64,000 bases of DNA from sequence record MZ444140.1. One strand, given 5' to 3'. Shown here one piece after another: positions 1 to 64,000 of the stretch. Under the pieces are notes generated by a model that had not been told where the DNA came from, searched no databases, and was given only the letters and a program-made list of their open reading frames with translations. Position 1 is the stretch's first letter. The number at the start of each line of letters is the position of its first letter. The position numbers and the translations under genes were made by a program.

Positions 1-1491
1 GATGATAAAGCCTACAACGGTCAAAGAATACTTATATCCCATTACCAGGCGCAAGATAAAATAATTGATCTATTAAGAAGCGGTATATTCAAAGGTAAGA
101 ACATTACGGTGATTCTGGATGAATCACACAATATGAACGATCCTAATTCTGCACAATCTCTTAAGTTCCAGCAAATATGTTTTATGTCTAACTCTAATAA
201 CAGATTATTAGCGTCAGGTACCCCTGTTAAAGCACTTGGTTCTGAATTAGTAAGTGCATTAAGAGTATTAGACGATCTCTTCACCAATGAGGTTGAAGAA
301 CGTTTTAAGAAAGCATTTGGAAAAGAGACACAGAAAGGATTAGATATTGTCCAACATCGCTTTGGGTTAATTGCGTACGTCATTGAAAAGAAAGATACTG
401 AGGTTTTACCACCGAGGATAAAAGCGTATCGTATCAAGATACCAAATGGATCACAGTATACTCTTAATGCCATTAAACGTGATTGTGAAGCTTTTATTAG
501 AGAACGTGTAAAGTTCTATGCTGCGCGCCGACCAGAAGATGAGAAGTATTGGGCTAAACTAATGGTGATACACGAGAACTCTCTTAAGACCCAGGCGCAG
601 AAAGATGGTTTCGCTCGCTATAAGAATTTGATTAAAATAATTCAGAAGAATCAAGACCCGCGATACATTGGTGAAGAAATTAAAGAATCTAACCAATATG
701 AAAAAATGTTTATAGAGCCAACTTTACCTCGTAATGAAATAGCTGCTTTTAGAGATATTAAATCAGTTATAAAATACGTTATGCTAAAGATACAAGGTGA
801 ATGTTTGGGAAGGGTTTTAGGTGCTAAACGCATTCAGTGCCATGTGGACATGGTACCGTATATTGACTGGGTTGGTATCACTGAATCAACTATGAAGAAA
901 ACGATTGCATTTACATCGTTTGTTGAGGTTGTTGATACTGTTGATAAGTACACCAATAAATTAGGTATGCATCCGGCGGTGGTGTATGGTAAAACCAATG
1001 ACAATTTACCTCAAATAATCAGTAGATTTGAGAAAGACCCTAAATTAAATCCATTGGTAGCTACATATGCTTCCCTTTCAACAGCGGTCCGTATGACGAT
1101 GGCTGATACTATGGTGACAATTAATTCACCGTTTAGGCATTACATTCTAGAACAAGCTATTGCTCGAATTTACCGTAAAGGTCAGGATTCACAAACAGTC
1201 GTATATCAATGTACTCTCGATACAGAAGATGAACCGAATATCTCAACAAGGTCAGATGACATTCTAAAATGGAGTCAGGCAATGGTTGAAGCTATTATGG
1301 GTATTAAATCTCCATTTGAGATCACAGAGTCATTAGAAAGTTATGTTGATAAAAATAATAATTTTGATGAAAATAAAATCATTTATCAGATGCTAAAAGA
1401 ATCATTTGAGAAGTATGACATCGCAATTGATTTTAATGACTTTGATACACGTATGTATAAACCATATCAGCCCGCATATATGCGGTTTTAA
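1..1491 (+). CDS. SNF2-like SF2 (DExH) helicase, 5'-truncated by window edge (phiKZ gp203-like)
   Basis: Frame is open from base 1. Walker B VILDESH, motif III ASGTP, motif VI QAIARIYRKGQ. Confidence 0.85.
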   Translation, partial: DDKAYNGQRILISHYQAQDKIIDLLRSGIFKGKNITVILDESHNMNDPNSAQSLKFQQICFMSNSNNRLLASGTPVKALGSELVSALRVLDDLFTNEVEERFKKAFGKETQKGLDIVQHRFGLIAYVIEKKDTEVLPPRIKAYRIKIPNGSQYTLNAIKRDCEAFIRERVKFYAARRPEDEKYWAKLMVIHENSLKTQAQKDGFARYKNLIKIIQKNQDPRYIGEEIKESNQYEKMFIEPTLPRNEIAAFRDIKSVIKYVMLKIQGECLGRVLGAKRIQCHVDMVPYIDWVGITESTMKKTIAFTSFVEVVDTVDKYTNKLGMHPAVVYGKTNDNLPQIISRFEKDPKLNPLVATYASLSTAVRMTMADTMVTINSPFRHYILEQAIARIYRKGQDSQTVVYQCTLDTEDEPNISTRSDDILKWSQAMVEAIMGIKSPFEITESLESYVDKNNNFDENKIIYQMLKESFEKYDIAIDFNDFDTRMYKPYQPAYMRF

Positions 1492-1502
1492 AGGAGACAG
1501 AA

Positions 1503-1973
1503 ATGTCTGATCCACATTCATCTAATACTGGTGAAGATCTTATTCTTGGGCCTGAAGCCACCAGTGAAGAAATGTATAATGCGATTTTAAGGTGGGTTGA
1601 CAAAGTAACAACCATCCTAGAATCTGGTGGTGGCCCTGGTCCAGGTCCTAGTACTGGTTTAAAACCAATTCTATTTCAAACTGGTACATTAAACCCAGGA
1701 GATGTAGTTACTTATGATCTTTCCAAAGTTATTACTTCTATGGGTGATTATACTCTGGCTACAGCCATCGTTGATCTCAAGATTATCGACCCTGAAACTA
1801 CTAGTCCTACTAGTGGTAAGCTTATTAGCGCTTCTGCTAGTATTGGTTGGGATCTCGATTCATCTACAGGGATTTTAAATATCCGTGGGTATAGCCTGTC
1901 TGTACCAATCACTTATTATATTCGAGTTGACTCACCTATTAAGACGGCTGATATTCCCGTGTATACCCCGTAA
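1503..1973 (+). CDS. Putative virion structural protein, 156 aa (gp202-like)
   Basis: SD AAGGAG upstream; GGGPGPGP linker followed by a beta-rich domain; co-oriented with its neighbours. Confidence 0.6.
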   Translation: MSDPHSSNTGEDLILGPEATSEEMYNAILRWVDKVTTILESGGGPGPGPSTGLKPILFQTGTLNPGDVVTYDLSKVITSMGDYTLATAIVDLKIIDPETTSPTSGKLISASASIGWDLDSSTGILNIRGYSLSVPITYYIRVDSPIKTADIPVYTP

Positions 1974-1983
1974 GGAGTGAGAA

Positions 1984-3933
1984 ATGCCTTCTATTGTCCC
2001 GTCGCAAGTGCCGGGTCCTGTGGCACTAAACTCTAAAGTTAAATTTAACTTTAGTTCAGATATTCAGAAGGTGTATTATACAGTGAGCCCGGAGTTACCT
2101 CCGGTGCTCTCTGAATACATTGCTTATGATGGTGACCCTGCAACAGGTGGTAGTCCATTTATTGCTGTTGTGCAAGATGGCACTGGTAATGTTCTTTATG
2201 ATTGTAGTTTTCCAAAATTCTATAATTTAAACTATGATACTTACCAAATTCCGGCTAATACAACAAACCCTCAAGATCTATGGGGATGGGTAAGATATTT
2301 TTATAATGCTATTGGGTTTATTAGGAATGGTAGTAAGTACGAATCAACTGGAAAGAAATTCTTAGTAATCACAGATAGTAATCCTAGTGAACCTTATTCA
2401 GTCCTCAATACGTCAGGTAATGGTTTTAAAAAGATACTAGATACGGCTGCTCGTGTACAAGATTCTACCTATGATGTTTATTACCCAGAAATGATGGGTG
2501 GCACAGTAGACCTTACTTTAACAGATCTTAATAAGTATTATGCATGTATTCTATTTTCTACTAAAGATCATAATACTGGCGCATTAACTCCTGAAAGAGT
2601 GAGTCAGGCGACTATCGATAATCTAGCTACTTGGCGTAAATCGGGTAATGGTATCTTTGTTATAACTGATTCTGCTTCAAGAGATTACACTAATATTGAA
2701 GATGCTAAAGAAAATAATGGTAGTTTTGCATTTACCGCTAATAGACTAGCCTTTAATTTTGGTTCTTATTTCTCTGGTGTTGTTGATAGGTCAGATGTTC
2801 AATATACTGTAAATCAGATGCTAAGCTGGTCACCAAAAGCTGCATCATCTGGTTTGTTTACAGGTATGAATAAATCTATTGGTAATGGTCAAGTAACTGA
2901 CTTTGTTATCAAAGGTGATTCAAGTGAAAGTGAGATTAAGCTTGTTACTTTCCCAGCGTATAACAAAGAAGATATTCCTGAATTTACCTTCGATCATACT
3001 GGCGAGTACATTTACAATTTTCTGTGTACGACATCTGAAAATCCTAATAAACCGTATGCTATTTCATTTAGATTCCAAGTTGGTGTAGATGATGGTATCT
3101 TTGTTGCACGTGATAATGGCCAAGCTATTGATACTACTCAGATATTAACAGCTAAGCGTTATTTTGATCTTAATCTAGGTTACTCAAATGGCACTGACCA
3201 TCAGGATTATCTAGGCGATATTCAAATAAATGGCTATTTAGTTGGATCATTCTTATTTAGTCAGGGCATTACTCAGTGGGATCTGATAACTCATGGATCA
3301 ACTCTTTTAATCCATGATAATGATCAGATACGTATTAACGTACGTGTACCTTATACTTACACAATGCAGCATCAAGTGGTACTTAGTTCAAAACCTGCTT
3401 CTCTTTATAATGAAGCATCCCTTATAGGTACAATGGCATGGGATGATTATAAAGGGATAAGTAAAGCTAAAATTTATGAATATATTAATCTTAGCATGAC
3501 CAAGTATATGTATCGTGTAGCGAATGCATATAAGAATAACATTAATATAAAACCAATAGTATTGACTGCATTACGTCGTACATTCCTTGGTGAGACATTG
3601 AATACAGCTAATGTATATGTTTATGATAATAACTCCACATGGGGTAAACTATCACAACGTGTCCAGAACGGACGACATGGTGATATTGTTATCTTTGCAG
3701 ATACTTCTAAAGTTGTCCAGTATGATGAACTGGCTTCAACACCTGGCTGGTATGTAATGAAAGATCCAGGATTAGCTGATGTAACAGTAGCTAAACTAGT
3801 TCCATTCTTTGGAAATAACCGAGCTATTAAAAATAGGTTAAAGACTGGTGACATTCTTGATGAGACCACTGGTCAACCAATTTCTTTCCATGCTAATTGG
3901 AAAATAGAAAATGATAAACTTGTAAAAGTTTAA
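1984..3933 (+). CDS. Putative virion structural protein, 649 aa (gp201-like)
   Basis: SD AAGGAG; long ORF rich in T/S/N/Y/G; central alpha/beta segment. Function is inferred from synteny. Confidence 0.6.
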   Translation: MPSIVPSQVPGPVALNSKVKFNFSSDIQKVYYTVSPELPPVLSEYIAYDGDPATGGSPFIAVVQDGTGNVLYDCSFPKFYNLNYDTYQIPANTTNPQDLWGWVRYFYNAIGFIRNGSKYESTGKKFLVITDSNPSEPYSVLNTSGNGFKKILDTAARVQDSTYDVYYPEMMGGTVDLTLTDLNKYYACILFSTKDHNTGALTPERVSQATIDNLATWRKSGNGIFVITDSASRDYTNIEDAKENNGSFAFTANRLAFNFGSYFSGVVDRSDVQYTVNQMLSWSPKAASSGLFTGMNKSIGNGQVTDFVIKGDSSESEIKLVTFPAYNKEDIPEFTFDHTGEYIYNFLCTTSENPNKPYAISFRFQVGVDDGIFVARDNGQAIDTTQILTAKRYFDLNLGYSNGTDHQDYLGDIQINGYLVGSFLFSQGITQWDLITHGSTLLIHDNDQIRINVRVPYTYTMQHQVVLSSKPASLYNEASLIGTMAWDDYKGISKAKIYEYINLSMTKYMYRVANAYKNNINIKPIVLTALRRTFLGETLNTANVYVYDNNSTWGKLSQRVQNGRHGDIVIFADTSKVVQYDELASTPGWYVMKDPGLADVTVAKLVPFFGNNRAIKNRLKTGDILDETTGQPISFHANWKIENDKLVKV

Positions 3934-3936
3934 CGG

Positions 3937-3968
3937 CATAAGCCCTCCCGCAATGGGAGGGCATTATG
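3937..3968. terminator. Bidirectional hairpin at convergent junction (CATAA-GCCCTCCC-gcaat-GGGAGGGC-A-TTATG)
   Basis: 8-bp GC stem plus outer CATAA/TTATG, between + and - genes. Confidence 0.8.
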
Positions 3969-3973
3969 TTGTT

Positions 3974-4633
3974 TTAACCACGCGTTATATTAAATAACCG
4001 TCTTTTCTGATCAAGTAATAAAATAGCGCTTGTGGTAATTTTAATGTTAAACCTACGTTTAGCTAAACTCTGAGCTACTAGTTCAATAGCATCAACTAGA
4101 TCGATTGATTCTATATCACCTGTATTTTTAGATTTACTAATTGGTTTACTAAGAATTTTCCATCCCTTAGTAAAATTACTAGCTGACGGCTTTTGACCTA
4201 TCTTGCTACGAAAAAATAGTCCAACTAATTTACTAGCTAGTTCACGTGGATCATTAAAATCTGTTTCTGGTGAATGTAAGGTAATATTACTGTTTGCCAG
4301 GAATTCATGGTTCTCCGCACGATCCTCGATGGTTTTAGCACGTGGATCAAAATCCCAACAATTAACAGTTATATTTACGTCATTACCATTACGACGTAGA
4401 TCAATACATCTAATGAAATCAGTCATATCAAACTTACGTTCAACATCACGCATGTCATTAGCAATCTTCTCTAATTCATCGTTATCAGTAATACCAACTT
4501 GCTTAGTAATATCAAAAGTCAAATCGGCTAAAACGGATTGAGGAAAACTGGTTGCGATCAGCAAACGCAGTACGATTTCTGGACGACTTTTTCTATCTTT
4601 GTCGCCTGACATCTTCTCAAAGGTATTAGTCAT
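3974..4633 (-). CDS. Hypothetical protein, 219 aa (gp200-like)
   Basis: ORF track; typical codon usage; ends at the convergent hairpin. Confidence 0.7.
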   Translation of the reverse strand: MTNTFEKMSGDKDRKSRPEIVLRLLIATSFPQSVLADLTFDITKQVGITDNDELEKIANDMRDVERKFDMTDFIRCIDLRRNGNDVNITVNCWDFDPRAKTIEDRAENHEFLANSNITLHSPETDFNDPRELASKLVGLFFRSKIGQKPSASNFTKGWKILSKPISKSKNTGDIESIDLVDAIELVAQSLAKRRFNIKITTSAILLLDQKRRLFNITRG

Positions 4634-4652
4634 GATGGCTATCCCAAAAAGG

Positions 4653-5084
4653 TTAGTTCACACCATTTAAACGCTCCCAGTCATCTAGGGTTGCACGAGC
4701 ATCAAATAGTGCGTTGTGAAGCATTTTAGAACCTTTTCCACTTAGCTCATGATTTAATTCAAATATAGTTGGTAACTCAACAACTTGTTTACCTTTACCC
4801 ATATCCATAGCTTTACCAGTGTAAACCATATCGTTAACATGATTAGCTATAAAATGTAATCGAGCAAACTGACCAAGAAACTTGGCTAGTCTATCATGGA
4901 ATTCTTCTAAAGAGATTGGTTCTTTTTGAAGAATAGGAATAACGTTTTCTTTAACCCATTCATCTTCAATATTGTCATATGGTAGAACTTCGTAGAATTC
5001 ACAACGTCGATCTTCACTAACAATACCGAGTGAAATAAGAGTACCAGTAGGCGTATCAAATTCTGTATCAACAAAAAGTAACAT
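4653..5084 (-). CDS. DEDDh 3'-5' exo(ribo)nuclease (Rv2179c/RNase AS-like)
   Basis: FVDTEF (ExoI), LISLGIV, NHVND (ExoII), HNALFDA (ExoIII). Confidence 0.75.
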   Translation of the reverse strand: MLLFVDTEFDTPTGTLISLGIVSEDRRCEFYEVLPYDNIEDEWVKENVIPILQKEPISLEEFHDRLAKFLGQFARLHFIANHVNDMVYTGKAMDMGKGKQVVELPTIFELNHELSGKGSKMLHNALFDARATLDDWERLNGVN

Positions 5085-5140
5085 AGTAGTTTTCCTTATA
5101 CGAAAGTCTTATCATAACAATAATGCACTTACGTCAAAAA

Positions 5141-5163
5141 GAGAGAACCATGGCGGTTCTCTC
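5141..5163 (-). terminator. Intrinsic terminator hairpin
   Basis: GAGAGAACC-atggc-GGTTCTCTC, followed by a T-run on the minus strand, downstream of 5175-5663. Confidence 0.75.
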
Positions 5164-5174
5164 CTATAAAAGTA

Positions 5175-5663
5175 TTAGACTTTTAGTCCACGAATATTGA
5201 AGATTATTTGACAAGCTGCAATTATTCTATTTCTAGAAATCTTTACAGGAATTTTATAGTGATTGAGTACAGCTTTAGGATTCTCAACACTCATCAATTC
5301 TTTAAGTAATTCGTCGCTAATTTTATTATGTGTCAGGACAAAGGTTGCGACATCGTGGTCCCAGCATCGTTTTATTGCACTACAAGCACGAATATACTTC
5401 TCAGCTAATTCGGGGCTAAAATCTAATGCTTCTAGCCATTTCTTACGACCAGCAGTGTAAATCACTCGTGTACGAGTATTCGATGGGACAGCTACAATAT
5501 AACCTGTACCTGGTGTCCTACGCTCTTCAATGGGTCTGATGTTCCAATCACCAATCATCCTAATTAATGTAGATAGATCATCATTAGCACCATAGTAACC
5601 AATAGGTAAACCTAAACTCACTTGTGTATCTATCTGGTCTACAGTTTGATGTGTAATAACCAT
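5175..5663 (-). CDS. Hypothetical protein, 162 aa
   Basis: ORF track; purine-rich SD-like sequence upstream; followed by a terminator. Confidence 0.7.
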   Translation of the reverse strand: MVITHQTVDQIDTQVSLGLPIGYYGANDDLSTLIRMIGDWNIRPIEERRTPGTGYIVAVPSNTRTRVIYTAGRKKWLEALDFSPELAEKYIRACSAIKRCWDHDVATFVLTHNKISDELLKELMSVENPKAVLNHYKIPVKISRNRIIAACQIIFNIRGLKV

Positions 5664-5771
5664 TGTAGTTCTCTTCCCAATAGGGTTTTATAAACTTCCA
5701 CAAGACTAAACTCCATTATAGCCCTATCAGATTGGGTAATAAAACTTAACAAAAAAAATATTAAACATAAA

Positions 5772-5793
5772 ACCCTCTCCCGAAGGAGAGGGT
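5772..5793 (-). terminator. Intrinsic terminator hairpin
   Basis: ACCCTCTCC-cgaa-GGAGAGGGT, 9-bp stem, 11 bp after the stop of 5805-6167. Confidence 0.8.
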
Positions 5794-5804
5794 AATATAT
5801 AACT

Positions 5805-6167
5805 TTATCCATACATTACGAAAGGTACTTCGTAAACAATTAGATAAGTATACATCAGTTTAAAACCAATGTGTAACCACTGATCTTGATTAAATGTAAT
5901 TTTATTATCACATTTTAAATAATCAATAATGCAATGAGCAATTGCTTCAATAAGTCCTAAAACTAATGAACCAGTGATGAAATAAACTGCACCGCCATGC
6001 ATAAAACTATGCGCGGGTAATACCCATTTCCAGTATAGCGAACCTAGTTCAGTAGTATGATTTTTAGCCTTTGCAATGAAATCATTTTGCAATGAAAAAT
6101 CAAAGATGAAGTGTGCCACAATTAAACCAAAGAATAATGCCATTGAGCTGACACTGATTAATTCCAT
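5805..6167 (-). CDS. DUF3307-like membrane protein
   Basis: Hydrophobic helices with AHFIFDF.LQ, H..MH, H..ID and DQ.LH motifs. Confidence 0.7.
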   Translation of the reverse strand: MELISVSSMALFFGLIVAHFIFDFSLQNDFIAKAKNHTTELGSLYWKWVLPAHSFMHGGAVYFITGSLVLGLIEAIAHCIIDYLKCDNKITFNQDQWLHIGFKLMYTYLIVYEVPFVMYG

Positions 6168-6178
6168 TTTATTTCCGC

Positions 6179-6541
6179 CTAGAAAGGTATTTCATCTTCA
6201 ACAATGTGTGAATAGTCGATATTATGTTTTTTACATAATTCTTTAAACTTATTTAATTTAGTTTCAGTTTCTAATAGATCAGAATGTAACTTTGTCTTAT
6301 AGTTTTTTCCGAAGTCAGCTGGGTTGAATACGGAATTGTAATAAGCATGTATCTCAGAATATTCTTTCTTTATAAAATCAATAAATTTTGGATCATTGCC
6401 GTCGCCAAGATAACTAATTAAATGACCTAGATCATAATTCTGTCGTCTAGCTGCTTTTAATATAAGTTCATTAATCTCAATTAATTCAGACGTATTACAC
6501 CGCCTTCTTTTAAAATATCGGATAACTTTATTAAATAGCAT
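6179..6541 (-). CDS. Hypothetical protein, 120 aa
   Basis: ORF track; tightly packed in a minus-strand operon. Confidence 0.65.
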   Translation of the reverse strand: MLFNKVIRYFKRRRCNTSELIEINELILKAARRQNYDLGHLISYLGDGNDPKFIDFIKKEYSEIHAYYNSVFNPADFGKNYKTKLHSDLLETETKLNKFKELCKKHNIDYSHIVEDEIPF

Positions 6542-6542
6542 A

Positions 6543-6917
6543 TTAAGTAATCCCTAGCCATTGTAAATATCCACTATCACTTAATCCACGATAATAATCA
6601 TCTTTATTTTTACGTAAATAACAATAAACTATTTTACCCATTAATTGATAACTAGTTTCATTATCAAAGATAAATTCTTTTTCTAATCTATTATTACTAT
6701 CCACTAATGAGATTACTACATTACCGTAACGTACTGTTAATTTCACAGTTCTAGTGGAATCAGCATCATGAAAGATATAAGTCAACCCATAATTCAATTC
6801 ATTATTTAATACTTGAATACTAGTAGACCTATCAGATTTAATCTGAAGTGGATGTTCGACAATCGCCTTGAATGCTTTATTGCATAAGAGAATGTTTTGT
6901 ATTTTTAATGAATCCAT
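6543..6917 (-). CDS. Hypothetical protein, 124 aa
   Basis: ORF track; SD AGGT upstream. Confidence 0.65.
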   Translation of the reverse strand: MDSLKIQNILLCNKAFKAIVEHPLQIKSDRSTSIQVLNNELNYGLTYIFHDADSTRTVKLTVRYGNVVISLVDSNNRLEKEFIFDNETSYQLMGKIVYCYLRKNKDDYYRGLSDSGYLQWLGIT

Positions 6918-7066
6918 GACATTACCTGATTTAGTATTTATAATTTACCTATATCGAATTAGAATTAGGTAATAGTGGGTTGACTCAGTAGTCTTCAATC
7001 TAATCAGATCAGTGTTTAGACTGAGATTGAGTATTAAGCTGTAGTGACACTTTAATCAATGACGTA

Positions 7067-7424
7067 TTATGGATTCCCGGCAAGCCAGTTTACTGCACAT
7101 GTTGCTGCTTCATCAAATTGATTCAATGAGAATTTGGTTATCCGAACAGCCTGTGCCATATTAAGAACTTTAAATTCACTATCACCAGACTCAATATAAG
7201 ATATCATGGCATGATGATCATTACTAGTATCATAAACTGCAATGCGGATATCCTTGCCCCTTTCAACCACATATGCGATAGATCGTTTTTGTTACAGGGT
7301 TATCGATGACATTAACTGTTTCACGTAATGTAGCGTCAATCTGGGATGCATTAATATGGGTACTAATAGCATTCAGCAAATAATGCTCAATCTGTCGCCC
7401 TGTTTCAAGAGTTAGAGAACCCAT
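7067..7424 (-). pseudogene. Frameshifted gene of about 118 aa (split into 7263-7424 and 7067-7270)
   Basis: Good SD (AAGGAG) and ATG at 7424; the frame stops at 7263. Removing one T from TTTTT at 7286-7290 joins it in frame to the SD-less downstream ORF. Confidence 0.65.
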
Positions 7425-7436
7425 TGTAATCTCCTT

Positions 7437-7799
7437 TTAGAATCCAATATAATCTAGGAACCCATGGTAATCGAATGTTCGTGTTGGGATACTTGTATCC
7501 GAAAAGAACGTATTTATTTGTTTAGCTAATTCAGTATGGTGATGTGAATTATCTTTGTTGATCTTAGTAACCACTTTCTCATCAAAGAAATAGGTTACGC
7601 ACATATTTAGTGGTTTATCTATATTGATTTCAACAACTACCTTACGAACCGTATCCTCAGACAAGAGTGTACACTTAGCGCCCCACGGTGAAACCTCTAT
7701 TTTAATATCTACATGAGGCTTGAGGTTATCATGATATTTCGTGAGTTCCTTCAATACATCATCCATCGTTTGGATGAGCTTTATATTGGTAATATTCAT
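7437..7799 (-). CDS. Hypothetical protein, 120 aa
   Basis: ORF track; 1-nt TAATG overlap with the upstream gene. Confidence 0.65.
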   Translation of the reverse strand: MNITNIKLIQTMDDVLKELTKYHDNLKPHVDIKIEVSPWGAKCTLLSEDTVRKVVVEINIDKPLNMCVTYFFDEKVVTKINKDNSHHHTELAKQINTFFSDTSIPTRTFDYHGFLDYIGF

Positions 7800-8536
7800 T
7801 ATAACCCCTCATAAATATCCTTTCGTTTTGGATTTATGCCTGCAACCTTGCCTTTACTATTATCGATGTAACAAAGGTATTCATCACAAATGGTAGTCTT
7901 TACAAAAGGAATCAATTGGTTTAGTTCCAATAGAGTGTACTCTTTACCCAAATATTTACACATCTGGGTCAATGGACTACACATCACATTATAAATTCCC
8001 TTAGTATTTTTTAGAGAGAGGTATTCGCCATCAATATCTCTATCATTATTTATCATGTAAATATCACGAATAGGATAATTATCTTTTAATGGTCCGTTAC
8101 CAAACTTAACACCATGTACACCATTGGGTCCATTTAGTAGATAATAACCAGTTGGCACAGACCAATATGTGGTGCCTTTAAATCCTGAAAGTAAACCATA
8201 CGGCTCATGATAATCAGAAGTAAAGCATTGTTCATCATTACAGATGACTTCTTGATACATCGAATAATTAACAAGAATCTGTTTAGTTGGATCACTTGGT
8301 TTAACTAATGGAATAACTGAATATTCTGGATAACTAGTCCATCCGCAACTACCAAGTCCAGATTGTTGGTCGAAGTTACATGGAGCAATTCGCGGAGTAT
8401 GATTAGAGTAGAATAGTGGTACACCATAAAAAGCAAGTGGTTCGTAATTAACACTAGCTTTAGTACACATGCCGATACTAATCAGAAATACCGCACAAAA
8501 TACACGCATCGATAATTTAAACATCAGTGCATCCAC
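7799..8536 (-). CDS. Putative exported Cys-rich protein
   Basis: Signal-peptide-like N-terminus (K/R, hydrophobic core, TKA); 8 Cys after the signal peptide, including three C-x4-6-C hairpins and one C-x9-C pair. Confidence 0.6.
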   Translation of the reverse strand: MDALMFKLSMRVFCAVFLISIGMCTKASVNYEPLAFYGVPLFYSNHTPRIAPCNFDQQSGLGSCGWTSYPEYSVIPLVKPSDPTKQILVNYSMYQEVICNDEQCFTSDYHEPYGLLSGFKGTTYWSVPTGYYLLNGPNGVHGVKFGNGPLKDNYPIRDIYMINNDRDIDGEYLSLKNTKGIYNVMCSPLTQMCKYLGKEYTLLELNQLIPFVKTTICDEYLCYIDNSKGKVAGINPKRKDIYEGL

Positions 8537-9308
8537 CCTCGGTTTCCTTAATTGCCAATTTTACTAATACATTAACCCATGCACCTTCATCGAGCAGCCA
8601 ACCGGCCGCGCCTGTACCATGCTCGGCAAATCCAAGACTATCTAGATAATGTAGCATGAATGTAGTCGGACCAAATCCATATTTCTTATCACATTCATTA
8701 CGTTTAGAAGTATTCCAACCTTGGCGATATATATCCAATACGTCATCAATATAACGCAACTCTGCTTCTGGATGACCACAGCCACACAGGTTAAATAATT
8801 TGCGTGTAATGGTGTTGTATGTATCACTATATTCTTTTTCATTATAATCAATGAAAGAGCCTTCTCGTTTGAATAGTTGCTTATCGGATGCTAAATCATT
8901 AAAATGACCAGGGTAATCTTGAGATGGAAGTGCACCTAGCGCCATTAGTATAATAACGCGCGGGTCTTTACGTTCAACTGATTCAATGAGTACTTCAAAG
9001 TTAAGTTCTCGTTGCACCACATTGTTATTGCTGTTGATATTATTCAGCAGAATGTCCATAGCTTCTTGACCATGCCAACTACGGATGTTAGGTTGGTTAT
9101 TAGTATAACCAGTAATGGTCAATTGGTTAGCTGTATTTGATTCACCAACAGTAACATGTAGGTAATAAGGACATTGTTCTAATTTCTTAGTAATATCAGT
9201 TGAAAATTTATTACCCTCAAGTAGTCCAATATCGCCATGACCGATATACAAACAGATACCTTCAGTAGAAGGTTGAGTGGTGTAGTTAAAGTTCAAGGAT
9301 TTAAACAT
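8517..9308 (-). CDS. Hypothetical protein, 263 aa, with C-terminal CGCG...EHG domain
   Basis: ORF track; SD GAGGA; motifs LCGCGHPE and LDSLGFAEHG..GWL. Confidence 0.65.
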   Translation of the reverse strand: MFKSLNFNYTTQPSTEGICLYIGHGDIGLLEGNKFSTDITKKLEQCPYYLHVTVGESNTANQLTITGYTNNQPNIRSWHGQEAMDILLNNINSNNNVVQRELNFEVLIESVERKDPRVIILMALGALPSQDYPGHFNDLASDKQLFKREGSFIDYNEKEYSDTYNTITRKLFNLCGCGHPEAELRYIDDVLDIYRQGWNTSKRNECDKKYGFGPTTFMLHYLDSLGFAEHGTGAAGWLLDEGAWVNVLVKLAIKETEGGCTDV

Positions 9309-9335
9309 ACTCTTTCCTCTATTATAAATGATTAG

Positions 9336-9776
9336 CTATTTACCGTTTATATAAAGATTAAATGGACATTGACACATGAATTCCGCATTTAGAATACTTT
9401 CGATATTGTAACTAATTGATTTATCAGTGATGATGTTGATATCTAAATGCCATGTCTTAGTATTTTGAGTAACTAACCTGTATTCAATGTCAATACTAAA
9501 ACCTGGTGCATCAACTGGATCATCATCTCCTTCATTCTGATGGATAAAGTATGAAGATAAAGTATACCTGGCTTTAATATATTCATCTGGTTTTATAACT
9601 TTTAAAGGGGCATTGATATGTGAAATAAAACCATGATAATTAAATTCTTTATCCCTAATATCGATAACTTTAGGAGTAACCGATACATAGGCTGGCCATT
9701 GTGGTAGATCTAGTTCACCATGTTTAGATTGGTCTTTATCGATAATGTGAAAAGCTCTAACAATTCTATTGAACAC
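9336..9776 (-). CDS. Hypothetical protein, 146 aa
   Basis: ORF track; SD AAGG upstream. Confidence 0.6.
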   Translation of the reverse strand: MFNRIVRAFHIIDKDQSKHGELDLPQWPAYVSVTPKVIDIRDKEFNYHGFISHINAPLKVIKPDEYIKARYTLSSYFIHQNEGDDDPVDAPGFSIDIEYRLVTQNTKTWHLDINIITDKSISYNIESILNAEFMCQCPFNLYINGK

Positions 9777-9809
9777 TTGATATACCTTTTAACAAAAAAA
9801 TTATAAAGA

Positions 9810-9832
9810 AGAGTCCCCGTAATGGGGACTCT
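9810..9832 (-). terminator. Intrinsic terminator hairpin
   Basis: AGAGTCCCC-gtaat-GGGGACTCT with a T-rich tail on the minus strand. Confidence 0.8.
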
Positions 9833-9845
9833 ATTATATCGTATT

Positions 9846-10097
9846 TTATTTTTTATCGCGATTAGATGGTGCTAGTTTATAAAACTTCCGGAATTTATTA
9901 ATAGACAATGTAAATGAATCTTCCCTACCATCCGGATAACCAAGATAAACATCTCGGCGAGAGAGTTTAATTAGCTTATGCGCTGTAGACACGCCATTTC
10001 GTTCGACTAGAAAAGTACGACCAATATAATCTTCTAGGTTATCTAGATTAGTTGCAGGGATGTATTTAGATTCTTTCAGAGTCAGGGTAGTGCTCAT
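9846..10097 (-). CDS. Hypothetical protein, 83 aa
   Basis: ORF track; followed by a terminator. Confidence 0.6.
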   Translation of the reverse strand: MSTTLTLKESKYIPATNLDNLEDYIGRTFLVERNGVSTAHKLIKLSRRDVYLGYPDGREDSFTLSINKFRKFYKLAPSNRDKK

Positions 10098-10134
10098 TTA
10101 ATTTCTTCACCAATTACGAAATAATAAATTAATT

Positions 10135-11193
10135 TTATTTCCAGAGTGTTTTACCAATTAGATCATTTTCTGCAATGAATGCATCTAATTGATGTCCATA
10201 GTAAAGTAAACTATGAATTTGTTGATTTAGACGTTCTTTATTTGAACCTAAGAACATCTTGTGCTTTTCACTATCAGGTAGCTGATCGTAAACTCGTTGG
10301 CAGTACTTCTGTGCCACAACCTTACCAGATGCAAGGAAACGATCATCACCTTCGAATAACTGAGGGATAATATTTTCATCAAGATACTTACTGATTTCAG
10401 CATCTAGATCAAAATTAATAGTGTCATCGGTTGTTGCGACAGTATCTTCTTGCTGTTCATCATTCCATGGTATTTCAGAACTTACACTATCATCAAACTG
10501 ATCACTAGTTGTAGTTTTAGCTAGTTGTTCATCAAATGATGATTGTTTATTTTTCTGTTTATCACGCAGGAAAATAATTGATTCAACAATCTCATTAACA
10601 ATGATGTCTAGATCGCGATTGGTATCTACAACAATTGAACTAGGTTGATTAATTAAGCGTCCATAACCTTCATCTACTTTATTAAAGTAACTGGAACCCT
10701 TAGACTCATAATAGTCAAGACCTCGGTCGCGCATTTCAATTCGTTTTTTACGAACTTCTTCAGGAGCAGTTAAAAAGAAAGTAGCCGGTTCTGGAATAGA
10801 ATGTAGTGTTCCTTGAAGAATATCCATAAATAGTTTTGATAGGTATGGATTAGTTTCTTCAAAAGGTACTACATTAAGAGCATAAGTAGATGCAATGAAA
10901 CGTTCAGTGATAACGATTTTATCATCTTTTAAAGCAGGTCGAATAATGTTTTCTACATTAAGCATCCTACCTGCACTATGCATCAATACATCGAATTCTG
11001 GCGGACGAACTTCATCTTTAAATTCTGGCCAAATTAACATTTGTCGAATCTTTTCCGATGTAGCTGTACCACCTGGTTCACGCATTGCTACTACATCGTA
11101 ATTGCGCTTACGTAGTTCCTCAACAACCATCTTTGTAACAGTTGTTTTACCAACACCTTCAGTTCCTTCGATACATACAAATAAACCATTCAT
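10135..11193 (-). CDS. tmk: Thymidylate kinase with C-terminal extension (gp188-like)
   Basis: P-loop IEGTEGVGKTT, REPGGT, (T)ERF and YYE motifs in the first ~210 aa. Confidence 0.92.
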   Translation of the reverse strand: MNGLFVCIEGTEGVGKTTVTKMVVEELRKRNYDVVAMREPGGTATSEKIRQMLIWPEFKDEVRPPEFDVLMHSAGRMLNVENIIRPALKDDKIVITERFIASTYALNVVPFEETNPYLSKLFMDILQGTLHSIPEPATFFLTAPEEVRKKRIEMRDRGLDYYESKGSSYFNKVDEGYGRLINQPSSIVVDTNRDLDIIVNEIVESIIFLRDKQKNKQSSFDEQLAKTTTSDQFDDSVSSEIPWNDEQQEDTVATTDDTINFDLDAEISKYLDENIIPQLFEGDDRFLASGKVVAQKYCQRVYDQLPDSEKHKMFLGSNKERLNQQIHSLLYYGHQLDAFIAENDLIGKTLWK

Positions 11194-11195
11194 TA

Positions 11196-11525
11196 CTAAT
11201 CCCTCATCTTAAGTTTAATTACTGCTTCAACATTATCTTCTAAATCTTGTTGCGATAATTCTAATGAAGCTCTATAACCTAAGCTATATAGAACATCAAC
11301 TAATACATCAATGCTTAAAGCTGGTAAATTAAACATTTTAATATTCTCACTAAGTTCATCAGAGATGCCTAGTTTAGTGAAAACATCATCAATCAATACT
11401 TTTTGAGAAATGGCTTTTTGACGGGCAGTTTGTACAATTGCAATAACTAGATTATATTTGATATTGTCAGAATGTGATTTTTTATTATCACCATGAACTT
11501 CTTTAAATAAATTCTGATCCGCCAT
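11196..11525 (-). CDS. Putative XRE/HigA-like helix-turn-helix protein
   Basis: C-terminal LSIDVLVDVLYSLGYRASLEL pattern typical of XRE-type folds. This is pattern recognition only. Confidence 0.5.
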   Translation of the reverse strand: MADQNLFKEVHGDNKKSHSDNIKYNLVIAIVQTARQKAISQKVLIDDVFTKLGISDELSENIKMFNLPALSIDVLVDVLYSLGYRASLELSQQDLEDNVEAVIKLKMRD

Positions 11526-11553
11526 AATACTCAGTTCCTTAAATTATTAAAAT

Positions 11554-11580
11554 GTACTATTTAGCCATTAAACTTTTTTA
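11554..11580 (-). promoter_or_regulatory. Possible variant early promoter
   Basis: Minus strand TAAAAAAGTTTAATGGCTAAATAGTAC resembles the three TATATTAC elements; lies upstream of the HTH-tmk operon. Confidence 0.4.
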
Positions 11581-11594
11581 ATATAAAAAATGAC

Positions 11595-11615
11595 CAGTGG
11601 GCAATGCACCCACTG
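11595..11615 (-). terminator. Hairpin terminator
   Basis: CAGTGGG-caatgca-CCCACTG with a T-run downstream on the minus strand. Confidence 0.6.
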
Positions 11616-11645
11616 ATCTTATTATATTGAAATAGCTAGTATATA

Positions 11646-12050
11646 TTAGCTATTGACATCTTCAAAGAAGCTGGCTACACTTTCAACAACGTCAGTCATA
11701 GCGCTACTCTTATATTTGGTATCTACAACTGTTACAAGAGCACCACTGCGATCAATGATACCAGAAACAGTTGCACCGCCTGCATTATAAGAATAACCAA
11801 GCTCAGCAATGCTTTCATTTTCTTTCATGTACGGTGCGGCTTTTTCAGCAAATACATAACTTACAGCCGCTGCTAGTTGACCTGCACCTTCATGTACCTG
11901 CGCATACTGCTCGGCAGTAACGCCTGCTGGTTGAAGAACAACTTCTTCAAATAGACCGTCAGGGATCTCAAATACCCCGGCATCAGACATGCTTACTTTT
12001 TCATTTAGGTTGTGGGTTTCGATAAACTTCTTGGTGGTTTCGATGGACAT
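11646..12050 (-). CDS. Hypothetical acidic protein, 134 aa
   Basis: ORF track; SD AGAGAG; codon usage like that of highly expressed genes. Confidence 0.7.
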   Translation of the reverse strand: MSIETTKKFIETHNLNEKVSMSDAGVFEIPDGLFEEVVLQPAGVTAEQYAQVHEGAGQLAAAVSYVFAEKAAPYMKENESIAELGYSYNAGGATVSGIIDRSGALVTVVDTKYKSSAMTDVVESVASFFEDVNS

Positions 12051-12080
12051 TTTAGTACTCTCTCTATTTACGGTGGTGGT

Positions 12081-12374
12081 TTAATTTACATCTTTTATCA
12101 CAAAGCAACTACCATCATTAAAGACAACCTTAATTAGATTATCAGTTAATGGTCGTTTATATACAACACATTTTACATCGGGGAGTTTAACTACTTCTTT
12201 TAAAGCATCTGGCATACCAATTAGATTAATGGTAGTTAATACTTTATTCAGTGGGCCAAGATGTGAAGTCAGTTCTTGCGCTGACTTAATCAAATCTACC
12301 ATTGTTTTGTCTTTATCTACCATGCTAGTTACTCGATTTGATATATGAAGTACATACGTCACCCAGGTCTTCAC
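12081..12374 (-). CDS. Hypothetical protein, 97 aa
   Basis: ORF track; overlaps the upstream gene by 50 nt, and the start is uncertain. Confidence 0.55.
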   Translation of the reverse strand: MKTWVTYVLHISNRVTSMVDKDKTMVDLIKSAQELTSHLGPLNKVLTTINLIGMPDALKEVVKLPDVKCVVYKRPLTDNLIKVVFNDGSCFVIKDVN

Positions 12375-12879
12375 CAGAGTCGATCATCTCACGAGCATCA
12401 CCGATGGGAGTATCAGGGTGCTCACGCTCGGTTGCTTTAGCCACGTGTTCAATTGCAACTGGAGACCATCGAGCGGCGACAGCCTCACATACACCGATCG
12501 AATTCACTCTACGGATCATATGTGCACCAGTATCAATTACACTGAAACTGAGTTCACTAATAATTTCCACTCCTTTTAGTTTATCGATACTATCAATAAC
12601 CTGCGTACTAATTAGATAATTAGCTGTATCGTTATTATACGCAAGCACTAGTTTGAAACTCATTAGGGAGTTATCTTTATCGGTGTCCCCAGCGATTAAC
12701 TCATGATTTGAAGTGAGTGTATAGATACAACTACTCTCCTGAGCAGTAATTGGTGATCCTGGTGAAGAACTATATACACTAGGTGCATTAGCTGTATTTA
12801 GTGCAAACTTATTTACAGTGGAATTAGCGCCAGGAACTTTATAACCAATAGGTCTGGCAGTGAAAATTACAACGCTCAT
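12325..12879 (-). CDS. Hypothetical early protein, 184 aa
   Basis: SD AGAGGA; lies directly downstream of a TATATTAC promoter. Confidence 0.7.
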   Translation of the reverse strand: MSVVIFTARPIGYKVPGANSTVNKFALNTANAPSVYSSSPGSPITAQESSCIYTLTSNHELIAGDTDKDNSLMSFKLVLAYNNDTANYLISTQVIDSIDKLKGVEIISELSFSVIDTGAHMIRRVNSIGVCEAVAARWSPVAIEHVAKATEREHPDTPIGDAREMIDSGEDLGDVCTSYIKSSN

Positions 12880-12924
12880 TGTGATTCCTCTTTACTAGAT
12901 AGATGGTTTCCTAATTACACACTA

Positions 12925-12950
12925 GTAATATAAATCTCAAATTTTTTTTA
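12925..12950 (-). promoter_or_regulatory. phiKZ-type early (vRNAP) promoter
   Basis: Minus strand TAAAAAAAATTTGAGATTTATATTAC. TATATTAC is the phiKZ early consensus as I recall it, and this site aligns with two more copies at 38330 and 38846. Confidence 0.8.
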
Positions 12951-12962
12951 ATACGAAATAAA

Positions 12963-12980
12963 GCCTCCCCGAAGGGAGGC
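12963..12980 (-). terminator. Hairpin terminator
   Basis: GCCTCCC-cgaa-GGGAGGC directly after the Tad1-like gene. Confidence 0.8.
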
Positions 12981-12987
12981 ATTTATG

Positions 12988-13680
12988 TCAATTACCACTA
13001 TAGGTACCTTCAGTACCTTGTTCTTTACGTCTTACGAGGCGTTGATGAATTGCACTAAGAGCACGGTCCATTGAATTAATCACTACCTGATTCTCTTCAC
13101 ATGCAAATGGGCCTGCTTGATAACCTTCAAATAAATCTTTAACGATTTTAAGTAGACAGTCAGCAGTTAGGCCATTTACACCAACTTCTGGAACAAGTCC
13201 ATTCTGCATTAGGATAACACATTCAGTCAGATTATCACCAGGCATAGCAGCTGGGTTAGTCTGAGCATTATAACCAGTTACCACATAACGTTTAGTTGCA
13301 CCTGATTTCTGATCAATACCACTTGCTTCAATATTTAGACCATTTTCATCAAAATGTTCATGGCCATAAATACCTTGCATAGTTACCCATCCACCATCTT
13401 CTTGATAAATCCAATCTACCCCATTTACATGATAAGTATCACCTGGTTCAGGGTCAGTTGGAAGATCTTTAGTAGTGGTTAATGCACGGATACGCGCATA
13501 TTCTTCAATTGCAATTTGTACATCAGTTGCAGTAATTTTCTTCTCAGGTTCAGTAGCTTCATCTTGTTGAGACTTATCGCTACCTTCCTTTTGATCATTA
13601 TCCATATCGGAAGAATCTACTGTACTTTTAGCTTCTTTACTTTCTAAGGAAGCTAACCACTCAAGATTAGGTTTAGACAT
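12988..13680 (-). CDS. tad1: Tad1-family anti-Thoeris/anti-CBASS nucleotide sponge with ~105-aa N-terminal extension (gp184-like), 230 aa
   Basis: C-terminal LNIEASG..SGATKRYVV...ILMQNG..PEVGVNGLT..CLLKIVKDLFEGYQAGPFACEEN...HQRLVRRKEQGTEGT matches the Tad1 signature (FQ.G...G...LL.IV.DRL..FQ.GPF..REN..AL...R...R....G). The start is moved to the ATG at 13680, which follows SD GAGGT. Confidence 0.85.
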   Translation of the reverse strand: MSKPNLEWLASLESKEAKSTVDSSDMDNDQKEGSDKSQQDEATEPEKKITATDVQIAIEEYARIRALTTTKDLPTDPEPGDTYHVNGVDWIYQEDGGWVTMQGIYGHEHFDENGLNIEASGIDQKSGATKRYVVTGYNAQTNPAAMPGDNLTECVILMQNGLVPEVGVNGLTADCLLKIVKDLFEGYQAGPFACEENQVVINSMDRALSAIHQRLVRRKEQGTEGTYSGN

Positions 13681-13687
13681 ACTTACC

Positions 13688-13993
13688 TCAATAAATGAAA
13701 CCACCAATGTAAAGTGACACTACTACATCGGCAACCCGAGGGTCTTGTGAATATTTAGATTTGACTAGTTTAATAAGTTCGGCTCGATTTTTAATGAAGC
13801 CTAGTTTCTTATTATCAATTTCTTCAGCTTTAATTAGGAAGTCATCTAACTTCTTCTTACTACCCAGTAAATTAATCACCATTTGATCAATAACTGCATT
13901 AGAATTTGATAGTTTAGTTAATTCTTGTTCAAAAACTTCCTTACGTCCTTCTGATCCAATTAAAGCTAGACCGATCTTTTTAAGTAGAGACAT
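13688..13993 (-). CDS. Hypothetical helical protein, 101 aa
   Basis: ORF track; SD AGGT; its stop lies 7 nt before the Tad1-like start, so the two are probably co-transcribed. Confidence 0.65.
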   Translation of the reverse strand: MSLLKKIGLALIGSEGRKEVFEQELTKLSNSNAVIDQMVINLLGSKKKLDDFLIKAEEIDNKKLGFIKNRAELIKLVKSKYSQDPRVADVVVSLYIGGFIY

Positions 13994-14051
13994 GTTAATT
14001 ACCTATTACATTGGTTTAAGAATGGTTACAATAAATAACTATTCCAAGTAT

Positions 14052-22815
<8,764 letters not shown>

Positions 22816-22890
22816 ATTAAACTCCATTGACGATTAGTAAAGTATCATATCGTTGTTTAACTTAGTATTACCAAAATAGGAAAATAGAAA

Positions 22891-24546
22891 ATGAAGAAGG
22901 CATTAGTTCCTTTTAATATTTCTTTACTTATTCCTACTAAAGAACAATTAAAGTTCTTAGGTCAAGTAAAGAGTCATGAGATATTTGAAGGTTTAGGTGG
23001 TAACTTTCATGAAGATGGTTTGTTCTCTGTTTCCATTTTTGGAAGAGTTGGATCAACTGATCGTGAGAGTTTATTTGGATATATCCATTTAGGTTTAGAA
23101 CTTATCCATCCAGTTGTATATCGAAACTTAATTAAATTAAAAGCTTTCTATGAAGAAATTATTCTTGGTAAGGCATTTGCAGTATTTGATGAATCTATTA
23201 AAGATTTTATCCGCGCTGATGAACTAACTGGTAAAACTGGTTATACATTCTTTTTTGATAACTGGAAACGAATTGACTTTGGGACCACTAAGTCAGGGAT
23301 TCGGCTATCAAGGTTACAATTAATCGAAAAATATAAAGATAACTGTATTTTTAAAGACATGATTGTAACACCTGCTGCTTATCGTGATGCAGAGATTGAT
23401 GAGAATAATCGTGTTGAGATGGATGAGGTCAATGAACATTATAGATATCTATTAAATCAGTCGTTTGGTGTACCTGACAGTTTTGGACCAAACGATGACT
23501 TGAGTATCTATGATCGCAAACGAGTAGCGATGCAAAATACAGTATTAGCTATTTATGAACATTATGAAAGGTTATTAGCAGGTAGTAAACGAGGTTATAT
23601 CCAATCTAAATGGGCATCCCGTCGTATTGCCAATGGTACCCGTAACGTCATTAGTTCGCTAGATACTAATGCGGCTGATCTTGATTCACCTAATCGACCA
23701 ACATTCAAAGATGCCGTAGTTGGCTTACATCAAGCAGCTCGTTCAGTTGCACCGCGTACAATCTTTGCACTAAGGCAAGGTGTAGTTGGTGAAGTGTTTG
23801 ATACAGTTACTAACACTGTACAGCTCATCAATAAGAAAACACTACGTTTAGAATGGGTCGATATCTCTAACGAAGATATGGATTTATGGGGAACTCCTGA
23901 AGGGCAAGAACAAATCATCAATGAGCTAGATGTCATTGAAAAACGCTCACGTGCAATTGAAATTGCTGATCATTATCTAGCCCTTATTTACGTTGATGAT
24001 AAACAGAATTTTAAAATATTCCGCAACATCGATGAGTTACCTACTAATCTAAATAAGAAATTTGTTAGACCTATTACTTATGCCGAATTAGTTTACCTTA
24101 GTGGATTAAGTATGTGGCGAACAAACTCAGCGTTTGTTACACGATATCCTGTAGAAAACTACAATAGCTCTATCCCCTGTAAGATGTATGTTAAAACAAC
24201 CGTAGTGGGTGAATTACGTTATCCGTTAAATGATCAATGGGAACGTGATGATACGTTGGAACCAGCCTTAGAATTCCCTGTGTTTGAATTAAATAAACCA
24301 GCCCAGTGGCATGACTCAGTATCCATCTCTCCTTCTATTCTCGCGCCATTGGGGGCGGATTTCGACGGGGACACTGTATCATTTAACGCAGTTTATTCAG
24401 AGGAAGCTATCGCTGAAACAGATGCTTTCTTTAAGAAACGTATTGCATATATACATGCCGATGGTCGACTGGCATTTAGTGTTGGTGTCCATACACTCAA
24501 TTTAACTCTTCGGTACATGACTGGGGAACCCAAACAAAGGGATTAA
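22891..24546 (+). CDS. rpoC: Virion RNA polymerase beta-prime subunit, catalytic part (gp180-like), uninterrupted
   Basis: N-terminal FHEDGLFSVSIFG motif; Mg-binding GADFDGD at residues ~488-494. Confidence 0.92.
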   Translation: MKKALVPFNISLLIPTKEQLKFLGQVKSHEIFEGLGGNFHEDGLFSVSIFGRVGSTDRESLFGYIHLGLELIHPVVYRNLIKLKAFYEEIILGKAFAVFDESIKDFIRADELTGKTGYTFFFDNWKRIDFGTTKSGIRLSRLQLIEKYKDNCIFKDMIVTPAAYRDAEIDENNRVEMDEVNEHYRYLLNQSFGVPDSFGPNDDLSIYDRKRVAMQNTVLAIYEHYERLLAGSKRGYIQSKWASRRIANGTRNVISSLDTNAADLDSPNRPTFKDAVVGLHQAARSVAPRTIFALRQGVVGEVFDTVTNTVQLINKKTLRLEWVDISNEDMDLWGTPEGQEQIINELDVIEKRSRAIEIADHYLALIYVDDKQNFKIFRNIDELPTNLNKKFVRPITYAELVYLSGLSMWRTNSAFVTRYPVENYNSSIPCKMYVKTTVVGELRYPLNDQWERDDTLEPALEFPVFELNKPAQWHDSVSISPSILAPLGADFDGDTVSFNAVYSEEAIAETDAFFKKRIAYIHADGRLAFSVGVHTLNLTLRYMTGEPKQRD

Positions 24547-24548
24547 TC

Positions 24549-27500
24549 ATGCGCTTAAATATTACACAGTTTCTGAAAAATTATAGTGTACGCGAATATG
24601 CTAAACTTCAGTCACCTAAGTTGCATGCTCTAAATAAACTTGATCTACCTTTCGAATCCATTTATCAGTTCTTCGATGGTAATAATGCAGTAATGGGTCC
24701 TAGTCAAACAGACCCATTATTCTCCAAACATCAAGGTAAAGTATATATTGAGCATGTTACTGATATGCTTACATTTGAAGGTAATCCACGTAGGACTTCA
24801 AATATCCCAGCAACAATGATTCAAGAGTTTCGCCGCCAGAACCGTTTCTTTAAACCTTTACGCAGTGATACCGGTTTTAAATTATCAAACCAGAACATTC
24901 TGGTAATGAATTATAATTTAATTAACCCTCAATGGAATTATATGGCTTCTTATAAAGCTACATGGTTCCGTTGGTCAAATGACATGCGTACATTCTGGAG
25001 TGGCGTAGCGGCTGCATGTGAACGTTTTCCTGGTTGGAACCAGTTCATTGATGTACACTTACCTGAGTTAGTTCCACCTCCTTCTTCTTTTAATAAACTA
25101 CGAGGGGGTTTAACTCAAGATCTAGCTAATCAATTCAATACACCTGATATTCTAAATATATTTGATTTAGTTCGCTGGGTTTCTGATGATCGTGAAAGTT
25201 CTTTCATGAATGTCATCGATGCTAAGTATTACGGTAACATTAATCTTTTATTCCGTGTACAAAGTTCATTCTTTGTTATTAACTTAGGGATGCTTGATCA
25301 ATGGCGTCGTGATCCAGAAATTAAAGATGATAAAGGTTATGATACCCAGCAAATAGCTAGGCGCCTTATTTCACTAGTATCAGCGATGGTTGAATATAAC
25401 CAAGGTAATACTTCATTAATTAAAGAAGATACGCCTATCTTTAATGAAGATATTATTGTTGATGAAGAAACTCCGGTTAGTTATGAAGAAGGTGAAGCAG
25501 AAGAGGTTGAGGATGTTGAGTCTAATAACGTTGAAGAAGAAGTAACTGAAGTTGATGTTATTGATGATGTTCAATTTGACCCAACCAACTTAACTAACTT
25601 AATTGATATTGGCGCAATTGAGGTAACATATACCCCACCACCAGAAAGTGATCTTGAGGTAACAAAGCTTATCATTGAAAAAGATCCACTGGAATCTTCA
25701 CCTTCTCGCCAAATTAAAGAAGAGAAGGAACTCATTGTAACAGATGTACCAGAAGATGAGTTATTCATCAATACTGAAGTTGATGAAGAAGATAAACTAA
25801 TCGATGCCATTAGAGCTAAAGCATACGACATGTATCGCGTGAATATGATTTCTGCGAATACATTCGAGCAAGCTCAAGAAGATTCGATTATGTATCGTCG
25901 TCTACCTGATCCATTTACCGATCCTAATGATGAATCAGTAGAACCTATGACGATCGCTGAGGCGATGGAATATCATCCAGATGATCTTAAGATTCCAGAA
26001 GACACCACTTTTGAAGATAAGCCAACCATTGTTGATAAATCAATGTTGGGTAGTAAGTTAAAAGCCATCCAACGCAAATACAACAAGGTCTTATTAAAGA
26101 AAGATATTTTAAACAGTGTGTTATCTGTTCAGAAACAAGGCGTATCAGTAACTAATTACAAAATTGAAACTGTACGCGATTCTGGTAACCATTACCAAAT
26201 CCACAAAGTTACATTAAAGCCTATTCGTGGTAGAAGTTCACAAGTAATGTTCCGTATCCCTGTCATTGATAATGACGGTAGGTTCATGTCTAATGGGGTA
26301 ACATATCGCCAACGTTTACAACGTGCTGATATTCCAATTCGTAAAGTTAATCCACGTAAAGTTGCATTGACCTCTTATTATAATAAGACCTTTGTGACCA
26401 GATCTGAACGTGCTGAAAACAACTTTGATAATTGGTTAATCAGAGCGATTACCAACCGTGCATTAGATGGAAGTGATATGTCTGTACATTCAGTTACCTA
26501 TGCTGAATTAGATCAATCCAACTATGTTCTACCAAGGGTGTACACTACTTTAGGAACAGCTTTTAAAGGCTTCCATAATCACCGTAATGTGTTCTATTTT
26601 AATTTCAAAGATCGTAATGAATTCTTTGCAAAACAAGGATTACATATCGAAGATTATGAAACTGATGATTTGATAATGGTGGGGTTCAATGGCACTGATG
26701 CTATCTTGTTAGATAAGAATTCCATCTTTTACATGAAAACAGGTAATGAGCTAGAACCTATTGGTACCATTACAGATATACTTGGCTTAGATCTAACCAA
26801 AGCGCCGTTAGAAGCTATTCTAATGTCAATTGGTGGTAAAGAGCTACCATTAGGTTTCATTTTAGCATATCACCATGGCTTAAACAATCTACTTAAGAAG
26901 TTGAATGTTAATTATCAGCGTCATCAGCGTGGCACCAGGATTGTTGTCAATAGTACGGATTATACATTAGCGTTCGCTGATGAGATCCTAGTATTTGATC
27001 GAGCTGATTATAAAGCAATGCTTGTATTAAGTGGACTCAAGCGTTATCATAAATCACTGCGGCGTTATTCTGTTTATGATTTCAATAAACGAGATGTTTA
27101 CTTCAGGGTTCTTGAAGAAGCTGGATTAAGTAATAGATTTACACGTGATATTGATACACTCTTCTCAGCATGGGTCGATCCAATCACTGAGGGTCTACTC
27201 AAGGAGATGGGTGAACCAACTACTTTTGAAGGATTGCTTTATCGGTCTGTCGAGTTATTAACGAACGACTGGAGTCCAGCAGAAGTAGATGGTGCATATA
27301 TGCGCTATCGTGGTTATGAGCGCATGGCAGGGGCTATTTTTAATGAACTCAATAGAGCGGTACGTGTATTTAATATGCGTAATGGTGGGTCAGTGCAAAC
27401 TGTCGAGTTAGATCCACACGTGATCTGGCGCAAGATTGTACAAGATCCGACAGTAGCCACTATTGAAGATTCTAACCCCATTGCAAATATCCGTGAACAA

Positions 27501-28904
27501 GAAGCGATGACTTATCGTGGAGATGGTGGACGCGGTCCAACTTCAATGGTTGCACGTACACGTATTTACGGTGAAGCGGATGTTGGTGTGGTCAGTGAAT
27601 CAACTGTGGACTCAGGTGACGTTGGTGTTATTGCTTACTTAGTACCTGATGCTAACTTTGTAAACATGCGTGGTGTTACGCGTATGTTTGATCCAAAGAC
27701 AGATGGGCCAGCTAGACTACTCTCAACTAGTGCACTGCTTGGTGTTGCAACCGAACATGATGACCCTAAGCGAATTAACTTTATCTCAATTCAGCAGCAG
27801 CAAGGTATTTATGCTGATGGGTATACAGTTACACCAGTTCGTACAGGCTATGAACAAATCATAGCCCAAAGGACTAGTTCTATCTTTGCTGTAGCAGCAG
27901 AACAAGATGGTGAGGTTGTAGCTATTGATGAATATGGTATCCAAGTTAAATATGCCGATGGTAATGTATTTGGATATCAATTAGGTACAGTTCATGGCAC
28001 AGCAGCTGGTGTTAACTATCCACACATTCTTGTTACCTCATTAAAGAAAGGTGATAAGTTTAAACGTGGAGATACTATCACATATAACAAACGTTATTTC
28101 TCTGAAGATAGGTATACGCCTGGGCAAGTATTATGGAAAGCCGGTTGTATGGCTGTTGTAGCATTTGATGATAACCTTGACACTTTAGAAGACGGTTCAG
28201 TTATTTCTGAAGACCTAGCTAAAAGGTTAAATACTCAAACAACTGCAATCAAGAATATCGATGTTAGGTTTGATCAGACTATTCGAGATATGGTGAAAGT
28301 TGGGGATCACGTCGACTTAAATTCAATTCTATGTATAATTGAAGATCCTGAAACAGCTGCTCACTCACTATATGACGAGGCATCTATTGAGACATTACGC
28401 AAACTATCAGCATATTCGCCACGTGCTAAGCTCGTAGGTACAGTATCAAAGATTGAATGCTTCTATCATGGTGAAATAGACGATATGACACCAAGTTTAC
28501 AAGCATTAGCTAATACGTCAGATAAACAACGCGCTGAACGAGCTAAATCATTGAAAGAACCTACTTTCACTGGACAAGTAGATGCTAACTATCGAGTGAA
28601 AGGACGAGCCTTAGAATATGACCACATGATTATTCGAGTGTATATCGATCATGATATCCCATGTGGTGTTGGAGATAAAGGCGTAGTAGCTAACCAGATG
28701 AAAACGGTATTCTCCCGTGTAATGACTGGACGTAATGAAACTGAAGATGGCCGTAATATTGATCTACTATTCGGTAATACATCGGTAGAAGAACGAATGG
28801 TTCTATCTCCTAAAATCATTGCTACAACAACTGGTATCTTGTGGGCAGCTGGAAAACATCTTGTAGCTGTATATAGAGGAAACACTAATGCAAAAGCTAA
28901 GTAA
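24549..28904 (+). CDS. rpoB: Virion RNA polymerase beta subunit, large part (gp178-like), 1451 aa
   Basis: RQRLQR, GDKGVVANQMKT and IDLLFG motifs of RNAP beta; length and position match phiKZ gp178 as recalled. Confidence 0.92.
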   Translation: MRLNITQFLKNYSVREYAKLQSPKLHALNKLDLPFESIYQFFDGNNAVMGPSQTDPLFSKHQGKVYIEHVTDMLTFEGNPRRTSNIPATMIQEFRRQNRFFKPLRSDTGFKLSNQNILVMNYNLINPQWNYMASYKATWFRWSNDMRTFWSGVAAACERFPGWNQFIDVHLPELVPPPSSFNKLRGGLTQDLANQFNTPDILNIFDLVRWVSDDRESSFMNVIDAKYYGNINLLFRVQSSFFVINLGMLDQWRRDPEIKDDKGYDTQQIARRLISLVSAMVEYNQGNTSLIKEDTPIFNEDIIVDEETPVSYEEGEAEEVEDVESNNVEEEVTEVDVIDDVQFDPTNLTNLIDIGAIEVTYTPPPESDLEVTKLIIEKDPLESSPSRQIKEEKELIVTDVPEDELFINTEVDEEDKLIDAIRAKAYDMYRVNMISANTFEQAQEDSIMYRRLPDPFTDPNDESVEPMTIAEAMEYHPDDLKIPEDTTFEDKPTIVDKSMLGSKLKAIQRKYNKVLLKKDILNSVLSVQKQGVSVTNYKIETVRDSGNHYQIHKVTLKPIRGRSSQVMFRIPVIDNDGRFMSNGVTYRQRLQRADIPIRKVNPRKVALTSYYNKTFVTRSERAENNFDNWLIRAITNRALDGSDMSVHSVTYAELDQSNYVLPRVYTTLGTAFKGFHNHRNVFYFNFKDRNEFFAKQGLHIEDYETDDLIMVGFNGTDAILLDKNSIFYMKTGNELEPIGTITDILGLDLTKAPLEAILMSIGGKELPLGFILAYHHGLNNLLKKLNVNYQRHQRGTRIVVNSTDYTLAFADEILVFDRADYKAMLVLSGLKRYHKSLRRYSVYDFNKRDVYFRVLEEAGLSNRFTRDIDTLFSAWVDPITEGLLKEMGEPTTFEGLLYRSVELLTNDWSPAEVDGAYMRYRGYERMAGAIFNELNRAVRVFNMRNGGSVQTVELDPHVIWRKIVQDPTVATIEDSNPIANIREQEAMTYRGDGGRGPTSMVARTRIYGEADVGVVSESTVDSGDVGVIAYLVPDANFVNMRGVTRMFDPKTDGPARLLSTSALLGVATEHDDPKRINFISIQQQQGIYADGYTVTPVRTGYEQIIAQRTSSIFAVAAEQDGEVVAIDEYGIQVKYADGNVFGYQLGTVHGTAAGVNYPHILVTSLKKGDKFKRGDTITYNKRYFSEDRYTPGQVLWKAGCMAVVAFDDNLDTLEDGSVISEDLAKRLNTQTTAIKNIDVRFDQTIRDMVKVGDHVDLNSILCIIEDPETAAHSLYDEASIETLRKLSAYSPRAKLVGTVSKIECFYHGEIDDMTPSLQALANTSDKQRAERAKSLKEPTFTGQVDANYRVKGRALEYDHMIIRVYIDHDIPCGVGDKGVVANQMKTVFSRVMTGRNETEDGRNIDLLFGNTSVEERMVLSPKIIATTTGILWAAGKHLVAVYRGNTNAKAK

Positions 28905-29085
28905 TAATGTAGCACATGGTCAGAACATTGCTGTTCTTCATGCTGCTGTTAAACTAGGTACTCAAGCAATTCTACAATCGCTTGGTGGCACCACCAGCTC
29001 CCCATCTCTGAATGGGGAGTTTTTAACTGAGGCTGATATTGCAGCAGCTTTAAACGCTCGCTTAATGAAGAACCTCAATATCTAA
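28888..29085 (+). CDS. Small hypothetical protein, 65 aa
   Basis: SD AGAGGA; overlaps the end of the RNAP gene by 17 nt; fills the gap up to the SD of the next gene. Confidence 0.6.
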   Translation: MQKLSNNVAHGQNIAVLHAAVKLGTQAILQSLGGTTSSPSLNGEFLTEADIAAALNARLMKNLNI

Positions 29086-29096
29086 GGAGTGTTAAA

Positions 29097-30656
29097 ATGT
29101 TCTGTAAAGAAACCCAAGCTGCGATTGTTGGCTCAGCACGTAGTCTAACTGAGGATAACCTTGTTCTAGTTATCCCTAATGAAACATATCCCCTTGCGGT
29201 CTTTGCAGATGGTTTCAGTGTAGATGGCAACTCTAATAAAGTTGCCCTCTCTGAAGAGCTGGAAGCATCTGTAGAAGAGTTCTTCGAGGAAGCTAACCAA
29301 GAGCAACCTGTTAGTGTAGAAGAAGAGCAAGAAGCTCTGATTGCACATGTCTGCTCATCATTACAAAAGATCCAATTCAATACGCAGAATGTTATTTGCC
29401 CTGCAATTGAATATATGGTACGTGTTTTTAATGAGCGTCAAAGCATTAGTTGTCAACCAGATGTAAGCGCTACATTCTACCACTATAATGCAGTTCATAG
29501 TGATCCCCGCTTAACTGCACACGTTAGTACACGATACAATAATTTACAGCCGCTACCTGAGTATCGTACCTTTATTCTAGAATCAATTGATGCTAATGAA
29601 ATTATTCGGTTAGTGTCAATGGGTAATCCGCATCTAGATCAAACTGAAGTTGAAGAATGGCTACTATCTATTCCTAATAGTGCCGCTGTTATTGAAGGTG
29701 TGTGGAATTCTATCTTCAATGATGGTCGTCTTCTCATTCCAGGTGAACTTGAATATGTTGTGGGTAGGTCCTTCCCATTCACTGTTGATTCACTAGCTCT
29801 GGCTTACATGATTTGCGGTCACTACATCGATAACCCGGTTGAAGTTATTGGCGAGAGTGATGTTGACCTAGAAACATGGTCACTAACTATTCGTAAACTA
29901 CATGAGATGTTTGGATTCTATCTCAAGCGTGCTTATGAACGTCGTCAAGCTGATCGTGATGCAGGTCTACTCATCCTAGCCTCAGAAGCTAATAATGTAG
30001 TTGCTAATTCTCGTTGCAAAGTAATCATTAATGGTGATGTTGCACCTCAATTTGAATTAGCCGGTGGTGACATCCAAGCTATCCTTGGTGCAGCTGTAGC
30101 AGGTAGTAATAACATTTACCTAGAACAGATTCTTAATAACTCAGAACAGTTTATTCAACGTTGGCTATCAGTATATCCGCTGATTAAACAATCGGCTATG
30201 GATAAAGGTTTACGTAAACTACGCAATGACATTCATGAATCATTTATGGATGGTGTCATTAATACTGAACTTAAAGATCGCCATGTTAATGAACTCGAAT
30301 ATCGTATTAAAGAAGCAATGAGTACGATGACGACTGAAGATCTTAAGAATCCTTATATCACCTTTGGTAAACTTATCTGTAAAACATTCTTTACAGAAAA
30401 TGTTTACTGGCAATATCTGCTAGCAGTTGATGAATTTAGTCAAATGTATCCTGAGGCCACTCTACGTGAACTCAATACACAATCACTAATTTCACTAATG
30501 GCAGCATGGCTGTCTCAACAGATTAAAGTTGAGCGGTTCACTGGTGTTGTTGATCCTTATGCAAAACTACCAGTAAAAGAAGTTATTGAAACTGTAGAAG
30601 ATGATAGCACTGAAACTTTAGATGATGTTGAAATCGAAGAAGAAGTTTCTAATTAA
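29097..30656 (+). CDS. Virion head protein (gp177-like), 519 aa
   Basis: SD AAGGAG; acidic N-terminus with A/S-X-E sites; conserved RNAP-protease gene block. Confidence 0.7.
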   Translation: MFCKETQAAIVGSARSLTEDNLVLVIPNETYPLAVFADGFSVDGNSNKVALSEELEASVEEFFEEANQEQPVSVEEEQEALIAHVCSSLQKIQFNTQNVICPAIEYMVRVFNERQSISCQPDVSATFYHYNAVHSDPRLTAHVSTRYNNLQPLPEYRTFILESIDANEIIRLVSMGNPHLDQTEVEEWLLSIPNSAAVIEGVWNSIFNDGRLLIPGELEYVVGRSFPFTVDSLALAYMICGHYIDNPVEVIGESDVDLETWSLTIRKLHEMFGFYLKRAYERRQADRDAGLLILASEANNVVANSRCKVIINGDVAPQFELAGGDIQAILGAAVAGSNNIYLEQILNNSEQFIQRWLSVYPLIKQSAMDKGLRKLRNDIHESFMDGVINTELKDRHVNELEYRIKEAMSTMTTEDLKNPYITFGKLICKTFFTENVYWQYLLAVDEFSQMYPEATLRELNTQSLISLMAAWLSQQIKVERFTGVVDPYAKLPVKEVIETVEDDSTETLDDVEIEEEVSN

Positions 30657-30702
30657 ATTATCTTAATGGTTAATAATCATTAAAACATGCAATCGATGAT
30701 AA

Positions 30703-30730
30703 ACTCCGGTATTTGGAAGGATACCGGAGT
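30703..30730 (+). terminator. 10-bp hairpin in the gp177-gp176 intergenic region (terminator or RNA structure)
   Basis: ACTCCGGTAT-ttggaagg-ATACCGGAGT; no clear U-tract. Confidence 0.5.
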
Positions 30731-30803
30731 AATACAGCGAATATTTAAAGGTGCATGATTTTGATTAAGTATTTTAATCTTTACATAAATGAACAATTAG
30801 GAC

Positions 30804-31532
30804 ATGATAATGGACGTACGTTCTCTTCGACGGGATCCAGAACGGGTCCACAGTCATCTAACTGATTTAGAAGATAATTCAGTAGTAACTAATGCCCCAT
30901 GTAAAATACAGATTCCAGAAAGATTTACAGGAAGACATCTAGCTGTTATTGGTAGTGAAGTATTCACTATTGGTATATTTCCTATTATTTTTAATGATGA
31001 ATATTACGCAGTAAATAATACCATTGCAATGATGCGGATAAATCCAATCTCTACTGAACGCGTCCACATCAATGGTGAAGTTTATCTAGAATTTCATTTT
31101 GATAAAGGTAGTAAGATTTTCCAGAATACTTACTTAGTTGTTAATGATACATTAACTTACTATGTCTATGATGAGTTAATTAACAAAGGAAACTTCCCTT
31201 GGTATATTAACTATTATGACAAAGCCAAATTATTTGAGACAGCTAATTTACACGCTGGTGTTAACCTTGGTGGATGGCCTACATTACAACTTATTATTTC
31301 AACCACTCAGCGTGCCTCGGATGATATATCACAACTATATCGACATGTGTTAACTAGACACAGTGATATCGTGGATAATCCACCAGTCGACGTACCATTC
31401 CGTTCAGTTATCTGGAATACTTCAGACACAACATCAAAACTCAATGGGGCTTATTTTGATCAAGGTATCACATCAGCACTTGTTAACCCATCTGAGTCAG
31501 TAGAGCTTATTGAAGAACTCCTCAGGACCTAA
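30804..31532 (+). CDS. Conserved virion-block protein (gp176-like), 242 aa
   Basis: ORF track; immediately upstream of the prohead protease. Confidence 0.7.
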   Translation: MIMDVRSLRRDPERVHSHLTDLEDNSVVTNAPCKIQIPERFTGRHLAVIGSEVFTIGIFPIIFNDEYYAVNNTIAMMRINPISTERVHINGEVYLEFHFDKGSKIFQNTYLVVNDTLTYYVYDELINKGNFPWYINYYDKAKLFETANLHAGVNLGGWPTLQLIISTTQRASDDISQLYRHVLTRHSDIVDNPPVDVPFRSVIWNTSDTTSKLNGAYFDQGITSALVNPSESVELIEELLRT

Positions 31533-31543
31533 GGAGTTGCGTT

Positions 31544-32356
31544 ATGCAACCATATTCTAATTTTTCTGGTTTGCAACAGCGTACTAATAACCAAGTAGTT
31601 ATCGGCAGTGATATGTTAGCCGGTACTAATAAAAAAGGTGTATTAGTACCTGATGCGGATGGTTACTATCTAACTCCACTAGGAGCTTATGGTACCCGAA
31701 ATTCAGCTGGTATGTTCTATGAAATGGCATCCGGCGTATCTATGTTTAATCCAGACTCACCTTTAATGCGCCGTGTTAAAAAGGGTGTTCTATTCATGGA
31801 ATACAAACACCCTGAACCCTATCGTAAAGATGGCACACGGATGAATGAACATGAGTACCTAATGCGAATTCGTCAAATCGATGATGATCGTGTGTGTGCG
31901 CATATTAAGGAACTTATTCTGGTTGATTCTACAGATGAGAAAGGTCTTCCTATTAAACTAGTACTTGGCAAATGCAAACCATACGGTCCTTTTGGTAAGT
32001 ACTTCGAAGCATCTATTACCAATCCTTCTCAGAATACTTATTGCTCGGTAAGGTCAATAACTCAAGATGATCCTATGCGCGGTATCAAATATACCCGTGA
32101 GATTTCAACTTGGGATATGGTTGGGGAAGGTGGTATTTACGGTGCTAATAAATGGAATTCCCCTGCATTAGAGAACTATGAAGATCAATTAATGGTTATC
32201 ACGCCTGATACTCTATATCAGGTACAGCGTGAACGTGAACGTCAAATTAACATGGGTTTTGAATGTTCTGATATCACCAATGTGACAGATCTAGCGAAAA
32301 GTCTTGGCTGGGATATTTCACCAGTTAAACATAGGCGCCCTGGCTTCATGCGTTAA
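31544..32356 (+). CDS. Prohead protease (gp175-like), 270 aa
   Basis: His motif FMEYKHP, Ser motif CSVRS and Asp motif TWDMV of herpes/T4-gp21-like serine proteases; SD AAGGAG. Confidence 0.88.
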   Translation: MQPYSNFSGLQQRTNNQVVIGSDMLAGTNKKGVLVPDADGYYLTPLGAYGTRNSAGMFYEMASGVSMFNPDSPLMRRVKKGVLFMEYKHPEPYRKDGTRMNEHEYLMRIRQIDDDRVCAHIKELILVDSTDEKGLPIKLVLGKCKPYGPFGKYFEASITNPSQNTYCSVRSITQDDPMRGIKYTREISTWDMVGEGGIYGANKWNSPALENYEDQLMVITPDTLYQVQRERERQINMGFECSDITNVTDLAKSLGWDISPVKHRRPGFMR

Positions 32357-32370
32357 AAATAAAAAAAAGA

Positions 32371-32402
32371 CATAATGCCCTCCCGTAATGGGAGGGCTTA
32401 TG
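32371..32402. terminator. Bidirectional hairpin at convergent junction
   Basis: CATAAT-GCCCTCCC-gtaat-GGGAGGGC-TTATG. Confidence 0.85.
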
Positions 32403-32405
32403 CTG

Positions 32406-33542
<1,137 letters not shown>

Positions 33543-33552
33543 TTAAAAACTA

Positions 33553-34479
33553 CTATTTTTTATAAGCAATAAATTTTCCAATATGCTTGAATCCCTTACA
33601 ACTAATAGTAACTTTAATCGGATATTTAGCCTTCATTACATAAATTAACCTGGACATATTAAACGGCGCATAAAGTATAAAATCATTATCTACCATTTCT
33701 TTATGGAATGCATTAATCTTATCTTGGACTAGTTTAATATAATCCTCATCATTAATAATACTTTGTTTATCTGAAATAACAATCTTATCTACAGTATCGC
33801 CTTCAGCACATAGTCTTTCATATACCTCAGTACGGATAAATGTATTAACTGCGATATATGTATTTTCTGTTACTTGTGTAGCTTGTGCACTATAAATATC
33901 ACTAATACAGTAATTAGGTTTATATGGACCAAATGGATCAATAATATCTTTAATAGATACACTCTTTTTTGGTAGAACATGGGGTGTTTCTAAAAATGAA
34001 ACACTGTCATGTGCATCAATATCTAAATACTTATTGACTAGTGGGGCAACGCGGTTGAATGCCTCTTCATAGATAGCATACATGTAGCCACGGTAATCTG
34101 GTAAAGACGCATAATAATTACGCTGAACAACAGTCTCGCAACTACTAACATAATTATAAAAAATATCTGCGTGCCTTAAAACATTATTAAATTCATCTAC
34201 GCCTAGAATTGAACTAATCCAACTAACATCATTATCGTGGATAAATATAGCTAAACGAAGGTTTTGCCGTTTTGGATTAGTTTCATCTTGGAATGGATAT
34301 GTTGTATATAGCTCAGTGATAGCTTGTTTAACTACATCAGGTGATTCATTGAAAAATTCTTTTGAGAATTGATCAATTGACATATTTTGTCTTTGCTGAT
34401 ATAGTTCATTAATACGTGCTTCTACTTGCACAAGGAAGTTAATCTTTTTACTGATTTTAAGGCTATGTTCAGTATGCAT
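33553..34479 (-). CDS. Hypothetical protein (gp173-like), ~308 aa
   Basis: ORF track; the start is probably MHTEH, just after the stop of the upstream gene. Confidence 0.65.
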   Translation of the reverse strand: MHTEHSLKISKKINFLVQVEARINELYQQRQNMSIDQFSKEFFNESPDVVKQAITELYTTYPFQDETNPKRQNLRLAIFIHDNDVSWISSILGVDEFNNVLRHADIFYNYVSSCETVVQRNYYASLPDYRGYMYAIYEEAFNRVAPLVNKYLDIDAHDSVSFLETPHVLPKKSVSIKDIIDPFGPYKPNYCISDIYSAQATQVTENTYIAVNTFIRTEVYERLCAEGDTVDKIVISDKQSIINDEDYIKLVQDKINAFHKEMVDNDFILYAPFNMSRLIYVMKAKYPIKVTISCKGFKHIGKFIAYKK

Positions 34480-34483
34480 TAAG

Positions 34484-34924
34484 TTATCTCTGTTTGATTG
34501 ATTTAATAACATCACAAACAATTTCAAACCATTCTTTTTCTTGAATGGTTAGGTTTGCTCCTGATAAAACTAATGGACCAAAACTTTTTGCTTTAAATAA
34601 AACGAATGGTCGACTATTAAGATTTAATAATAGGGTATCACGAAGGATATTGGTAAGTCCATCTACATATTGATACTTTAAACCATAGTCTAATTTATAA
34701 TGGGAATTAACCTCTGGTTGAAGAAAAGCCTTTTCTTTTTTACCAGTGATGAGATACATCCGAAGACCTTTGAATGAAAAGAAATTCTCATTATCAAGTG
34801 TGGTCTTCTTCTCTTTTCCATTAAACTGAAATAGATCAGGGAGCGGTGTATTACCGCTCTGATCTACAATGATGCTATCTACAGGATAATTATTTTGTAC
34901 CCATGGGGTTTCTGGATTATTCAT
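34484..34924 (-). CDS. Hypothetical protein (gp172-like), ~146 aa
   Basis: ATG at 34924 follows SD GGAG and overlaps the upstream stop region. Confidence 0.6.
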   Translation of the reverse strand: MNNPETPWVQNNYPVDSIIVDQSGNTPLPDLFQFNGKEKKTTLDNENFFSFKGLRMYLITGKKEKAFLQPEVNSHYKLDYGLKYQYVDGLTNILRDTLLLNLNSRPFVLFKAKSFGPLVLSGANLTIQEKEWFEIVCDVIKSIKQR

Positions 34925-35678
34925 TTGAATTAGGCTCCACCCAATGAGGATCAGGTACAGGAACAATATGCACACTGTCCTCTAGTTTATCTCGAAGATT
35001 AGGATCATCAGTCCATTGTAGAGAAAGAGTGTATCTCTCCTCTTTAGGCCGTAGTAGTAGGAATCCACGTCTTAATGTATTCCAAGACATATTGGGCGAT
35101 AGTAAACCACGCCTTTGTGTATTAGCCAATGAGGTAAGTTTCTTTTTATCCAATCCTACAAGGTTGACTGGATTATTTAAAAACTCTTCCCATAGCTTAT
35201 CCCACTTCTCCTGGTTAATTCCTTCTTTCCAGAGAATATGCCTATACAGATGGGCCATTGTAGTTGTAGCTGGTTTTTGATTCTTAAAAATTTCACATTC
35301 TTCATAGGGGAAATCATTTGCAGAGCAAGTTACCTCATCTTCAGTTGGATCGATATTGATCGTATAAACTGAATCAGGTTTTGATGTACCCCAAATCAGA
35401 CGTACCTCTAATGTTGCTTTAACAGGTGATAAGAAATCAATAGCTTTCTTAAAGCCATCCCAACTCATTGTATCAGCTTTAAGTGCTTTATTAAGATTAC
35501 CTTTATCTGGGTTATTCTTGTTATGTGGTTTTTGAAAGTATGCATTCAAACGTTTATCCCAAGCAAACTGTGTCATATTACGCCACAGTAGTACTTCCCG
35601 GAAAACATAACACAAAACCCCTTCTGCCTGCCTTAATCCTTTTTGAGGATCGCTTAATAAGTCTTTTACAGATTCCAT
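34917..35678 (-). CDS. Conserved protein with tandem duplicated domain (gp171-like), 253 aa
   Basis: Two similar ~85-aa halves (..WDK..N...MSW..F/L...L.P......L.W). Confidence 0.7.
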   Translation of the reverse strand: MESVKDLLSDPQKGLRQAEGVLCYVFREVLLWRNMTQFAWDKRLNAYFQKPHNKNNPDKGNLNKALKADTMSWDGFKKAIDFLSPVKATLEVRLIWGTSKPDSVYTINIDPTEDEVTCSANDFPYEECEIFKNQKPATTTMAHLYRHILWKEGINQEKWDKLWEEFLNNPVNLVGLDKKKLTSLANTQRRGLLSPNMSWNTLRRGFLLLRPKEERYTLSLQWTDDPNLRDKLEDSVHIVPVPDPHWVEPNSNE

Positions 35679-35749
35679 CTTTTTTTACACCTACGGTGAA
35701 TTGATAATAAACACACTTTATATTAATTTATACTTGTATAGTCTGCACC

Positions 35750-36274
35750 TCATAGTAACTTAATAATTGCTCTTGATAGTTCAATAATATCATAGTACAT
35801 TCTATCCATCTGGCGCTGATATGCTTGATGGTTAATCTGTTCAAGATATTCAGTTTGTTGCCAAATTAAGTCACGCATAGTTTCAATAGATTTACATACA
35901 TCAATAAAACTATCATTACTGTTTATAAAATATTCATCAAGGTCAATTGATTTCCTGTCGATAAACTCAGTACGACACATTTCACTAATCTTTAGATCAT
36001 CTTCATTTGCAATATGATCATTTAACCTAGTTAGAGCATCTAATAAATAACCAATACTGTAATGTCTTAGATAGACAGGAACACCTATCATCTTCCTGAT
36101 GGTCAGAGTTTTTAATTCATCCAGATTAATTAATTGCCAGAAATTATTAATAGCTTTTAATCGTTCTTCACCTGAAATAATATCTTTATCTATCCGTTCT
36201 AATTCAGTTAGAAGTTGTTCTTTACCAACTTCCTTTTGGAAGCCCCGGAAATATTGAATAAGTTTCTTAAACAT
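35750..36274 (-). CDS. Hypothetical protein (gp170-like), 174 aa
   Basis: ORF track; divergent from 36354. Confidence 0.65.
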   Translation of the reverse strand: MFKKLIQYFRGFQKEVGKEQLLTELERIDKDIISGEERLKAINNFWQLINLDELKTLTIRKMIGVPVYLRHYSIGYLLDALTRLNDHIANEDDLKISEMCRTEFIDRKSIDLDEYFINSNDSFIDVCKSIETMRDLIWQQTEYLEQINHQAYQRQMDRMYYDIIELSRAIIKLL

Positions 36275-36353
36275 GATATAGGACCTATTTTTCAGATACT
36301 TAGCATATGGTAAGTATGTTAGGTATTACTATTACTAATTAGAGGATAATAAA

Positions 36354-36869
36354 ATGTTCCATGGTGCAGATTTATCTGATGAGCCTTTAGAAAAGAAATC
36401 ATCAACTACAGAAGAAAAGGTATATGCTGATCTAGAATATGAGCAGCAGATACGGTATACACAATCAGTTAAAGAGAAAGTACTAAAAGCTGTATTAGAA
36501 AATACAACTGGTAAAGTACCTACTGATAAAGAATCAGTTGATATGATTCTTAAATTAACAGATTCAATGGATAAGACAACAATTGCTAACCGTCGTATTC
36601 AAGTTGATTCTGAGGGTGCACGCTCTAACCGTGAACTTGCTGAAGGCTTTGCTGAATTCGTTAAGATGCAAATGAACCGTAATCCATTAATACGTGATCC
36701 GAATGATGTCCCTGCAACACCACGTGAGATTCCAGATATTCCTGATGAGGAATTTGAGAATTACACTATTGAAGAAGGTGAAACTGAAATCGGTATCATC
36801 ATGGAGGAATCCAATGCATTTATGGAGCGGATGGATGCTGCACGAGAAAAAGAATTAGAAAACGATTGA
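36354..36869 (+). CDS. Hypothetical acidic helical protein (gp169-like), 171 aa
   Basis: SD AGAGGA; ends at a convergent hairpin. Confidence 0.7.
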   Translation: MFHGADLSDEPLEKKSSTTEEKVYADLEYEQQIRYTQSVKEKVLKAVLENTTGKVPTDKESVDMILKLTDSMDKTTIANRRIQVDSEGARSNRELAEGFAEFVKMQMNRNPLIRDPNDVPATPREIPDIPDEEFENYTIEEGETEIGIIMEESNAFMERMDAAREKELEND

Positions 36870-36884
36870 TATTAACGACATATA

Positions 36885-36905
36885 GCCCTCCCGTAATGGG
36901 AGGGC
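36885..36905. terminator. Bidirectional hairpin at convergent junction
   Basis: GCCCTCCC-gtaat-GGGAGGGC, identical over 21 bp to 32377-32397. Confidence 0.85.
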
Positions 36906-36914
36906 GTTATGCAC

Positions 36915-37613
36915 TTAATACAAATCGATATCTAATACATCACCAACTGTATTTACGATTACTTCAACAGGTGGTAGCTCAATATTACCAATTGATTTCT
37001 TAATAACATTCATTTGGTTAATAACTTGATTATGATCAGATGTTACTTTAAGAGCTAATAGTCCAATAGCAGTTAAACTTACGATTGCAGTTGAGTTATC
37101 TGAAATAGTTTCATATGCAGCTTTACCTACTTTCTTAATAGTTTTAAATAGAGTAGGTTTATTTTGACGAATTAGTTTTCGTTCTTTTGCTTTAGCTAGC
37201 TCATCATCAAATTCTTTATTAAAGCTACGGCGTTTACTCCAATCATAAACACCTGGTGAAACTTCTTCAAAATTGGAAGAGATTGCACCAAAATCACTAG
37301 CATGGCTAAACATCCATTTAAAGATAAAGCGATTAGAAAGAACCCACGCCTGTAGATTAGTTTCTGCATCGTTGATTAGTTTAATAGCATCGCTTCCAGT
37401 AGCCACTTGGCCATTAGCTTTAACAAATAAAATCAGTCTTACAGTAGTACCATTGATTACTGTGTTATTCACATTTGCAATCCTGGTATAAATTTCTTTA
37501 ATAATTCGCTTTTGTTTATCTAAATCAGCACCATTTAAACGAATATTAAATTGACGGTCTAATACGGCCATTGCAGTTTCCTCTAGGGTTATTGTACCTA
37601 AAGTATACTGCAT
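36915..37613 (-). CDS. Early hypothetical protein, 232 aa, with a C-terminal hydrophobic segment
   Basis: Third gene after the 38330 promoter; hydrophobic AIVSLTAIGLLAL. Confidence 0.65.
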   Translation of the reverse strand: MQYTLGTITLEETAMAVLDRQFNIRLNGADLDKQKRIIKEIYTRIANVNNTVINGTTVRLILFVKANGQVATGSDAIKLINDAETNLQAWVLSNRFIFKWMFSHASDFGAISSNFEEVSPGVYDWSKRRSFNKEFDDELAKAKERKLIRQNKPTLFKTIKKVGKAAYETISDNSTAIVSLTAIGLLALKVTSDHNQVINQMNVIKKSIGNIELPPVEVIVNTVGDVLDIDLY

Positions 37614-37620
37614 GACCGTA

Positions 37621-38049
37621 TTATTTTAATTTTTTACATGCTTTATAAAACCGTGTACCAACGTACAAAATAAACCCGCCAATAACAGCAACTGATGTGA
37701 TTGTTTCCAGCGGCATGCGCTTAGCGGGTTCTTCAATTGGTACTGTAACAGCTGGTAATTCAATTCTTTTCTCAATAACTTTTTTACCAGTTAACTTATA
37801 ATAAACATCTGGTTCTAATGTTATCGATTCAAGAATCTGATTACTACATGGATAGCGTGTGACGCCTCCATGTCCATCTGCAACATAGAAGCTGAATGTA
37901 TCGCCTACACGATGTAAGTCAACCACACTACCCATATATGTCATATGAGCTGGATAGAGTTCTGCCTTGACCTTTCCATCGTTGAATAAGTCAATGACGG
38001 AACTCTTCTTTAGCTCACCCATTAAGTTTGCTAAAGTGAATGCCGCCAT
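37621..38049 (-). CDS. Early hypothetical protein, 142 aa, with a C-terminal membrane anchor
   Basis: ITSVAVIGGFILYVG followed by a basic tail. Confidence 0.65.
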   Translation of the reverse strand: MAAFTLANLMGELKKSSVIDLFNDGKVKAELYPAHMTYMGSVVDLHRVGDTFSFYVADGHGGVTRYPCSNQILESITLEPDVYYKLTGKKVIEKRIELPAVTVPIEEPAKRMPLETITSVAVIGGFILYVGTRFYKACKKLK

Positions 38050-38067
38050 TAGCGATAACCCTATTAT

Positions 38068-38274
38068 TTAATCGACTTGTTGAGCACTATCATCAATATC
38101 GATTTTATCTAGCTCATCAGTTAGAATATCTACTTCACTGTCTAGTACCGTATCATCATCAGCTACGGTGTCATCAATAACGGTTGATTTAGAAACGGCC
38201 TTATATAGATTAATAGCGGCAACAGCGAGGGCACCAGTTGAGATAATTGCAGCTGCGATCTTTAGTACTTTCAT
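38068..38274 (-). CDS. Early small protein, 68 aa, with an N-terminal membrane anchor and acidic tail
   Basis: SD AGGA; IAAAIISTGALAVAAI followed by a D-rich tail; first gene after a TATATTAC promoter. Confidence 0.65.
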   Translation of the reverse strand: MKVLKIAAAIISTGALAVAAINLYKAVSKSTVIDDTVADDDTVLDSEVDILTDELDKIDIDDSAQQVD

Positions 38275-38329
38275 TTTCTATTTTCCTAATCATTAAGTTT
38301 TAATAAGTATCCAATATAGATACATGTCT

Positions 38330-38355
38330 GTAATATAGATCTTAAACTTTTTTTA
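38330..38355 (-). promoter_or_regulatory. phiKZ-type early promoter
   Basis: Minus strand TAAAAAAAGTTTAAGATCTATATTAC. Confidence 0.8.
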
Positions 38356-38383
38356 GTGTAATAAAAAAATTAATGCGATATAA

Positions 38384-38405
38384 ACCCCCTCCCGAAGGAG
38401 AGGGT
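38384..38405 (-). terminator. Hairpin terminator
   Basis: ACCC-c-CTCC-cgaa-GGAG-a-GGGT, 10 bp after the stop of 38416-38811. Confidence 0.7.
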
Positions 38406-38415
38406 AATATGTATA

Positions 38416-38811
38416 TCAGTATTCCATCGAAGTTAATACTCGATAATGATCTAATAGTAAATCAATAACAGAGTAAAAAGAATCACAGTTGAATTGCGTA
38501 TCTATATTTGCAGATACTCCAGTAATACGATTGATAATATGGAGACACTTAATATCTCCACCACGTTGTCTGATAAAAACAACTGCCCACACTGGCCACG
38601 TACTATCTGGTGTGGTGTCTTGAATAACTAATCTGTAATACCCATCATTTACTGTTTCAATGGATGCTTGGATTGGATCATCTGTATAAGCCGATTCTAC
38701 TTGAACATATTGATCATTATAATAAAACATTTCCTTAATAAGTTTAGCACAGGCATGTAATGTCTCCATTACCTTAGCTGAACTATTTGGATTATATTGT
38801 TGATTAAACAT
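38416..38811 (-). CDS. Early hypothetical protein, 131 aa (monocistronic)
   Basis: SD AGAGG; has its own TATATTAC promoter and its own terminator. Confidence 0.7.
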   Translation of the reverse strand: MFNQQYNPNSSAKVMETLHACAKLIKEMFYYNDQYVQVESAYTDDPIQASIETVNDGYYRLVIQDTTPDSTWPVWAVVFIRQRGGDIKCLHIINRITGVSANIDTQFNCDSFYSVIDLLLDHYRVLTSMEY

Positions 38812-38845
38812 GTCATTAACCTCTTAAGATATTGTATGCATAGTA

Positions 38846-38871
38846 GTAATATATATCTTAATTATTTTTTA
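38846..38871 (-). promoter_or_regulatory. phiKZ-type early promoter
   Basis: Minus strand TAAAAAATAATTAAGATATATATTAC. Confidence 0.8.
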
Positions 38872-38902
38872 GTGTAGTTGTGAAAACTTAGAGGAATATA
38901 CG

Positions 38903-39079
38903 ATGCCTAGTAAAAGTAAAAAACAACATAACTTCATGGCTGCTGTAGCCAATGATAAGAAGTTTGCTAAGAAAGTTGGTGTACCACAATCAGTTGGTAA
39001 AGACTTTGTTGAGGCTGATAAAAATAAAAAGAGTTTTGAAAGTGTTTCACTTAATAGCACTTATAAAGATAGTTACTAA
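38903..39079 (+). CDS. Small basic protein, 58 aa (MPSKSKKQHNFMAAVANDKKFAKKVGVPQSVGKDFVEADK...), absent from the ORF track
   Basis: Translated by hand; SD GAGGA 8 nt upstream; stop directly precedes a convergent-type hairpin. Confidence 0.75.
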   Translation: MPSKSKKQHNFMAAVANDKKFAKKVGVPQSVGKDFVEADKNKKSFESVSLNSTYKDSY

Positions 39080-39085
39080 TATAAT

Positions 39086-39111
39086 GCCCTCCCATTGCGG
39101 GAGGGCTTATG
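39086..39111. terminator. Bidirectional hairpin at convergent junction
   Basis: GCCCTCCC-attgc-GGGAGGGC-TTATG; the 21-bp core is the exact reverse complement of 3942-3962. Confidence 0.85.
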
Positions 39112-39121
39112 TTGCTTATAA

Positions 39122-41614
39122 TTATTTTAATACTAGATTTTTATTAAATACTTCTGGAGTACTAATATTAGCTGGATCAAGTACAATAAATTCAGCTTGG
39201 TTAAATGCACCGTGTGTTGATTCAAAGTGGCTGATGAAGAACACTTGATTAACAATGCCATTTTCAATTAACCTGTTAATGAATGGAATAGCATTGGCTC
39301 GATGTTGTTCATCAAAAGTCCTGCTAAATTCATCTAAGAAAAGGGGCATGTCATCTAGATGTAAAAATTTCAAGATAGCCATTCTAAAAGCAAAATCAAC
39401 AATCTCTAATTGTGAGTCAGACCCGTATTCAATGTCCGGTGGCTGAACGTCACCACCTGCAATATGCATTGGGAACTTATAATCCATGCCATCTTTGTCA
39501 ACATTAGAAGGTAATACTTCTAACCTATAAGTCCAAATCTCATTGATGTATGCATTTACTAGTTTAACTACTCCTTGTAAGAAACCTAATAAATAGCGAC
39601 CAAGAATACCACTTTTTGGTGATAATGCTTTTTCAAGAATAGCTAAATCAGTAGCCATTTGTTGTGCATGGTTAACTTCTGATTCTAAAACTTTAATACG
39701 TTCTTCATGACGTTCCATTTCACTTAAACGACTATGCACACTAGATAGTTCTAAGTTAACAGCATCAATCTCTGCTTGGTATGCCTTATCTACAAAGTTA
39801 TCAGCTGTATCCACTATCTTTTTAATAAACTGCTCCCATCGTTCAATAAAAGAATGATACTTATCTTCCCATTCACGAATAGCATTACCAGCTTTATTGA
39901 AATGAGATGCTTTTCTTTGTAAGTCAGCTGCTACATGTGTTTTATTATTAATTTCAGTTTCTAGTGCAGTTGTACGTGCCTTAATGAACCCTAATGCATC
40001 TTGATCCATCTCAGCAATAACACGTAGTCGTTGAGCTAATAAAGTAGCTTCCGCATGAGCTTGCTTAGAGACAATGAGTTGCTGCATTGCATCTCGCCAG
40101 TCTAATGCATCATTTATATATTTTGCTGGTGTGCGATACATTACGACATGTTCAGCTACATAGTTCCATAATGTATCAAATTCGTTATACTCTTTCGTTA
40201 ATTGAACGTAGCCATGTACATAACTTACATATTCATTGAAGTCAGTCATGTACTGTTCAAGAACCTTGATCTCATTTGAACAGCTATCCATCGCTTCATC
40301 TAACTTAGCTTTGCGCTCTTCTGCTATTGTGATATCTTGTTCACTAACACCAGGTTTAAATGAATGAGTGCATGATGGGCAAGTAATAGATGCGCATTCC
40401 TTAAATGAATTTAGGCGTTGATTAATTTGTAAATACATGCCTTCCATGGTTGAGTATTTACTTTTTAATTCTTTTAGCCTTTCTGCATTTTTAATAGCAG
40501 TTTCTTTACTTAAGTAACCATTCTCATTATTAGGAAATGTAGTGAGAAGTTTGATCCAACGATCTGAGAGATCAGTAAGTTTACCAGATGGATCACCGTT
40601 AACAGAAATGTCAACCAAAGGAAATCTACCGGTATACTTCTTATATTTACTAATAGCTTCTTCAGCAATGCGTGTATGATGTTCATGTCTGTCCTTAAGT
40701 TCTTGTATTTCTTCTGGAGACATACGTTCAGCTGTATTCGGATTAGAGCTTTTTAATTCTTCTAATTCTTCAACTAAACGTGCAATAACTGCTTGTATAG
40801 ATTTATATTCTTCAATCTTCTTATTATTTAGTTCTAAGAAAGATTCATACCCATCTACTTTAACTTGAATAGGTAACATTGGAAATGACATTAACAATGA
40901 ACGAGCTTCATCTAAGATAGAATCTAATTCTTTACGTGCAGTGGTTTCATCTCTAAAATGAAGGACACCTTTCTTATCACGTGTTTTATAAAGTAAATCA
41001 ATACGACTAACTAACCGTTGTTTCACTTCTTTCAACTGTGTCATTTCTGAATCATTCAATACCCCATGGTGTTCTGTGACCAATCGCTTATTAATTGTTT
41101 TAACAGTACCTTGCTGGTTAGATAATTCTTTACGTACTTTGTTATAAACATTAAATGCATAATCAAGGTTAACTACAGACATTCTAGTTAACCATGCTTT
41201 ACGTTCATTAGGTTTTAACTTTGTAAAACGCATCTTACCTGTCAACATTTCATGCAGTTCTCGGTTTAACCCGAAATGCGCCATTACAAGTTCTTCTTGT
41301 TCTTTAAAGGTATGACCACTATTTAATTCTTCATCATTACATAAAAAGGAATGATGTCCAGTGCCACGGTTATATTTAGAAATTAATTTATAGTCTTTAC
41401 CATTTGCATGACAATGGAAATGTTTCTCGCCACCTTGCTTGAAGTTTGAACTGCTAGATACAACAGGTGTCAGTTCACTAATAATAGATGATTTGCCAGA
41501 ACCATTACTACCAAGTATAACCATCATCTGTTTGCTTGGAGTCCATTCAAAATAATGTGTATTATTGGCCATCAACCTAGTATAGCCAATTAGCTTAAGT
41601 AGCTTGATCTGCAT
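39122..41614 (-). CDS. sbcC: SbcC/Rad50-like SMC ATPase (gp165-like)
   Basis: Walker A GSNGSGKS, long coiled coils, zinc-hook CPSC, signature-like GSDSQ, Walker B LFLDE with D-loop and H-loop (ISH). Confidence 0.92.
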   Translation of the reverse strand: MQIKLLKLIGYTRLMANNTHYFEWTPSKQMMVILGSNGSGKSSIISELTPVVSSSSNFKQGGEKHFHCHANGKDYKLISKYNRGTGHHSFLCNDEELNSGHTFKEQEELVMAHFGLNRELHEMLTGKMRFTKLKPNERKAWLTRMSVVNLDYAFNVYNKVRKELSNQQGTVKTINKRLVTEHHGVLNDSEMTQLKEVKQRLVSRIDLLYKTRDKKGVLHFRDETTARKELDSILDEARSLLMSFPMLPIQVKVDGYESFLELNNKKIEEYKSIQAVIARLVEELEELKSSNPNTAERMSPEEIQELKDRHEHHTRIAEEAISKYKKYTGRFPLVDISVNGDPSGKLTDLSDRWIKLLTTFPNNENGYLSKETAIKNAERLKELKSKYSTMEGMYLQINQRLNSFKECASITCPSCTHSFKPGVSEQDITIAEERKAKLDEAMDSCSNEIKVLEQYMTDFNEYVSYVHGYVQLTKEYNEFDTLWNYVAEHVVMYRTPAKYINDALDWRDAMQQLIVSKQAHAEATLLAQRLRVIAEMDQDALGFIKARTTALETEINNKTHVAADLQRKASHFNKAGNAIREWEDKYHSFIERWEQFIKKIVDTADNFVDKAYQAEIDAVNLELSSVHSRLSEMERHEERIKVLESEVNHAQQMATDLAILEKALSPKSGILGRYLLGFLQGVVKLVNAYINEIWTYRLEVLPSNVDKDGMDYKFPMHIAGGDVQPPDIEYGSDSQLEIVDFAFRMAILKFLHLDDMPLFLDEFSRTFDEQHRANAIPFINRLIENGIVNQVFFISHFESTHGAFNQAEFIVLDPANISTPEVFNKNLVLK

Positions 41615-41663
41615 GATTAACCCTTAATAATGTCTTACTCTATAGAGTTAATAACCCTAGTAA

Positions 41664-42836
<1,173 letters not shown>

Positions 42837-42840
42837 AGAA

Positions 42841-42872
42841 CATAATGCCCTCCCACTATGGGAGGGCTTATG
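42841..42872. terminator. Bidirectional hairpin at convergent junction
   Basis: CATAAT-GCCCTCCC-actat-GGGAGGGC-TTATG. Confidence 0.85.
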
Positions 42873-42875
42873 CTG

Positions 42876-44063
42876 TTAAATACCTTCATTCTCATAATGA
42901 GTAATGCAGTGACTAACAAATGTTAACCAGACTTTAAGAGTTACTGCTAACCAATGGGTGTAGTTACCAACAGGTTCTGCTAATTTTCGGGATATCTCAG
43001 CGAGCATATTAATTGCCTCGCCATTTGCCCTTCCCAATAACTCACTACGTTCAGCTAGCTGTCGAATTGAATCATCTACAACTACCTTAACTGTTTTATA
43101 TTCTACTTCGCCTTGTTTAGCACGTTCAGCGATCGTTAAAATATTAGCAATACCAGTTACAATATCACTTAGCGTAGTTACAGAAGGTACTTCTATATCT
43201 CGTTCAGTGCTATCAATTGCATTGATTTGTAACTCTGTAAATTCCATTGTAAATGTATTGCGAACCATTTCTAGTGCAGATTGTTTATTAGTAACTGATG
43301 TAGCTATATGGTCAGCATCAGTATAAACAAATGCACGATTAGCTGGTAAAATATAACTTCTATGGGTACCAGTAGAAGTAGTCTCACCTTTCTTTAATGG
43401 CTCATCCCCTGGCGGCGCTTTAAAATCACGACGCACTATATCGGCAAAAGATTGTAATAACTCATCAATGATTTCTGTAGTGGTATCTTCGCCTTGATTA
43501 TCTAAGATATTCAATGCTTGTCTACTAATATTTCGAGCAATATTAGAAGTCATTTTAGGATAAGTCATTAAAATATAATTAGTGACTTCTTTGATATCTA
43601 AAAGATTATCTGGTCGATCACCAATGAATTCACCGTTAATAGATAATCGCTGTAAACCAGAAACAGTCAATCGAGTATTAGTCGTACGATTACCTAGTTT
43701 TGCAAGTCGCCTAGATAATTTTTGCTGTGTTTTACGCACATGTGAAATACTGCCAGTAAACTTGACGTAGAATGCCGTGAGTGTTTCGATTACCATCCGC
43801 ACAATATCTCGTGCAGCCTTAGCAGCTCGAACTAATGCATCTTTTAAAGCACGTAGTGTAATTATACCGCCTTCTTTTATGGAGAAGGCGGGATCGATAC
43901 TTTCTAAAGCAAATGACATTGCTTTAGATAAGTCTTCAGATGCTACGTCACGTCCATCTAGCAGATCTTGATAACGAGCTAATCGATGGCGATATGCTTC
44001 AACAGAAACAATAGCCTCTTTGAGTTCATTATTGGTAATTAATAGTTCTGCATATGTGGACAT
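42876..44063 (-). CDS. Internal head/ejection protein (gp163-like paralog family)
   Basis: FALES processing motif followed by a conserved helical segment shared with 44073-45641. Confidence 0.75.
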   Translation of the reverse strand: MSTYAELLITNNELKEAIVSVEAYRHRLARYQDLLDGRDVASEDLSKAMSFALESIDPAFSIKEGGIITLRALKDALVRAAKAARDIVRMVIETLTAFYVKFTGSISHVRKTQQKLSRRLAKLGNRTTNTRLTVSGLQRLSINGEFIGDRPDNLLDIKEVTNYILMTYPKMTSNIARNISRQALNILDNQGEDTTTEIIDELLQSFADIVRRDFKAPPGDEPLKKGETTSTGTHRSYILPANRAFVYTDADHIATSVTNKQSALEMVRNTFTMEFTELQINAIDSTERDIEVPSVTTLSDIVTGIANILTIAERAKQGEVEYKTVKVVVDDSIRQLAERSELLGRANGEAINMLAEISRKLAEPVGNYTHWLAVTLKVWLTFVSHCITHYENEGI

Positions 44064-44072
44064 TATGTTTAC

Positions 44073-45641
44073 CTATTCAGTTTCCTTGATTTCACTATCA
44101 ACTAGTTTCTCAAGTACGGTGATCCAGATCATCACACATTTAAACAGATCATTACTAGCTTCAGTGGTGCCAGTTAGATAAGCCTTACCAACATTGGTTG
44201 CTTCTTTATCAGTCATCTGTGCAATGATTTCAGCAGTTGACTCTTTAGAGATACCGCGAATATTATTTAGATGATTTAGGAGGTTATGAACTGCTTTTAG
44301 CTGAGCCATAACAACATTCTTATCAACTAATAGTTCAACAGTAATTCCATAGTTGGGTTTACCCGGTGCATCAAGAATGGAGAAGTCTACCGCAGCTTTG
44401 TCTTTACCAAAGGTATAAACACGATTACCGGGCACAACCGGGCTAGCATATCGGACACCATTAGCATTAATTTTGGTAGCTGTTCCAAACATACCTTTAG
44501 CTAAAGCCAGTGCTTTATCATCAGTTGTTTTTCCAGCTAAGGCTGCTTTAAGAGCACGCAGTCCATTCTTTTCAATGCTGTCAAATAGATTACGGATTAC
44601 AGTAACCCCCTGAACAGGGTCTACACCAACCCAACTCTCACCAGTGTCACCTAGAATCAGATCGCGTGGAATTGCGATAGTACGAACTTCATCGGGTAGT
44701 TCATTCTCTTTAACGCGTTTCATGATCTTATTAACGCGTTCTATTTGATTACTGACATTCTGGCGAATACGTTGATAAGTTTCTACAACAATGCGAATTA
44801 GCTTCTTAATGAAATCTAATGCAACAGTAGATACTTCTTTTGCTTTAGCTTGTAGATTATCTAATACTTCAATAGAAGCTTTAGGCCGAGTTAGCGGTGA
44901 TATAAAGGATTCCATTGATGGCACAGTGTTATTAAAATATTTATAGTCAAATGACTCTAGCGCGATGCTAATAGCTTTAGCTAGATCATGATCGACATCA
45001 TGCCCGCGATGATGGCGGTTACTAACTAAACCAATATAGTTTTCTAATGCAGTTTGAACAGATTCTACTTTAGTCAGTTCATTTACAATTGTAAACATTT
45101 CAACTGATAATGATTCTAGATGATCATCTAGTTCACCAGTGATGATATCTTCAGTAGTTTCCAGTAGTGCGGTGGCATCATAGCCATGGTCTAGCTGCTC
45201 AGTCTCATTGGCTTCCATAATAGAAATGTCTTCATTCGATGGGACATCTGCAATTTGGTGTGGTTTTTTGGTACTAACATTAAGATCTTTAGTATCACTT
45301 ACTTTAGTGATCATTTCATCAGCTGTTTCAGTGATTTCGTTTTCAACACGATCACCTTTAGCTACTTGGAATTCTTTTAGCCCTTGACTAACATGAATCT
45401 TCTTATCATTGATCTTATCAGCAGTTCCATCAACATCTGGACCTTTGCATACGTCAATTGGGGTATTGGTAACGACATTGGTAACTTCATCACATGGATT
45501 TACTTTACCATCTTCATCATCTTTTAATTGTTCTGGTAATTCTTTACCAACATCAAGATTGACATTCTTATCTTCAGCATCAGAAACGCGCTCAAGACTT
45601 GCAAAGAAATCCATTGCGGGAACTGTTTTTTTCTTAGCCAT
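44073..45641 (-). CDS. Internal head/ejection protein with long acidic propeptide (gp162-like)
   Basis: Multiple S/A-X-E sites (ASLE, ALE, IALES, SME) in the N-terminal half. Confidence 0.75.
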   Translation of the reverse strand: MAKKKTVPAMDFFASLERVSDAEDKNVNLDVGKELPEQLKDDEDGKVNPCDEVTNVVTNTPIDVCKGPDVDGTADKINDKKIHVSQGLKEFQVAKGDRVENEITETADEMITKVSDTKDLNVSTKKPHQIADVPSNEDISIMEANETEQLDHGYDATALLETTEDIITGELDDHLESLSVEMFTIVNELTKVESVQTALENYIGLVSNRHHRGHDVDHDLAKAISIALESFDYKYFNNTVPSMESFISPLTRPKASIEVLDNLQAKAKEVSTVALDFIKKLIRIVVETYQRIRQNVSNQIERVNKIMKRVKENELPDEVRTIAIPRDLILGDTGESWVGVDPVQGVTVIRNLFDSIEKNGLRALKAALAGKTTDDKALALAKGMFGTATKINANGVRYASPVVPGNRVYTFGKDKAAVDFSILDAPGKPNYGITVELLVDKNVVMAQLKAVHNLLNHLNNIRGISKESTAEIIAQMTDKEATNVGKAYLTGTTEASNDLFKCVMIWITVLEKLVDSEIKETE

Positions 45642-45676
45642 TTTAAAACTCCGGAGTATTAAAGTTCATAAGGTTG

Positions 45677-46336
<660 letters not shown>

Positions 46337-46377
46337 TCATTCAATTGAGCACTATAGTTACTTTAAGACGAAATAAT

Positions 46378-46405
46378 AGCGGATCCACTTTAAAGCAGAT
46401 CCGCT
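46378..46405 (-). terminator. Hairpin after the gp160-like gene
   Basis: AGCGGATC-12 nt-GATCCGCT. Confidence 0.5.
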
Positions 46406-46410
46406 TTAAA

Positions 46411-46884
46411 TTAAAATGCTTGACCAGGACAAACCCAAATATAATCACCAGTTGTTTGGCCATTAGGTCTGACTAATATAAATCGTTGTCCAACCGTACC
46501 GCGCACAGAAGCATCTTCAAATGGAAAACCTCTAGGTATAACTAATTTACCATCTTTGTCTTGTGCCCAAAAACTTAATGAGTCCCTAGTCTCTTTGCCA
46601 TTAATAGGATCTTTTTCATAGAAACTCAATACGAAAGTAAATCCATTTGGCAATGATGTATTATATTTAATAACAGTGCCAATAAATGTAGGTGTTGTTG
46701 GTGATGATACATATCCATCTTCTTCTTTAAAGATAATGTTAGTATCAAAATAATCTTTAACATCTAACAGATTATAAATAACATCATCTCCATAAAGAGG
46801 GTGTTTCATTTTTAATGGATATTTATTTATTGTTGTGTAAAATGCACCAGGAATGAAATTATCACATTTTGATGTATCTGCCAT
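46411..46884 (-). CDS. Hypothetical, possibly tail-associated protein (gp160-like), 157 aa
   Basis: SD AGGAG; beta-rich; last gene of a 3-gene unit. Confidence 0.6.
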   Translation of the reverse strand: MADTSKCDNFIPGAFYTTINKYPLKMKHPLYGDDVIYNLLDVKDYFDTNIIFKEEDGYVSSPTTPTFIGTVIKYNTSLPNGFTFVLSFYEKDPINGKETRDSLSFWAQDKDGKLVIPRGFPFEDASVRGTVGQRFILVRPNGQTTGDYIWVCPGQAF

Positions 46885-46887
46885 GAT

Positions 46888-47292
46888 TTACTCCTGTACA
46901 TCCGTCATTACACGTCCTTCGATAGACCAGTATAATTCATTTTCTAATGAATCATAAACCGTTCTATATTCACATGCCTCACCTTTGTTTAATTGACAGT
47001 CAACTTTGAATACACGGTTACCAACTAAACGATTACCATAAGCACGAATCACCAATAATCCATTTGTCTTATTAGCAATAGTAAATACATATTTACCTTT
47101 TTTAGTATCATAGGCAGTAGCTGGTAAATTTACTATAAATGGACTATCTGAATTATCATTATCAGTATAATTAGGATCTTCAACGATAATGTGCGCATTA
47201 AGATAAGTTGAGTCAATATCAAACTTACGTCCAGTTGCTTTAGACGTGTCAATTACTTTCATAGGTGGGTAGATATAACAGAATTCGCTCAT
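46888..47292 (-). CDS. Hypothetical, possibly tail-associated protein (gp159-like), ~134 aa
   Basis: ATGA overlap with the upstream stop; SD GGTGGA. Confidence 0.6.
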   Translation of the reverse strand: MSEFCYIYPPMKVIDTSKATGRKFDIDSTYLNAHIIVEDPNYTDNDNSDSPFIVNLPATAYDTKKGKYVFTIANKTNGLLVIRAYGNRLVGNRVFKVDCQLNKGEACEYRTVYDSLENELYWSIEGRVMTDVQE

Positions 47293-48239
47293 GATTGCAT
47301 CCACCATGACAGACCAAGTGTATACATCGCTTTAGTTGTTTCATTATAACAGATAAATCGAGTATAGCCATTATTAGGTAAGAAACCAGTACTTGTATAC
47401 ATTGGCCTAATGATACTCTGTTGATAAGCAGTAGCTATATCAACATCTTCATTAGTTAAATTCAGTATTCGATATTCAGCACCAGCCTTAAGTTTCTCGC
47501 TATTGCCAGAAGGTAGTATAACACCTTTAGGTGACTCTGCTATTTGAGCACCATCTGGTTTAGGCATTAGTACCAATAGCCTACCTATAGCTTGATCATA
47601 AGGCGGACAAATCCAATTACCAAATTTACCTGTTTCATTATCAACTGTAATTGTAAATGGTACAAGCAATTGCGGGAATATCTGATAGCCATCTGTTGGT
47701 TCTGGATCAGGATCTGGATCTGGGTCCGGCGGATCAGGGTCAACATCACCACCTGAATGTAACCATAGATTTAACCATCCTCTCCACCATAGTGATGAAT
47801 CAATAGCTTTAAATAAAAAGTTTGGTTGTTTCTTACCACCGGTATACGTTATATTAGATATTTCTAACCATATGTCACTAGCAGTAAAATTTAATTTAGC
47901 TTTATTAGCAACATACGCAACTAAAGCTTCGCTATTTTTTAATCCTTGAACAACCGTTACTTCCGATGCTGTCCAATATGGATTTTTAATATAATCATTA
48001 ACATTAAAACGATTATAAAGAAAGTCGTAATAAACAGCACTATTAGTTGCATCTTTTTGAATACGAACAAATGCCCTATTAGGCTCATCGATAGTTGCAC
48101 TATCCATTACCATTACGATAATGGACTTATCTTCAGATAAACCTAAATCCGGATATGCTGTTGTAACTGCTTTGAAGAAACCTATTCGTGGATCTTGTCC
48201 ACGCGGGTTATCCGCCAGATTAAGAGTGAATCTACGCAT
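47289..48239 (-). CDS. Putative virion/tail protein with PD-rich linker (gp158-like), 316 aa
   Basis: Two domains separated by DPDPPDPDPDPDPEP. Confidence 0.6.
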   Translation of the reverse strand: MRRFTLNLADNPRGQDPRIGFFKAVTTAYPDLGLSEDKSIIVMVMDSATIDEPNRAFVRIQKDATNSAVYYDFLYNRFNVNDYIKNPYWTASEVTVVQGLKNSEALVAYVANKAKLNFTASDIWLEISNITYTGGKKQPNFLFKAIDSSLWWRGWLNLWLHSGGDVDPDPPDPDPDPDPEPTDGYQIFPQLLVPFTITVDNETGKFGNWICPPYDQAIGRLLVLMPKPDGAQIAESPKGVILPSGNSEKLKAGAEYRILNLTNEDVDIATAYQQSIIRPMYTSTGFLPNNGYTRFICYNETTKAMYTLGLSWWMQS

Positions 48240-48263
48240 TGCGCCACCTTTAGATTAATATAA

Positions 48264-48283
48264 GAGAGGGCCTTTGCCCTCTC
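48264..48283 (-). terminator. Hairpin terminator
   Basis: GAGAGGGC-cttt-GCCCTCTC. Confidence 0.7.
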
Positions 48284-48294
48284 TCATTTATGCA

Positions 48295-49635
<1,341 letters not shown>

Positions 49636-49810
49636 TTAATCCTCATAATTAGAGCGCGATGGGTTTCCATCTATAAAATCAGTCTGTTCTAGTTGTGTTA
49701 AAATAAAAAGTCTGGTATTATGAGCTTTACGTAATACCCTTGTAACAGTCTATTGATAGAAATGCCAATACTGGCTTTTATGGGTAGGCATAGTACTAAC
49801 AGAGGTCATC

Positions 49811-50101
49811 ATGCTCGGTTTGACTATTAAAGCCTTGCTCTTCGTTTGGCCATTCCTTAAGAGGGCTATCTTTGGTGATAGAACAATTAAGGAAGTGTTG
49901 CTGGAAAACAAACATGTCACGGCAATGTTAATCCTAGTTGTAATATTACTAGGTACCTTATTCATAGTGACTAGTGAGTTGAAGTCAGTTAAAGCAAGCA
50001 ACTGGGCCGTTAAAGCCGAAATGGATCGACTCAAGAAAATGACGCCTGAGAAGGCTGAAATGCTTGAGCGCCGCCGTCGTTTAAATGACTTGCTAAAGTA
50101 A
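49811..50101 (+). CDS. Putative inner-membrane spanin (i-spanin) or holin-like protein, 96 aa
   Basis: SD AGAGG; transmembrane segment AMLILVVILLGTLFIV followed by a charged helical C-terminus; adjacent to a lipoprotein gene. Confidence 0.55.
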   Translation: MLGLTIKALLFVWPFLKRAIFGDRTIKEVLLENKHVTAMLILVVILLGTLFIVTSELKSVKASNWAVKAEMDRLKKMTPEKAEMLERRRRLNDLLK

Positions 50102-50121
50102 GTACCAAATTGGTGGATCAC

Positions 50122-50523
50122 ATGTCAAGAAAGTTCTTTCTAATACTCCTACCACTTATAAGTGGCTGTGTTTATACGCCACATGAGTACCACACGCACA
50201 ACACGACTGTGGTCCAATATGAACACTCCTCTTCTACAGATGATCATACATCTGTTGTTACAACTAAAGAAGAGGTAATACAAAAAGTTCTGCCTACACC
50301 TAAAAAATATAGTAAGGATACTAGTAAGAAGTGTATGGTTTTCGAACTACCAAGAAAGAAACCGGTACCGCCAACACCGATTATTACAGAGTTTATAGAA
50401 ACTCCGGAACAAATCGATATCTTGTTGACTGACTATATAAAAGAATTAAAGTCACATATTGTATCTGAGCGCGCTAAAATTGAGCAAGCATATGAAGAAT
50501 GGCGTGCAAAGTGTGATGAGTAA
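50122..50523 (+). CDS. Lipoprotein, putative o-spanin, 133 aa
   Basis: MSRK-FFLILLPL-ISGC lipobox (Cys16), Pro-rich PVPPTP linker, C-terminal helix. Confidence 0.65.
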   Translation: MSRKFFLILLPLISGCVYTPHEYHTHNTTVVQYEHSSSTDDHTSVVTTKEEVIQKVLPTPKKYSKDTSKKCMVFELPRKKPVPPTPIITEFIETPEQIDILLTDYIKELKSHIVSERAKIEQAYEEWRAKCDE

Positions 50524-50578
50524 TTTACTTGCTAGAATTATTATCTAGTTTAGTAATCGATCACATGAGGAAACAATA

Positions 50579-52027
50579 ATGTCAGACGGTATGGTTTTAT
50601 ACACTGACGGATCATTCCGACAGGGTAAAGCTGGTTGGGGTATTCATGGTTATACCTATGAAAATGTTGCAATGAAATCTAAAGCAGCCACCAAACAGCA
50701 ACCAACAGCTAAGGGATACTTAGATGTAGGTGCAGATGAGACATGCACTGTTTTAAATTATATTGATGCATTTGGTAGTGTAACTAATAACCCTACTAAT
50801 AATACAGGTGAGCTAACCGCTGCAATTGAGGCTTTCAAAATAGCTCATGAAGCAGATGCTCCTAGACTAACGATGCTCATGGATAGTGAATACGTTAGAA
50901 AAGGTATGACCGCATATTTACCCAAATGGATTAAGTCTAATTGGATTAAATCAGACGGCACGCCGGTAGCAAACCAGGACCTATGGAAACAGATGGTCGA
51001 ACTAAAAGCTAAATGGGAAGAAACTAATAAACCATTAAGCATCCAATGGGTCCGTGGACATAACGGAGACATTGGTAATGAAAAAGCTGATGCTAACGCT
51101 AAGCTTGGTTCGGGACAGAATAATGATAAGCCAGTGATGGTTTCGGTTAAAGGCGAGGAAATTAACAAACTTAAAAAACAAGTTGTTAATCCACTTATCC
51201 TCGAAAGTAGGTTACTCTTCGCCATTAACTCTGGAGAAGAACCAGATGGGTTCTATTACACCTATAACTTAGGTCGTATGCATAACTATGGTCATAAACC
51301 AAAAGACACTGCTAAAGATAAATTAGCTAAAGCTGATTTAATTTTAGGGCGTCGTATCTCTGAAGCAACCTTCAGTGTATATAAGGCAAATGAACCAGAT
51401 GAGTATCTCCAGTTACTAATTAATATGCATACAGAAGCACTGGGTACTGAAAATCCAGAACTGGGTATCATCAATTTGGCAAACGCATATCGTGCAACCA
51501 TTCGACAGAAAATTGAATCCATGGGGCTACCTGCTCTAGTCGTATGGAAAGATATCAATGTTTTGTCGACGCCAACAGATGAACTCATTAGTCGGACTCT
51601 TAATCCACCACGTATGGCAAATGATGCTGTAGCTACATTTAATGTTATGCGCAGTCGTCTTGAAGATTACTTGGCTGGTAAACTTGGAGAGTCGGTTGGT
51701 ATTATTGATATTACCGAGCACTTCTTCGAGGAAGTCGCAAAGGGTAAGAAAGTTGGCTATCAACTACTTAAGACGATTACATCTAATACAGGCTTTGTAG
51801 AAGTTCCGATCACATTTAAAGATCGTAAGATAAAATTAAAGCTTGTATTAAATATCGATATTCCAAGTAGAAACCAATTAGCTCGTATTGGAGCTAATAA
51901 AGTTAAAATGGAAATTCTTGTAGTAGCTGAAGGCCCATATTCTTATTCATATTCAATTGTGTTCGTGACGGATGATGGTTCAGCTATCTATCAATCACCC
52001 TATACACAATTTATTCTCCCAAAATAG
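50579..52027 (+). CDS. rnhA: Ribonuclease HI with C-terminal extension (gp155-like)
   Basis: YTDGS, NNTGEL, MDSEYV, N.DLW and WVRGH.G..GNEKAD motifs. Confidence 0.93.
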   Translation: MSDGMVLYTDGSFRQGKAGWGIHGYTYENVAMKSKAATKQQPTAKGYLDVGADETCTVLNYIDAFGSVTNNPTNNTGELTAAIEAFKIAHEADAPRLTMLMDSEYVRKGMTAYLPKWIKSNWIKSDGTPVANQDLWKQMVELKAKWEETNKPLSIQWVRGHNGDIGNEKADANAKLGSGQNNDKPVMVSVKGEEINKLKKQVVNPLILESRLLFAINSGEEPDGFYYTYNLGRMHNYGHKPKDTAKDKLAKADLILGRRISEATFSVYKANEPDEYLQLLINMHTEALGTENPELGIINLANAYRATIRQKIESMGLPALVVWKDINVLSTPTDELISRTLNPPRMANDAVATFNVMRSRLEDYLAGKLGESVGIIDITEHFFEEVAKGKKVGYQLLKTITSNTGFVEVPITFKDRKIKLKLVLNIDIPSRNQLARIGANKVKMEILVVAEGPYSYSYSIVFVTDDGSAIYQSPYTQFILPK

Positions 52028-52037
52028 TGGGTATTCC

Positions 52038-52457
52038 ATGAACCTTATTAGCAGATTCAAAAAGTCGGTTAAGAATGGTTTCAGGGCAATTTGGATTAAG
52101 CTCTGGGACTATGCTGATCCCGAACTAAAGCGGATGTGCGTCATGGCGTCACTGTACTCCGTTATAGTACAGTGTAAGACAAATGAGTGTGAAAAGATCT
52201 CTCATTTGAATTCTAACATGAAACTAGTACGCGATGAAGCTGCCTTACGACTCCCAATTCATTATGGGCCGTACGTATGGAAAGGCGTGATAGCAATCGA
52301 TAAGATTGATAAAGCAGATCTAACCACTGATCAATTTTTCATGAGGCTTATTCGTAAGACTCCGTGTTGGATGAAATATGCTGATGATGCAACTTTTTTA
52401 AAGGATTTGAAAACCCTCTTTAAATTAAGTTTACATGAGAAGTGTATTCCAAATTGA
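52038..52457 (+). CDS. Hypothetical protein (gp154-like), ~139 aa
   Basis: Probable start MNLISRF after the RNase H stop; ends at a convergent hairpin. Confidence 0.6.
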   Translation: MNLISRFKKSVKNGFRAIWIKLWDYADPELKRMCVMASLYSVIVQCKTNECEKISHLNSNMKLVRDEAALRLPIHYGPYVWKGVIAIDKIDKADLTTDQFFMRLIRKTPCWMKYADDATFLKDLKTLFKLSLHEKCIPN

Positions 52458-52466
52458 TTGGTACGA

Positions 52467-52500
52467 CATAATGCCCTCTCCTTTTGGGAGAGGGCTTATG
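52467..52500. terminator. Bidirectional hairpin at convergent junction
   Basis: CATAAT-GCCCTCTCC-ttttg-GGAGAGGGC-TTATG. Confidence 0.85.
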
Positions 52501-52503
52501 CTG

Positions 52504-53418
52504 TTATCCAATGATTTCACGAAGAATATCTTCAGTGGCTTTCATTGTGTTCGCAGTCTCAACAATCTTAGTAAAGAGTGTTGAATAACGTTCAACATGG
52601 TCTGCTGCCCATGTAACCCCTTCAATTAATGTCTGTAACAGCTCTGGAGAGGTGTCAGAGTTACTATCCTTAACATCCTCCATAAAGCTATCAATTAATT
52701 GACTAAGCGCTTCTGAAGCACGTTTTACATCATTTGGACGAACCCGTGATAAAATGCTACGAATATCGTTCATTTTCTTTGTTGCGTCAACAAATGAATT
52801 TAATGATGGGTAAAGCTTACCAAACTCAGCTGTACTTGACCGGTTGTCACTGTCATAGAAAGAAGCATCTTTAGCAAGATCATTGATCGATGCCATTGCA
52901 AATGAATTAGCAAAGCCACGCTTATCCATTCGATCAGCACGCTGTTGTAGATAATATCCAAGTTGTGCTTTAACCGGGTCTAATACCGCTGGAATAATAG
53001 TGGCCATTTCCTTAGCTTCTGTTAATAGATAATCAACATAGTCTGGAATCTCACCATTAAAACCAACTGGTTGTGGCACGATTGTATTTGCTACTTCTAA
53101 ATAATCAATGTGTGAAACTAAATGGCGCATCTGCGCTGGATGGAACTCAGGAATAATTTGATTACTCCAGTTAGTCATCGACGTAAATGCATTACGAGCA
53201 GCGATAGCAAAATTAGCACCGCGTTTATTGATAATGTTAATAGCGTTTGTTGCGAAATTAGCTTCTTGAGAAATAGTCTCAGTAATATCTACAAGCTGTT
53301 GTTTTGGATCAACTTGTACTAAACTAATATCATCATTAACAATATTGTCAGATTCAATTAGATCCTGACAATCATTTTCTAGTGAAATACTTTTAGCGTA
53401 TTTATGGATGTTAAACAT
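52504..53418 (-). CDS. Internal head protein (gp153-like), 304 aa
   Basis: N-terminal SISLE processing motif; SD AAGGA. Confidence 0.72.
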   Translation of the reverse strand: MFNIHKYAKSISLENDCQDLIESDNIVNDDISLVQVDPKQQLVDITETISQEANFATNAINIINKRGANFAIAARNAFTSMTNWSNQIIPEFHPAQMRHLVSHIDYLEVANTIVPQPVGFNGEIPDYVDYLLTEAKEMATIIPAVLDPVKAQLGYYLQQRADRMDKRGFANSFAMASINDLAKDASFYDSDNRSSTAEFGKLYPSLNSFVDATKKMNDIRSILSRVRPNDVKRASEALSQLIDSFMEDVKDSNSDTSPELLQTLIEGVTWAADHVERYSTLFTKIVETANTMKATEDILREIIG

Positions 53419-53515
53419 GTCTTAATTTCCTTGCGCAAGGATTGTTGAATATGTAGACATAAAATTACTCTCCAAATCAATTAATTGACTGTTTAACTTA
53501 AAAAATGGAGTCAAC

Positions 53516-54955
53516 ATGTTTGGTAAACATTTCGAACGTCCAGCTTTCCGACCGGCTCTTAACATCGGATGCCTTATGGACATTTCAACTGGTAAGTATG
53601 AACAAGGTAAGCATGGTGAAATGATTCTAAATGGTGGTATGGGATCACTAACTGGTATTGCTTCACGACCTAACAATTTTAAAACTGCATTAGGTATCTA
53701 CCTCATGGCAATGATGCGCCGTGCTTTCCCCGGTGCACATGCAATGACTTACGATACAGAAGGTACATTAAACCCAGGTGCTCGATTTACATCTTTAGCA
53801 CAAGCTTATCCTGAGCTAGCTGCTATCGATTGGGAAAATGATGAGCAATACATGTTTACTGACTTATCTCGTTATACTGGGGATGAGTGGTTCAAAATCT
53901 TCCGCGATGCATTATCTGAAAAAGAAAAGGCTGAAAAAGATTATCTACGTACTACCCCATTTCTTGATGTGAATGGTAATAATAAGAAAGCACTGTACCC
54001 AACTGGCGGGTTCATTGATAGTTTCTCAAAGTTCATTGTCTCAGCTGTGTCTGAAATGTATGCTAAAAATGCTATCGGTGATTCTAAAGTAAACACTGAT
54101 GCGATGACTAATGGTAAAGCCAAGAATCAGTTATTTAACCAACTGCCGCAGATCTGTGCTAAAACCAGTACATACATGATTCTCACTGCACACGTTGGAG
54201 ATATTATTCAAATTGAGATGTACCCTACTGATAAACGTAATCTATCGCATATGAAGAAGGATACGGTTCTTAAAGGGGTATCAGGTGGTTTCTACTCTCT
54301 GCCGAATAATGTGTTTTCTATTGAATCTAATAAACCGTTAGTCAATAAAGAAAAAATGCCTTTATATCCAATTGACAATTCAACTGCTATTGAAGGCGAT
54401 ACAGATCTACGTATTCTAGAAGTTATTAACTTACGTGGTAAAGGTGGAATTACTGGTCTACCATTCCATCTCATTGTTTCACAGACTGAAGGTATTCTTC
54501 CATCACTATCGGAATTCCATTATTGCCGTGAAAATGATTGGGGGATTGGTGGTAATAACATTAACTACTTCGTTGAGCTATGTCCTGATATCAAACTAAG
54601 CCGAACCACTGTTCGTAAGAAATTGATGGATAACCCTGCTCTACAACGAGCTGTTGAAATCCAATCTGAAATGCTACAATTAATTCAATTCCAACGTTGG
54701 AATCTTGGAGATTATGTAGTAACTCCAGCTGAACTGTATGCTGATCTTAAAGTAATGGGTTATGATTGGGATATCATTCTTAATAATACTCGTGGCTATT
54801 GGATGTTCGAAGAAGACGAACAGTTTAGTGATAAAAAATTCCTATCAACGTATGACCTACTACGCATGCGTAAAAGTGAATATAAACCATACTGGATGAC
54901 TGACGAAGAAAAAGCTAAAATTGTACCTCTTGAACTAGCTAAAGCAAAAGCTTAA
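53516..54955 (+). CDS. uvsX: RecA/UvsX-like recombinase (gp152-like)
   Basis: Variant Walker A GIASRPNNFKT, YDTEGT, Walker B FIDSF, LTAH motif. Confidence 0.8.
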   Translation: MFGKHFERPAFRPALNIGCLMDISTGKYEQGKHGEMILNGGMGSLTGIASRPNNFKTALGIYLMAMMRRAFPGAHAMTYDTEGTLNPGARFTSLAQAYPELAAIDWENDEQYMFTDLSRYTGDEWFKIFRDALSEKEKAEKDYLRTTPFLDVNGNNKKALYPTGGFIDSFSKFIVSAVSEMYAKNAIGDSKVNTDAMTNGKAKNQLFNQLPQICAKTSTYMILTAHVGDIIQIEMYPTDKRNLSHMKKDTVLKGVSGGFYSLPNNVFSIESNKPLVNKEKMPLYPIDNSTAIEGDTDLRILEVINLRGKGGITGLPFHLIVSQTEGILPSLSEFHYCRENDWGIGGNNINYFVELCPDIKLSRTTVRKKLMDNPALQRAVEIQSEMLQLIQFQRWNLGDYVVTPAELYADLKVMGYDWDIILNNTRGYWMFEEDEQFSDKKFLSTYDLLRMRKSEYKPYWMTDEEKAKIVPLELAKAKA

Positions 54956-54986
54956 TGTTAGTATAGATGTTATCGCCAGTTTTAAA

Positions 54987-55017
54987 ATAACTAGGGGTCA
55001 ATAAGATCCCTAGTTAT
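54987..55017 (+). terminator. Hairpin after the RecA-like gene
   Basis: ATAACTAGGG...CCCTAGTTAT, 10-bp stem. Confidence 0.6.
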
Positions 55018-55031
55018 GTCAGGTTTGATAT

Positions 55032-55382
55032 ATGAATGTTTACACTTATCAGATAGCTAAATATAAGTTAGTTATAGAGAAAGGAATAAAACCGCTAGAC
55101 ATAACTGTTAAATCAGGTGCATATCAACTCGCGCCTACGTGGTTAATGGTTATGGGACATAAGAAAGGAATTATATCAAGTGATGAATACACTGAAGCAT
55201 ATCTCAGTATATTAGAGCAATCATTGATTGATAATCCAGAATTCTTTAAATGGTTCTTCCAATTAGAGGAAGTAGCATTAGGTTGTTATTGTCGCGCTGG
55301 TAATTTCTGTCACCGGCATTTATTAGTAGAATGGCTTGAAACAAAAACAGAGGTCATTTACTGTGGCGAGATATCAAAGTAA
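55032..55382 (+). CDS. DUF488-family protein (gp151-like)
   Basis: DIT.K, LAPT, Y...YL and VALGCYC....CHRHLL motifs. Confidence 0.7.
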   Translation: MNVYTYQIAKYKLVIEKGIKPLDITVKSGAYQLAPTWLMVMGHKKGIISSDEYTEAYLSILEQSLIDNPEFFKWFFQLEEVALGCYCRAGNFCHRHLLVEWLETKTEVIYCGEISK

Positions 55383-55405
55383 AATAAAGACCCTAAGGAA
55401 CTATA

Positions 55406-55726
55406 ATGAAAACTACAGAAGATTATCGTTTAACACTTTGTCAACGTCTACGAATGTTTGATGTTGAACTATCAGAAGATCTATTACGTCGATTACCAGT
55501 GTGTACAGACGTACCCACTTTATCAGCTTGCTTTCAGCAACTATTAGCTCAATACCCTAGTCAGACATTGACAGCTAGAACCACCATTGATGATTCAGTC
55601 ACCTTTGAAGTATGGTATGCTAATTTTCTAGCCAATATATTACCAATTCTTAAGAGGCATAGGTTACCACCATGTACTGACCAGAATTCAATACCTGTCT
55701 ATCAAGGGGTATCTCGCTCAAGCTAA
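55406..55726 (+). CDS. Hypothetical protein (gp150-like), 106 aa
   Basis: SD AAGGA; ORF track. Confidence 0.65.
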   Translation: MKTTEDYRLTLCQRLRMFDVELSEDLLRRLPVCTDVPTLSACFQQLLAQYPSQTLTARTTIDDSVTFEVWYANFLANILPILKRHRLPPCTDQNSIPVYQGVSRSS

Positions 55727-55758
55727 TGGTATGTTAAACAACCTTAGAGGAAATTACC

Positions 55759-56433
55759 ATGACTAAACGAGAATTGGTAGAAAAAGAATGCCTATGGATT
55801 ATTGACATGTTTCTACCTGGTAGTAGTAATGTTGATATCTATAAAGAAATGTTTGCACGAATGAATGATGAGGAATTTGAGGAGTGGATTAATAAGTTAG
55901 ATTCTGGTGAAGAGATGTTGGCATTATATGCTCCTAACTTATGCACTAAGCCTAAATTAACTATTAAGCAAAATTATAAAGTTGCTAAAGCGATTGGTCA
56001 TAATTTATTCCAACACATCATTTTAACTGATCCAGGTACTGGCCAGGTATATCGAACTGCTAATAAACATTTAGTTGGTTTAATACCAATTCGTCGTCAA
56101 GTACAAATGCTTGAGAAAAAGAAAAGTATTCCAGGTTCTAGTCACGTGATTGACCAGAGGTCAGGGCAGGTAACTGGTGATTCTAAAGGATCACGTATGT
56201 CTGCACCAGAGATTCAAGTTAACGCTTCAAAAGGTCTCCGTTATTCCATGATCGAATTCATGAAACTGCGTGGTGGCGACCAGAAGGCGTATAATGCAAT
56301 GAACCGCTCTATTATCGAAACTGGTAGTGCTTCTGTTGATTCCATCATGTCCACTTATGATACTACTGTGCAATCTAATAAAACATTTGCATGTTATCTA
56401 AAAGGCATGATGCTACAAAATAACTTGGTGTAA
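55759..56433 (+). CDS. rpoB: Virion RNA polymerase beta subunit, C-terminal part (gp149-like)
   Basis: GQVTGDSKGSRMSAPE...EFMKLRGGD resembles the RNAP beta C-terminal GGQRFGEME...EMLTVKSDD region. Confidence 0.8.
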   Translation: MTKRELVEKECLWIIDMFLPGSSNVDIYKEMFARMNDEEFEEWINKLDSGEEMLALYAPNLCTKPKLTIKQNYKVAKAIGHNLFQHIILTDPGTGQVYRTANKHLVGLIPIRRQVQMLEKKKSIPGSSHVIDQRSGQVTGDSKGSRMSAPEIQVNASKGLRYSMIEFMKLRGGDQKAYNAMNRSIIETGSASVDSIMSTYDTTVQSNKTFACYLKGMMLQNNLV

Positions 56434-56435
56434 TT

Positions 56436-56942
56436 ATGAATAATCGCCAGATTTATGAAGATATGTGCGAAGCTTTAATTGTATCTAATACTGAGTTAGT
56501 AAATGGATACAGTGCTGAAATCATTGCGGATATTTTGGATTTACTAAATAACTGGAGTACCAATACTCATTGGTATCACATTGCTGATAAAACAGTTATT
56601 AGGGATATCTGGAATTTATTCCGTAATAAAGGTAATCGTCTTCAACCTATCTTAAGTTTAGTTAGTCGATTTAAAATGGCTGTTAATGATTGGGATGGTG
56701 TGGTGGAATTACTAGCTAATTCTATTTATCCTTATCAATCTAATTCAACTATTGTTGACCAAGAAATGTTAGCGCGATTAATTCCACGAAAAGAATTAAC
56801 TGACATTTTATACCAAAATGATTGGTTAGTTTGGATTATTTGCCAATGTTTAAATATCCGTTATATTACTAATCTAGTTGAATCTATCCCAGTTCAAGCT
56901 AAGCCATCTAAAAAGAAGGCGGTAAATAATAATGTTTCGTAA
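56436..56942 (+). CDS. Hypothetical protein (gp148-like), 168 aa
   Basis: ORF track; operon packing. Confidence 0.65.
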   Translation: MNNRQIYEDMCEALIVSNTELVNGYSAEIIADILDLLNNWSTNTHWYHIADKTVIRDIWNLFRNKGNRLQPILSLVSRFKMAVNDWDGVVELLANSIYPYQSNSTIVDQEMLARLIPRKELTDILYQNDWLVWIICQCLNIRYITNLVESIPVQAKPSKKKAVNNNVS

Positions 56943-57648
56943 AATCTTAATTGATCTTGACTCACTATTAGATACACGATTAGGAACCATTAGGTTACTA
57001 AATAAAGATGCAGCTAATAAGCTTGTTACCAATGGTCAAATTTACTGGCATAGGGAAATGGATGATTGGACTAAACTAACAGATGGTTTAGTAACTAATG
57101 AACAATTTGTCGAAGCTTATTCTAAACGTGGTGGTGAAAATACTGCTGACACTATCAATAGTTCTATATTCACTGGTATCATTCCATTTATTATTCAATT
57201 AATAGCCCAATCAGATTTGAATAGATTAGATGGTATAGTTAATGCTAATTTTGAAACATGTCTTGAAGTCAATATCTGGCCATATGAATTGACACCAGAT
57301 GCTCAAGATGAATTACTATACTGCTTACATAAGTACATTGGTGATCATATTCAGATCACCCTGATTAATACTCCATTAACAGACCTTACTTGTTCTAGAT
57401 TAAACTCTATCTATTCAATGGCGATTATGTATAATTTTGGAGAATGGTGTAAAACCCATGTTCTTGAATTAGGACAAGTGTTGATGCCTGACTTTACTAT
57501 TATTGGTCCAAAACTATTTGAGAAAGATGTAAGTGAATTAGCTGTTGAAGATAAACAGTTTATTATCATGGATTTCCAGTTAAAGCATAAACTTAATATC
57601 GACTTTGATTTCATCGATGCTGAATACTTTTCCATGTTTAAGCCATGA
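56932..57648 (+). CDS. Hypothetical protein with HAD-like motif I (gp147-like), 238 aa
   Basis: N-terminal ILIDLDSLLDT. Confidence 0.6.
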   Translation: MFRKILIDLDSLLDTRLGTIRLLNKDAANKLVTNGQIYWHREMDDWTKLTDGLVTNEQFVEAYSKRGGENTADTINSSIFTGIIPFIIQLIAQSDLNRLDGIVNANFETCLEVNIWPYELTPDAQDELLYCLHKYIGDHIQITLINTPLTDLTCSRLNSIYSMAIMYNFGEWCKTHVLELGQVLMPDFTIIGPKLFEKDVSELAVEDKQFIIMDFQLKHKLNIDFDFIDAEYFSMFKP

Positions 57649-57654
57649 TACCCA

Positions 57655-57690
57655 ATAGAAAGCCCTATTAGGGCTTTCTATGCTTTTTTT
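57655..57690 (+). terminator. Canonical intrinsic terminator
   Basis: ATAGAAAGCCCT-att-AGGGCTTTCTAT 12-bp stem followed by GC and a long T-run. Confidence 0.85.
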
Positions 57691-57749
57691 AGATATAACT
57701 GGTACGATGGTATGGTTAATAATGAATCAATCTTAAAAGACAAAATAAA

Positions 57750-57769
57750 GCCCTCCCCGAAGGGAGGGC
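57750..57769. terminator. Hairpin at convergent junction
   Basis: GCCCTCCC-cgaa-GGGAGGGC. Confidence 0.85.
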
Positions 57770-57780
57770 AATATGTCATT

Positions 57781-60700
57781 TTAAATAACAGCACCTTTGG
57801 AAACTATCCAGTTAGTACCATCCCATAAGAGGGTGAGAACTGTTTTAGTATCACCTAGGTCATCTACTATTACTGGAGTACCATTGTTCCACTGTAGCAC
57901 TGCACTAGACAGTGTTGGCATAGCTACCTTACCAAGCAATACAAGAACAGCTGTGATCATGCGATCAACAGGTCCATTCTCTAGTGTAATGGTTTGGTTA
58001 GCAGCAGTTTGAACCCTATAGCACTGCTGGTTAGCAGGTGTTATAGTCAGAGCTGTACCAGTGAATGTACTTGATTTTAGGCTATATGCATCGAATGATT
58101 TATCTAGCTTCTTCCAAGTAATATTAGTACCAGTACGGCTACGTAGCCAATCACCATCAGCGGTTACATCATTATTCGGACCTTGGAATAGAGTCCATGA
58201 TTTAGCCGCAGCATTACGTAGGAATAGTTGTCCACTAGTAGCATCAGCTTGATCAACTATAATAGTTACAGGTGTCCATTTAGAACCACTAGCTGTTTTC
58301 TCACGTACATAGTTAGTGCCATTAGCACCTTCACTAGGTACTTCACCAATAACTGCGGCTGGTACAGCTACCCATTCACCATTTTGCATACCCATTAGAG
58401 TATCATCGGTTTGCAGAGGTGCTACATCAACCCAGTTACCAGCTACACGACCTTGAGGCTTAGTAGCTTGTGCAGTATCGCGTACTACATCTGAAGGAAT
58501 TTCTGGGAATGTAATGGTAGCCCATTCAGTTTCACCCCCTGCAATACCTTTACGAACGTATTGTGCATTAACAACTGGACTAGGTACAGCATCAATGGCA
58601 GGTGTTGGTAATTCAATAGCAGTCCATTCAACAGCCCCGTCAGCGGTTGCTTTACGGCGACCATAGAAGACACCTACTTCAGCATCTACCACCTCATCAA
58701 CAGGTAGTTCAGTCCAACCGAGTTTGTACCGAACCATTTTCTTATCGACATCTTCTGGATCGACTTCACTAACTGGAACTGACATTAATTTGTAGAATAC
58801 AACCCAGTTAGCATCTTTATACCAAACGGTACCAGTTTTGTCGATACACCAGTCACCACGATTACCATCGATAGAAGTGGGTGCAGTTTGACCTTCAGGT
58901 AGAATTACCCAAGAGGATCCACGTTCACCTTTCTGACCGGTTTTACCAGGGATACCTGGAACACCTTGTTTGCCCTCAGGACCTTCAGGACCCTGCGGAC
59001 CCATGGCTAAGACACCTAGGCTTTCCCAAGTAAATGTACCTTCAGTATCGATACTTACAAATACTTCTACTTGTCCTTCAGTATTGGTGCGAATGGCAAT
59101 ACCTTTACCTACGTTATCAGCAGATGCTACTGGTTTACCAGCATCATCACCAACATAGATAATTAATAGACCACCACCTTGTTTACCTTCAGGACCTTGT
59201 GGGCCTTCGACACCCTGGATACCCTGCTCACCATTTAGATTAATTGGGCCGATATAGCCATCAATTTCCTGACCTTGGTAAGTATAGAGCATTGTACCTT
59301 CGTTAGTTTCAACCCAGTATGAATCACCAGTTACTAAGTCAGGATCAGTGTCTTTCTTTGGTAGTTGTGAAGCATCGGTTAAAACACCTTTAATGTTTAA
59401 ACCTTCACCCGGTTTACCTTGCGGACCTGCCATAATACCAATGCTAGTCCAGCGACTACCGTCCATGTTAACAAATACTTCGCCCGTGGACTTAACAGTA
59501 TATGCTTTCCATTGGTTATCGGCAAGTGCTTCTGGTGGGGTATCTTCAGGAGTGTCAATCGCTGCGATGATCTGGATAGGTTCACCAGCGGGACCTTGTG
59601 GGCCTTCTGGTCCCTCGGGTCCTTCTGGTCCCTGATCACCGTCTTTACCAGGTGCGCCATCTTCACCTTTAGGACCTCGATGTGTACCACTATTTACCCA
59701 ATTACCATCTATCTTAACAAATAAGGTAGATGTGTCTTGTGTGAAGTACGCTGCCTGATCAGGAGCATCTGCCGGCAGGGCTGCCTCATTGGCAACAGCA
59801 CCAGTAATAACTACGTTCTTACCATGTAGACTGATTAACCATTCACCCTCAGTACCAGTGAAGCCATTGTCCAATGCTACTTGGAAAGCCGATTTACCTT
59901 GTGCCCCTGGTTCACCAGGTAGACCTTGTTCGCCATCTTCACCTTGCGGACCTTCAGGGCCCTGCGGGCCACGGAATGAACCCATGGCTGTCCATGAGAT
60001 ATCAACAGTCGGATCTTGGCCAGTCAGTACATAAACCGTATTGGTGGAACGTACTGAAACACCTTGGTATTGTTCTACACCAGTGGTGGTTAATAGATCA
60101 TCAGCAGTTTCAACTGCTTTAACTACTTCTAAGTTACGACCTTGTGGACCAGGTTCACCTTGTTTACCATCGGGACCCGGATCACCTGTATTACCTGGTT
60201 TACCTTGTGGGCCCTCAGGGCCTTGGAAAGTACCTAGGTCTGACCATGCCCCTTTTACAAAGATGAATAGATGTTCTGGTTTACCAGCTTCCATAGTAAC
60301 TAAGTATGCTTCTGATTCTTTAGCTACAGATGGATCAGGTAAATCAGCTGGTGATGGTAGTGAATCCTTAATGGTAAACGGCATTGCTGGTTCACCCTGA
60401 GGACCTTCAGGACCAATTTCACCATCTTTACCTTGCGGACCTTCAGGGCCCTCAGGTCCACGTTCACCCTGTGGTGTAACTGGGAACCAATCATAGTCAT
60501 CAATAGTTGGATTCTCTGGCGGATTATTACCTGAGATAAGCATCCACGCCCAGAGTTGATTATTCCATGAATAAGCATCTCCAGGTTTATTACTTTCAGT
60601 CTTAGGTAATTCTAAGTTATTAGGCCAACGACCACGGATAACTAGACCAGTACCATCTGGACCACGAAGTGAACCTGTTTCAACCCAACGACCTTTTACA

Positions 60701-61062
60701 GGGGGGTCTTCATTACCTAGCGGTGATTCCCACACCCATAGCCGATCTTCAACGAACCAAGCATCACCGACATTATGCGTATCTAATGGTTTAATATCTT
60801 GTTCGAATGTTGCTAGATCAACATTAGCGATAATGTTAATAGCCGGACCAACTGGGCCAGGAGGGCCTTGTTCGCCATCTTTACCCGGCTGACCATCTTC
60901 ACCCTTTAATCCAGGTATAGTAACAGGATCAACGAAAGTAGTATTAAGACCCACCCCGGTAGAAACCGGGATGTGTCCATTAACTACAGAAGTGGGCTCA
61001 TCAATTGATGATACCCGTTTGGGGAGTTCCCCGTTTACATAATCTTCAAATGCAGAAGCCAT
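57781..61062 (-). CDS. Collagen-like repeat fibre protein (gp146-like), 1093 aa
   Basis: About 10 G-X-Y tracts (GPEGPQG etc.) alternating with short globular modules; beta-rich C-terminal domain. Confidence 0.85.
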   Translation of the reverse strand: MASAFEDYVNGELPKRVSSIDEPTSVVNGHIPVSTGVGLNTTFVDPVTIPGLKGEDGQPGKDGEQGPPGPVGPAINIIANVDLATFEQDIKPLDTHNVGDAWFVEDRLWVWESPLGNEDPPVKGRWVETGSLRGPDGTGLVIRGRWPNNLELPKTESNKPGDAYSWNNQLWAWMLISGNNPPENPTIDDYDWFPVTPQGERGPEGPEGPQGKDGEIGPEGPQGEPAMPFTIKDSLPSPADLPDPSVAKESEAYLVTMEAGKPEHLFIFVKGAWSDLGTFQGPEGPQGKPGNTGDPGPDGKQGEPGPQGRNLEVVKAVETADDLLTTTGVEQYQGVSVRSTNTVYVLTGQDPTVDISWTAMGSFRGPQGPEGPQGEDGEQGLPGEPGAQGKSAFQVALDNGFTGTEGEWLISLHGKNVVITGAVANEAALPADAPDQAAYFTQDTSTLFVKIDGNWVNSGTHRGPKGEDGAPGKDGDQGPEGPEGPEGPQGPAGEPIQIIAAIDTPEDTPPEALADNQWKAYTVKSTGEVFVNMDGSRWTSIGIMAGPQGKPGEGLNIKGVLTDASQLPKKDTDPDLVTGDSYWVETNEGTMLYTYQGQEIDGYIGPINLNGEQGIQGVEGPQGPEGKQGGGLLIIYVGDDAGKPVASADNVGKGIAIRTNTEGQVEVFVSIDTEGTFTWESLGVLAMGPQGPEGPEGKQGVPGIPGKTGQKGERGSSWVILPEGQTAPTSIDGNRGDWCIDKTGTVWYKDANWVVFYKLMSVPVSEVDPEDVDKKMVRYKLGWTELPVDEVVDAEVGVFYGRRKATADGAVEWTAIELPTPAIDAVPSPVVNAQYVRKGIAGGETEWATITFPEIPSDVVRDTAQATKPQGRVAGNWVDVAPLQTDDTLMGMQNGEWVAVPAAVIGEVPSEGANGTNYVREKTASGSKWTPVTIIVDQADATSGQLFLRNAAAKSWTLFQGPNNDVTADGDWLRSRTGTNITWKKLDKSFDAYSLKSSTFTGTALTITPANQQCYRVQTAANQTITLENGPVDRMITAVLVLLGKVAMPTLSSAVLQWNNGTPVIVDDLGDTKTVLTLLWDGTNWIVSKGAVI

Positions 61063-63431
61063 TATACTACTTCCTCAAGTTCGATTTTCATCAGTCCAGT
61101 GGTGTTGGACACAGCGTTTGCTGAGTCACAGTTATACCACTTATTGCCATCCTTGATGGTGTAGGTGTCAACTTGATTTGCATCATCCGCCTTATAAGTG
61201 AAGTTTAAGCTACCAGTAGAACCTTTAGATAGGTTACTGCAACGTAGTTTACCAGTATTGGTTACTTCAGTACCAATATCAGTTTCACGGTTCGGCCAAG
61301 CAGCCACACTTAGAGTGCGGAATACAAATCCACCTAGTACATAAGTACCACCATTTACACTATTAGCTTCAACACCAGCTAAACCTTTTAGAACCACACT
61401 GTTAAAATCGTAGGTTCCTTTAGGATCATCGTCATGTACTAGTAATGCACGTGTCCATACCTTACCAGTGGCATCAGATTTCCAATCCTCAGTAGCCCAC
61501 TTACCGCCAGGCGCATTCATGGCCGGAGCTGCACTTAGTTTCTGAGTAGAGGTTAAAGTAATGACATGACTTTGTACTTGGGTTCCAAAGTTACCACCTG
61601 AACGAAGGCGAGCAGCAGGGTAGGTAACCGTCGCAGTAGGTGCCGCATTTGCAATAGCCACAACAGCAGTAGCTGTAGCTACACTACCATTAGCTGCACG
61701 TTTAGCAGTAATTAATAGGTTATTAGTGCTGTCGTTATAAGTACCTGACTTATAAGTAACTACCTTAGCAATTTCTGCTTCATTTGCACTGGTTATAGTA
61801 AGCTGATCATTTGGTGAGGAATAAACCACACTATCAGCATTAGATACCGTATTGGCTACAGTAGCAGTTTCACCTACTTTAATAGCACTTTGACCAGACG
61901 GATAAGTTACTTGACCAATATTAACAACTGGGCGAAGATCGTTTAACTGCATAGTGTTAATTTTATCTTCGGAACCAGCATCACTGGAAGTAAACCATTC
62001 TGACCATGATCCAGTTGATTTCTGAACACGTACACGGAAACCATATGCCTTAGTAGTATTACCACGATCAGCTACGTAAAGACCAGTAACCTCTAGTTCT
62101 TTAGTAGGTGCAACAGTACCACTACTTTCTTTCAGTGCACCAAAGTCAGCAATTTCGTATGCTACTATATTTTCATCAGTAACAACTTTAATTGCAACAA
62201 GGTCATCTTCTTTAAGTTCTGTTTGACCTAACGGATAACCGCCAGTAAATACAGCACTGGTAATATTAGCGGGAGTATCGGCTAATACCTTAGTAGTGAA
62301 TTTAGCCCCATCGGCGTGTTCTACAACAATATCAGCATAACCTTCAGTAGTAGGTGCACCAAGATCAATATCGGCGGTAGCAATCCACATAGGTGGATTA
62401 ACGCCAGGAGTTACAACTGCATCTACGTTATTGATTTTAACACTAGGTACATAACTAGAATGTCCAGTTATTGCATCAACGATAACCCGAACATTACTAG
62501 TAGTCGATAGGCATGACTGTACGCTGTGTCCATCAGGGGTACGCACAATACTACCTACGTTCTGACTGGGATCAGTTGCTTGTACATCTTTGACGAATAC
62601 ACCGCCACTAATACCTTCGTTTTTAGGAAGGTTCTTAAGATCAACAATTGTTTCATCAACGCCTTCAACAATACGGATATTGCCGTCATTCTTGAATGCA
62701 ATGTAATCAGTTAAACTACCAATCTGGAATTCACCATTGTCATAAATACGAATTTCAGACTCAGGTAATTCGGGTAATGCACCTTGCGTAGTGGGTGCAG
62801 AGGCGTTCTTTAGATAAGAATAACCTTCTGCCTCCATACGACCTTGTTCCATCATACGCTGAGGTACTTTATCACCAGCAGTTAAGTCGTCTTGATTTAG
62901 ACGCTTATCAAACAGGAAAGCAAAGTTATGGAAAGCAGCGTTGGATGATAATCCACCATTCTTACCAGTTACACGCAGTACATCTTTAACTGTATAGCCT
63001 TGTTGATTTAAGAGTGTCTGGAGTAGTTCAGCAGTCATGGTTGCATGCAGTGATGTTAACCATTCCTGTTCAGTACCTTGGAAACCATTTTCCACAGCTA
63101 CTTCATATGCACTCTTACCAGCATCACCTTTAAGGGATGCTATAAACTCTTCTTCAGTACCAACGAAGCCTAGATCGACTGCGATTTGATAAGAAGATTT
63201 ACCTTTAAGCGAATCAAGCCATTCGGTTTCAGTTCCCTGGAAACCATTTTTAACGGCAATCTCGTACGCACTAAGACCGGGTGCCCCAGTCTGTAGTTTT
63301 GACAGCAGAAACTTATAGTTATCGACTTGACCAGCTGCATCGGTATGAATTAATTCAATATACTCGCTATCGTTAAGAGTAGCTAGATCCGGCAGTTGAC
63401 TGATCTTGCCTTTGTCTGTAGCATTTGCCAT
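61062..63431 (-). CDS. Fibre/virion protein (gp145-like), 789 aa
   Basis: Three N-terminal G.SAY..AV..GF.GTE.EW..SL repeats; Ig-like beta-rich C-terminal region; 1-nt TAATG overlap with the gp146-like gene. Confidence 0.75.
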   Translation of the reverse strand: MANATDKGKISQLPDLATLNDSEYIELIHTDAAGQVDNYKFLLSKLQTGAPGLSAYEIAVKNGFQGTETEWLDSLKGKSSYQIAVDLGFVGTEEEFIASLKGDAGKSAYEVAVENGFQGTEQEWLTSLHATMTAELLQTLLNQQGYTVKDVLRVTGKNGGLSSNAAFHNFAFLFDKRLNQDDLTAGDKVPQRMMEQGRMEAEGYSYLKNASAPTTQGALPELPESEIRIYDNGEFQIGSLTDYIAFKNDGNIRIVEGVDETIVDLKNLPKNEGISGGVFVKDVQATDPSQNVGSIVRTPDGHSVQSCLSTTSNVRVIVDAITGHSSYVPSVKINNVDAVVTPGVNPPMWIATADIDLGAPTTEGYADIVVEHADGAKFTTKVLADTPANITSAVFTGGYPLGQTELKEDDLVAIKVVTDENIVAYEIADFGALKESSGTVAPTKELEVTGLYVADRGNTTKAYGFRVRVQKSTGSWSEWFTSSDAGSEDKINTMQLNDLRPVVNIGQVTYPSGQSAIKVGETATVANTVSNADSVVYSSPNDQLTITSANEAEIAKVVTYKSGTYNDSTNNLLITAKRAANGSVATATAVVAIANAAPTATVTYPAARLRSGGNFGTQVQSHVITLTSTQKLSAAPAMNAPGGKWATEDWKSDATGKVWTRALLVHDDDPKGTYDFNSVVLKGLAGVEANSVNGGTYVLGGFVFRTLSVAAWPNRETDIGTEVTNTGKLRCSNLSKGSTGSLNFTYKADDANQVDTYTIKDGNKWYNCDSANAVSNTTGLMKIELEEVV

Positions 63432-63533
63432 TTTTATTTCCTTGCTGTATAAGAAACACTAACATGTTAGTCTTTCGAAGAAGACTCATACAGTAATGTA
63501 CTATTGCTAATGAGTAATATTTTAACAACATAA

Positions 63534-63553
63534 GAGAGTCCCGAAGGACTCTC
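63534..63553 (-). terminator. Hairpin terminator between the endolysin and gp145-like genes
   Basis: GAGAGTCC-cgaa-GGACTCTC. Confidence 0.75.
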
Positions 63554-63636
63554 AAAAAGTTACATTGACACAAGATGTGGTTTATCATGAGGGGAAGTTT
63601 CACATGATACCATAGACTCCATTCTATTGCTACATC

Positions 63637-64000
<364 letters not shown>

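Follow-up and report, generated by a model that had tools for sequence, protein, structure and literature searches.

The gene at positions 12988..13680 (minus strand) of the 64,000 nt stretch of MZ444140.1 that we analysed (the window) encodes gp184 of phage phiKZ. The combined evidence makes it very likely that its product is a three-part virion protein, consisting of an N-terminal leader, a capsid-bound piece and a C-terminal Tad1 sponge, which is packaged into the head and injected into the host. The capsid-packaged, protease-trimmed and injected Tad1 sponge is already known, and the sequence-only reading of this locus, which had left open whether such a protein had been reported, rediscovered a published system. 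A sponge delivered together with the DNA lets the phage blunt Thoeris and CBASS before any phage protein is made, which is conceptually important but has already been described for gp184. Our analysis adds the placement of the capsid-bound piece at residues 60-112, between two protease-type motifs, and the observation that N-terminally extended Tad1 proteins are both common and diverse.

The CDS comprises 230 codons and a stop, running from an ATG at 13680 to a stop codon at 12988-12990, with a GAGG ribosome-binding site 5' of the gene. These limits are exactly those given in the sequence-only reading, which had left the strand unstated; the gene lies on the minus strand. The 230 aa product matches phiKZ gp184, present as chain I in PDB 8y6v, at 100% identity. 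At the DNA level, the gene is 99.86% identical to PHIKZ184 (annotated 'structural protein'), with a single, synonymous difference from the phiKZ reference across its 693 bases, and DNA identity to phiKZ and PA7 is 99.9-100%. The protein is, thus, that of phiKZ gp184/Tad1 itself, encoded at the same genome position and with no difference at the protein level.

The gp184 gene lies beside virion genes. Immediately upstream, in the same unit, is the gene encoding gp183 (101 aa; 13688..13993, minus strand), which is preceded by the gene for gp182 (664 aa; 14052..16046, minus strand), a match to a PHROG annotated as a virion structural protein; the position of gp184 after these two genes had been correctly described from the letters alone. 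Beyond them lies gp181, a tail-associated endolysin by phiKZ annotation, for which the ORF from the first ATG encodes 2241 aa (16102..22827, minus strand) and the phiKZ-annotated CDS aligns to 16102-22815. The gp182-gp183-gp184 unit is bracketed by two terminator-like hairpins on the minus strand, one between gp181 and gp182 (16067..16094) and one 7 nt past the gp184 stop (12963..12980), the latter with a 7-bp stem that contains six G-C pairs and is followed by a T-run. Between the gp184 terminator and the start of gp185 at 12879 is TATATTAC (12925..12932, minus strand), which as a bare 8-mer is not enriched in the window (7 observed vs 6.7 expected). The order of a gp181-like gene, a gp182-like gene, one or more small genes and a long Tad1 gene is kept in PhiPA3, where there are two small genes, and in a metagenomic phage contig of 310 kb, where there is one. 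The window also carries the gene for the gp175 prohead protease (31544..32356, plus strand), the enzyme reported to process gp184 (PMC11297242), and its DNA is 100% identical to that of phiKZ. No other part of the window was found to encode a paralogue of the leader, of the wall-bound piece or of the Tad1 domain.

Scans of gp184 against Pfam-A and NCBIfam returned no significant family, and the Tad1 assignment therefore relied on sequence and fold searches against the PDB; precomputed matches to PF24729 (Acb2_Tad1_hairpin) are present on close gp184 homologues. Besides the protein itself, phmmer retrieved Tad1 chains alone from the PDB (8kbb, 8kbh, 8kbg, 7uav and 8kbe; E-values of 2e-6 to 4e-6), with the match covering gp184 residues 117-226. 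A family profile built from 27 sequences likewise found Tad1 chains only, at E-values of 7e-13 to 1.6e-10. Foldseek, which had been proposed as a check, was queried with the AlphaFold2 model of gp184 and placed only Tad1 structures at ranks 1-20, each with a probability of 1.00 and with target-normalised TM-scores of 0.58-0.71. The model contains strands at residues 116-122, 129-135 and 153-159 and helices at 173-189 and 195-220, and this combination of a beta-sheet and two C-terminal helices corresponds to the published description of the Tad1 fold. The agreement between phmmer, profile and Foldseek bears out the Tad1 pattern recognized earlier in the C-terminal part of the protein, and confirms, at the level of sequence and predicted structure, that residues ~116-227 form a Tad1 domain. 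In the model, the domain (residues 116-227; 13000..13335, minus strand) starts with an antiparallel beta-sheet and ends with two long helices. It should be noted that a word-indexed protein search with the C-terminal domain found jumbo-phage long forms only, and that an exhaustive profile search was needed for the wider family, which numbers 4431 representatives.

The N-terminal region of gp184 has a different character. Residues 1-59 (13504..13680, minus strand) form an acidic, predicted-disordered and propeptide-like leader: residues 1-60 contain 16 D/E vs 7 K/R, and pLDDT is below 50 across residues 1-63 of the AlphaFold2 model, in keeping with the acidic, low-complexity stretch noted previously. 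The three S/A-x-E motifs listed in the sequence-only reading are all present. The first, S11-L12-E13 (13642..13650, minus strand), is a candidate gp175 site at which 24 of 27 relatives carry S/G-x-E; together with A10 it makes up the same A-S-L-E string as the documented 17|18 cleavage site of gp162. The two documented cuts in gp162, 17|18 and 137|138, read S-L-E|R and S-N-E|D. The second, A42-T43-E44 (13549..13557, minus strand), is a candidate motif common to the closest relatives only. The third, A57-I58-E59 (13504..13512, minus strand), is a candidate site just N-terminal of the capsid-bound piece, and the phiKZ-like subgroup shares S/A-x-E at this alignment column. Two further motifs, S-K-E at residues 14-16 and G-H-E at 106-108, were absent from the earlier list. 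The number of S/A/G-x-E motifs in residues 1-113 of gp184 is not above chance (5 observed vs 2.5 expected, P = 0.075), so we used positional conservation instead of counts to weigh the candidate sites.

Between the leader and the sponge is a small module of beta-strands (residues 60-112; 13345..13503, minus strand) that contains the part of gp184 visible on the inner wall of the capsid: 34 residues, modelled as chain I of PDB 8y6v from the capsid cryo-EM map. When residues 60-112 were modelled on their own, the result could be superposed on each of these 34 residues (100% identity, rmsd 1.9 A, TMt 0.83), and we therefore rejected the idea that the resolved residues are part of the Tad1 beta-sheet. 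In the model of full-length gp184, the same region forms strands with a pLDDT of about 75, and it is flanked by A-I-E59 and G-H-E108. Structural work has located gp184 on the inner capsid surface within the vertex-binding complex, at one copy per complex, with the resolved piece wedged in between gp86 and the middle of the vertex-adjacent hexamer (PMC11297242). The 34-residue piece is visible in DNA-filled heads, and the modelled part of gp184 is described as shorter than the proteolytic product owing to flexibility (PMC11297242). These observations modify the interpretation of the N-terminal part as a head-protease propeptide: residues 1-59 are leader-like and carry the motifs, but the N-terminal part as a whole is not merely disposable, as a 34-residue piece of it is fixed in the wall.

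Because the 34-residue piece within residues 60-112 stays in the wall, the sponge domain would either be tethered there or be freed by a further cut. A candidate gp175 site, G106-H107-E108 (13357..13365, minus strand), lies in the linker that joins the wall-bound piece to Tad1 and is predicted to be disordered. We would give roughly even chances to a cut at this site that detaches the sponge from the wall-bound piece. Linker residues 103-112 have a pLDDT below 50, and 19 of 27 relatives carry G/S-x-E immediately ahead of the Tad1 domain. The alternative, in which cleavage occurs at E13 and/or E59 only, so that Tad1 and the wall-bound piece remain one covalent chain and the sponge leaves the head only because that piece is pulled out at ejection, is a serious contender that falls a little short of an even chance. 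The wording of Yang 2024 on the modelled part and the product fits a product of residues 60-230, and the sites picked out in the sequence-only reading (E13, E44 and E59) all lie upstream of the wall-bound piece. However, the disordered setting of G-H-E108 argues against a permanent tether, as does the occurrence of the motif at this position even in relatives that have no wall-bound piece. Furthermore, the piece that would have to be pulled out is still present in DNA-filled heads, and Chan 2025 has the C-terminus liberated by the head protease.

The passage of gp184 from capsid to host has been followed in several studies. Yang 2024 (PMC11297242), citing Thomas 2012, lists a verified gp175 cleavage site for gp184. 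Fossati 2023 (PMC10449902) detected injection of C-terminally 3xFLAG-tagged gp184 into translation-blocked cells by western blot (n = 1); in the supplements of that study, gp184 appears only in the plasmid, primer and blot files and in the source-data protein table. In the account of Chan 2025 (bioRxiv 10.1101/2025.11.23.690004), the N-terminus of 'gp184/Tad1' is wedged into the capsid, whilst the C-terminus is liberated by the head protease and injected, and gp184 is non-essential and dispensable for growth. For the name gp184/Tad1, both Chan 2025 and a 2026 review cite Li 2024, and gp184 is the sole AntiDefenseFinder match in phiKZ. The contents that phiKZ injects are reported to enter an early-infection vesicle. 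The proposal, made from the letters, that this protein is loaded into the capsid, matured by gp175 and delivered at injection matches published work at each step (PMC11297242, PMC10449902, bioRxiv 10.1101/2025.11.23.690004), whereas its possible newness does not hold, as the packaged sponge had already been published for gp184.

We propose the following sequence of events. The protein would be made with the virion genes and loaded into the prohead, where the gp175 protease would trim the leader at S/A-x-E sites, leaving a piece within residues 60-112 wedged between gp86 and the hexamer centre in the mature head. At the next infection, the C-terminal part of gp184 would enter the host with the DNA, and the injected Tad1 domain (residues 116-227) may then soak up immune second messengers ahead of phage gene expression, with Thoeris gcADPR and the cyclic dinucleotides of CBASS bound in its dimer-interface pocket. 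From one copy per vertex-binding complex, we infer about 55-60 copies of gp184 per head. By simple arithmetic, the dose would be small and come to roughly 0.1 micromolar for a cell volume of ~1 fL. In the proposed scheme, it would presumably be the injected dose of gp184, not newly made protein, that matters.

A different weighting of the same facts would make gp184 mainly a late cytoplasmic sponge that is made afresh, with its capsid presence and the few injected copies being a by-product of a cementing role and contributing little to counter-defence. We regard this as unlikely. It draws on the single copy per vertex-binding complex, from which a small injected dose follows, on the structural role suggested by the gap-filling position of the resolved piece between gp86 and the capsid subunit, and on the many stand-alone cytoplasmic proteins among the relatives, which make up 71 of the nearest 150 cluster representatives. 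However, a protein that is dispensable for growth is no essential cement, and the C-terminal part of gp184 is injected. The architecture of leader plus Tad1 beside virion genes is, moreover, kept across phage genera, which argues for selection on packaging.

The pocket residues of gp184 are consistent with a Tad1 sponge. In an alignment read against published residue lists, the pocket stretch (13027..13122, minus strand) carries Y187, N197, R214 and R218, which correspond to F82, N92, R109 and R113 of the CbTad1 pocket for gcADPR and cyclic dinucleotides, as well as E195 and N202. The four pocket positions are nearly invariant by column counts across 174 relatives, and the asparagine and both arginines are invariant in 27 jumbo-phage relatives. 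E195 and N202 replace R90 and T97 of the CbTad1 cyclic-trinucleotide pocket, and the hexamer-interface residues M102 and W103 of CmTad1 are likewise not kept, being S209 and A210 in gp184; we would, therefore, not expect gp184 to be equivalent to CbTad1 and CmTad1 in every respect. The trinucleotide-pocket arginine is present in 12 of 72 stand-alone relatives and in 0 of 86 N-extended ones. Given this rarity, we treat the trinucleotide-pocket Arg/Thr and the hexamer interface as a putative trait of the subgroup to which the crystallised CbTad1 and CmTad1 belong, not of the whole family. As relayed by papers that cite it, Li et al. 2024 (Nature 635:719) reported that phiKZ Tad1 binds gcADPR or cyclic nucleotides and blocks both Thoeris and CBASS; phiKZ is absent from the preprint version of 2023. 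It is very improbable that gp184 ends in a degenerate Tad1 fold that has lost the ability to bind immune signals and whose sole role is that of an internal head protein. Although gp184 lacks the trinucleotide-pocket and hexamer-interface residues of the crystallised homologues, it retains all four residues of the gcADPR/dinucleotide pocket in a family where they hardly vary, and the reported anti-CBASS and anti-Thoeris activity points the same way.

The architecture of gp184 has counterparts in the wider family. Of the 150 nearest Tad1 cluster representatives, 63 are extended at the N-terminus by 60 aa or more and have the sponge at the very C-terminus, and these extensions fall into several unrelated groups. 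In one of the groups, from uncultivated jumbo phages, the extension is similar to the region of the jumbo-phage major capsid protein that holds its insertion domain; six extended Tad1 proteins carry such a piece. All of the extended forms that we saw, gp184 included, are without the trinucleotide-pocket arginine, and packaged Tad1 proteins may therefore be dimers that take gcADPR and dinucleotides only. This leads us to speculate on a generality that may be new in a way that gp184 itself is not. It is possible, if somewhat doubtful, that the extensions are head-targeting modules, in which case a cytoplasmic sponge would have been recruited as virion cargo several times over, and that packaged Tad1 proteins are dimeric sponges restricted to these ligands.

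In its overall logic, gp184 resembles the internal proteins of phage T4 such as IPI*, an anti-defence protein with a cleavable N-terminal leader that is loaded into the head and injected with the DNA. IPI* is unrelated to gp184 in sequence and acts by direct inhibition of a restriction enzyme, not by sequestration of a signal, and we know of no wall-bound capsid piece in the T4 internal proteins. In fold, the closest characterised proteins are CbTad1, from a Clostridium botulinum prophage (7uav, 7uaw, 8smd, 8kbe-8kbh), and CmTad1 (8kbb-8kbd), which share with gp184 the F/Y, N, R, R pocket at a sequence identity of only about 20-25%. Their PDB chains are 123-138 aa long, in agreement with the earlier figure of ~125 aa for characterised Tad1 proteins, and have no N-terminal extension, whereas gp184 adds 115 residues of leader and wall-bound piece. 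The PhiPA3 gene 217 product and 201phi2-1 gp280 are nearer in architecture: like gp184, they have an acidic leader, S/G-L-E near residue 13 and a C-terminal Tad1 domain, and they are encoded at the same position, after gp181-like and gp182-like genes. These PhiPA3-type proteins are ~190-205 aa long and lack the wall-bound piece, with an alignment gap at gp184 residues ~77-102. Within the phiKZ head itself, the injected gp175 substrates gp93, gp162, gp153 and gp163 have N-terminal S/A/G-x-E sites and, as in gp184, a piece bound to the inner capsid surface with the rest unresolved (PMC11297242). These proteins have helix-rich inner-body folds, whereas gp184 carries a small-molecule sponge domain.

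The gene is a single ORF on the minus strand (ATG at 13680, stop at 12988-12990) with a GAGG ribosome-binding site upstream and a product of 230 aa. Full-length gp184 showed 100% identity to chain I of PDB entry 8y6v ('gp184'), and its phiKZ counterpart, PHIKZ184, is annotated as 'structural protein'. The surrounding DNA showed 100% identity to that of Pseudomonas phage PA7 and 99.9% to that of phiKZ, so the window belongs to a Pseudomonas aeruginosa jumbo phage of the phiKZ type. The protein is the published phiKZ gp184/Tad1 itself, not just one that resembles Tad1 and those phiKZ head proteins that undergo processing.

Consistent with the context originally described, gp184 directly follows gp182 and gp183 on the minus strand (succession gp181, gp182, gp183, gp184), and terminator-like hairpins bound gp182-gp184 upstream (16067-16094) and downstream (12963-12980). 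None of the genes considered is disrupted. The octamer TATATTAC, which had been taken as an early-promoter mark, is found at 12925-12932, between the downstream hairpin and gp185. As a bare 8-mer it was not enriched in the window (7 observed versus 6.7 expected from shuffles), and at this chance frequency it marks nothing alone. The order of a gp181-like giant protein, a gp182-like protein, one or more small genes and a long Tad1 was also observed in PhiPA3 (gene 217; two small genes) and in a 310-kb metagenomic contig (one small gene). Elsewhere, the HNH endonuclease gene gp179 of phiKZ (L005, a locus outside the window, 36661-37734; Pfam HNH_3, E 7e-9) is missing from the window phage. The gap lies between the gp180 and gp178 genes (24361-24549), where the gp180 reading frame is ~60 codons longer and stops just before the gp178 start; gp179 looks like a mobile endonuclease insertion that is present in phiKZ but not in the window phage.

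The Tad1 pattern noticed in the C-terminal half of gp184 proved to be real, and more than a pattern, as sequence search, family profile and fold all gave Tad1. A single-sequence search of the PDB with gp184 returned, besides itself, only Tad1 chains (8kbb, 8kbh, 8kbg, 7uav and 8kbe; E 2e-6 to 4e-6, residues 117-226), and a profile of 27 relatives again matched Tad1 chains only (E 7e-13 to 1.6e-10). The AlphaFold2 model of gp184 had a mean pLDDT of 60.7, with ~57-90 (10-residue blocks) over most of residues 116-227 and <50 at 165-167. In the modelled domain, three strands precede two long helices, an architecture that matches the published description of Tad1 (Li et al.). The structural check with Foldseek against the PDB agreed, the best 20 matches all being Tad1 structures (probability 1.00, target-normalised TM-score 0.58-0.71). 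A local Pfam-A scan found no family for gp184 or its homologues P0001-P0026, and Pfam-based annotation would probably miss the gp184 Tad1. Precomputed annotations assign PF24729 (Acb2_Tad1_hairpin) to most of the P0001-P0026 set, labelled 'weak' for some.

Ligand-pocket residues were mapped by HMMER alignment of gp184 to CbTad1, a crystallised stand-alone Tad1, together with the residue list given by Li et al. The CbTad1 pocket for gcADPR and cyclic dinucleotides (F82, N92, R109, R113) corresponds to Y187, N197, R214 and R218 of gp184, positions that are nearly invariant among 174 relatives. At the cyclic-trinucleotide pocket, R90 and T97 of CbTad1 correspond to E195 (codon 13096-13098, minus strand) and N202 (codon 13075-13077, minus strand), which replace the Arg and Thr by which CbTad1 and the crystallised CmTad1 hold cyclic trinucleotides. 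In gp184, S209 and A210 stand in place of M102 and W103, which are hexamer contacts in CmTad1. Of 72 stand-alone relatives, 12 have the trinucleotide-pocket arginine; all 86 relatives with an N-terminal extension lack it. As the dinucleotide-pocket residues are kept and the trinucleotide-pocket residues are not, gp184 is predicted from its sequence to be a sponge for gcADPR and dinucleotides, and the alignment offers no support for a trimer-of-dimers trinucleotide site.

The N-terminus was as the sequence-only reading described it: residues 1-60 are acidic (16 acidic versus 7 basic) and predicted to be disordered in the AlphaFold2 model, and the three motifs listed for the prohead protease gp175 (gene at 31544-32356, plus strand) are present, namely S-L-E 11-13, A-T-E 42-44 and A-I-E 57-59. 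Two further motifs of this kind, S-K-E 14-16 and G-H-E 106-108, were found. The motif count alone was not significant (5 observed versus 2.5 expected from shuffles, P = 0.075). The positions, however, are conserved: among 27 relatives, the S/G-x-E motif at the E13 position is kept in 24, and 19 carry G/S-x-E just ahead of the Tad1 domain. The S/A/G-x-E rule for the head protease was confirmed by Fossati et al. 2023 (PMC10449902), and gp162 (44073-45641, minus strand) is cut at the residue junctions 17|18 and 137|138 (quoted by Yang et al., PMC11297242). In the window sequence these sites read S-L-E before R and S-N-E before D, so both documented cuts follow S-x-E, which validates the motif rule within the same window. 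The A-S-L-E preceding the first gp162 cut (residues 14-17) is identical to residues 10-13 of gp184 (13642-13653, minus strand), and gp153 (52504-53418, minus strand) has S-L-E at residues 12-14. These motifs suggest that gp162, gp153 and gp184 share a short N-terminal leader that may be cut at the same place.

The proposal of a simple N-terminal propeptide needs refinement, as a wall-fixed module lies within residues 60-112. Only 34 residues are modelled in 8y6v chain I, the Tad1 domain being invisible in the icosahedral map, and gp184 residues 60-112 modelled alone superposed on all 34 (100% identity, rmsd 1.9 A, TMt 0.83). What is fixed to the capsid wall is therefore a small beta-strand module that sits after the leader and before the Tad1 domain. 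A-I-E59 and G-H-E108 flank this module on either side, the latter within a linker predicted to be disordered (residues 103-112, AlphaFold2). The sponge either remains attached to the wall-bound piece or is released by a cut at E108. We consider the chances of such a cut to be about even; it would fit the wording of Chan et al., that the C-terminus is liberated by the head protease, and the retention of G/S-x-E before the domain in relatives that lack the wall-bound piece.

The inference that a packaged, protease-matured sponge is injected matches published work step by step; the reasoning from raw sequence was correct, and the system was already known. Yang et al. (PMC11297242) described gp184 as occupying the space that separates gp86 from one subunit of the neighbouring hexamer, and stated that its gp175 cleavage site had previously been verified and that large parts were unresolved. 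Injection of C-terminally 3xFLAG-tagged gp184 into cells with blocked translation was validated by Fossati et al. 2023 (PMC10449902). Chan et al. 2025 (bioRxiv 10.1101/2025.11.23.690004), who cite Li et al. 2024 (Nature 635:719), named the gene orf184/tad1, found it dispensable, and reported that the N-terminus is wedged into the capsid while the C-terminus is liberated by the head protease and injected at the next infection. Tad1 is the sole phiKZ match listed in the AntiDefenseFinder paper. phiKZ does not feature in the 2023 Li et al. preprint.

Taken as a whole, gp184 is very probably a packaged, gp175-trimmed, wall-locked and injected sponge. It would be produced alongside the virion genes and enter the prohead, where gp175 would trim it at S/A/G-x-E sites and residues within 60-112 would become locked in place between gp86 and the hexamer next to each vertex. 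During the following infection, the C-terminal Tad1 domain would exit with the DNA and bind gcADPR and cyclic dinucleotides. From five copies per vertex we infer 55-60 copies per head, which is ~0.1 micromolar in a cell of ~1 fL by arithmetic. In the main alternative, newly made cytoplasmic gp184 would do most of the work, with the injected copies a minor addition, which we regard as unlikely. The early-infection vesicle has been mentioned in a review as the site of cargo release.

An exhaustive profile search recovered 4431 cluster representatives at E <= 1e-3, and architecture was counted on the best 150. Stand-alone Tad1 accounted for 71 of these and 16 were extended at the C-terminus; N-terminally extended forms were common, with 63 carrying at least 60 aa ahead of a domain placed at the very C-terminal end. 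By similarity, these N-terminal extensions fall into several unrelated groups, including the acidic phiKZ/PhiPA3 type. One group of six proteins from uncultivated phages (P0048, P0081, P0087, P0090, P0092 and P0105, the last at L011:165-1940) has a major-capsid-like N-terminus: the first ~130-180 residues match jumbo-phage major head proteins ('major head protein' PHROG), with Pfam PhiKZ_MCP matches at E 1.6e-19 to 3.9e-24 in the three members scanned. In P0087 (L002:10001-11455, on a 252-kb metagenomic contig), residues 15-196 match residues ~219-432 of the 719-aa major head protein of Ralstonia phage RP12, a stretch that corresponds roughly to the phiKZ insertion-domain region (Yang et al., PMC11297242). 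No phage in the GenBank collection carried the whole capsid-like and Tad1 fusion. Scanned members of an eleven-member group and several smaller ones matched only PHROGs of unknown function or none. It is possible, though we hold it only tentatively, that capsid delivery of Tad1 was invented repeatedly via different N-terminal modules. The extended architecture has another cultured case in gp131 of Burkholderia phage FLC9 (L007:3404-4420), an isolated 322-kb jumbo phage; this 338-aa protein has its Tad1 domain at ~210-337 and no PHROG match in its N-terminal 200 residues. A 280-aa N-terminally extended Tad1, P0043, was also seen on a 40-kb non-jumbo phage contig (L010:5523-6365), where it lies directly upstream of genes for a terminase small subunit and a T7-type portal; for its extension, the sole matches were to PHROGs of unknown function.

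Compared with the crystallised stand-alone Tad1 proteins, gp184 adds a 115-residue N-terminal part, and the trinucleotide-pocket and hexamer residues of those proteins are not conserved in it. Unlike the PhiPA3-type long forms, gp184 has a beta-strand wall-bound piece.
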